From contig JABANN010000229.1 of NCBI GenBank assembly GCA_013115125.1, positions 1-50,409 of the forward strand: DNA of 50,409 nucleotides, written 5' to 3'. The notes beneath the pieces were generated by a model. That model ran no database searches. It had not been told where the DNA came from and worked only from the letters and a program-made list of their open reading frames with translations. Made by a program: the position numbers and the translations under genes. Below are positions 1 to 50,409 of this stretch, in pieces (position 1 is the stretch's first letter; every line of letters starts with the position of its first letter). Source of the stretch: Perkinsus olseni. Lineage: Eukaryota.

Positions 1-181
1 TGAGACCATTCTCGCTCGCCCGACCGAATCACTTCCGCTGTAGTTGACCCTAGCCTCTATCGAGACTCTCCATCATAGTGATACCCAGAGGCTCCTCGTG
101 TAAACCAGCCAGGTAGTTAAGGCCAAGATTAACGAGAGTAAAGACAGGGTGTTTCGAGAGACGCCGCGATTACGAACAGCT

Positions 182-598
182 GTTAATAAAATATTAACTA
201 GGCAAGCAGGCGCTACAGGCAGCCGGTATGAGGCTCCGCGGCGAAGCCGTCCCGTATGATACGGGCCTTATCACACAGCTGCATAACTCTTTCAGCGACG
301 AGTCAGTGCGGCGGCCGCACTGCGGCCCTTGAGCATGTGTGCGCAGCTGATCATCAGGTGCTGATGCACGCGTGCCACGACCATTTCAGTGTGCGCGTCA
401 GTACATGTCGCACCTCACCGTGAGTGACTCACGGGTTTCGAGAATTATGAGTCATGATTCATGACTTGCAAGAATCCGTCGACGGCTTCGGATTTTCCGA
501 ATCGGAAAAAACACGGCCCCCCGAAGAAAACCAGGAGTCTTAGTCTGAGACCCCCCCCCCCCCAGACTCTCAGGTACTAGGAACATCTCTGTTCCTAG
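182..598. repeat. Palindrome-dense non-coding block with a C13 run
   Basis: Perfect inverted repeats at 182-198, 251-265, 304-322, 418-434, 450-466, 476-485, 493-509 and 577-598. C13 run at 551-563. Confidence 0.7.
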
Positions 599-1191
599 GA
601 ACGTCTTATTATAACAGGCAACCAAAATGTAAATTATTACCCTTCCTGGACTCCTCGCGAACAAATAGGCTCACCTTCTACGCCCACTGCAGCGTTCAAG
701 GCCATCCTACCCTCCTCGACAGCATAGACTCTACTCACCCTTCTTGAACTCGTTACCGCAGGCTTCAATAAGGACGCGAGAGTTCGGAGAGCACAACCAA
801 TAGTAACGCTGTCGACTCAGCACTCTCCGCCATGCTCACTCAAAAGGTACAGGCTTCTCACGGAGCTGACAAACCAAATCACTGTACACAGAGAATCCCC
901 ACCCACAACAGCGTTTTCGGAAGAACAAGTCCAGCAAGGTTAATACGCTCTCTGGGGAATCTAGGGTCCATCCAGCCCAGGGTGCCAATCAGACCATACT
1001 ACTTCCAGTAGCCTGTTGTCGGACAAACCGAGATGAGCCGGGCACGAAAAAAACGTAGAAAAGATAACGAGCCAAAATGCACGCTCCAATTGACAAACTT
1101 CGAACGCAGGAGAACAGTAGTTCGCATCAGCAGAAACTTTTCCGGTGCGAAGATTTATAACACGTTTTTGATGCCACGATGGGCGCCTGTA

Positions 1192-1678
1192 CTATCTCCT
1201 CTTAAAGCCGTATTTCTTTCTTTCATAGAACATGTCCGTCTTGGCCGACCCCAAGTTTATGATCTTCGGACATCCGTCACGCTGAAGACAGAAAATGAAG
1301 GGAAACTCCCAAACCACGACCGCCGTTATTACATCCTTCTCGCATTGACAGCACTCCTTGCAGTAGTAAGCGTCAGAGATACCCGTCCCTCCACAAATGA
1401 CACACCTGAATTTCGGATGTGCCTTCGGAATGGACAACCTCGGAAGAAAACCTACCTTCCTTGGTAGCTGCCGTAATTGCACTCATCGCAAATCTTCACC
1501 AAAGTGGATGGTCGGACGTACGAGTCGCAGATTACGCATTTTCCATCGCACCTAATGGAAGGTTGACTGAATCCAAGACTAGACTCCTCTAAAATCCGTA
1601 GTACTTTTCACAAAGTCGGCCGATGGCAATGCCGGGCTGCTTCCTACACATGACGAGATCTGGATGATGCTTCGCCAT
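1192..1678 (-). CDS. PHF5A: PHD finger-like splicing factor PHF5A/Rds3 (SF3b subunit), 4 exons, 110 aa
   Basis: Exons 1678-1605, 1551-1456, 1405-1333 and 1281-1192 are joined by 50-53 nt GT-AG introns. They give [39 protein letters not shown]...[29 protein letters not shown], which matches the highly conserved PHF5A sequence. Confidence 0.97.
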
Positions 1679-1790
1679 TGTTAGCAAAGAGAAGCTGACG
1701 AAAATGGGTGATAGTGACGCCTCCGTCACTCGCCAGGAAATCCCTCGACGATATTTTGGAGTTTACCATCACTAACGCAAAGAGTTCAAC

Positions 1791-2851
1791 ATGTGGGAGC
1801 TCACTGTGAACTTGAGTGGAATTGTGTGCGTTGTGAAAGCTGAGGAAATAGAAGGGCAGTCAAGTGCGCAAGATTTCGAGCTCGTCTACTCCCGCGCTTC
1901 CTTAAACTCAGGCGTCTTCTTCCACGACTAGATTCATGTTCACCCATTCGTTCAGACCTCCACCGAGAACAGGTAAGTACCGGGCCTTCGTATTCGGATC
2001 ACTACACGCCTGCGTTCGTTAAAGCAGCACTTCCAGCCGGCCGTGATTTTGTTGGTGCTTCCCCACCGTACTCGTCATTCAACCCTCAGCAGCCTTACCT
2101 CGCCCTCATGCGCCTACGTGCTTCGGTTTCTCAGGGGTTTCTTCCGGTGGCATGGGAAGTCCGTGGAAGCCGATGGCTCGAGCCGTCTACATGCACAGTC
2201 CAGCCTTGCCCATAGACGCACGCAAAACCCTCAACGCTGCTGGTAACCGCTGATAACATTTCGCTCGCTCATCTATCGTAGCAGAGACCCGACCCCACGA
2301 GATACTCGGCTACGATATCCCCTTCATAATGGCCCTACCACAACATCAGCAATTCGCCACAATTTCCTCTGCCGAAGGGATTGGCACCAGCGGGAGGCCA
2401 CCCCTCCCACAGTCTCACCAGCAACCCCAAGGCAGTCTTAGTGCAAGAGGGCCTCGCTCCAGGTGAGCTTCATGAAGCGCTCACCTCTCATCGCTCTGTT
2501 CTCAGTCTTCCGGGAGTACCACGCGTCTCCTTGGTAGTCGACCCGTACCAGGTAGGGCCGAAGTTGCCGCAGCTTCTTCGACTGGATGGCCCTGTGCAGG
2601 CCCTCACCACCGAGGGAATGCTCACTTCGCGAACTTCGATCTTCGCCAGCACCCCCGCCACCCCCGTCCTCGCTCGCTCTTTGCCAAACTCGACAGCTCA
2701 ATCGCACCAAGCGCCGTTCCTTTCCCCGTCCGGCCTCGACTACAGGGTGAGTCCTCGACACCTATTGAAGAACTCGATGTTATCACAGGTGGCCCTTCCA
2801 ACCCCAAGAGCCGTTTCCGCAGCGTTCAACCCCTCTAGCAGCTCAGCTTGA
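1791..2851 (+). CDS. Hypothetical multi-exon protein divergent from PHF5A (boundaries approximate)
   Basis: ATG at 1791, several short GT-AG-bounded segments and a 156-aa terminal ORF at 2381-2851. No recognisable domain. Confidence 0.3.
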
Positions 2852-3052
2852 TTTTCGACACTGCTGCTTGTACCGTTCGTTGGTCATGTATTCCCGTTAC
2901 GATGTGTGATCATGCATTAACTGCATAGCCACGATGCTGTTCATCAGAAAGCTCACAACACTGTTGTGTTTTACCTCTCCACTCGGCGATAAACTCAAGA
3001 ATACTCGGCGGAATAGCGGCTACGAGGTCATGCTCGAAAATTGATTAATTCG

Positions 3053-4870
3053 TTACTCTATCATATCTGTTGAGTCGCCTACAGTGGCTCCTCCACGGTA
3101 CTCCTCTAACTCGCCGAGTAAGGCATCCTGTAGAAAAGAAACGATCATCTACTCGGACGAGACGGCAGGCTCTCACCCTCTCGAGCGTTAATTCTTCAAC
3201 TCGTAACTTGAGTTTCTCAGTGGGTCCACCCTCGCTTCGACGCCTCTCCTCAGCGTGGGTCGACACGCTGTCCTACGAAAATAAGACACTCCGTAGATGC
3301 CGTGGGTCGAGCTAAGGATTTATGGTTCGATTCAAGGAAAATCCGAGGTACCGCCTGAACGCACCCCCGCTCACCGCGAATTCTCTGGTGATCTCCTCAA
3401 TCCGCTGGTTGAATGTCTCGGACATTCGATCACGCTCGGCCAAGTGGTCCTAAGCCGGACCTGTTCACTGGAAGGAGGAAGATACATCTGATCACCTGCT
3501 GGTCTCTGATGATCTTGTTCTTCAAAGCATTGACCTCGGCATGAAGGCGAGCCGTCTCTCGCGCATGTGCTTCATTTTTAACTCGCAAATCTGCAGCCTC
3601 GCCTCGAGCCTACGGCAGAGAGCTGAGAGCGCGTCAAGCCTCTGCGACCCGACCTTCTGCTCGGACTCGAGAGCCTGCTTATGTGCGCCTACAAGAGCTT
3701 CATATCTAGCAGCAGAAGCAAGCAACACCGTGCTTGGCGGCTGACCTGAAGAGCGGCCCTCCCTGAATTCGGGAATGCCAGTTAGACTCACTGTCCAGCC
3801 CTTCAAGCTGGGCCTTGAACAAGTCTCTCTGTTCTGTCAAGTTCTTCACGAGGCGAGTTGAAGTGAGCACATCCTCTGCAAATGCAAGGTGGGACTCCAT
3901 CGCAAAAGGAGCAACGAGCAGTTACCATTACCAATAACAGCACTCGATCAGTTACAACCGCTATTCACCATGAGTTTGATAGTGGAATTTTCGTGAACTC
4001 ACCATCCTTGACTTTCAACTGTGTTTCCAGCCTTGCAATCTTATTCTTGGCCCCTTCAAGCTTCGACTCGTAGTCGCGAATGCGAACGCGAAGGGTCTGC
4101 TAATAGCAGCCATGGCCGAGCAAGGCAGTCTCAGACAGCAGCTCTCGCGGGATTACGTTGTTCTCGTCGCTGATCTTCGCGGCTTTCTTCAAACTTTCTT
4201 GCTCTCCCTTAATCGTGCTCTCAAGCTCTCTAATGTTCTCCTCAAGCTCAGCTATCTCCACCGCGTGCTTCTTCGCTAACTGAAATACAGATCCTTCGCA
4301 GTGTTCAAGCAGTCGGCGGGGCATCCGACATCGTCGACTCTTTTCTGAACGAGTGTCCTCGTTTTGGCTCTTTCAGCGGCGAGGGCGATTCTAAAGTGAA
4401 AGGGCAAACAAGAAAGATCACTTCACTTGAGAAGACCATCTACTACTTTCCAGCCTCTATCTCTTTGATAGCTCTCTCGAGTTTCTCATCCTTCTCTGCC
4501 AACAGGCTCTCCGGATCCTTCGCTGGAGGGGGAGAGTCGGCAGCTGCCTTAACTTTCGGTGAAGGAGAGCCCTGCGCGGCAAAAGCAAGCCAACGCAGGC
4601 AACTCTCAAGCCTTCAATGCTCAAGCCAGATGCAACCGTATGATACTCAGAAGAACAGCAAACCCATGAAGAAAAATGCCGAAAGTTTCCAGCATCAGTT
4701 ATAATTCTCAAGTAGAGGTACCGAAACAAATATTCTGTGCTAAACACTCACCTTTGCAGCTGATGCTCTCGGCAAGCGCAGCTTACTCCCGTCCAGGCTC
4801 AGGCGGCTGGAATCTCGCCTGAATCGCTGTACATCAGATGGTCGACCTGAAGGGACTCTCACTATGCAGC
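3053..4870 (-). CDS. Multi-exon coiled-coil protein of unknown function (5' end uncertain)
   Basis: Successive E/K/L-rich heptad exons flanked by splice signals, e.g. LAEKDEKLERAIKEIE, AVEIAELEENIRELESTIKGEQESLKK, IRDYESKLEGAKNKIARLETQLK and LDALSALCRRLEARLQ. The last exon ends DMIE-TAA at 3053. Confidence 0.55.
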
Positions 4871-5261
4871 AGATCCTAGAGTATTTAAAATTTAAGTTTT
4901 GCGAATTCTAAGCGCTTATAAAGGAAAACATTCACTCCCATAGACGGTGTGCGAGATTTGGTATATCCCATGCCTAATGACCTCACGAAGAAGGTGCATC
5001 GACGCGTGCAACTCGCGGGAAGAGCAACCGAAAGAGTGTACAAGTATCATGCAAAAACACCGTTGGAACTGCGAAGACGGCGACCATACCACGAATGACG
5101 ACAGCTGGAGGGCCGAGAATCCTGTTAGGCTTCTGAGCCTCCGAGAAGAATAATCTACTGCAGAAACCGGGGTCGATGGCAGCTTCCTACACTCTAAGGC
5201 GACTAGCCGCTCTAGCAGTTGTAATCGGCTCCGTCAGAGGCGAACTGATTAATCTCTATCA

Positions 5262-6650
5262 CTAAATGATAAGTACTGCTTCGGCAGCAGTGCTTTCGGT
5301 AGAGCCAATGGGAAACTGTCTAAAGTGTCCTTCTCGCTTGTTAACGTGTCGTAAGTAGGGAGTGGTGATATTGTTCGAGAACGCCCAGAACTGGACACTG
5401 CCTTCTCTGACGTAACGCAACTTTGTGCTGAACTGCTGCTTTAAGTATTTGGACAGATCGCCCTGAGAGGGGGAGGGTAAACGTCTCCCTACTGCTGCGT
5501 TGACTCTCCCTGGTAACCGGAGTTCTCTGCAGTACATATTGTGTGAACTGTCCCATTCATCAACTGCTGAAGGTCACCGGTCAGCCTAGACGGTCTAACT
5601 TCCTGTTCCCTAGGTCTCCCTCTCCTCAAACTTCTGTATTCTTCATGATCAGTCACGTATGAATTATCCCTGATATTGACTCTAAGCGTAACTTACATAA
5701 TGTTGCACACAAGTTAGATGGATGTGACCCGCCGCTCTAACCATGAAGCGTTAAGACACAAGGTTCATAGTCGTAATAATATGTGTCGTGGTTCATGATA
5801 ATGGATCCCATATAGTTCTGTCATCGACAGACGGTAGTTATGTGGGGTCCCCAGAGCGGATAGATGAGAACCCGACTTGTATGGCCCGCCTAACTTTACA
5901 TAACATGACCCATGCGTGATCCCGCTGGTTCGGCATACCATGTTCGTGACCGAACCGATAGGAAGACGCCTGCTGTGTGTGCCGGGTCCAGACTTCCCTA
6001 TGATACCTCCTGGCAACCACATCGACCGGTTTGGGATCAGTTAGCTCGTGGCCGGCAGTGCCGACGCCGCGCCCGATCATCAACAGAATCCCAACCAGAA
6101 GGAAGTCCGCAGTCAACTAGGACGGGTGGTCTCATGCTAGCTCAGCGCTATGCGATCGACTAACAAGCTCTTAGTTACAATATAGACGAGGCCTGCCCAC
6201 AGCGGAGAGCCCGTAGCACACGGAGAAAACACTCAGGAACCTTGAAGTTTGGCCGATCGTGGAGCATTGGGTGAACAGTCGCTCCCTTATGAAAAGCTCC
6301 GGGTAGAACCAGCTATTATCATGATGACAAATTCTGGTATGCAATGCGGTGCCACTCAACGCGGTTAGTAAGGCACAGAGCTCCGCGTCACGGTAATGCT
6401 CATGCTCCTTACTTGAGCTATCTGGGTATCTTTGGGGAGGCCGTCTAGGTTCCGGCGTCACCACCGCGGGAGCGGGAGAAGTCGCTTCCGGAGTCGACTG
6501 ACTGGCCGTGCCCTTTGGCGTAGCCGTGGTGGCGAGACCTACCAAAGAATGAAAGATTAAACACCTCAACTTGAAGTGACTTCTCATCCCTAAGCCCATC
6601 TGCAACCCAGTCGATCCCCGCAGGCTCCGTAGAGAACTAGCATGCTGCAT
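5262..6650 (-). CDS. One or two small hypothetical, possibly secreted proteins
   Basis: ORFs 6171-6650 and 5838-6116 start with hydrophobic signal-like segments (LRCLIFHSLVGLATT; FLLVGILLMIGRGVG) followed by T/P-rich sequence. Exon structure not resolved. Confidence 0.3.
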
Positions 6651-7499
6651 GCCGGCTTAACGTGATATTCAGTTCGCGATATAACAGATATAACAGATAT
6701 ATATCGTGATATAACAGGCTCATCGGTGGAGAGAAGAAGGTATCCACTCACTACTCAGGTGATTGATATCTTCCCGCTGAGCCTGGCATCCCAGTGCTTC
6801 CATTTGGCTGATGCAAAGACCGTTCTGACGTCGAATCACGTCCATACGATCCGCGGAGGTTGTTGTTTCGATAGCAGCATTTGTCATTGAACAGCAGCAA
6901 TCGGAGTGCCCCTCACTGAGCCTACCAACTACCCAACTAGGTGACAACATGGGAACGGCAGGCCGCAGTTGAAGACTGGCAATCTAAGACTGCAGCCTCC
7001 AACAGTTTCAGATCTGCCTGTAACATACAGTGAGGGTCAGGGGCACAGGATATGCTTCCCACGGTAGTACTGTCGGCTATCGTCAGAAGTAACGGGAAAC
7101 GCCCAACGTCGTGGAGCCTCTGACGAAGCTCTCCCAATTGAATGAGAAGGTGAATTCTGATTTGAATACACGCCCTGTATACCCCATCTATAAAGAAGAC
7201 CATCGTAGACCCAAACTACGAAGCGGACTCGCTGGGAACAATGATATTCCTGATCTCATGCACTTCGTATGGGACGTGAAATGGCGCCACTGATCGCTGC
7301 CGAGTCGACAACGACTACCCTGAATTGATCAACTGATGCAGCAATTCTCGTATTTTCATATTAGAAACAGTCAGGCAACTTAGCGAGGTTGTAGTCATAG
7401 CTAGTCCCGAAGGGTCATCTAAGCTGGGCAATCCACTGCGGGAGCGTACACACAAAGGTTTCATTTCGGAACAACGAGATAACGATTCATTCATAGTGC

Positions 7500-10400
7500 T
7501 TATCTACGTCAACTATAGGAGCACTCCTTCAAGAGGGCCTTCAGCAAGCCACTCAGTGAGGTTGTTGATGGCTTCTCCAGTGGAGGACTGAACAGAGCAA
7601 AGCCATCAGCACCACTCTCGCTCGTATGCGATATGGAAAGACACGAACACATCCCTGAAAGATCCCGGTCATCGAGACTCACCTCAGAAGACTGGTACAC
7701 ATCGAGTAGTTTGCGAGCTAAAGGAAAAGAGGATCAACAGTCACAACTAAGAGACGTCGTGGAGCAGAAGCGTGCCTCACCAAAATCATGTGCTAATTGG
7801 GGTTGTCCCCGGAGGCCTTCGACATCCAGCTTAGCAATATCAATTCTAAGATTCTCGCTGCCCGCCGCTTCCAGTGCTACGAGCTGCGCGAGACCCGCGT
7901 CGCAAAATCCACCAGCAAGAGCGCGTGTCCCTGAGAAAGAGGCAGCTTATGAAAGGCGAAGTTGCAGTAGAGACAATCTCCCTACAGCTAGAAGATTAAG
8001 CCCGCGCAAACGCATTCCTCCGTGCCCCTCAGGGGACTCTCTCAAGACGCCAGATGCGCTACTATTGGCCCTCACACCGCGGCCGCCAACTGAAACGGGC
8101 AGCTCGACTGGTCTATTTCCCGCGTATGATGATAGAAGATGCGATATCAACACTAAGAGTCTAGCGCTCCTAAGCCACTACTTTAAGGCACAAGAAGTCA
8201 GTCAGGCCGCAATCGACGATGGGCACGGCGATCCAGTATCAGTCGTGTGATGGTCGATGTAAATCAGAAGCAACTTACTGGCACCGGTGTTCCAGATCAC
8301 ACCCTGATCATCACTCTCTGCCTTCAGCCCTTCCTCAGTCATCGCCTTCACCAACTCATCTGAGACAACACGCCATGACAAGCTGCTTGTCATTCCCGTA
8401 TCACAGTACTCTCCACTCGATCCAGAATGCAGCGCTTACCAGCAGTCTCTCTCGGAGCGCCGTCCTTAACCGTGGAGAATGACGCCACGGGCAGCTCGAT
8501 GTCTTCAGCGACACCACTGCACCATTGCGGTTGCTGCTGCTCTGGAACCTCCGACGAGGGTCGCGCCTCTTGTGGCTCTGGCACAAGTCCTGGTGGAGCC
8601 GTAGGAGACTTGCATACAGCGTTTCCCTCAGGCCCATCATCAGGCTTCGCTGAGGAGCCCGCAGATTCTGAGAACAATGAGGAGCACTGGAACACTAAGT
8701 GCGAGCGAACCAGGCAGCAATTGTCACGGGCCGCAAGTGACTAGATGGCCATTACCTTCTCGATACTCCGAGCTCAGCAACGGACTGGTGTACTCAGCAT
8801 CCATAGTCTCCTGTCGGCTCATCTCAACCAGATCAGAGGCACTCGAGAGGAGAAGCTCTGACTTCTTGACCTCGCTCGAATCGTCAACCTCATACGCCGG
8901 GCTAGCATCGATAGCAGCCGCTGCCTGCGGTATCGGGGTAGCTTCTCTGATTACTACAGAGACGACGGTTCACCCCGCCATGCCAAGCGCGAAGACTTCT
9001 ATTTACCTTCGGTCTCCTCCTGACCAACTTGACACGGCGCTTCCTCATCTTTACTATGCCGGGGCGAGTCCTCAGCGTTCTCGGCTTCAATGGGGCCCGA
9101 ACCCCGAGGTATGGTCGAGGGTGGCGGCGGCCTCGAGTGCTCGAAAACCGGGGCGACTGGTTGAGCCCGAGGAAGTTGTTCGGCAGGTTCGTTCGGTTGT
9201 GTATCTAATCACCATAACCCCCAGTACTGCATCAACAAGCACTCGACGCCAGACTAGAAACAACTCCGAGCAGCATGAAGCAAAATTCTACGACCGAGGA
9301 GGAGAGGCGGGGAATATCACAGCCAACGAATACCGCAATGGCGATCATCTAAAATCAAGAGTGAGGCAGTCAAACTCCAAAGAACAGCTTGCTCTCTTGC
9401 TCTATCTTGCGATTCCTCAACGCTACATCTTACCCTTCACTGTATCCTCATATCTTTGCTCCCTCAGTGGCATATCTACGGCTGCACCATAGGACATGTC
9501 ATTGCTGCTGAGCAGATCGACCTCATTGCTTGATACCGCAGCCGCACCAGACCTGACCGTTGAATGCGAGATGGGATCCACAGCGACCCCCTACGTCCTA
9601 ATGTGTGGCGCAGTCGTCGGTATCACAGCTTTCGGGGTGCTTGTTGCGCTCGACCTCCGAAGGCGATCTTGATCGGCCCTCTCCAGCCAGCTGAGTCTCT
9701 CACTGACGCTGGTAAGGGCCGACATCAAAGTCACGTTCTGCGCCTTGACCTCCGCGACGTCATGGCCGAGCTTCTGTAGAGTTGAGTAAAGACTCGCGAA
9801 ACGCTGAGCGAGCACCAGCATGACGAGATCCATCAGCGGGCACGTCAGAGCCTACCGAGGAGATTGCGGAGATGGTTTCCTCGTTGTGAGCCTTCATATC
9901 GTTGTAAGTCGGGGCCTCCTGCACTTGCCTCTGAAAAGCCATCGGTACAGTGGCGGAAGATCGTGCAGCTACAAGAATCGGTCAACGCGAGGCCCAGCCG
10001 ACGACAAGTCCCAGCGGTTGCTAGCACATTGAGCACCCCGGCGTATTAAACTTCTTCCGGCGAATGATTGAAAGATGTACAACGCTTACGACCTATCCGG
10101 TGGCTGCAGAAGCCCTCTCCACCCATTACTACCGTTAATTGCATCAAGTGCGTCTGTATGCTATCCAGCTTATTGCCCTGAAATCGACAACGTCAACTGA
10201 GCTCACCACGAGCACCTCGTGGCCTACGTCCTGTTCGAACCGCTGCTGGATGAAGCGAGCACTGCTCTTCGTCTCTGAGAGATTCTCCACTAGATGCGCC
10301 TGAGCAACGGCGTGATCGAGGCGCGTCCGACCACCTTTGCTGCACTCACCTCGTTGTCGCTGCAGTACCTCGTGACAGTCTGAACGAGAACATTGGTGAC

Positions 10401-10600
10401 CACACCGATCCGACGAAACTGATGGTCAACTTACATCCAGTTTCGACAGGCTTTTCATGAGGTCGTGCTGGACCTCAGCGTTGAGGCTCATATTCTCAAT
10501 CACTCGGCCCTCGGTTTTCTAAAGGCGAGAAACCAAAGGTGTGGTACGACGAGAACCCTCGTTTCGGCGCATGGAGTGCTCTACTGAACTGATCACGTTA
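7500..10600 (-). CDS. Hypothetical multi-exon protein(s) with coiled-coil and S/P/E-rich segments (boundaries approximate)
   Basis: Coding-like segments such as LQKLGHDVAEVKAQNVTLMSALTSVSERLSWLERADQDRLRR (9591-9833) and ESAGSSAKPDDGPEG (8390-8695), with minus-strand splice signals. No family recognised. Confidence 0.3.
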
Positions 10601-11206
10601 GCGGAGGTTATACAACGACAGTGAGTCGAGTATGAGAAAAACCGGAGCTCCCGACATGTTGTAAGAAGCGGAAAAGGACGAGCGACGCAACGGCACTGCA
10701 CACCTAGAGGGAGCTCTAAAGGTCCAAGCACTAACCGTCAACCCGCTAGAGGGCCCAGGCCTCCCCTTCACCTACATGCATTCCAATCTCCAATGCATTG
10801 AGTAGCTGAGTCAAGCACTGCATGATGGCAGCCGTGCATTCTTCGGAGTGCTGATGGACATTGGAGGTCTGCTCGTAGATGTAGTGTAGGACATCCCGTC
10901 TCAGTGGCTCGTCGCTCTAACAACGCACAAGGTGAAGTCCAAGCAGACAAGACGAAGACGAATGGCATTGCATGGCATGGCATGGTAGCTCCTGGCCAAG
11001 GGCTCCAAGTATCATAAGCTCCTTGCTTGCGTACTACGCACTCGGCCGGCACCACTTTCCAACCCAGCCGATCATTATTCTAACAACCAGTCGCATGGAA
11101 GCTTTCATACGCCGTGACAAACGACGGTGCGCATCGGCATTTAGCGGCCATAAGCCGATGGAGCCTTTCAAAAGTATGAGATATTAGAAATCAATTAGAG
11201 ATCAGA

Positions 11207-11920
11207 TCATCCCAGACACCGAGATACGGATGAGCCACGAGATACATTCAACGCTGACGAAGTGCAAAGAAGAACCCTGCAGTTTTTACCGCCTCTCGCT
11301 GACCCCTCATAAGCCCCTACCTCGGGCTGCCTTGCTCTGTAATCCCTCGGTGGCAGTTCTCTATCCGAGGATTGAGTGCTGTACTGAGCATGAGAGTTCT
11401 GCGGCGGATAGGGTTGACGCCGAGGGGGAGGAGGTGGGGCCCGCGCGTAGTCATCGTGAGCCGGCATCTCATCCATGCGGGACATCTGCATCCGAACAAA
11501 ACAAAATCCCACCTGCTGACCTATCACGTATCTTGCACGCTCGACCGAAAGATATACAAATAAAACACACACTTTTCTCCGCAGCAGCTCACCGGCGGAG
11601 GCGGAGGCGGTCCTCCCATTGCTCCCCTCATTGACTGAGTAGGCGGGGACTTGGGGGATGGGCCCGGCGGCGGCGCCATCTGGCGATCAGCACCGTAGCT
11701 GTACTCCAGGCCTCCTCGAGCTGACGACATGACCTGTTGCGGGGCCATAGAAAAAAGCACAAGGCTGCCAACGGGGACAATGCCATCGCTTGACTGCTGT
11801 GAGTGGGCTTTGTCCCATACCGATCGGACCTGACCATCCACTTGAAGACTCTACGCAAAGCAAGACGGTTTGTGCGACAACTACCACTGGTACAAAGCTC
11901 AAAGGGTAACATCGGACATG
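11207..11920 (-). CDS. Proline-rich low-complexity hypothetical protein (multi-exon, approximate)
   Basis: Exon-like segments QMAPPPGPSPKSPPTQSMRGAMGGPPPPPP and HDDYARAPPPPPRRQPYPPQ, bounded by GT/AG. Confidence 0.4.
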
Positions 11921-12220
11921 ACTAACGTGGAGGCCGAAACCACCACATATTCACTCCGTTGAGGAATCGCAAGATTGCAAGACCCTGGTCACGGCCACTG
12001 CAATAGAGGCTCACTAGACTCGGGAGCATCATGAGCATCAGCCTCGTATTTTTCAACCTACAATCAGGAATCATTAGACTGATGATGATAGTTCCCTACC
12101 CGCTTGGATTCAGGGCTCCTGTGGACCTCATCAACTATAGGAGAAGAATCGACTCCTGAGAATAAACTACTGTATTGAGACAGGCGATCAGCCATAAAAC
12201 AGGGGCAGGCAAAGTCTAGT

Positions 12221-14408
12221 TCACCTCACTACCACTAGTGCTACTACGCCAGTGCGCTGTAGCCAGCCAATACTACCTTCGTGATTATTATTCACTCGCG
12301 CCTGGTCCTCATTGGAGCTGCCCTCATTCTTTCCAGTATCCTCCCTCACGAATGTCATGCCGTCTCCTCTACCACAAGCTGAGAGCCGAGCCACGTGTCT
12401 TCACTCGCGACCCTCTAGGTCGCTATCAATCATGAATCAAACTTTGCTTCGCTCACATTCTCGAAGAACGAAATGTACTACCTATTGGCAGAAGCCAGAA
12501 CAATGGATTGGGTCCGACTACAGCCACGAAATCTCCGTAGCATCCACGATGGTAAATTGACTGAGAGTTAACATGACAGGTTCCCAGCGAGAGTTTGACT
12601 CACCCCAAAAAAGCCCAGCTTCTGAGTGGACTTCTCGCAGTACTCAATCGTGGTCATCGCCTTGAAGGCTAACCTGAGTTGCCTGAGTGGCGGTAGAGCA
12701 GAGGGGTTCGAAAAGTCGCTCCTATTATTACCAGATGTGAAAGGAGAAAAACGCTGTCAAAAGTAGCGCGAAAAGGGAGGACAAGACCATCCCGAACACT
12801 AGTAGGAAAACTCGTCCCAATGGCTCTTCTTCATCGACCGCAAAGCGCGTCTGACAAGAGGACTGCATCGTGGGAAGCCGAATCGAGGTTTCCACTGCTG
12901 AAGCACCAGGTTTTACGAAGCTGGCACACATAGAGCTGGCCTCGACGAGTAGACTAATACACAGGTGGTCCATGAATCCCACGCTATCTGGCGGCTACGC
13001 TGTCGTCCTCTAGCCACAAACTCCGATATAAGTTGACCCCCGCTGAATCGACGAGGAATACCAATGCATTAGTACTATGAGTTCTGGTACTGTGACATCG
13101 AGTGGCAAAATAAAGAATGAAACAACCAAGGAATCGCACGAGACATTTTTCATACCAAAACAATCGTAACAGTCCTGGATCGTTGTTCGGCGATGGATGA
13201 GCATCGAGTTCAGCCCCGTGGCCCTTACCGAATCGATCATGGTGATCCACATGAAATGAGCTGCTACTGTCGCATAGAGCAGAAGTAGGAAGAAGTACTT
13301 GTGGTTGCCGAAGCCCACACAATTGTAGATCCATGGGCAATGATGGTCCATTTTAAGGACCTGAGCGTCGGTACTGCCCAGCTAATTTCGTCACGGCTCG
13401 AAGGGGAAGCTCAGATTTCTTCGTAAAGTGCTTCAGGCTGCTGTCGCAGCATAGAGCTGTCGAATGGGTGAAATTCTTTTTTCCCACACAAACTCGGGGG
13501 ACACATGAGCCAGTACTGGAAGTGGTGCTGGATCCGCCAGCGGGGAGCATTCATATTTATACAGTTTAAATAGCATCGAACGCCGAGGACTTGATCGCAG
13601 GAGCAGTGGAACTTACACATTTCTTGCAAACTCGGCAATGATGACACCTGTCGGGTTTGAACCTGCGACCTCTAGCATGCGACAGCAACCGTTTGTTGCG
13701 GAAGCCTCACTTGCCACACCATTTACAACGCCTTCTCTCACCACTTCGTTTCTTCTCTCGTGCATCTGAAAACAGCAGCGGCCTTCAAAAGTAGTGCGTT
13801 GCCGGTGGGCTTGCCTGGCAACACACTATCAGCAACCACCAGCTCGTCCTCTTCGCCATTACACAGCCACTCGTCGGTATCCGGTATCTACAAAGTGACG
13901 CCCCGGTATCCGAGAGTTCGACTGATTCTCTGGCAAACCATTCAAGGAAGCCAAGCAGCGTAAGGAATGTCACAGGAGATTCCTCCGGGGGGCACCAGTG
14001 GAACGTGGCGGTATCGACTTCAACGGTTCTCTCACCTCTCCTGGGCTGACGACCACACAAAGAGTGTAGCACAGGAGCAGCATAGCGAAGAGCGAGTTGA
14101 ATATGATAAGCTCGATCCACCCCTTTTGGGCCCTGCAAATAGGGAAAGCCAGTAAAGGCAGATCTCTGACTTCCTCTTACACGTCATGGTGGACTACGGT
14201 CGGCCTGTCCAACTGCAACAGCGGTAGAACGTGGACCTAAGGAGGCGCCATCGAGGGGACGTCTCCGCAATGCAGCACGTACGAAGTTGTATATGCCCCA
14301 CAAGGTGAAGATGATAGTGCAGACGAATATCACCGGCAAGAAGCGCGCTGGCTCTCTGTCGGCCACTGTCGCCGGTGCCGAAGGGAAACTGGGGGGACTA
14401 TCGGGCAT
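12221..14408 (-). CDS. DHHC-family protein S-palmitoyltransferase (multi-exon)
   Basis: Spliced exons give TM helices, then [47 protein letters not shown]. The MTTIE (TTxE) motif and C-terminal [11 protein letters not shown]...GDGMTF follow. The exact stop is approximate. Confidence 0.93.
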
Positions 14409-14555
14409 CGGTAGAGGAAGACATTGTTGGCTGGAATGATGGCATTAACGAGAGCAGAGGTTGCCCCGTGGATCGACTCTTTCACTCCGGCCCGATTTGA
14501 TCACGCTGTACTGAGCAATGCTATCGAGCCGTTCAGTTGCATGCATATAGCAAAC

Positions 14556-14684
14556 GACTGGGTTACCCAGTCTGGGTGTACCGCGAAAGGTGCTGAGGTG
14601 GTTGAACAGCGCAATGGGCAGCAGGGGCAAAACTCTCTACCCGGAAGAGAGTTTTGCCCATGCTACCCCGGAAGAGTCTTCCGG
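14556..14684. repeat. Cluster of perfect inverted repeats upstream of the DHHC gene
   Basis: gactgggt-t-acccagtc (14556-14572); gggcaaaactctct-N7-agagagttttgccc (14625-14659); ccggaaga-g-tcttccgg (14668-14684). Confidence 0.75.
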
Positions 14685-15346
14685 CTCTGTGCCGACAGTG
14701 CCCGATTTCTTGCAGATGCTGACCTCAAGATTGCCCATCCACAGCTGCTGCCTTGACACTGGCACCAGTGCTGATAAAGAGCGATGCGATCACACTTTCC
14801 GCTCTTCACAAGCCGATGATACGACAGACGAGGATTCGATCACAAATCGCACTCGAAATAGTCGCTGTAAAAAGCGCCCGCCCGAAAATTAGAAAGTAAC
14901 GTTCAGCAGCCCCTCTGCGGGAGTTGGAGCTGATCCCCGATCGCTAGCAGACCTCGTCGGCTAATACGTATCCATAGGCCCTAGTTCGACTCTCCCTGGC
15001 CTCCATCGGACCTTAGTTGTCTATTCGCGTGCTTGCGGAGGCATCTGTCGATCGTGTCGTTCTGTGTGCCGTCACGCCACCGACCTGTTCATGGGACGTA
15101 TCTTTACCGGTTAGCTGATGTAGAGTGTTGTTAGGTAGGGACAGGTATCTCTTGTGTCAGTTATGGCAGCTAGGTAGTGGCGCTGGTTCGAGTAGGCTCC
15201 GCCGTTCACGGTATTCGAGCCTCTCAGCAGTGCGTTTTCTGATTGCTTCGGACGTATCTTACGGCTATTCGCCTCCTCTGCTGTGATGGGGTTCGTGTCT
15301 CTCGATATATCATCCGATTGTTGCTTCATATGTAACGTTGGTGTGA

Positions 15347-16330
15347 ATGCCGGCCCATTTCACGCTTCAGCCTCTCCCTCCACCCCCACTACCGGTCAAC
15401 GAGTCGCCACCGCCTCTTCGGCAACTCTCCCCTCCGCCTGAGGACGCCCCTCGGTATCTCGTATCAGCTCTGGGCAGAGCTCCAGACGCTGTGCAGTCCG
15501 AGAATGGTATGGTTGTTCGTCGTGTAGCTGGTGATGGCCAATGCTTCTACCGGGCCCTGCTTCTTGGTTACTATGAGCCGTTGCTGTGGAGCCGGAACGT
15601 GCAAGCTCACTCGAGCCTATCGCGCGTCCTAGGAGATGAGCGTTCATTCTTCGACGGTGACACAGATGAGGAGAAGTCGTTGGAGGCGTACAGGTGTATG
15701 TTTGCCGATCTCCGGTGGGATAAGGCCCTTATCACCAAGTGTCGCTCCGCTATTGCCCGGGCGGTCCTGAGCTGCAGCAACACGGTCGAGGCCGCGGCCA
15801 TACTCGCTGCTGTTGGGTCGACTGATGTGCAGTCTGCAGTTCGTGATTTGGTGCTCAACCCCCTCGCTGATGCCGAGGCCTGGGTTCTCGGTTACGCCGC
15901 CCGAGCTTTTGGCGTTGATATCGCTGTCTACGCTCCGGGATGCGCTGCTATGGACATGACCGTTCACAAGTCCGGTAAGGATGGCTCGAGGGTGGTTAAT
16001 CTGCTCTACACGGCTCCGGCTACCGGTGGCGGTTGCGGTCACTACGATGTCCTCTACGACCTGTCTGAGACGAACCGCGTGGGTGCTGCTGGCTTCCGTG
16101 TGCTGGGGATCTGCAGTCGGTGTCGATCTAGTAGCTTCCTCCCACAGCGGTTACTATCGTGGCCATGCGGACATTGGCTCTGTCCTACGTGTGCTTCGAA
16201 GGATGTTTACGCTTGGTCGTGTATACCGTGTAGACGTACTCGGCTGTTGTGGTATCGTTATGTTCTGAACGGGGGGGATTCCTGCTGTTCCCTCTCGACT
16301 ACCGAAAGCATGAAGGTTCGGAAGGGATGA
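15347..16330 (+). CDS. OTU-family deubiquitinase domain fused to a C3HC4 RING finger
   Basis: Intronless 327-aa ORF. OTU Cys box VAGDGQCFYRAL and His box VNLLY...GHYDVL are followed by CSRC-x14-CGHWLCPTC-x9-CIPC. Confidence 0.82.
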   Translation: MPAHFTLQPLPPPPLPVNESPPPLRQLSPPPEDAPRYLVSALGRAPDAVQSENGMVVRRVAGDGQCFYRALLLGYYEPLLWSRNVQAHSSLSRVLGDERSFFDGDTDEEKSLEAYRCMFADLRWDKALITKCRSAIARAVLSCSNTVEAAAILAAVGSTDVQSAVRDLVLNPLADAEAWVLGYAARAFGVDIAVYAPGCAAMDMTVHKSGKDGSRVVNLLYTAPATGGGCGHYDVLYDLSETNRVGAAGFRVLGICSRCRSSSFLPQRLLSWPCGHWLCPTCASKDVYAWSCIPCRRTRLLWYRYVLNGGDSCCSLSTTESMKVRKG

Positions 16331-16450
16331 TTGCTTTGTCGTTCATGTCTGATTCTCAAGTTTCAATATTCTTGAATCGCGGTTTATTGTTGGGGGGAAT
16401 CCGCTTTGGGATCGTCTTTCGGCAGATTCATCAGTTCCGTATAATTTTCA

Positions 16451-17609
16451 ATGGTTCGCGTTCTCCTAAGCGTGGCTGCACTTTCCATGTTGCTCGGGGT
16501 TCAGGCTGCACCCGCTACCAAGGTGAGCAAGGCGTGCAATATCTCGTCTCGGAGCTTCGTTTTCCCGTTTACGTTAATCGTATTATTGTATAGGCTGCCT
16601 CTAGTACACCTCACCCCGAAGTAGTGGAGACCCGAACTACTCCCACTGCTTTCGTTCTGACTCCTGCTCCAACGCCAGCAGTAGCACAGACAACGCCTAC
16701 GACTGTAGTGGCTCATGAGACCACTACGACGGGGGCTCGTACCACGACTTCGGTCGTGGTGACTTCTGCCCCTACTAGAAGGGTCGAGAGCAGCGTTGCA
16801 CCTTCCAGCACCACGAGGGAGCCTACTGCTGCCCCCTCGAGCGATGCTGGTGTTCAGGCGGCTGCCAAGGAGGCCGCCCGTGCGACATCTGCTTCTTCCG
16901 ATGCCCTCGTTACCTTCGAAGGCGTGAAGAGCATCGCCTATCAGACCGCTTACTACTGGATTGATGTTGCTAAGTAGGCTGTGGAATTTTTCGCGATATG
17001 TGTCGCTGCGACCGTTGTTTGACCAGGTACTGTCGAGATACCGCGGTGACTATGCTCCCTAAGGACATGCAGGCGAAGTACAGTCAAGCCGTCCGTGATG
17101 GCAATAAGTATTACGCTCAAGCGAAGGATGTCTACTTCGCTGAAGTTGCACCCAAGATTGGTGAGTGCTTTCGCTGCTGAGAGTTTTTACTGAGGCTTTT
17201 CAGATCCTGTCATCGAAGCGAGCGCCGCTGGTGCCGAGGAGGTATACGGTTTTGTTAACGAGAAGCAGAAGTCTGTCACTGCCGCTCCCTTCAAGAAGAT
17301 GCACGCAGCCTACCCTGCCACTAGAGGCATCGCAGGTAGGCATCGAGTGTTTGCAGTTTCGGTGGTTTTGTTTGAAGTTCCTCGGCAGGTTCCGAGCTGG
17401 TCGACAGGCTGGTGTTCATCATACTGAGTATGACCCTGCTCAGCTGGGCTGTTTATCTGTTCAAACTTCCCTTCCGATGCTTGGGGTATTTGCTCTGTCC
17501 TAGACGGTCGAAGGATGTCCGCTCGGGCGCCGCCTCGCCTCAGAGTGAGAAGGCCAAGGCTCAGCAAGGGAAAGTGAGTCGATCGGCTGCTAAGTTTGCT
17601 GGGCAGTAA
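16451..17609 (+). CDS. Signal-peptide, Thr/Ser/Pro-rich (mucin-like) membrane protein, multi-exon
   Basis: MVRVLLSVAALSMLLGVQA signal peptide, then an intron, a Thr-rich exon (16594-16972), helical exons and a C-terminal hydrophobic segment LVFIILSMTLLSWAVYLF. Stop at 17609. Confidence 0.72.
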
Positions 17610-18225
17610 ACTACTAGAGGTTGCATGATACGTGGATCGTGACTTGGATTTTGCCGGTCGTTGCGTCGTGTGTACTCAGTGGGCGTTATCGAATCGGCCA
17701 TACTGGAGAGAGTCGAACTGAATGTGGTCTTTTAGGGTTCTCCTGCTGCCCCGACTAAGAATTTCAAGGGAAAGAAGCAAAACTGAGCGGGACGATTTCA
17801 AGCCTAGAAATCCACATCATCAAGATGATAGATAGTATCCCGTCACGATCACTGGCTGGATGGATGAATTCTCGCCGAGTGGTTAGTGAGTAGTACCATT
17901 GCTCGTACTGTTGGTGATGCTGTTGATTATTATTGTTGGTCTAGTGGTGCATTTTTACATCATTTCTCATTCAAGGGACGTGGACTGTCGAGTTCTTGGC
18001 AAGAACTTCTTGCATGCCAGACAATAGAAAAGCATGCGGAACATATGCAGCAATAATGGGTACGGAGGAGGCTAGTGTCAACGGGCCTTTCCTTGGCTGC
18101 TTGTTGATCACGCTGGTATACGATGACACTCGGTGGCGTCTTCGGTGGAGTTGGTAGTACCAACTTGGTAGCATGATACTAATTCTTGCAAGGGGTAGTT
18201 GAGCTTCTCTAGTAACGGTGAACTT

Positions 18226-19283
18226 ATGACCGTAAGGCTACAGAAGCCGGTGAAAAGGATGCGTTACGACCCGCTTGAGGCTCTCGTGAGGGAGGTGGAT
18301 CGAACACTAGCAGAGCTTGGCAAGTAGGGCTCTGCGACAACGAACTCTTGTGCAACGGATGCTCTCGGGTAGTCCATCGCCGTCGAAGAAAACAGGGCAA
18401 CGCGGCGTGAAACTGAAGCGAAGTACGGGCGTCGCGGCATTGGATGCTGCACTGCTTACCGCAGGTGTTACGAGAGTCAGCGGAAAGGGGAGCGTAGAGT
18501 ACTCTCGACGGCTTTCGCACATAAGTTGGCCTCCACAGGTTGAGGCTATTGCCAGACTGGCCACGGACGCGCTGCAGGAGAGACATTCTTGCGCTGCTCG
18601 GCCGTGCATAATGATTGGAAGGATGGCTCGAATGCTCCCCATCATCAGTTCTCTTCAGGAGCAAGGTCGGTGCTCACAGACGAGTCGGATGGCAAACAGT
18701 GGCGGGCCTCGGGCCTCGCGGATTTGCTGCTGTATCCGCGACCAGGTGCATCCTCGGAAGATCTCGAACGGCTCAGCCTCTATGAAGTGAGAGGAGTTGA
18801 TGAACTCTTCGGATTCTTACACATGGCCACCCGAGAATCACGGCTATCAGAACACAGCGGGTCCTTGGTGAGTCTGACGACTGATTTGGTCGCTCATGGC
18901 TGAGCTGCCTGCGACGCTCCGCTCCAGGATTGCAGTCATTCGAAGATTCACTCTCTCTTAGATAATATTCGAGTCCTTGGCATCAATACTGTCGCCCCTC
19001 GAGTTCTCCGTCTGCAATTCAACTAGACGGCTGGTCGATGTCGTCTACCGGCACGTACGAGTCCACTGTCCGCCTCTCCCGTCACTCGTTAGTCTCAGAA
19101 GAGCCTCTTCAGATCGCCGTTATGGAAGCGCGTATACCGACAGCCACTGTGATCATTCGAGAGAGGCGACCACCACAAAGGGCTAAGTTCTCCCTCACAG
19201 GCCCGACTAAGGAAGTGAGACCCAGCCCACCGCTCTTTTCCCTCCTGCCTGGCGTGTTTCGACAGTTCTGCGATGCGCACTAG
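18226..19283 (+). CDS. Hypothetical multi-exon protein (approximate)
   Basis: ATG at 18226 (MTVRLQKPVKRMRYDPLEALVREVDR) and a chain of short GT-AG-bounded coding segments. No family recognised. Confidence 0.3.
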
Positions 19284-19396
19284 TCAACCTTCAGATACGC
19301 TTGGATACGTCTCCATAGGCCATGTTTCACTCCTGCGTCATCGCGTTGCGTTGCAGTGACGACGAACACGAAGCTTGGAATAGCAAGAGAAAGAAC

Positions 19397-20590
19397 TTAT
19401 GAAACATTGATGCACTCATGTACGGCAAGCATGCCCACCATAGACAGATTTTCTGCGATTTCAATCAGCTCCTCAAACCCATCGCGAGTGACCCACTCCG
19501 GATGTTCATCGCCTGTATGCCTCCTCGCGAACGGTAATCTCAGCAAGTTGAAGCCTGACCCGTGCAGCAGCTCTAGCAGCTGACGAGGACCGCTCGCAGG
19601 CCCATGCTGGACGAGCAGCGACGGAGAAAACTCGAACAGGATCCTCTGAACTCTTCCGGAGCGAAGAGTATCCCCGAGACCAGCAAGAACTTCGTACTCG
19701 CAACCTTCGCAGTCCAATTTCAAGAACAGCCCACGACCATCATCAGGAAGGATATCTGTCAGCCTTACAGAAGTCGCCTTGAAGACCCGATCGTTCGTGG
19801 GGAGACCATCGAGGCGAGCCCGATGCCGTCGAGTCCCCCCGGAGTTGCCCTGTGGCTCCACCAGCGTGACCTCTTCCAACCCGTCGGCGATCGCAGCTCC
19901 TCGTACAACATTCACGCGAGAGCGGAATCCGTTGACCTCAATGGTCGCATCCAGAAGGTCGGCACTGTCCTCGTTGGGCTCAATAGATACCACCGTAAAC
20001 CCGTAGGCGGCGTAAAGAGTAGAGCACAAGCCGATATTCGCGCCGACGTCAAGCACATGGATAGTCGCATTAATTATACGACTCATGCCGTAGAAAAGTC
20101 GTTCACAGTCACTCGCTGAGGCCTCCCACTTCACCATGTTGTCCACTTTGTCGCTCCTACCGCGAACACACAGGACCCACCTCCTGTCCTCTCCCATGAG
20201 ACTAGATCTCACTGGAGCTGCATACGAGCCGAGAGGACAATTTTCGTCCAAGGCTTGCAACAGGTCATCCAGTACTGCTGGGAACCTGTACTGGTCCCGC
20301 CTCAAGTCCTCGGTGAGGTGAGTCAGATTTGCTAAGACGGCCCTCATCGACTCATGATAGGCTTTGTACTGCTCAAATTCGAGCGCCCACTGACCCGCCA
20401 GTTCCTCCACTCTCTCAGAGAGGTCGTTAATGGCTCTGCCTAGAGTTTGGAAGTTCGAGTCTGCTGCTGACTCTAGAGCTGATAGCCGGGCTTCGAGCGA
20501 CTCTGGATCCACTCGCCCGAGAACGACGATGAGCAATGATGACGAGTAAACAAGCATGATGACACTATCCAGATAGAGAGGACTGCTCAC
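19397..20590 (-). CDS. FkbM-family SAM-dependent methyltransferase with N-terminal hydrophobic segment and coiled coil
   Basis: Motif I VLDVGANIG, then VVSIEPN, LKLDCEGCEYEVL and ILFEF are FkbM hallmarks. The ORF opens with GTG and the first in-frame ATG is at 20557. Confidence 0.85.
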   Translation of the reverse strand: MSSPLYLDSVIMLVYSSSLLIVVLGRVDPESLEARLSALESAADSNFQTLGRAINDLSERVEELAGQWALEFEQYKAYHESMRAVLANLTHLTEDLRRDQYRFPAVLDDLLQALDENCPLGSYAAPVRSSLMGEDRRWVLCVRGRSDKVDNMVKWEASASDCERLFYGMSRIINATIHVLDVGANIGLCSTLYAAYGFTVVSIEPNEDSADLLDATIEVNGFRSRVNVVRGAAIADGLEEVTLVEPQGNSGGTRRHRARLDGLPTNDRVFKATSVRLTDILPDDGRGLFLKLDCEGCEYEVLAGLGDTLRSGRVQRILFEFSPSLLVQHGPASGPRQLLELLHGSGFNLLRLPFARRHTGDEHPEWVTRDGFEELIEIAENLSMVGMLAVHECINVS

Positions 20591-20842
20591 CGTGACGCTG
20601 TGAAGCCTTGCCGTAGGCAGGCCCTCTAATCTCGTGCTGCTAGTGTGCTAGGGACTGAGTCTCATCGATTATCATCGAATCATGCCGAAGAAGGGATAGA
20701 GCTCCCGTCACGGGAGTCCCGTGGTTGCACAGAATAATCGTGCGAAGAAATCACGTATCCTTCCCTGTGAGCAACGCGGCACCCACACAAACGGAAAGAA
20801 TCTTCAAAGTCATGCCAGTGAGGGGTTCCCCAGATGATACCA

Positions 20843-21181
20843 TTAAAATGAGTCAGGGAGTTTCCTCTTCAGTGGGGCCTCGAGGACATTAGGCGACCTC
20901 CACAATGGCGAGAGGAAGGGCAACCCGCACGGGTCGTCGTAGAGCTTGTCCACGGGCTCCGCGGGTAGAAGCAGCTTCACGGGAGATAGCTCATCTGAAA
21001 GATACCGACCTCGATCGCAAGGAATCTTCTTCCGGAACTCACGTTGAGGGTTCTCTGTGAGCATAACGTTGACGAGGTCGTCTCCTCCCCGAAGGTGGCC
21101 GTTGCCGGGACCCTCTGCTTTTGGCATCGGTGATTGAGCGGCGACTCGACGGTAATGTCCAAGCATTGTGGCACGGACCAT
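20843..21181 (-). CDS. Hypothetical protein, 3' portion
   Basis: 112-aa ORF with coding-like composition, probably the last exon(s) of a gene extending to ~21690. Confidence 0.25.
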   Translation of the reverse strand: MVRATMLGHYRRVAAQSPMPKAEGPGNGHLRGGDDLVNVMLTENPQREFRKKIPCDRGRYLSDELSPVKLLLPAEPVDKLYDDPCGLPFLSPLWRSPNVLEAPLKRKLPDSF

Positions 21182-21699
21182 CTCGGCAACATGGGCCTGT
21201 TGCTCAGCTCGATTGATAAGGAACTCTACGGCGTCCCTCAGTGCCTGAGCGTAGCTGCTGCTATTAGACCCTCGCTAGACTCGTACCTGGCAGTCTTGGC
21301 CGTCCTTCGGAGTGGCAGGCCCCTTGCCGACGACCTCCTGCTGCGCTGGAGGTGATGCGTTCCCGCTCAAATCCATGTGGAAGAGCACTGGAGGCCAGCG
21401 AAGGAATGTGCGCTTTCTATCGACGACGCAAGTTCGACAATTTCATGGCGAGTGACGGCGCTCGTCAAGCTCCAAACGCTCGGAGGGAGCTCAGGCATTT
21501 CATAAGCCCCTGGTTGTTTCGATGTCCTCCTCCCACTCGAGCGGCATGCACCAGTATGACCAGCCAGAGAGGCGATCGGCCCTCTCCGTCATACTATCCA
21601 TCGTAATCGGAGGGCCTCTCTTCGCGTCTCTCTGATAGGAGCTCCTCAGCTGCGGACTTGATACACATAAACAGATACGCCATTACCCTCCTCTGCTTC

Positions 21700-22630
21700 G
21701 CGTGTCGATAATAAGCAAGTTTAAAGCCATCACGGTTCGTTTACGCTCTGGTGTGATCCGGCAGGTTGCCCGTCGCATTAGTTCGCCTTCTGTGAGATCC
21801 ATCCCGCTCTACATCCTGGTAAGACGTTCTTCCAGTACAGCCGTTGTCGCGAGTGGCCCTCTGTGCATCAGGCGGCTCTCGGGGCTCGCTGGCTCTACTT
21901 CGCCGTGAAGAAGTACCTCAGAGAAAGGAACTCACTAGACTGGAAAAAGAGCTGTATCAATGAGTACACGGTACGAGCTTCGTTGTGCTGTTCGCGTGAG
22001 CATGCGTTGTTACCATCAGCAAATCCAAGCCTGTATATTGACGACCGAGCATTTGGCAGAGTTGGGCAGAATTGAAAAGCGCACGGTGATATCGTCCGGG
22101 ACGACTCCGCGTGATTTTTTTTCTCTTGATAGGTTTTTTGTAAGGACATCAAAGATTTCTTCGGCCACGATACCTATGTCATAAACAAGGTGTTAGAAGC
22201 TGCCAAAAAGTCCACTCCTGAGGACCCGGTACTGTTGTCAATCGTAGCGCGCCTTTGATGTCGTGAGGTGCTCAAGATACTGACGAAATTCCTCAGTAGT
22301 GATGACAAGTGGCACGTCCTATCGACTTGCACGAACCACCTCTCTGCCCTGTTTGCCCCATACCACATTTTTTTCAATGAGGCTCGGAGGTAAGCCCAGA
22401 ACACTCCATCTCTTACCGAGCTGCCTTGTGTCCGCTTAGAAGAATGCCCTGCCAGGTGCGATTCCTACTATCGAAGTGCGTGGTATGCATTTACGCTCAC
22501 CTGCGGAGGTTCCACTGGGGAAGGAAGATTCTTCGTGACTCCGTAGTTGGTGGGCTTCGAGTCTGCTGTATTCTGACTGGACGTGCAGATACAAGCCGGT
22601 GTGCCGTGTAGACGACGTGGGGAGCCTTAG
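21700..22630 (+). CDS. Hypothetical multi-exon protein (approximate)
   Basis: In-frame exons between short introns: YSRCREWPSVHQAALGARWLYFAVKKYLRE, QIQACILTTEHLAELGRIEKRT, VFCKDIKDFFGHDTYVINKVLEAAKK and SDDKWHVLSTCTNHLSALFAPYHIFFNEAR. Confidence 0.4.
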
Positions 22631-23719
22631 AATTAGAATCATACTAGTGAATGAAGAAGAGCTCAGAGAGATATGTAATACCATCTCTGCCCGGAATCGC
22701 GCTTCTATCGGCTTCCGTTCTGAATATCACTCATATACCACCTCGCCCTCAACCGCATCTTCGCAATATAACGGTGGTACTACGGGGGAATAATAAGATA
22801 CTACAAACTCTGCATTTCCTCTGTGGTGCTCTCTGCTTGGGATGCAATAATAGTATTAGGCTACATAATAATATCTAGATGAATAGTTACAGTATATACC
22901 AATTATAATAACTATGTATTCTCATAGCATCAGGAATTAATATATTAATAGTGTATAATAAAATTTATGTGCCTTTGTCTGTATGATAGTGTCCATCTGA
23001 TGTGTATGTAGCTGAGCCGGATGCGTGTGTAGGTACCGGTCAGATATGCCCTCCAACCTGGGGTTTCTTCAATGCAAGGCACGAGTGTCGGTAGTATGGG
23101 CTGCATCAATGTCATTGCCATTGGCAATAACTCTGATCAGGTGGAATTTGCTCAAGAGGTTCTCAGAGCTGTTCGAGCGACAGCTGATGAATGTCTCGGG
23201 GGACCCGACTCTGCGAGACTGGGGTGCAAATCTTTGTGGCCGCATGAGTCCTCTCACGAAGAAAAAGAAAGGTCCGTGTTGATCTGGTCGCATCCCTCCT
23301 GGAGACCTCCGCCTTCGTTTAACCGTTAGGTCACGAAAAGAGCAAGCCGCAAGCAACGCCCAATCTGCAGTACAAGAATGCCATACAGACAGCCGAGCCT
23401 GATAAATATGAACCAGTAGGAATGGAAGTGGCCGTGAGCTCTGGCATGATGACTCCCACTGGTGTCCTTCAGGAGGACAATTGTTTCCTTCGCCTTCATA
23501 TCCCCTATCCTACAGCCTATCGTAATGCTGACGATAGCTGCAGTCCAGACGGCCGAGCCATGAGAAAGGATAGCAGCTTGGGGAAGAGCAAGGATGTGGT
23601 CCTATTCGAATGATCAGTGATGGTACTGGGTGGAAGCGGAACGCACTTGTTCTTTGATGTGCATTCTTGAAAAGGTTCAGCCTCACGCGATCGTCTTAGC
23701 CACCGAGCTGCTATTGAAA

Positions 23720-24690
23720 TGTGGGCGCTCTGAACGGTACTGATAACGAGACCACTAGTTTCTACTCGCCTAGTACAGCTATGCAGCACTACTCTCGACA
23801 CGCCCCGGCAGCTATGCATTTTTACGTGTCGTATACTCTTGCCAACGTCTTCGTTAATGACAAAATGCTTCTCATGTGCTTGAGGTTGTTGGGTTGGAAG
23901 ATTAGTGGGGATTCCTGTTCGACTCGAAGTACGCTTGGGAGGTTCAGCTCGGTGGCTCGAGTATGACTATCTAGCAAGATGCCGAGCGCGAAGGTTCCTC
24001 TCCCACCCTTGAAGTCGGTATTCGCTGATGCCTTTATGCGGTGCAAGAACGGTAATATTGGGCTTAGGGAGTGGATGGATGACGCTTGGGTTTGTTCGAT
24101 CACGCCTGAGGCGCTGATGAGCCCGTTGCCTGTGAGTGCTTGTGCCTTGTTTGGTTGTCTGGAAGTTCAAGCGGCGGAGAGGCAGCTACGGATATTATTA
24201 GGAAGGTGTCTTCCAACCTTCCAGGCCCCGAAGTATTATCTATCATAAACAAGACGGCTATTCCTCTATCATACGGAGACGCCTGCCATGCTCTCACGCA
24301 CTTGACGAATCTTGGAGACTTCAAAAGAGGCAGCCAGGAATTCAGAGGCTTCATAGCCAAGCTCGATACGCAGGTGTGCAGCCCGAGTTATTCATCAGCC
24401 GAGCCGCTCAGCGAACATGACGGATGATTCGTTGGTAAGGTGTTCCCTCGGATAGCTGACTGCCCCATGAAGACCTGGCGGCTGCTCCGCTATTTGGTAG
24501 ACCTGAGGACGCGAAATGGCTTGAAAGTAGGGATAGGGATGGTTGGGGATTTTTAATGGTGGAGATGCCCATCTTAAATTCTGCCAGGTGTGCATGCCCT
24601 GGTTCGAGAAGACTCTGCCGCAGTGTGATCCGCATGTAGCAATAGACATATTATACAGGCTTTACCGTATATCTGGCGTCCATGTGAAGT
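23720..24690 (+). CDS. Hypothetical helical multi-exon protein (approximate)
   Basis: Coding-like segments 23979-24090 and 24180-24372 (IIRKVSSNLPGPEVLSIINK...CHALTHLTNLGDF) with splice signals. Confidence 0.3.
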
Positions 24691-24712
24691 AAGAATGCTG
24701 TTATACCTGTAA

Positions 24713-24785
24713 GCCCGTCTAGCTCAGTCGGTAGAGCGCAAGGCTCTTAACCTTGTGGTCGTGGGTTCGAGCCCCACGGTGGGTG
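24713..24785 (+). tRNA. tRNA-Lys(CTT)
   Basis: GCCCGTCTAGCTCAGTCGGTAGAGCGCAAGGCTCTTAACCTTGTGGTCGTGGGTTCGAGCCCCACGGTGGGTG folds as a full cloverleaf with A and B boxes and anticodon CTT. A TTTT Pol III terminator follows at 24788-24791. Confidence 0.96.
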
Positions 24786-25015
24786 TATTTTCGTATTCCT
24801 TGCAGTAGGGGGCGGAGCTTTTGCTTCGTGGACAGCACTTGCGTTGTTCTTTGCTGGGCGCGACTCTTCGTTTTCGCGCGGCTGAGCTCATCGAGCTCGG
24901 TAATTCCAACTCGCACCGATTGATACGACTCCGTGATTGCTTAGCTGCGGTGTGATTCTATGAATATCGTTGCATCTCTGCTGAGAATAGTCATTTTAGG
25001 TATACTTCGCCGTTA

Positions 25016-25561
25016 ATGCAGGCAGCGTTACAAAAAACGTTCGATCACCTTGATAAGGACCAGTTTGATGCTGTCTCTCCTAGAGATTTGTGAGTATCAG
25101 GGCGAGCCGCTTTCTCTGGAGTGCGCAGTTTTTTGCGGTATTGCGGACCAAGATCCTACCCGGTCTTGGACCAGAGACCGAAAACTATGGTTACGAAGCA
25201 CTCGGGGCCTCCTCGCAGGTACCGGTTGGTATACGCTTTAGGCGTTTTTCGTGTGAGAGGACCTCCTTTACGTCGTGCACTGACCCGGGTTACTCCCGCT
25301 CTGCTTCACGCCTTCCGGAATGGCAAAGCTACGGATATAGGATCGGAGGGTGCTCAGTCCTCAACCTTCCCCGCTCTTGGCGACCTCATTCGATCAGGAC
25401 TTGTCCGGATAGCCTGGTGTATAGGCCGCGTAATTGGTGATGACGACGATCAATGGTGCGAGACTTCAGTGTGGAAGCAAGTACAACGACTCCTTAAGGT
25501 AGTAACCGGCAACAGTCCCTTCTTAGAAAACACAGTTCGTTCGCTGCCGTTCATTCATTAG
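25016..25561 (+). CDS. Hypothetical multi-exon protein (approximate)
   Basis: ATG...PRDL followed by a GTGAGT donor, then further coding-like exons within ORFs 25090-25440 and 25121-25561. Confidence 0.25.
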
Positions 25562-26015
25562 GGCGTAGCGAAGGAAATTCGTCTAGTCCTCGACAGCCTG
25601 GAGAACAAGGATCTACTTGTCCTCGAGGACGTCTACGGAAAGGCTGAAGCAGTAGTGCTGGGGACTTCGGCCGCGAGTGTTGATGTGGTGGCCTCAGAAC
25701 TATAAGCCCTTTTTGAAGGACGTGAGAGCTGCAAAAGCGACAATATCGTACTATGGCGCACCGCCGCCACCTAAGAGGCACATCAATGATCCAAGACGAG
25801 TCACGAGTGAAACTTTGAAATTCTGAGTGCATGAGTGAGGGTGTTTCCGCTTGACTGTTTCTCGACCGCCCGCCGAGCCAAGTTATTCGCAAGGTGGAGA
25901 TACCTCCGCATTACCGTCAGACTCGATGCCGTATCGCTGGTGCCCATCTCCTCCCATGAACCTTGAGGGTCTTGTCGTATAGTGGCTCCTCATTCGTACT
26001 AGTAGGAGTCCGTAG

Positions 26016-27620
26016 ATGTTCTTTTTCGCGTTTCTACTCTGGGGCGTCCTTGTCCGCCTCTCCGCGGCAGACGGTAGTCGAGATGCACGCTTCATGCTGT
26101 GCACAGCGGAGTGCCAGTTCAAGTGCCAGCCACCGGTGTATAGGCTGCTACAGGATGGCAGCGTGGATCCTCGGGACCTAACCAGGCATGCTGATGTGAG
26201 CAGAGGGCGCTGGTTAGACGAAGACGCTGAGAGGCGTCCATACCATAATTAGCTCAACGGGTAGAATAATCACTGAGATAGCATCGTGCTAGAGCCCTAT
26301 AGCAATTGAGTGCACCAAACCTCCACAGCTGGATACTTGGACCCACCTCTCTGTCAGTCATGCTTCGCTTCGAGTGTATGTTCGAATGATACACTATGCC
26401 TTCTTCACTTGATTTCGTGCTGTATGGCGAGCTTTGTTGCTATCAGGTTATCAGCACAGTTCGGTCGGAGCCAGGCCTATACGCCCCTCCTAATTTCTAC
26501 GATCAGCTCCATCTCGCTCTGGAGGCAGCCTTGACGGACCTCCTCAGGGGAGATAGATCCCGCCTTGTGGATGCTGACGATTCCAGAGTCGACGCATCCG
26601 GTAGGAGTCCGCCGCACTAAGTGTTGCCACTCCGAGATATAATTCCACAGGTTTTCCACTGGCAACGCCACAGCAGGACCTCGGGAAGGTGCTCCGGCTC
26701 ACAGGCTGGGGCTGCGAGGACAACTGCGGGTATCAGTGCATGCACATTAATCACAGACTTCGCGTTGAGAACGGCGAGCCTGTTGTCAAGTATGGCGGCA
26801 AATGGGCCTTCACCCGTGTTTTCGGTGAGTCCGCCGACTTGGCCATTCGCTCCGAGTTCGCCTCGATTCGTCAGGCATGCAAGAGCTGATGTCAGTGGTA
26901 TCATCCCTCCTCAACGCCCTCCCTCATGTCATCTTCTTGTATCAGTGTTACGGCTCGAAAACAGTCCCTCTCGAAGAGTACCGCTTCGGTAGAGTATGGA
27001 CACTCTACGCTTGTATCGGTATCATTGTGTGGATCGCCAGTGCCACCTTCCACACTCGGGATTGGCCGGCTACTGAGGCCTTCGACTACATGTCGGCCCT
27101 GATGGGTGTATCGACAGCATTGATGACGGGCCTCGTCTATAATTTGGCCGGCCCCAAGGGTGACAAAGCGCTCCGGGCGTGGCTTCCCGCGATACCTGTG
27201 TACCTGTTCATCATGGCTCATCAGTACTATATGCTGTTCATCGACTTCAACTATGGTTGGAATATGAAAGTTGCTTGCTCGGTCGGAGCTGTCATGGTCA
27301 TCAGCTGGTGCTACTGGGCCTTCACCCACAGACGTCGCGGCAAGTACGTCAGGTGGATCTACGTCGCCACTCTCGGTATAGCTCCTCTCTTGTATGCCTT
27401 CGAGCTCAACGATTTCCCACCATACTTCCTCGTACTGGATGCGCATGCGTGCTGGCATTTTACCACCGTGCCTCTGCAGTTCGTGTGGTACCACTTTGTC
27501 GAGGACGATTTGTTGTGGGAGATGCGCCACAGAGTGTCCGCCAAGTATGACGAGGACGCGGAGGAGGCTAAGCTAGAGGCCGGCGATGAGCGTGGATCTT
27601 CGGCACGGCGGAGGGTCTGA
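26016..27620 (+). CDS. PGAP3: Per1/PGAP3 GPI-specific phospholipase A2-like protein, multi-exon
   Basis: Signal peptide plus Cys-rich N-terminus. Conserved Per1/CREST motifs GWGCEDNCGYQCM, KYGGKWAFTRVFGMQE, SATFHTRD, FDY and DFPP...LDAHACWH. Confidence 0.92.
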
Positions 27621-27922
27621 AGCGACCTCGATAGGTCAACAATGTTCCTCGGAAGCGCTAAGCGTCCCCTGAGCGAGAAGGGACTTGCTTCCGTTGTATT
27701 ATTTGTTCAGTTCCTAGCTTTTGCATAGATCAACCTAAGATTCTTGTTGTCAATGGGAAGGTAGCTCTGAGTACCCGAATGACTAATAGAGCTCCCACTA
27801 ATCTCGGACATGTTTGGAAAGGTAGCAAGTATTACTAAGTATATATACACTTCTCACCCGCCTCATACCAGAGAAGAGGCGCACAAAAACAGTGGCCACA
27901 CAGTCCGATAGTGACCAGCTCC

Positions 27923-30900
27923 ATGAGAGGGATAGGGAGAAGGAACATGTATCATGCCCTGCTCTCCTCTGCAGTTGTCCAATCGCCGCCTCACTCGCTC
28001 GAGTGGCAGCCTCCAACGGACCCTCGTCGGTCCCCTCTACCACAGCGTCCTTAGCAGGCCTCTGGTGGGACACCTGTTGATTCAAGCCAATCATGCCCGT
28101 CCCGAGTAAGTCGACCCGCTGGCCCGCTGGTCCTCATCCTTGACTCCTACTCAGACGTCGCGTCCAAGATGTGTATGCTTGTGGTTGTGCACCTTACCTT
28201 GCAGCTTTCGGGTACCTAAAACCAACGATTTCGCATCTTACCACTGGCCGGGTCTCAGGGCAATTTCTTCCCTGTGAAGGCCCACTTCTCATCGACTCCT
28301 TCCCGGAATGCGATCCTCGGCTAGACGAGTAGTCTGGACCCATCCGGATGTGGCCGGTTGTTCATTGATCCAACCAGCCGCATTCGTCTCAACCGCTGTC
28401 ATGACTTTTGTCTCTTCGCGTCATTAGTTACTTCGCCACATGTAACGTGGTCCGTACCACAGCTGCCCTCACCGAGCGTGATGACGACCTCCCTGCAGTC
28501 GCAGTAGACTGCAAGTTCGGCGCCACCGGCAACAGTGCCGTCCACAGCATAGTCGCTGCATACCAGATATTTACCAACTCCCCCGAGGGTCAGGCCTTAC
28601 GCTGCATGCAGGTCGACGCCGACTGCTCATTTCAGGTCTTAGAAGATGCACCGAGCTGCTCTATCTCTTTCTCCGAAGCGGAGCGAACCCCAACATTCGG
28701 CGCTCGGTACGTCGCAACCCAGCCTCGCCTGAAAAATCTTTCCTGTTGTCCAGAGGGATTGTCGCGCTCCGTCTCACGACGCTGTCTTCCTCACGAGTCG
28801 GTCATCAAGTCCCACTGGGCTACACTGGGCCGCTCAGACCCTGCGTGATTGGGGGGCCCAGGCCGACACCATGGAGGACTTGGTAGGCCTCGTGTAACCC
28901 CTCAGCATTTGAATTTGATTTGCCTTCCAGAGCGGCTACACCCCCTTGGAGCTTTCACTCGCCCTTTTGGGTAGGGACCACCGCTTGACCTTCGCCCTAG
29001 CGGGTACGTCTCCCCCATTTCTCAAGTGTCGTCATCTGACCCGGTCGTAGGGTGCACCAATATCAGCTTCCCGTCGAGACCGGACCTCTCCTCTGAGTCA
29101 TCGTTGGTCCAGAAGCTCTGCCAACCGTGCCCGCCCGGTGAGAGATTGCAGCGGCAATCATCTCAGAGCATCTCGCTGTCTCATTGAAAACCCCTCTACG
29201 GACACGGCTCCTGAATCCCGCTGCTCAACAGGCACGGCGGGTACGGGAGGCAGGTGCAGGCCATGCGTCCTGGACGGGGAGGCTGCCAACTCTGGTGCGA
29301 TTCGGCCTAACCTCTGACGTCAGTTTTCTGTCGGTACGCCACTCCTCAGATCAAACGGAGTGCATCATCTGTGACTCTGCGCAGGGTCTGATCCCCAGCG
29401 ATGACCGTAGTCGGTGTATCAAGCGCCCCTTGCCAGCTTGGGTAGAGAGACACCCTTAGAGGCACCCCAATGCATCTGTTTCTTCTTCCAGGCAGTTGGT
29501 CTCATCTGGGCGTTCTCATCTCTAGCTGTGCTCGTTACCGTTATAGTGGTAGTCCGCAAGCCCTTGCGGCGCCACTGCCTTATCAAAGGGGTCAACAACA
29601 GCGAGTAGGCCTCAACCCCATCGCGGGAGCCAGTTCACCGAGTCCACCCGTCAGGCCATGGAGGTGCCGGGTGTTCGCGGCTCTCGGCGGGAAGATGACG
29701 AGTCTTCCCGAGAAAGATGCCTCCAAAATGAACTACTCCCAAGCCATCAAGAAGGAGAACTACGACTTCCTCAATCTTCTCACCAAGTGCGGAATGCTGA
29801 ACCCTGTCTGTTTGAGAAGCTTCTCTGTCCTCAGGAGTTGGCACGTCGACGCTGACAAGGTGAGTACCGACATGGGGGAGCTCCCGCTCACCACAGCCCT
29901 GCGAGTAAGGCGGCCGAGCGTTGTGAAGCTGCTGCTGAACGCCAAGGCGAATCCACTGGTGAGATCACCACCTATTGGATGGAGCGAAGAGCCCGATGCA
30001 GGCTTGCGACCCTTCGGTTGGGAAGTGCCCGCTGATGATCTCGCTAGATAGCCTCCACGACTCGAGTAAGTTGTAGGCCCTGGGTGGCCCGAAGATCTTC
30101 AGCTCTCCCACCGAACTGTTGAGACTTTACCCGAGCGATAGTCCTGCCTTTTCAGTGAGCGAGATAACCTCGGCTGCGTCGCCCTCGAGCATCGCGGAGA
30201 ATATCCTCGGCCAGGGCGGCGAGGTGGAGGATGCTCAGCAGGCAGAGTACACATGCTTCGACTCCGCCACCACAGACCTCCTATGGTCCTCTACTCAGGG
30301 TCCACAGTCTCCTGCTCATATCCATCGCTCTGATGGAGAAGTCTTGGGCATTCGGGCTCGCGCAGCACGCATTATCAAACCCTGCTAAGCTCACCGGCGG
30401 TCATGACAGCCTCCCGATGATGCTCGCTCGGGTGAGTGTCTTCCCTGCTCTTAGTGGTTGGTATAAGTCCTCCACTTCCAGTGTGGCCTAACAGCGCAGT
30501 GCCTCGAGGTCTTGTCTGTGGACACAGCCGCCCAGAGTGGTGCAGCGACCTACACGAATAAGGATGGTAGGCTGCAGTGTAATCTACCTGGGGAGATCTA
30601 TTACTCCATCGGTGCTTAGGAGAGAACCTCCTGCACGTAGCGGCCTCCGCCGTGAACTTCAGAATCTGCGACAGAGCCGTTGAACTCGGGGCTAACGTCA
30701 TAACGAAGGACGGCAGCGTAGCTCAATAACTACGGCTATACCTCCGCTGACATTCGGTCTCAGGGGCACACTGCGATCATGCGAGCTCGTACTTCGAGCT
30801 CTTCCTTCCCGACTAACCACTACCTAGCCTGCCACCTCGCCTTGCAGGCCTCAGGTAGGCCCTCGTTTCCGGGTCAGCTTGGAAGGTTCCTCATTCCTCT

Positions 30901-33362
30901 GTAGATCTGTATGCCGTCGTGGATGCAGTGGAAGGAGCCTGGCTGGCTCGTTTAACCCCTCCCTACACTAGCTCCACCACACCGATTGTGAGCACTGTCA
31001 CGGAGCACCACTGGGGTGGGCCAATCTCTGTCCCCGACCAGGTCCTTGCCGCTGTCCAATTACTCGTCACCAAGCTAACCCAAAAGCTAGAAGACGCATT
31101 AGAGAAGGAGGACGTCTCTCAATTGGAGGAGTCGATCGAGCTCGTGAAGTACAGCCGAATTCAAGTGAGTTGGGACGCTGTGGTCTACACGAGGACGCCT
31201 CTGCATCATTCAGGGCATGCCCGATGAGGCCCGGGCCATCTGCAGCATGTCGAGATTGAAGCTCCTCCGAGGCGTGAAAACGGGTAACGAGCTGGAGCTG
31301 AAGCAAGCTGTCATCAACGCTAAACAGTGAGGGTGTCTGGCTCGGTGGGCGCCTCTGAGTTTTTTCTGAGGTATAACGTCTCAGCTAAGCTGAGCGAGGA
31401 GGTCGCTGCGGCCGAAGCTGCCCTCAAAACCGTATCCGAGCAGAAGGCTGTGAGCGGCGCCATCAGAAATCTCGAGGAGGCATTGAGTTCCAGAGACCCT
31501 CGCTGTCTGTGTCATGCCGTTTTGAAGTGCGTGTTGGGTGGTTGCGGTGTGTCAACCCGACCAGCAGGTGTAGAGGTTGCCTTCCTCAAGGCAACCGCCT
31601 CCTCACGAAGGCAACTATCGTGCTCAGAGACTTGATCTGGAAGCTTCTGGAAGATGGTCGGCATCTCCTCGACCATGCTCAATAGTTCCTAAAAGATCAT
31701 CTTAGGCCTCAGCCAGAATAACGTTACTATGCTGGACGAAGCGCTGCGGCTGGCTCGTCGCTCGTCTCTTAGCGATCCACGCATCGAAGCACTGTGCAGG
31801 ACGGTTACTTCAGTGATGGGGCACACTCCGGTGAGTGAAGCCCTGTTGTGTCACTGTTGCTAATAACCGTGGCGTCTCAGACCTACGTGTTGCTGCGAAG
31901 ACTCGAAACAGCTGCCAAGGAGGATGACCCCCGAGTACCGCCGTCACTGTAGACCCGAGTGATCCTTTCTTGGGAACTTTAGATTATCTTTGAGACTCTG
32001 AGCGACGCGGTTGCCGTGGGCTTGGACCGAGCCAGCCCCTTATTCGACAGAGCCCTGGAGAGGTGCAAGTCCCGTGTTCGGGTTGGGTTGTCTCTACGCC
32101 TGCGGCAGGTATCATACAGTCCGAGAGTCACCTCGGCATTGGAAGGTCGAACTCGGTCGGCCGTATGAGCTCCAAGATGCCATTCTTAACAAAGTCGTGG
32201 TGAGCTGACTGAGGATGCGTGGAAGCAGGGCCATATCCCCATTATGCAGGTCACCACAGAGCCCAAGGTGAAGCAGTTTTTCCAGGCTCTGCTTGACGAC
32301 ACTCATAAGGTGGCTTACACCAGGGACCGGTAGGAGGCTCCGGCACGATCTCTGCGGTTTGTACCTTTCCTTTGGCAGGCGGAACGAGCGAGTGCCAGCT
32401 AGGCTGCGGCTGCAGGATGTCGTCCTCGTGCAGAATGAGAGGAGCTTCGCCAAGTATCGTAGGAAAAGGTATAAACGCCTCGGCACTGCTCTATGGTGGC
32501 AATTAGAGCACGCAGGTCCGACATTCGTGGGAAGGTTCGGGACTCGGAGCCTGGGGTCAAGCAGTTTACCGGTATAAAAACTGCAAGGTGGGAGTGATGG
32601 GGAGATTAAGAATCTCGTGGAAGAGAGAGTATTCTCAGGTGCTGGCATGGGATGCTTGGAGTCGACAAAGAGCCCCTTCAGGCTGATGTAAACGAGGTGG
32701 GTCTGCCTGTTCAATTTCGACAAACCTTTATTCTCTCTCGTCAGTTCTATCTGTTCCACGGCACGACGCCGATGGCTGCCGAAGCGATAACCTCCAGTGA
32801 CTTCAAGATGGACGCCGCCGCCGGCAGCAGCAGCAATGCAGGCGAGGCCCCCCGCCGATGCATCCTGAACTGTTCGACGTGGGGTGGATCCAGGTTCGCT
32901 CTACGGTCGAGGCATATACTTTGCTGAGTGTTGTTCTAAGAGTGACGAGTACTCGACGGTGGTAGGCTCCTGCGAGTGCTCCTCCTGCCGTATTTAATGT
33001 ATGACCTGCAGGAGGCCGAGGGTCCGAGAGCCGGGCAACGAGCACTGCTTCTCTGCAGGGTTCTCGCTGGCCGAATTTTGTGAGGGAGGGGACGCTGCTG
33101 TAAGTTACATGGATTGCTACTGGTCCGCAGGTACAGCGACGACGTGTATCCCAGAACAGGCGAGCTCGTGTCCAGCGTCGCGAGCGGAGAGTTCGACAGC
33201 GTCATCGGAGACAGAGAGAAATGCAGGAACACCTTCAGAGTGATCTCTCAGTCGATTACAACACCCAACACCCATCGCGGCCGTCCTCAGGAGTTCATCG
33301 TCTACGACGAAGACCAGGTCTACCCTGAGTTCGTCATTTGGTACACACAGGAGTTCAGCTGA
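27923..33362 (+). CDS. Single-pass membrane protein with Cys-rich ectodomain, ankyrin repeats and C-terminal PARP catalytic domain (many exons; 5' end approximate)
   Basis: Cys-rich exons (CQPCPPG, CRPCVLDGEAANSDQTECIIC), then TM AVGLIWAFSSLAVLVTVIVVV followed by RKPLRR. Ankyrin exons GELPLTTALRVRRPSVVKLLLNAKANP and GENLLHVAASAVNFRICDRAVELGANV. PARP motifs NEFYLFHGT, LYGRGIYFAECCSKSDEY, LLLCRVLAG and FREFIVYDEDQVYPEFVIWY. Confidence 0.8.
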
Positions 33363-34125
33363 GTACCCTCCGGAGCCCAACGCTCCGTACATTTACTCGC
33401 ATGTTTTCATGTAAATGCAGACGCTGGACATGTCAAGACGATGTTCATTGTGGGTTTGGTTCAATAGTGCAGTGGCTGCTGAGCAGAAGGCGATTCGAAG
33501 GCACCGATCCAGCGAGCTTGGAAACCATTCCAGAAGACAAGAGTGCCGGGCCTTCGGTTTGAACCCGGGACCTCCCGCATGAAAGCGTTGATTTTATCGC
33601 GCGACATCGTGATCGAATGCCACAACAGTACAACTCACCGAGGCACTTCCGGGGAGTGAAGCTAGTAAAGTGGAAACGTTTGACTCGCGCCATTTAGTTC
33701 TTCCAATGCAAATACTCCTGAAGTGGTGTCCTGTGCTTAGAGTGATGTAGGTTGCAGCGGGCTGCTCTGTTCAGCTCAGTGCGGTGAAATTGCGATCAGA
33801 ATTTTACATATGCTGTGGATGGATCCTCCTCTTTCTGCGTATGCATGCTGTCGGTAAACCCACCGATGGATAGAGTCCTAGGGAGTACTTATCGGACATG
33901 TTCGTGAGGCTTGCTAGCACCAGCCCCTTGCGGAGAGGGCGAATCGTAGCGATGATTTCGGGTCTTACTCAAGTAGTCATCGACTGGAGACTCTGGCTAA
34001 GAGTGAATCTGATTTAGTCCGGACTCCCGGCTATCGTTCGAAATCCGTTAACCGACCTGGTTTCAGTCGAGTGAAAAGCTGAGTTAAATCCTCCCATCAC
34101 TAGTAGTTGCCTTGCCTCCATCATC

Positions 34126-35937
34126 ATGCTGTATGAGATAATGGCGAAGTGCCCGTTCGGGTTCACTTCGGGGACTCCGCCCCCCTGGGTCCACATTCCA
34201 GGGAGTACCCCGGCCCCCGGAGATCCGAGCGCTCCAACGAGTGCGCCCGGCGGTGCCGAGTCGGACAAGGAGAAACTGATGCAGCAGTGCGTTGTTCCCC
34301 CTGAGAATCCTGACTGGGCGGGATGGGCCCAGTGGGCTTTCCCCTTCTTCTGTGGTCTCGCCATTGTGATCATGATCGTGGCAGTGAGGCTAAGACGATA
34401 CATGCCCAACTGGCTGCAGCGGCCCTGTAATCGTGTCTTTGCCAGCCGCGCGAACGCCGTCAGTTTTGCGGTGCTCATATTATCACTTGCTGTTGCTGCG
34501 ATTATCCAGCTTGCCACTTACAACGTTCCAGAAGGAACAAAGCGGGCCAGTGTAATCTTCGCTCGGATATCAACTTGGTCCATCGCCGGTTGTTTCCTCC
34601 TGTCTATCCGCCCGGTCGCCCGGCTTTTCAAGGTCGGGTTCGAGCGACTCACTATTCTCCATGCGTTGCTCGGCATCAACGCCCTCGTCTTCGGTATAAT
34701 GCATCTCATTATGATCGCCCCTCGAGTGTCTGTCCAGTGTGCCCTCATTCTGGGTGGTAGCGAAGCCGTGGTTGCCGGTATACTCTTTTTGATAACCTTC
34801 GTATGCGCCTTCATCTACAAGTTCATCCCGCATGGTTATCGAGTGTTCCGCTGGTCCCATTGGTTGGTCTACATCGCAACCCTCGTGCTCTTCTTCCACA
34901 CTCTCCAGCATGAGCTTGTACAGTCACAGTTCTACGATTCTGCTGCACCCTACGTCACTTCGGGTGTCCTCTTCGTAGTGTGGATTGCCAGCATCATCGA
35001 GAGAGTTATTGAACTCATTGAGACCATTGTGCAGGCCGTCTCCACCAAGTCCAAGAAGCACTTCGACGAGCACCCCGACGCGTCCGGCAGTGCCTTTTGC
35101 TCTAAGGTGGAGTCCATCACGCCTTTGACTGATGGCGACGACAAGGGGGAAGCGGCAGCCTGCGAGATCGTGCTCAGGTCGCATGTGAAGCCGAAGCCGG
35201 GACAGTGGGTTTCGGTGACCTTCCCCGGGAAGGACTGTGTGGCTCACGCGTTCTCCCCTCTCCCGAACCCGAAGGAGGAGAATACGATGAAGTTGCTTGT
35301 GTCTTGTGATGGTTACATGACTAAGAAGTTCGTGGCCGCTGACTTCGAGAGGTTCATCAACTCACGTGTTTATGTACAAGGACCGTATGGTGCTTCGGAC
35401 CTGCCGAAGCAAATGGCAGGACCTGACGACTACACCGTGATGATCGCTGGTGGCACGGGAATCACGCCAATTGCCTCGGTCATTGCTTCACTACCGGCTG
35501 AGCAGAAGGAGAAGGTGTCTCTTCTTTGGGCCTTCAGGAGTTCAGGAGAGTTCGTGTCCGTCCATCAGCTACTAGCTGGGGTTGGGCACCGTAATCTTAT
35601 GTACTCTGGCAAGGATGAGGTCATGCGTCGAGCCACTGCGGATTTGGAAGCATGCGAGTGTCCAGCTCATTACGGTCATATGACTGTTGGCGGAGAAGCT
35701 TTGAAGGATACTCGTCCCAGTCATTTCGCTCATCACGGAAACAAGGAGATCGCAGACTTTGTGGACAAGGCCATTGAAAAGGCGGATGAGAGTAACGCGA
35801 AAAGGATTAACTTCTACATGTGTGGACCTTCATGCATGATCAATCTGACGGTCGAGGCCGTTCGAGCTGCTGAAATACCCGAGGGCCTCGAACTTGGCGT
35901 TGTCAAACGCGAGTCCTTCGGCATGATGCCATGGTAA
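34126..35937 (+). CDS. Ferric reductase / NADPH oxidase-family flavocytochrome
   Basis: Intronless 603-aa ORF. TM domain with heme His pairs (LHALLG...MH; WSHW...FH), FAD-binding PGQWV/HAFS, GPYG, NAD(P)H-binding MIAGGTGITP, MCGP and terminal ESF. Confidence 0.92.
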   Translation: MLYEIMAKCPFGFTSGTPPPWVHIPGSTPAPGDPSAPTSAPGGAESDKEKLMQQCVVPPENPDWAGWAQWAFPFFCGLAIVIMIVAVRLRRYMPNWLQRPCNRVFASRANAVSFAVLILSLAVAAIIQLATYNVPEGTKRASVIFARISTWSIAGCFLLSIRPVARLFKVGFERLTILHALLGINALVFGIMHLIMIAPRVSVQCALILGGSEAVVAGILFLITFVCAFIYKFIPHGYRVFRWSHWLVYIATLVLFFHTLQHELVQSQFYDSAAPYVTSGVLFVVWIASIIERVIELIETIVQAVSTKSKKHFDEHPDASGSAFCSKVESITPLTDGDDKGEAAACEIVLRSHVKPKPGQWVSVTFPGKDCVAHAFSPLPNPKEENTMKLLVSCDGYMTKKFVAADFERFINSRVYVQGPYGASDLPKQMAGPDDYTVMIAGGTGITPIASVIASLPAEQKEKVSLLWAFRSSGEFVSVHQLLAGVGHRNLMYSGKDEVMRRATADLEACECPAHYGHMTVGGEALKDTRPSHFAHHGNKEIADFVDKAIEKADESNAKRINFYMCGPSCMINLTVEAVRAAEIPEGLELGVVKRESFGMMPW

Positions 35938-36647
35938 ATGCATCCCTTCCTCAATATTTGTTGTTCCTTTTCTGTTTTATTCGTGGACAGAATCGCCGTC
36001 TGTCCAACCCCGGACGGTGGCTATTCGACGTCCCGTGTCCTTCGGGCCAGATTTATGTCGAGCAGTAAGGTTCTCATTCACCTCTGTTTGTGGTATTGAG
36101 CATCCAGCTCATAGACTGTACTTCGAGGTTAGTAATCCCTCTTTTCGCGGTACCTCACTGATCACTAGTAACATTTGTAATTCGTAGTATATAGTAGGGT
36201 GTTCTTCTGTGCAGTTATCTGTCAGTTCCCGTCCTCGTGAGATTAGACTAGTGCTCCTAGATGGCTCATTTCCATCTGCTTCCACGGTGCCCAGCGTCGC
36301 GATCCATGGACGGCACTTGGACAGTTTTATGATGGGCTTGTGACAGCAGCGTTTTGCTGCTTGCCGCGTGAACTCTGAGAGTCAAGTTTAAGTTTCTCTG
36401 GGAGCCTCACAGACTAATGATGTTGTGTTGAGTGTGTTGATGTTGTGGTACGTGCAGAGATTTGATATTCCTTTCGTGAAGCGGTACTACTTGATTAAGA
36501 ATTAATTCTAGCATTTCACCCGCTCAACGCAAGTCAGGATTGAAGATGCTAGTAATCCATCTACTGCTACTACTGTGTGCTGAACGGCTAAATGAAAAAA
36601 TTGTGTTGAACAGCTAAAGGAAAAATTGGCTCTTTTCAAATTATCTA

Positions 36648-39483
36648 CTAAGCAACACTGCTCCTACGTTCGGTAGCAATCTTCGGTCTTCCAGAGCCGT
36701 AAGTGATCGCATGTATACATCCCAGTGATACCATAGACCATACCGAACATAGGGCCCCGTACGGTCCACCATAGAAGAGACCAACAAAAGAAAAAAGTAC
36801 GCAACGCCCCACTTCGTACGTAGCATTGCCATCGAAGAGAAAGCCTTGAGCAATGTAGGAAAATAGACTGTAAGCCGCCAAGACCACGTTGCGATCTGAT
36901 GACTCGAGTAGAAGTCCGCACAGAGTCGACACCAAGAATTGCACTGCGATGTATATCTTAACACCAACAGAGGCGGTCGTGCTGCGCGTTAGACGGGCAA
37001 GCCGGGGGGCTGGGGGACACACACGAGCAGTAGTGGTGGTGTAGTACCTAAGACGCGGCAAAATAGTAGTTAAGACGCCTACAAAACTCCGCTCACCCAG
37101 GGCCCTTCCACCAGGAACGTGACTGACGCGAGAATGCCTGTAACTGAAAAACACTGTCTACCCAAGATTTGCTGGGGACTGCCCAGCCATAAACACAAGC
37201 TGCTTGTGCGGGCTCCTTGAGGTATGTGCCTGCGGGCCATTCGATAGAGCGAGTATTGCGCGATGGCTACTGAAGGCTACCGAACAGTTTATCGTAGACC
37301 ACCAATGTTCCACCGAAGTTCTTGTGAAGACGTCTATCGTGGTGAATGCGATGGTTGGAGGGCGTCATCATTATCTCTTCCAAGGGCCATGGCAGAGACC
37401 CCACTATCGACGTATGGATCCAAAACTGGTACCTGAAGCGGCTCGAACTTTCATCCGAGTGAACAAGAGCCAAAAGCCTGGGTCTCAGTGGCTGATCCAT
37501 AAATGCTTATAGCGAACATTTATTGTGGTGCTACATTATGTTCCACGTACGATAGGTCATCGAGACGTCTGTAGGTACTCCGAGTACGGCAAGGGGAAGA
37601 TAGAACACCCAGCTGACGGCTTGCTGTAGATACCCTTGTCGAAGAGCCGTACCTGAACATGGGGAGCTTCGAAAGAAAGGGCCGCCCCGTGCCGTACTGA
37701 AATTGAAGTGCTCGCTGCTGTGATGATTGGCGTGACCCATCGCCCAGATGAATCCAATTTCATGAGACATCCGATGGAATGAATAGTAGCACAGCTCGAT
37801 CAGTGAGCCGAATATCAGCATCTTCATCCATTGCGGAGCCCCTGGCAAGGAAACACATTTTTTGACAAAAAACGTGAAAGTCTATAAAGGTTCTCACATG
37901 TCAGATCTAGATTCCCAATAGCGTAATTGTCATGTATGTAATCGTATCTGAAGTCGGAATGCGACCGTTTCTGCGGTTCATTGTCCACTTCCAGAAGAAA
38001 ATCGACGTCACCAGTTCAACACCTTATCGAACGGTCCATAGCACGGGACCCGACAGCGAATGCATGCGCCAAGGCGTGTTCAAAAACTTCGTGAACAACT
38101 TCACAGTCATGCATTTCCTGAACGGGTGAGCTTTTAAAGATGAAATTTCAAGGGAGCATCACCAATACAGTGGACAACAGTGTTGTCACAACAGCTGTGC
38201 CGAAGATGACGGAACGTTCGCCACACCTCGAAGACCCCGTGTACCATTCAAATTTCCGTTTCCGAAAGTATCACAATGGTGGGCGTTCCAATCGATAAGG
38301 GAAGGACCACACTTCGGTTCCCTCTTGCCCTCCTATGCTTACGCACGATTCTCCAAAGCTAACGAGATGGCGTGGGTGAGAAGCAAACAACTGGGTCATC
38401 GGGAACGACTAAAGTAAATTCCCTGTCCACAGGCAAGGGCAGCAGTTGATTGGCCTAGGGGGACCGCTGCTGGGCCTTGTGGGGCAAGTGTGGGGAAGGG
38501 AGGTAACAGGTAGCAGCAAGGTCGACTGCCCCTCGACATCTTGTTTTTGAAGAAAAACAATTGAGTGGTGCACATGGTCTCCGACGTACGGTTAACATTC
38601 AGCTTTGAGTAGCTACAGTCACCAGATGTCATTTTTGGCATGTGGCTTCCCCGTGACGTTCATCATATTCGCTCGAAATTACATCCCCAAGAACTTCAAG
38701 GTCGAGAAATTGCAAGGTCTTGAAGTTGTTGACGAGGGCGCAACCCATCTTGAACATGTCATACCACAACTTTCCCAACTTGATAGCACCGTAGCACGCT
38801 TTCATGGCGGACAACGATGCTCTTTATTGTATCTTACGCGTATACGTACACGACACAGGTTCCTAACGACGCACTACCTTGCGCTTCCAATTGGAAGACC
38901 GGAAACGAACTCGACGAGAGGCGGAACTCTCCCCTCGCATTCTTCATCTTACACGTATTCTTTGAGGGTGAATCTCTCGATGACCATAATGCTAAGAAGG
39001 ACGTCCATAGCACCAGCTGCAACAGAGGACCAGCAATCAGCTGCCTCATAGTAACTGAACGGCTCACGAAGGACTACTGGTCAAAAAAAAGCCTAGCACA
39101 TACCCCGATTCCGGTATCCAGTCTGACTCTGTCGATGAAGGAAGACGCCTCTTGTGAATATGCAGTATGATAAACTCGACGGCGATGAGGGCAAGATACA
39201 GGGGAATGGAGCCTTCAATGTAGTTGTAGTACACCAACTCCCCTAAACAAAAGTAGAAAACTCTCGCCATGGCCACAGCGGCAGCGACTGCGATAACTCC
39301 ACACTCAGACATGCTTTGCCCTACGATGATCGACGAATCAAGCGCGCCCCTACCGTTGCTGAGTTCCACAACCTTCCTCGGCACCAGGTACTCAGAGACC
39401 ACCAACGACACTACCAAAGCTATCACACACGCACTTGCTTCCCATCGCGGGAGGCTCCAAGGACGCTTAAACCCATTAACCAT
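36648..39483 (-). CDS. AGMO: Alkylglycerol monooxygenase-like fatty-acid hydroxylase/sterol desaturase family protein, multi-exon
   Basis: His boxes YYSFHRMSHE, HANHHSSEHFNFSTALRQ, YQFWIHT and TPSNHRIHH...NFGG...DKLFGT, followed by VYG and KGPG as in AGMO. N-terminal exons lie at 39483-38953 and there is a 1005-nt intron at 37948-38952. Confidence 0.85.
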
Positions 39484-39649
39484 CGTGAAGAACTACGACG
39501 ATAAACCTCATGCTTTCTCATAGAAGTTTACCAATGGAATCCACACTGTCCTACAGACAACCCTCGAGATCCAACAGACGGGAGGCGAATGAAACAAAAC
39601 CCCCTCCTGCCGGGTCGTATGAAGCTCCCCACTTGGCCTTCCCCTCTCC

Positions 39650-39905
39650 TTAATTAACACTGGGTGACTGAGACGTATAGACGCCCCGCCTGAGCTCTCA
39701 CCAGCGTCGTGTAAGAGCGGTTCCACCTAAGCTCCTCTACTGAATTGAAGAGGGCCCATCTCTAGCTACCGCGCCTGAAGGCTATGGCTCACGTAGAGAC
39801 CGAGGCACACGGCATTGGAAAATACCGTAGCAAAGGCACTCAGATGCACCAGTCGTGATCGGATATACGAAATACGCAGTCCTCCCACTCTGGTTAGCAT
39901 CTACT
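39650..39905 (-). promoter_or_regulatory. Conserved structured region downstream of TPP aptamer copy 1 (putative expression platform)
   Basis: Highly similar to 42779-43039 and 45703-45967. Contains conserved hairpins and an anti-aptamer strand at 39652-39674. Confidence 0.6.
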
Positions 39906-40007
39906 AGTTCGCTCCCTTCGCAGGCATTACCCTGGTCAGGTTCCGACGGTGATCTCTCAGCCGAGAGCCCTTCCCAGATGGGGTCGGTCTCAGCACCCGT
40001 GCGAACT
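39906..40007 (-). ncRNA. TPP riboswitch aptamer, copy 1 (3' region of SLC19 gene 1)
   Basis: Minus strand reads AGTTCGC ACGGGT GCTGAGA...TCTCGGC TGAGA GATCA CCGT CGGAA CCT GAC CAGG GTAATG CCTG CGA AGG GA GCGAACT. P1 (7 bp), P2, P3, the UGAGA motif, P4, P5 and the CGNAGGGA closure all match the THI-box consensus. Confidence 0.95.
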
Positions 40008-40161
40008 TAGTGTCCAATGACGATGATTAGAAAGGATTATAGAATCATACAAGTCTCATACATATCGAGACGAATCCAAAATAGCAATGCAAACGAAGTA
40101 CGGAAGACAGAAGAAAAAAGGAAGATGAACATCAGCGATTGTGAGAAGTAGCATCTCACTC

Positions 40162-41628
40162 TCACTTGGCACTCTCAGAAACATCAGTGGGGGTGACACG
40201 TCTCTTGGACCAGAAATACAATGCAACGGCTAAGACCATAAAGACTACCTGGAACGACAGTTGGAATACCCACAGTATCTTATAGACAATACGAAGATCG
40301 ATCTGGAACCAAGTGAACATGAAGAGGGAGAGAATCGTAGACAATATGTACGCAGTCAAGTTATTAAACATGACAATAATGGCATAACAACCCGAGTTGA
40401 CATTATCTTCCCCTTTAATATGTTTGTTAACAACACGGCCGGTCTCTGCGCTGACGAAGGCGTTGATGAAGTGATAACCCAGGTAGTAGAGGATAAAGCC
40501 GATACACATCGGTATGATACGATCATACCAAATCATTAGGGTCAGGGCTAGGATACACCAGATGCCCATGGCACCAACCGTCACATGCTGATGGTAATAC
40601 GCGACCTTCAGGATACGAGGCACAGCTACAGACAACGCACTGATGGAAGCAATGAGCTGAGCTATTGCAAAAACGGTACCGTTGTAGTTCTTCTCGGTAC
40701 CCTCCTCTACCATCATCATATCGTACAGCGAGGATTCGTAACCCTCAATAAGACCGTACGCGCAGTTGCCGAAGATCCACCAGAACAGAATAAGAGCGTA
40801 GACCTTGTCCTCGTACGCCAACTTCATAGTCTTCCACACCTCCTTAGGCCTCGGAGCTTTGTCTCGCTTGACACCGGTAAGAAACAGAGCAATAAAAGCA
40901 GCCACAATGACCGATGCCGCCGAGACCCACATGAGAGAAGTATAGCTCATGTGACAAGCATCGACCATGACATCGCCTACGATACCAGACAGCATATGAG
41001 AGAACACATAAGAGGCCAAATTCATCGATGTTAGTTTTTGGTAGTTTTCTTTGGGCACGACGTGGAAGAGGTAGCCGTAAAAGATTTCTTCAGCCGCAGT
41101 ACCGAAAGCGTACGTACACTGCATGATTTGCATGTCGAGTAGAGAACTACCGAACAACAACAGGAATCTTGTTGCTAGACGCCCCAACGCTCCCAGGATG
41201 AGCTCGAGCTTATAGCCAACGAACTCAGATAGGCAGCCGCCGACCAGTAGAAAGGGGATACACGCGTAGGTGCACCAAGGGTAGATTTGAGAGTTGATCT
41301 GATCATCAGTGAAGCCCTTGGTCTCTCTGAGGTAGGTCGTTAGATGGGGTTCGGATGGTATGAATGCCAGAAAAAAAGTGAAAGCACAGCATATAGTAGC
41401 CTCGTACCAAAAAGGCTTATATCCGTCAGGGCCGGTAGGGACCTTCCAATCACCATGCCAAAGACGTGCCCACACAGACTTCATCTTCTTCCCCTCTTCG
41501 GTATGCCCCGCTGAGGACCCGGCACCATCTTCCACGTCAACCATCTTGCTTATGATAGGCTGCTCGAGGCTACCTAAGCTGGCAGTATGGGCTGAAGAGA
41601 TGCTGCTTGAAGCACCACGTGATCTCAT
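40162..41628 (-). CDS. SLC19 / reduced folate carrier family transporter (probable thiamine transporter), copy 1
   Basis: Intronless multi-TM MFS-like ORF. PSEPHLTTYL...KGFTDDQINSQIYPWCTY matches the SLC19 N-terminal signature. The start was placed at MRSRG by homology with copy 2, although the ORF extends to 41715. Linked to a TPP aptamer. Confidence 0.9.
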   Translation of the reverse strand: MRSRGASSSISSAHTASLGSLEQPIISKMVDVEDGAGSSAGHTEEGKKMKSVWARLWHGDWKVPTGPDGYKPFWYEATICCAFTFFLAFIPSEPHLTTYLRETKGFTDDQINSQIYPWCTYACIPFLLVGGCLSEFVGYKLELILGALGRLATRFLLLFGSSLLDMQIMQCTYAFGTAAEEIFYGYLFHVVPKENYQKLTSMNLASYVFSHMLSGIVGDVMVDACHMSYTSLMWVSAASVIVAAFIALFLTGVKRDKAPRPKEVWKTMKLAYEDKVYALILFWWIFGNCAYGLIEGYESSLYDMMMVEEGTEKNYNGTVFAIAQLIASISALSVAVPRILKVAYYHQHVTVGAMGIWCILALTLMIWYDRIIPMCIGFILYYLGYHFINAFVSAETGRVVNKHIKGEDNVNSGCYAIIVMFNNLTAYILSTILSLFMFTWFQIDLRIVYKILWVFQLSFQVVFMVLAVALYFWSKRRVTPTDVSESAK

Positions 41629-42778
41629 GATTAAAAGTAAGCAATAAAACCGACTGGGAAAAATAATCCTTGCTACTACTCGTACTCCACCCTCATCACA
41701 GCGACCCGCATCCACGATCCGGATACGCTAAGGTATTCACACGAGCCACAAATCCTGTCCCCGCGGCTCAACACGCAGGGGGACAATTTCCTGTGTTGTT
41801 GACTACAGTAGTTAACAACAAGCAGCTTGAGAATCTCGAATTAGCCTTCACGCTACGGCCTAGAACACAGACGTATTGGTTCGCTGACAAAGCCACGCTG
41901 GGGACGTATTGCTCCCAGTCGTAGTAGCATAGAGAGTTTCCAGGAAGCTTTATCGCGAGCATTGTGCCCAAACGTGTAGCAACACAGCCGCACGACGTCC
42001 GATGAATATTAGGATGCCGACCGAGTGGCGTGGAGACACAAACAGGTGAAGGAGATGTAAAGTGGGAAGTTCATTCTGATTCCAGTTCCATCGGGCCACG
42101 AGCAGAGAATAGGCGTCACGGACCTCGGCGAGGGTGATGACCTGGGCGTGTATCGTCTGATGAACGTCAGTTTGGATGAGCAACACTGGCTTATGTCACG
42201 GAACAGTCTAACTATCGCAATCTTCGCTCGTCACACTCACGAAATTGCAGCAGGATTCGACCTCTTTCAAGGGACTTTCCGTCATAACTGCTGTATATTT
42301 GAACGGATACGGACAAAGTAAAGAATCAGCCCTTCACAAGAAAAAGTTCAGCACATCCGAAAAGCGAAGGCCCGCCCGATCTTTTAACGAGAGAAGAGCT
42401 TCTCGCCTGAGACACAGAGTGTGGAATCTTGGCGCTCAGTCACGTGTCTCTTTTGGCGTTGCCACCCGAGCTAAGCACGCTACCTATTGCTGTTGAACTT
42501 CATAACACCGGTGGCATCAACGGCATTAGGCGCCGAACAGACTTCCATTGAACAAAAGGAAGAACTGAACCGACAAACCATCCACTAACGAGAAGGAAAT
42601 CGGTGAAGCCTTCGAGGACCAATGTTACCCCAAGCCAGGGCTAGCATGGGGCTGCCACTAAAAGCATACCAATAAGGCTAGCTGAAGCACGACCCCATTC
42701 ATCCATTGCATGAAGAGATTCTCGCCTCTATGCACTCGTTCCCTAGCCGAATCGCGCACTTCCCCTGCTAATCTCCCC

Positions 42779-43039
42779 TAATTAACACTGGGTGGCTGAG
42801 CCGCTCACATGCCTTGACCGAGTTCTCACTAGCGTCGTATAAGCGCGGTTCACCTAAGCTCCTCTTCTTAATCGAAGAGGGCCCACCTCTAGCTACCGCG
42901 CCTAAAGGCTACGGCTAACGTAGAGTCCGAGGCACACGGCATTCGAAAATACCGTAGCAGAGGCAAAAGGCACTCAGATGCTCCAGTCGTGGTCGGACAT
43001 ACAAAATACGCAGTCCTCCCATTCTGGTTGGCATCTGCT
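42779..43039 (-). promoter_or_regulatory. Conserved structured region downstream of TPP aptamer copy 2
   Basis: Paralog of 39650-39905 with the main stems retained. Confidence 0.6.
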
Positions 43040-43142
43040 AGTTCGCTCCCTTCGCAGGCATTACCCTGGTCAGGTTCCGACGGTGATCTCTCAGCCGAGG
43101 GCCCTTCCCCCAATGGGGTCGGTCTCGGCACCCGTGCGAACT
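43040..43142 (-). ncRNA. TPP riboswitch aptamer, copy 2
   Basis: Same core as copy 1, with P3 GCCGAG/CTCGGC. Lies 120 nt after the stop of transporter copy 2. Confidence 0.95.
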
Positions 43143-43262
43143 TAGTGTCCAATGACGATGAGTAGAAAGATTTGTACGACAGCAATGTTAACAAAGAAGT
43201 ACAGAAGACGAAGATTGGCGGAAAAAATATCGTCGCCTATCAGGACGAGTAGCATTTCATTC

Positions 43263-44726
43263 TCAATCGCTACTCTTAACAACGTCAGCGGTGGCACGTC
43301 TTTTGGACCAGAAATACGATGCAACGGCTAAGACCATGAATACTGCCTGGAACGACAATTGGAATACCCACAGTATCTTATAAACATTACGGAGATCGAT
43401 CTGGAACCAAGTGAACATGAAGAGGGAGAGAATCGTAGACAATATGTACGCAGTCAAGTTATTAAACATGACAATAATGGCATAACAACCCGAGTTGACA
43501 TTATCTTCCCCTTTAATATGCTTGTTAACAACACGGCCTGTCTCTGCGCTGACGAAGGCGTTGATGAAGTGATAACCCAGGTAGTAGAGGATAAAGCCGA
43601 TACACATCGGTATGATACGATCATACCAAATCATTAGGGTCAGGGCTAGGATACACCAGATGCCCATGGCACCAACCGTCACATGCTGATGGTAATACGC
43701 GACCTTCAGGATACGAGGCACAGCTACAGACAAGGCACTGATGGATGCAACGAGCTGAGCTATTGCAAAAACGGTACCGTTGTAGTTCTTCTCGGTACCC
43801 TCCTCTACCATCATCATATCGTACAGCGAGGATTCGTAACCATCGATGAGACCGAAAGCGCAGTTGCCGAAGATCCACCAAAACAGAACGAGAACGTAAA
43901 CCTTGTCCTCATACGCCCACTTCATAGTTCTCCACACTTCCTTGGGCCTCGGGGCTCTATCACGCTTGACACTTGTGAGGAAGAGGGCAATGATAGCAGC
44001 AACGGTGACCGAAGCAGCCGAGACCCACTGAAGAGAGGTGTAGCTCATGTGACCAGCATTGAGCATGATATCACCAACTATACCAGACAGCATATGAGAG
44101 AGTACGAAGGCGGCCAAGTTCATCGACGTCAATTTCTGATAGTCCTTGTTGGCCACGACGTGGAACAAGTAGCCATAGAAGATCTTCTCAGCCGCGGTTC
44201 CGAATGAGTAAGTAACCTCTAGGATCTGCATGTGAAGTACAGTGGTACCGAACAACAAAAGGAACCTTGTTGCTAAGCGACCCATCGCTCCTAGAATAAG
44301 CGCCAACTTGTAGCCAACGAACTCGGACAGGAAGCCACCAATCAACAGGAAGGGTATACAGGCGTAGGTGGACCAAGGATAGATCTCTGAGTTGATCTGA
44401 TCATCCGTAAAGCCCTTGGTCTCTCTGAGGTAGGTCGTTAAATGGGGCTCGGAGGGCTTGAAGGCCAGGAAGAAAGTGAAAGCACAGCATATAGTAGCCT
44501 CGTACCAGAAAGGCTTATATCCACCTGGGCCGGTAGGGACCTTCCAATCACCATGCCAAAGACGTGACCACACAGTTCTCTTCGCCCTCTTCTCTTCAGG
44601 ATGTTTCTCAGAGAAGCTCGAACCATCTTCCACATCTAATGTCTTGCCGATGATAGGCTGTTCGAGACTATCAACACTGGCGGCATGGACTGAGGACATG
44701 CTGCTAGAAGCGCGACGAGACCTCAT
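43263..44726 (-). CDS. SLC19-family transporter (probable thiamine transporter), copy 2
   Basis: Intronless paralog with KPSEPHLTTYL...IYPWSTY. The first ATG is at 44726; the ORF-track start at 44732 is TTG. Confidence 0.9.
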   Translation of the reverse strand: MRSRRASSSMSSVHAASVDSLEQPIIGKTLDVEDGSSFSEKHPEEKRAKRTVWSRLWHGDWKVPTGPGGYKPFWYEATICCAFTFFLAFKPSEPHLTTYLRETKGFTDDQINSEIYPWSTYACIPFLLIGGFLSEFVGYKLALILGAMGRLATRFLLLFGTTVLHMQILEVTYSFGTAAEKIFYGYLFHVVANKDYQKLTSMNLAAFVLSHMLSGIVGDIMLNAGHMSYTSLQWVSAASVTVAAIIALFLTSVKRDRAPRPKEVWRTMKWAYEDKVYVLVLFWWIFGNCAFGLIDGYESSLYDMMMVEEGTEKNYNGTVFAIAQLVASISALSVAVPRILKVAYYHQHVTVGAMGIWCILALTLMIWYDRIIPMCIGFILYYLGYHFINAFVSAETGRVVNKHIKGEDNVNSGCYAIIVMFNNLTAYILSTILSLFMFTWFQIDLRNVYKILWVFQLSFQAVFMVLAVASYFWSKRRATADVVKSSD

Positions 44727-45702
44727 GTTCAAATGGGACCAAGCAATTCGACTGTGAGTGAACTCTCACGCTATGGTGGGGTTATGCGTCACAATTTCTG
44801 TCCCTCGGGAGCCCAGAGGTAAAACACGCAACAATACAGCTAGCTCGACTAGTGGCCTCTTACCGGCGTACGGAGACTCACAGTTATCTACAAATCAGAC
44901 TCGCTCCGAACGTGAGGCCCGCCCGAGGCGCCCTAGGGTATTCCAAAAAAGCATTTTCCAGAGAATCCACCCCAAGAGGTGTTATCACCAACTACAGAGA
45001 AGTAACGCTAAGGAGACTCACAACCCTGACATGCACAATGGCGTCAGGCCACAGTTGAGTGTCGACTCTGTAACTCAAGACTGGCCAGGCTTTGGTTTCA
45101 CGTGCATGCTCTTGTGCATGCGTGCTATCAGGCGCGGGCGTCACGCTGGAAAATGTCCAGTGACTCTCCACCGGAGAGGTCCGCGGGTCGCCGGACTCGA
45201 GCCTCCCATCCTCGAAGCTTTGGGAAGGACGAACCTCGAAATCTACGGGGTAGGAGTTAACGTACAAACCGGAGTCGACTAACGGGAACCCTGTAGTGTT
45301 TCGGGCTCGCAGGACCTGCGGAACTCGGGGAGCTCGCATGCAAGGGAAGAGCCGCTAACGAAGCGGGCGATGACTCAACCGCATTCAATATTGTCAGAAT
45401 GAAGTTGTCAATCACCCTAGACCAGCCTGCTATCGCTCCATTAGAGATTGTTCCACAGAGTGCTAAAAGCTCACGCTCAACTGTGGTTCCCCTGGACCGT
45501 CGGCAGCCTAGTCCAATATACTCCTCGTCCGCCGTTAACCTTCATTGTGTGACACGCCTAGGAAGCCATCAACTCCACTGTCACGGACAGCATATACACG
45601 CTAGCTCTCTAGTGGGCAAGGGACCCGAAGTATCATTCAAGCTATCCCTCCCCCAAGACTAATTCCGTTCCGACGGGTCAGAACCTCCCTAATAACCCCT
45701 TC

Positions 45703-45967
45703 TTAATTAACACTGGGTGACTGAGACGTGTAGACGTCCAGCCTGAGCTCTCACTAGCGTCGTTCAACAGCGGTTCCACCTAAGCTCCTCTACTGAATTG
45801 AAGAGGGCCCACCTCTAGCTACCGCGCATGAAGGCTACGGCTAACGTAGAGTCCGAGGCACACGGCATTGGGAAATACCGTAGCAAAGGCAAAAGGCACT
45901 CAGCGATGCACCAGTCGTGATCGGATATACGAAATACGTACTCCTCCCACTCTGGTTGGCATCTACT
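45703..45967 (-). promoter_or_regulatory. Conserved structured region downstream of TPP aptamer copy 3
   Basis: Paralog of 39650-39905. The anti-aptamer strand at 45705-45727 is identical to copy 1. Confidence 0.6.
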
Positions 45968-46070
45968 AGTTCGCTCCCTTCGCAGGCATTACCCTGGTCA
46001 GGTTCCGACGGTGATCTCTCAGCCGAGAGTCCTCCCCCAAATGGGTTCGGTCTCAGCACCCGTGCGAACT
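45968..46070 (-). ncRNA. TPP riboswitch aptamer, copy 3
   Basis: Same core as copies 1 and 2, with variation confined to P3. Lies 172 nt after the stop of transporter copy 3. Confidence 0.95.
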
Positions 46071-46242
46071 TAACTTCCTGTTGTTGTCGAATACACAGAA
46101 TTATGCACCGAAAACCGTGAGACAAGGAATCATACACCGCGATGGGTGATGATAGAAAAGTACACAGAAAATGTGCGAATGATAAAGACGCACACTACCT
46201 CGACGGCAGACCTCGTCGAAAATGACGGAAAGGATCGCGACC

Positions 46243-47673
46243 TCATGTGGTGCTCTCAACAACATTGGGAACAGAGTTCCTCTTAAGCCAGAAATATAGC
46301 AGTACAGCCAAGATCATGAAAACTACCTGGAACGACAGCTGCAATACCCACAGTATCTTATAGACAATACGAAGATCGATCTGGAACCAAGTGAACATGA
46401 AGAGGGAGAGAATGGTAGACAAGATATACGCAGTTAAGTTATTGAACATGACAATAATGGCATAGCAACCCGAGTTGACATTATCTTCTCCTTTGATATG
46501 CTTGTTAACAACACGGCCGGTCTCTGCGCTGACGAAGGCGTTGATGAAGTGATAACCCAGGTAGTAGAGGATAAAGCCGATACACATCGGTATGATGCGA
46601 TCATACCAAATCATTAGGGTCAGAGCTAGGATACACCAGATGCCCATCACCCCCACGGCCAGGTGCTGGTGATAATATGTGACTTTCAATATCCGAGGCA
46701 CTGCCACGGACAAGGAGCTAGCGGAAGCAACAAGTTGAGCAATAGCAATGACGGTCCCGTTGTAGTTCTTCTCAGTGCCCTTGTCAACCATCATCATATC
46801 ATAAAGAGAGAACTCGTAAAGCTCGACAAGAACAAAAACACAGTTACCGAGGACCCACCAGAAGAAGATGAGTGCGTAGACCTTGTCCTCATACACCCAC
46901 TTCATAGTTCTCCACACCTCCTTAGGCCTGGGGGCCTTATCACGCTTGACACTGGTCAGAAAAAGAGCTACTATAACAGCTAGCAAAACTGAGCCGGCTG
47001 AGACCCATTGCAGAGAAGTACAGCTCACGTGACAAGCATCGAGCAAAACATCGCCAACTACACCGGACAACGTATGAGCGATGGCATACGTAGCTAGGTT
47101 CATAGAAGTCAATTTCTGATAATTCTCGTTGGAAACGACGTGAAAAAGATACCCATAGAAGATCTTCTCGGCAGCTGTCCCGAATGCATAAGTAATCTCC
47201 ATGAACTTCATCTCGGTCACGGTAGTACCAAACAAAATAAGCGCCCTCATAGTTATTCGACCCAACGCCCCCAAGATGAGCGACAACTTGTAGCCGACGA
47301 ACTCGGACAGGCAACCACTAATCAACAGGAAGGGTATGCAAGCGTAGGTATTCCAAGGATAGATCTCTGAGTTGATCTCTTTATCAGTAAAGCCCTTGAT
47401 CTCTCTTAGGTAGGTCGTTATATGCGGATCAGCCGGCTTGAAAGCCATGAGGAAAGTATAAGCACAGCAGAGTGGAGCTTCGTACCAGAATGGCTTGTAT
47501 CCATCTGGACCGGTAGGGACCTTAAACCCACCGATCCAGGTGTCGAACCACATGGCCCACTTTTTCTCGTCAAGTTGCTTCACGGGCGACCCAACGCCAT
47601 AATCTGCATATGAAGTTTCGCTTACGGCAGGCTGCTTGAGGCTCTGAGTAGTAGTAATATTGGTAGAAGACAT
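46243..47673 (-). CDS. SLC19-family transporter (probable thiamine transporter), copy 3
   Basis: Intronless and more divergent paralog (KPADPHITTYL...IYPWNTY). The position homologous to the paralogs' ATG is TTG (47700) and the first ATG is at 47673. Confidence 0.88.
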   Translation of the reverse strand: MSSTNITTTQSLKQPAVSETSYADYGVGSPVKQLDEKKWAMWFDTWIGGFKVPTGPDGYKPFWYEAPLCCAYTFLMAFKPADPHITTYLREIKGFTDKEINSEIYPWNTYACIPFLLISGCLSEFVGYKLSLILGALGRITMRALILFGTTVTEMKFMEITYAFGTAAEKIFYGYLFHVVSNENYQKLTSMNLATYAIAHTLSGVVGDVLLDACHVSCTSLQWVSAGSVLLAVIVALFLTSVKRDKAPRPKEVWRTMKWVYEDKVYALIFFWWVLGNCVFVLVELYEFSLYDMMMVDKGTEKNYNGTVIAIAQLVASASSLSVAVPRILKVTYYHQHLAVGVMGIWCILALTLMIWYDRIIPMCIGFILYYLGYHFINAFVSAETGRVVNKHIKGEDNVNSGCYAIIVMFNNLTAYILSTILSLFMFTWFQIDLRIVYKILWVLQLSFQVVFMILAVLLYFWLKRNSVPNVVESTT

Positions 47674-47980
47674 GCCGCTGGACGCACTTGAAGATCTCAA
47701 AACTACTAGGAATAGATTGAAACCGACGAGGAAAAAAACCTTTCATCGTGAGTAGGGTACTGTTCGGGAACATAACCGAACTTCAAAGAGTTTTCAAATG
47801 GATAGCCATAGTACATCATTTCACGGCAGGTGAGATACGGGTGGAAACTTCCCGCCTAGCGTCCCATCTCACAATTCCTGTCCCTCGGCAGCTGGATGTT
47901 GCAACTAATGTGGAGCAGAGACGTACTCGTAGAACGCAAGATACGAGAGACTGCTGACGAAGGGTGTATACTACTTGAGA

Positions 47981-48083
47981 TGGTAGAAACCAACTGTCTG
48001 TCGTACAGGCTGTAGCTATGTCAGCGACTTAAGAAAAATAAGAGAGAGAGCAAGATAGCAAGACAAGCTTCCGCTCATCAACA
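47981..48083 (-). repeat. 3' LTR (starts TGTTG; distal end at ...CTACCA is tentative)
   Basis: Follows the PPT. 48000-48083 is the reverse complement of 50326-50409 with 2 mismatches in 84 nt. Confidence 0.8.
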
Positions 48084-49712
48084 TTCCCCCGCCGCGGAAG
48101 TAATCATCTTGAGGTTACCGATGTACTCATACAACAAAGAAGGGGAGTTGATGGGAGAGATAACAGCTACACAGCCCTTAATGGCTCTCACAACATAGAC
48201 AGTACCAGTGAGCCATTTCTGGCTTAACTTGTTACGACCGTGATTGTAACGAAGAACGTGATCTCCCACCGATAATGTAGAGAAATCAGACCGAGCGATA
48301 GAAGCATCACCGAAAGTGGATCGAGCACGAAGGATAGCATCCTCATTCTCAGCGCTCACCTGGATCCACTTACAGTCAGAAGATACTCGAGACGCAACAT
48401 CACGAAGCAACTTGTCAGCATCAGCCCGGTCTGGCATCCTCAAAGGGATATGATGATCGAGACTGTCAGCAGCCTCCTTGGATAGGGTACGACCTGGTGC
48501 CATCGAGGGAGGTAAGCATCTTCCGTGAACATAGTGTAGGTCACTACTATACGTCGAAGAGGACAGAGAAGACCTGACAATGTTGTTCACAATGAAGCAG
48601 ACCCTCGGCATCAAAGCCGTCCAACTAGCAGCGTTGCCATTCTGCTGAATGAGGCAACGTAACATAAAATTTACAAGACGATGGCGGGACTCGTGCCAAC
48701 CGTTCAGACGACTAGCATGGCCGACACTCCTCGCCCATCGAATACCCAGAGCACGACTCCATATCACTGCACCTAGGTTAGTAAAGCGGGCATCAGCATC
48801 AGATAGTAGCCCCAATGGATAACCATGGGCTTGGAAAATACTTTCGAGCCCGGCCAACAAGAGATGAGTGGGTGCGTAGTGAGGGATTATAGCATGAGCT
48901 ACATATCCAGTCACAACGTCCACCACCAACAAACACATCAAAGAGTCGTGATACGGAGAACGGCAGCCCTCTTGCTTGTAGGGTCCTAGGAGGTCAATCC
49001 CTAGGAGCTCCCAAGGCTGGGTAGCCTTGAGCAGCTGAGACCCCAAAACATGAGAGACGGTACGAGTATTACGTTGAGCACGGCAAATGAGACAACGCCG
49101 TTGAGCTCGCAAATACTCAGAGAGAGGACCAGCGTCGAAATCAAATTTGACAGACCTATACAGCTTATAGGCCCCTAAGTGAGCATAATACAGATGAAGC
49201 CTATCACAAACTTCACGCCTCAGTTCCCGAGGAACAGCTCACCCGCGAGTAACCGAGTTCACCACATAGGCCTTCAACGGGTCTCCGGAAGCATCAGCAA
49301 CAACAGAGTACTTGCGGAGAGTCCTAGCATCGGCCTTCGAATTACAAGAAGGGTCCAAGAGGGGCTTGAAATCAGAATCATCCCTCTGCTTAAGCTTAAC
49401 ATAATCTTTCAATGGTTTAATAATACTAGGATCATCCTCAATTGCAGTCAGCAACTTCGATATGATCGTATCATCACTTAATTTCACACAGTCGCTACTG
49501 CCAGGGCGAAGACGAGCTTGACGAACTGCTTCAATCAAAAGCGGGTCAGCACAGGGACAGCATCGGAGAGAGAGACCTCGCGAATAACAGTCACTTGGAT
49601 TCCTCTTGCCAGCCAGATGGAAGACTCGACCACCATATGGTACCAGCAGCTGGGCAATTCTGAATTTTGGGAGTGTCGCAGGGCGAGCGACGATTGAGCG
49701 GAGCGCAGCCAT
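48078..49712 (-). pseudogene. pol (RNase H-integrase) pseudogene with one in-frame TGA
   Basis: ORFs 49239-49712 and 48078-49112 are in the same frame, interrupted only by TGA at 49239-49241. RT and gag are absent upstream. Confidence 0.85.
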
Positions 49713-50325
49713 CTAGATTAACTATTCTCGATGATCACTTTGTATATGATGATTAATTAACGTCGTATATCGTTGAGCTCTCTAATCGTCGATAGTTATG
49801 TGATGATTAGTGATTTGTTATATCACTTTGCCTTTCATGCCCTCTGACAACGGCGATGATCCGTCCAAGAAGCCTGTAGATCCTGCTATTCAGAAACAGT
49901 CTGTCGAGTTAACTCCCGAGGAGTTGGTGCTCTTGAAGAAGATCCGCGCAATGGAATTGGCGGGCCGTGAGCCAATACACTCGAGTGACGGAGACAGAGT
50001 CTCCCAGACTGGCATCAGAGATCCAATGAGAGCAGGCCATCCACTGGGGCGTGAAATGGCACAGGGCATTGAAGTACGTCTTCGAAGTTAACGTTCTCGG
50101 ATGATTGTTGAGTAATGAGTGCTTGATGTGACCCTTATAGTTAACGCAAGCCATCGTACATAGTCGTAGGTCTCAGTAGTTTTTCACAGTTATAGTTCCA
50201 AAGACGTCTGAATCATATTGAGCTAACATTGAGACTTCTTCTATCTATTCTTCCTATGTTTATGCGTGCTGCTAACATCGAAAGTGTTGCAAGTTTCCAA
50301 GTTTCAGCAACGAGTTGCAACACTC

Positions 50326-50409
50326 TGTTGGTGAGCGGAAGCTTGTCTTGCTATCTTGCTCTCTCTCTTATTTTTCTTAAGTCGCTGACATAGCTACAGT
50401 CTGTACGAC
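50326..50409 (+). mobile_element. Second LTR copy of the same family in opposite orientation, running off the window end
   Basis: TGTTGGTGAGCGGAAGCTTGTCTTGC... is 82/84 identical to the minus-strand LTR and is not preceded by a polypurine tract. Confidence 0.8.

Follow-up and report, generated by a model that had tools for sequence, protein, structure and literature searches.

A candidate long-range anti-aptamer arm at the 3' end of the TPP riboswitch modules of three tandem SLC19-type genes in Perkinsus olseni

Perkinsus is an alveolate parasite of molluscs, shellfish among them, and vitamin B1 (thiamine) is sensed as TPP by the aptamer class considered here. Where intronless protist genes carry such an aptamer in the 3' UTR, the literature leaves open how, or whether, it functions. 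According to the relevant passages of Llavero-Pasquina et al. (2022, PMC9544697), all eukaryotic TPP riboswitches characterised so far act by cis-splicing, and McRose et al. (2014, PMC4260697) wrote in theirs that the 3'-UTR TPP riboswitches of intronless protist genes 'may operate in an as yet undocumented manner'. TPP aptamers of Perkinsus marinus were reported in the latter paper, and seven were counted in that species by McCown (2017); belonging to the same genus and aptamer class, they are very likely orthologues or paralogues of those described below. The main-text passages of these two reports do not give the associated genes, the platform, the mechanism or a downstream block, and a literature search (without supplements) found no paper on the platform or mechanism of Perkinsus TPP aptamers. 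The aptamers themselves are already known in this genus. We analyzed a 50,409-nt contig of P. olseni (the window), in which a long platform with sharp boundaries occurs as three natural replicates at one locus and offers a concrete candidate switching helix, in an alveolate that uses trans-splicing.

The window contains three tandem uninterrupted open frames on the minus strand (Table 1), all of which score above the curated cut-off of 27 bits for Pfam PF01770 (Folate_carrier). The best protein matches of the gene adjoining the strand studied here (copy 1) were from P. olseni (95%) and P. marinus (80%). The genes belong to the SLC19 type, a family that has thiamine carriers among its members, and the products are presumed to be thiamine transporters, a substrate suggested by the riboswitch. 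Each gene is accompanied by a TPP aptamer that matches model positions 1–105 of the 105 in RF00059 and exceeds its gathering score of 54.3 bits. In the cmscan alignment, P1, P2, P3, P4 and P5 (P4/P5 being the pyrophosphate-sensor arm) and the GCUGAGA junction motif are present and P3a is absent, as in eukaryotic examples. The distance from stop codon to aptamer is 152, 118 and 170 nt in copies 1, 2 and 3, respectively, which places each aptamer module in the 3' UTR of its transporter gene, and an RNA contig (X8 record 20, spanning 39997–40324) joins the end of CDS 1 to the aptamer. The Rfam search found no aptamer upstream of gene copy 3, and the Rfam E-value scan of 39450–40170 found TPP and no other Rfam family.

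Table 1. Positions of the genes, predicted aptamers and platform parts in the window; energies are in kcal/mol
Feature	Positions	Strand	Remarks
SLC19/Folate_carrier gene copy 1	40162–41628	minus	PF01770 match 168.3 bits, E 3e-49; ATG start; single open frame; stop codon 40162–40164
SLC19/Folate_carrier gene copy 2	43263–44726	minus	PF01770 match 180.8 bits, E 4.9e-53; spliced-leader acceptor AG 44753–44752
SLC19/Folate_carrier gene copy 3	46243–47673	minus	PF01770 match 163.5 bits, E 8.7e-48; spliced-leader acceptor AG 47704–47703
TPP aptamer copy 1	39896–40010	minus	RF00059, 62.1 bits
TPP aptamer copy 2	43030–43145	minus	RF00059, 62.4 bits
TPP aptamer copy 3	45958–46073	minus	RF00059, 61.8 bits
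Copy 1 platform middle	39713–39895	minus	Several local hairpins; 162 of 182 ungapped columns invariant in the three copies
Copy 1 inner 3' arm	39675–39712	minus	CGAC, GGUGA, CUCAG and CGGGG.GUCU pair with aptamer GUCG, UCACC, CUGAG and the P3 3' strand (MFE)
Copy 1 strand, GTCTCAGTCACCCAGTGTTAATT	39652–39674	minus	3' end of conserved block; candidate outer anti-aptamer arm; duplex −25.7
Copy 2 variant strand, GGCTCAGCCACCCAGTGTTAATT	42780–42802	minus	Duplex with own aptamer strand −17.7; best platform duplex −19.4
Copy 3 strand, GTCTCAGTCACCCAGTGTTAATT	45705–45727	minus	Identical to copy 1

The aptamer of each copy lies near the start of a conserved block of about 360 nt, which opens approximately 15 nt before the aptamer and shows a paralogue identity of 0.62–0.98. 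An earlier reading of the DNA (the sequence-only reading) had drawn attention to a 23-nt strand at the 3' end of the block, identical in copies 1 and 3 and variant in copy 2, and the strand was found at the positions then given, with exactly three matches in the window as against none in 100 shuffles. It begins 222–228 nt past the aptamer in each copy. Conservation had also been said to stop right after TTAATTA, and identity indeed falls to 0.26–0.36 directly behind this motif, with which the block ends (...CACCCAGTGTTAATTA). The last 16 nt of the block, CACCCAGTGTTAATTA, are invariant in the three copies and are flanked by a variable stretch and by unalignable DNA; within the 62 nt around them, copy 2 is changed at 10 positions. 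The ends of the block, from the aptamer start to TTAATTA, are sharp and alike in all three copies, and the identity of the flanks is 0.26–0.5. Elsewhere in the alignment of the repeat units, the upstream intergenic DNA was unalignable and the CDS was 0.5–0.9 identical; a stretch of approximately 350 nt close to the CDS 3' end (40250–40609) was 0.94–1.0 identical, and the CDS tail together with the spacer ahead of the aptamer was 0.22–0.5 identical among the copies. A G-rich sequence, which is not alignable, is present within the 12 nt behind TTAATTA in all three copies.

The possibility exists that the block has been conserved by gene conversion of the 3' UTRs after tandem duplication. The complementarity of the strand described below would then be incidental, or the relic of a partial inverted copy of the aptamer, with no role in switching, and the aptamer would act otherwise or not at all. 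Judged from the paralogue alignments, gene conversion is evidently active in the array: the share of invariant third codon positions is 95 of 120 in the C-terminal part of the CDS, as against 104 of 242 in the N-terminal and middle parts, and the module groups the copies as (1,3),2, whereas the CDS groups them as (1,2),3. Conservation therefore need not mean selection on the strand. On the other hand, this explanation does not readily account for the same sharp block ends in three copies beside flanks of low identity, or for the invariance of the last 16 nt in the midst of the copy 2 changes, and both features appear to favour selection.

The sequence-only reading had estimated that the strand can form about 20 bp with the 5' strand of the aptamer. 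With RNAduplex, the strand and aptamer AGUUCGCACGGGUGCUGAGAC formed 19 bp, interrupted by two bulges and one mismatch; the duplex energy was −25.7 kcal/mol for copies 1 and 3 and −17.7 kcal/mol for copy 2. Only one of 13,984 sampled 23-mers of the window (both strands, modules excluded) paired equally well. When the platform of approximately 250 nt was subjected to dinucleotide shuffling, the native best duplex (−26.6 kcal/mol) was matched by 15 of 2000 shuffles for copy 1 and by 11 of 2000 for copy 3, whereas the best platform duplex of copy 2 was matched by 1075 of 2000, which is the chance level. For the whole 5' half of the aptamer against the platform, 5, 175 and 126 of 500 shuffles were as good as the native sequence in copies 1, 2 and 3, respectively; by this measure the duplex of copy 3, like that of copy 2, is unexceptional. 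Complementarity is above chance in copies 1 and 3 and at the chance level in copy 2, and the support that it provides is moderate. Moreover, since the strands of copies 1 and 3 are identical, these two copies count as one observation. In copy 2, both substitutions inside the outer helix break pairs, and non-cognate combinations of aptamer and strand pair better than its own. The alternative pairing proposed between CTCAG(T/C)C and GGCTGAG could be verified by inspection; it includes a G-U pair in copies 1 and 3 and is perfect in copy 2. An ungapped inverted-repeat search did not detect the helix, because the helix is bulged. Copy-specific pairing was not found in the divergent 5' and 3' flanks, and when the P3 5' strand was compared with the variable platform segment, the cognate pair was the best in copies 1 and 2 and not in copy 3, a pattern too weak to count.

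Scored over the three copies, the 50 long-range pairs of the module were formed in 93.3% of 150 cells, as against 30–46% in slid controls, although the comparison starts from a structure obtained with copy 1 and is biased in its favour. There was no covariation among the three paralogues, as only one of the 50 long-range pairs was changed on both sides and 336 of 500 shuffles scored as high. Likewise, RNAalifold counted none of 125 pairs as compensatory, with a covariation term of +1.91. The absence of covariation and the behaviour of copy 2, in which complementarity is at chance and substitutions break pairs, are what would be expected from gene conversion with incidental complementarity, but the match in copies 1 and 3, equalled by only 11–15 of 2000 shuffles, is not. 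We regard conservation by gene conversion with incidental complementarity as possible but rather unlikely.

Folding of the complete modules gave MFE values of −150.0, −155.0 and −144.7 kcal/mol for copies 1, 2 and 3, respectively, and the long-range helix was present in all three. In each MFE structure, the last 70 nt or so of the block pair in nested order with nearly the whole 5' half of the aptamer: the strand with the 5' strands of P1, P2 and P3, CGGGG.GUCU with the P3 3' strand, the second CUCAG with the CUGAG of J3-2, GGUGA with UCACC (P2 3' strand), CGAC with GUCG, and CGCUC with GAGCG (P1 3' strand). P4/P5 remains a local hairpin. The duplex energy of the inner 3' arm of copy 1 is −33.8 kcal/mol, and its equivalents lie at about 42803–42840 in copy 2 and 45728–45765 in copy 3. 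The centroid retains the outer helix, the CUGAG–CUCAG pairs and part of the UCACC–GGUGA pairs, and the three-copy RNAalifold consensus contains the outer helix and most of the nested helices. The proposal of two mutually exclusive folds is thus upheld in silico, as the unconstrained MFE, the centroid and RNAalifold all pair the strand with the P1, P2 and P3 5' strands of the aptamer. A module MFE of −150 kcal/mol compares with −128.6 ± 5.0 kcal/mol for shuffled sequences (z = −4.24), none of 100 shuffles being as low, and the mean probability of pairing between 21 aptamer nucleotides and the final 30 nt of the block was 0.93, 0.70 and 0.89 in copies 1, 2 and 3.

Enforcing the aptamer fold carried a penalty of 12.8, 4.0 and 11.6 kcal/mol in copies 1, 2 and 3, which was equalled by 1, 15 and 3 of 60 shuffled platforms, respectively (MFE version). 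A nanomolar ligand could pay a folding cost of such order. In MFE folds of the growing chain, the aptamer helices flicker, and in all copies P2 and P3 drop away after synthesis of the strand, at +244 to +264 nt; this behaviour would be compatible with a kinetic, co-transcriptional switch. It had further been suggested that TPP binding releases the strand, which contains two AG dinucleotides, and exposes a 3' splice site or a cleavage/polyadenylation signal. The predicted probability of the strand being unpaired, calculated with 20–50 nt of flank, was 0.21 in the free and 0.30 in the aptamer-enforced ensemble for copy 1, 0.27 and 0.29 for copy 2, and 0.47 and 0.39 for copy 3. Since the accessibility of the strand hardly differs between the ensembles, and even falls in copy 3, this exposure step is not borne out in silico.

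Quite possibly, though we put it forward tentatively, the strand serves a 3'-UTR TPP riboswitch as the outer arm of a long-range helix directed against the aptamer. It would be the outermost piece of a 3' arm of approximately 70 nt that closes a riboswitch module of about 360 nt in each 3' UTR. The aptamer, being transcribed first, could fold and bind TPP before the 3' arm emerges some 220–250 nt later. If the aptamer is empty, the arm would invade it, with nested pairing to the 5' strands of P1, P2 and P3, the P3 3' strand, the CUGAG of J3-2 and the P2 3' strand, and the entire module would become one long interrupted hairpin. A TPP-bound aptamer would resist the invasion, leaving the arm to fold locally. 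The two states might then differ in the processing of the RNA just behind the helix, where two YAG sites, UUAAUUA and the G-rich flank are found; the output could be the choice of the 3' end or the use of a splice acceptor, and TPP would be expected to lower expression of the transporter. The long-range arm is plausible but unproven, and the switching model, while concrete, draws on one effective complementarity observation, without covariation, its output being a proposal only.

The RNA evidence consists of contigs, in which rare forms are dropped, from four runs (X7, X8, X12 and X13) on samples of unspecified thiamine status. X8 is a transcriptome, containing spliced introns and a spliced-leader tail; it gives no cover in 12 of 30 bins, which hold intergenic DNA and the greater part of copy 3. 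One of its contigs (record 19) extends without a break from 40026 to 39353 and continues into spliced exons of the gene behind copy 1, crossing the aptamer, the platform, the strand and TTAATTA; it shows only five differences from the window, at 39966–39992 near its end, where it matches the letters of copy 2. Since this contig spans both, the strand is transcribed and contiguous with an aptamer. A contig spanning two genes does not prove one molecule, and the downstream gene may account for most of the depth of the X8 contig. X7 has cover in every one of the 30 bins and may contain DNA, and its contig across the copy 3 strand (44537–45860) was for this reason not counted as transcript evidence. 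In X8, the CDS of copy 2 is covered at a depth of 12–25 and its aptamer letters are covered, the platform (42713–43013) having a depth of 0, a hole that proves nothing. The same holds for the gaps in X12 and X13, where the contigs of copies 3 and 1 end at 46096 and 40025, just ahead of the aptamers. If such gaps were real, mature mRNAs would end before the strand.

The 5' ends of two transporter mRNAs could be located in the same material. Loose ends reading ...CTTGGCTCA (RNA strand) abut the genomic AG at 47704 in X7 and at 44753 in X8, and this sequence matches the 3' end of the dinoflagellate/Perkinsus spliced leader, given as ...UUGGCUCAAG in the relevant part of a review. The two positions mark where the mRNAs of copy 3 and copy 2, respectively, begin. 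The gene downstream of copy 1, which is unrelated and FA_hydroxylase-like, starts at an acceptor AG at 39494–39493, where contigs stop in X7 and X12, and contains two GT..AG introns (39055–39103 and 39242–39352) in all four runs.

These transcripts bear on an alternative in which the invariant end of the block (YAG, YAG, UGUUAAUUA and then the G-rich flank) is itself a processing or protein-binding signal, such as a cleavage/polyadenylation site or a cis- or trans-splice acceptor, and is kept regardless of any pairing with the aptamer. The six acceptors mapped in the locus consist of YAG followed by U or G, and two of them, the cis acceptor GUCUCAG/G and the spliced-leader acceptor CUCACAG/UC, resemble the GUCUCAG/UC of the strand. 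The G-rich sequence behind TTAATTA, though unaligned, recurs in all copies, and the spliced-leader acceptor of the next gene is only 160 nt past the copy 1 block. YAG is, however, too short a motif to weigh, a literature search at the level of titles gave no description of Perkinsus poly(A) signals, and the aptamer match of −25.7 kcal/mol is left unexplained. Neither were such events seen in the RNA: the contigs of the four runs showed neither a splice joint at CTCAG or CCCAG nor a loose end of the spliced-leader or poly(A) type at the strand, nor any joint within the three modules, rare forms being dropped from contigs. We consider a processing signal independent of the aptamer improbable.

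Another alternative assigns the module to the precursor of the downstream gene, before spliced-leader addition, and not to the upstream transporter gene. The X8 contig that joins the copy 1 module to the downstream spliced exons could be understood in this way, as could its depth of 56.9, which compares with 1–20 in the copy 1 CDS, and Perkinsus mRNAs do receive a spliced leader. Nevertheless, the module lies at a short and steady distance from the upstream stop codon (152, 118 and 170 nt), but at a varying one from the next acceptor (about 160, at least 1140 and about 950 nt); the gene after copy 1 is an unrelated one, and copy 3 has no aptamer upstream of it. This assignment is extremely unlikely.

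A speculative proposal, which we consider very unlikely, invokes the spliced leaders that this organism adds to its mRNAs: TPP binding would free the GUCUCAG/UC and CCCAG/UG strand to accept a spliced leader by trans-splicing within the 3' UTR. The coding part of the transporter, separated from its poly(A) site, would then be discarded as an outron. If true, this would be a riboswitch output without a cis intron, which could explain the 3'-UTR TPP riboswitches of intronless protist genes.

The anti-aptamer arm that we favour tentatively has partial counterparts in known systems. In the plant THIC 3'-UTR riboswitch, which uses a regulated intron, the P4/P5 side of the empty aptamer masks a 5' splice site and a 3' splice site lies in P2. 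The Perkinsus modules are similar to this system, for which Wachter et al. (2007) is the paper cited, in having an aptamer without P3a in a 3' UTR, and control would again be expected on 3'-end processing and stability, with TPP lowering expression. They differ in that the complementary strand targets the 5' side of P1–P3 from far downstream and that no 3'-UTR intron is evident in the contigs of the four runs. Bacterial TPP riboswitches follow an anti-terminator or anti-sequestor logic: the competing strand sits some tens of nucleotides away at most and controls either a terminator or a ribosome-binding site. Competition of a downstream strand for parts of the aptamer, within a co-transcriptional time window, would be common to both, whereas in Perkinsus the competitor belongs to a eukaryotic 3' UTR and is separated by more than 220 nt.

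The closest comparison is with NCU01977 of Neurospora crassa, where the relevant passages of Li & Breaker (2013, PMC3597705) describe long-distance base pairing of the TPP riboswitch with a partner approximately 530 nt away. In both cases, part of a eukaryotic TPP aptamer is complementary to a conserved distal element (about 220–330 nt away in Perkinsus), and ligand competes with this pairing in NCU01977, as we propose for the present modules. According to the same passages, the N. crassa partner is upstream, beside the 5' splice site in a coding-region intron, and the output is alternative splicing; in P. olseni the partner follows the aptamer downstream, within the 3' UTR of a gene that has no intron, and the contigs of the four runs gave no sign of splicing there. 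A distal complementary element of the NCU01977 type is present in silico, above chance in copies 1 and 3 only, and it does not lie beside the 5' splice site of an aptamer-containing intron, the genes being single open frames. The term 'distinct 3'-UTR expression platform' used in the sequence-only reading is a fair description of the module, but this N. crassa system already exemplifies a eukaryotic TPP aptamer that pairs over a long distance.

Predicted TPP aptamers in 3' UTRs are also found in diatoms, and in the experiments reported in the relevant passages of Llavero-Pasquina et al. (2022, PMC9544697) they showed no thiamine response, a precedent in keeping with conservation by gene conversion and an aptamer that acts otherwise or not at all. 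The diatom THIC 3' UTR tested there gave no evidence of alternative splicing, and alternative polyadenylation was proposed. Unlike the Perkinsus aptamers, those of diatoms keep P3a and have a poly(A) motif predicted to overlap P1, and a long conserved platform behind the aptamer is not described in these passages.

If the helix is real, the locus would supply a defined model for 3'-UTR aptamers and would tie a vitamin sensor to thiamine uptake in a mollusc parasite that apparently depends on such uptake. If it is not, the locus shows that conservation among paralogues says little about RNA function in an array where gene conversion operates.

Relatives of the module were also sought outside the window. 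The exact 38-nt core gave no match in genome contigs, and a protein search with the open frame crossing the aptamer, aimed at spurious gene calls on other Perkinsus contigs, gave none either. A degenerate aptamer pattern retrieved six loci from metagenome contigs, all of which were rejected as bacterial-looking (GC 0.37–0.69, with the aptamer preceding an ATG-initiated frame by approximately 60–160 nt); in four of the six, the match to the Perkinsus core extends across only 49–50 nt.

The three minus-strand sites at 47703-47704, 44752-44753 and 39493-39494 are spliced-leader trans-splice acceptors, and the evidence for each is listed with the other features in the table. The contig tail ending in CTTGGCTCA matched the spliced leader of dinoflagellates and Perkinsus at its 3' end. 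The multi-exon gene that directly follows the module of copy 1 of the three tandem transporter genes contains GT..AG introns at 39055-39103 and 39242-39352, which were present in all four RNA runs, as well as a Pfam FA_hydroxylase match at 37534-37881.

Features located in the window and the evidence for each
Feature	Position	Strand	Evidence or remark
Spliced-leader trans-splice acceptor	47703-47704	minus	X7 RNA contig tail ...CTTGGCTCA abutting AG at 47704
Spliced-leader trans-splice acceptor	44752-44753	minus	X8 RNA contig tail ...CTTGGCTCA abutting AG at 44753
Spliced-leader trans-splice acceptor	39493-39494	minus	downstream-gene contigs end at 39494 in X7 and X12
Multi-exon gene directly after copy 1's module	about 36600-39492	minus	acceptor 39493, ATG 39483
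Open frame of 386 aa, located upstream of copy 3	48078-49238	minus	open reading frame
tRNA gene	24713-24785	plus	Rfam score 64.7 bits

A Pfam search of the 386-aa open frame gave no match at E 0.01.

On the minus strand, a contig of run X13 matched the unique 3' UTR of copy 1 exactly as far as 40025, that is, to 15 nt ahead of the aptamer, and then ran on for 34 letters that are absent from the whole 50-kb window. The contig could be a chimera or span a distant joint, or it could come from a strain variant that lacks the module. A 77-nt GT..AG joint at 42406-42482 (minus strand) is intergenic and lies approximately 300 nt past the module of copy 2. It was found in X7 only of the four runs, where its short side measures 27 letters, and is a hint of intergenic transcripts or of read-through that is spliced.

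Copy 2 has a long-range pair of its own, in which 42810-42821 is 83% complementary over 12 nt to 43119-43130, linking the variable platform segment to the 5' strand of aptamer helix P3; this strand bears a C particular to copy 2.

The platforms of copies 2 and 3 contain GCCGTAGCC on the minus strand (42907-42915 and 45833-45841, respectively), where copy 1 has GCCATAGCC. The 9-mer is the same as the opening 9 nt of the spliced leader of dinoflagellate type, which is given in a review as starting DCCGUAGCC... The window holds two matches vs. 0.29 expected, and at least two were obtained in 3 of 100 shuffles. The likeness to the 5' end of the spliced leader is probably a coincidence.

When the three transporter coding sequences were compared, they showed 94-100% identity over approximately 350 nt near the 3' end (40250-40609 and its equivalents in copies 2 and 3). 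Third codon positions were invariant across the three copies at 95 of 120 sites in this tract, compared with 104 of 242 farther upstream, a pattern that represents either a gene-conversion tract or an unexplained constraint at the nucleotide level.
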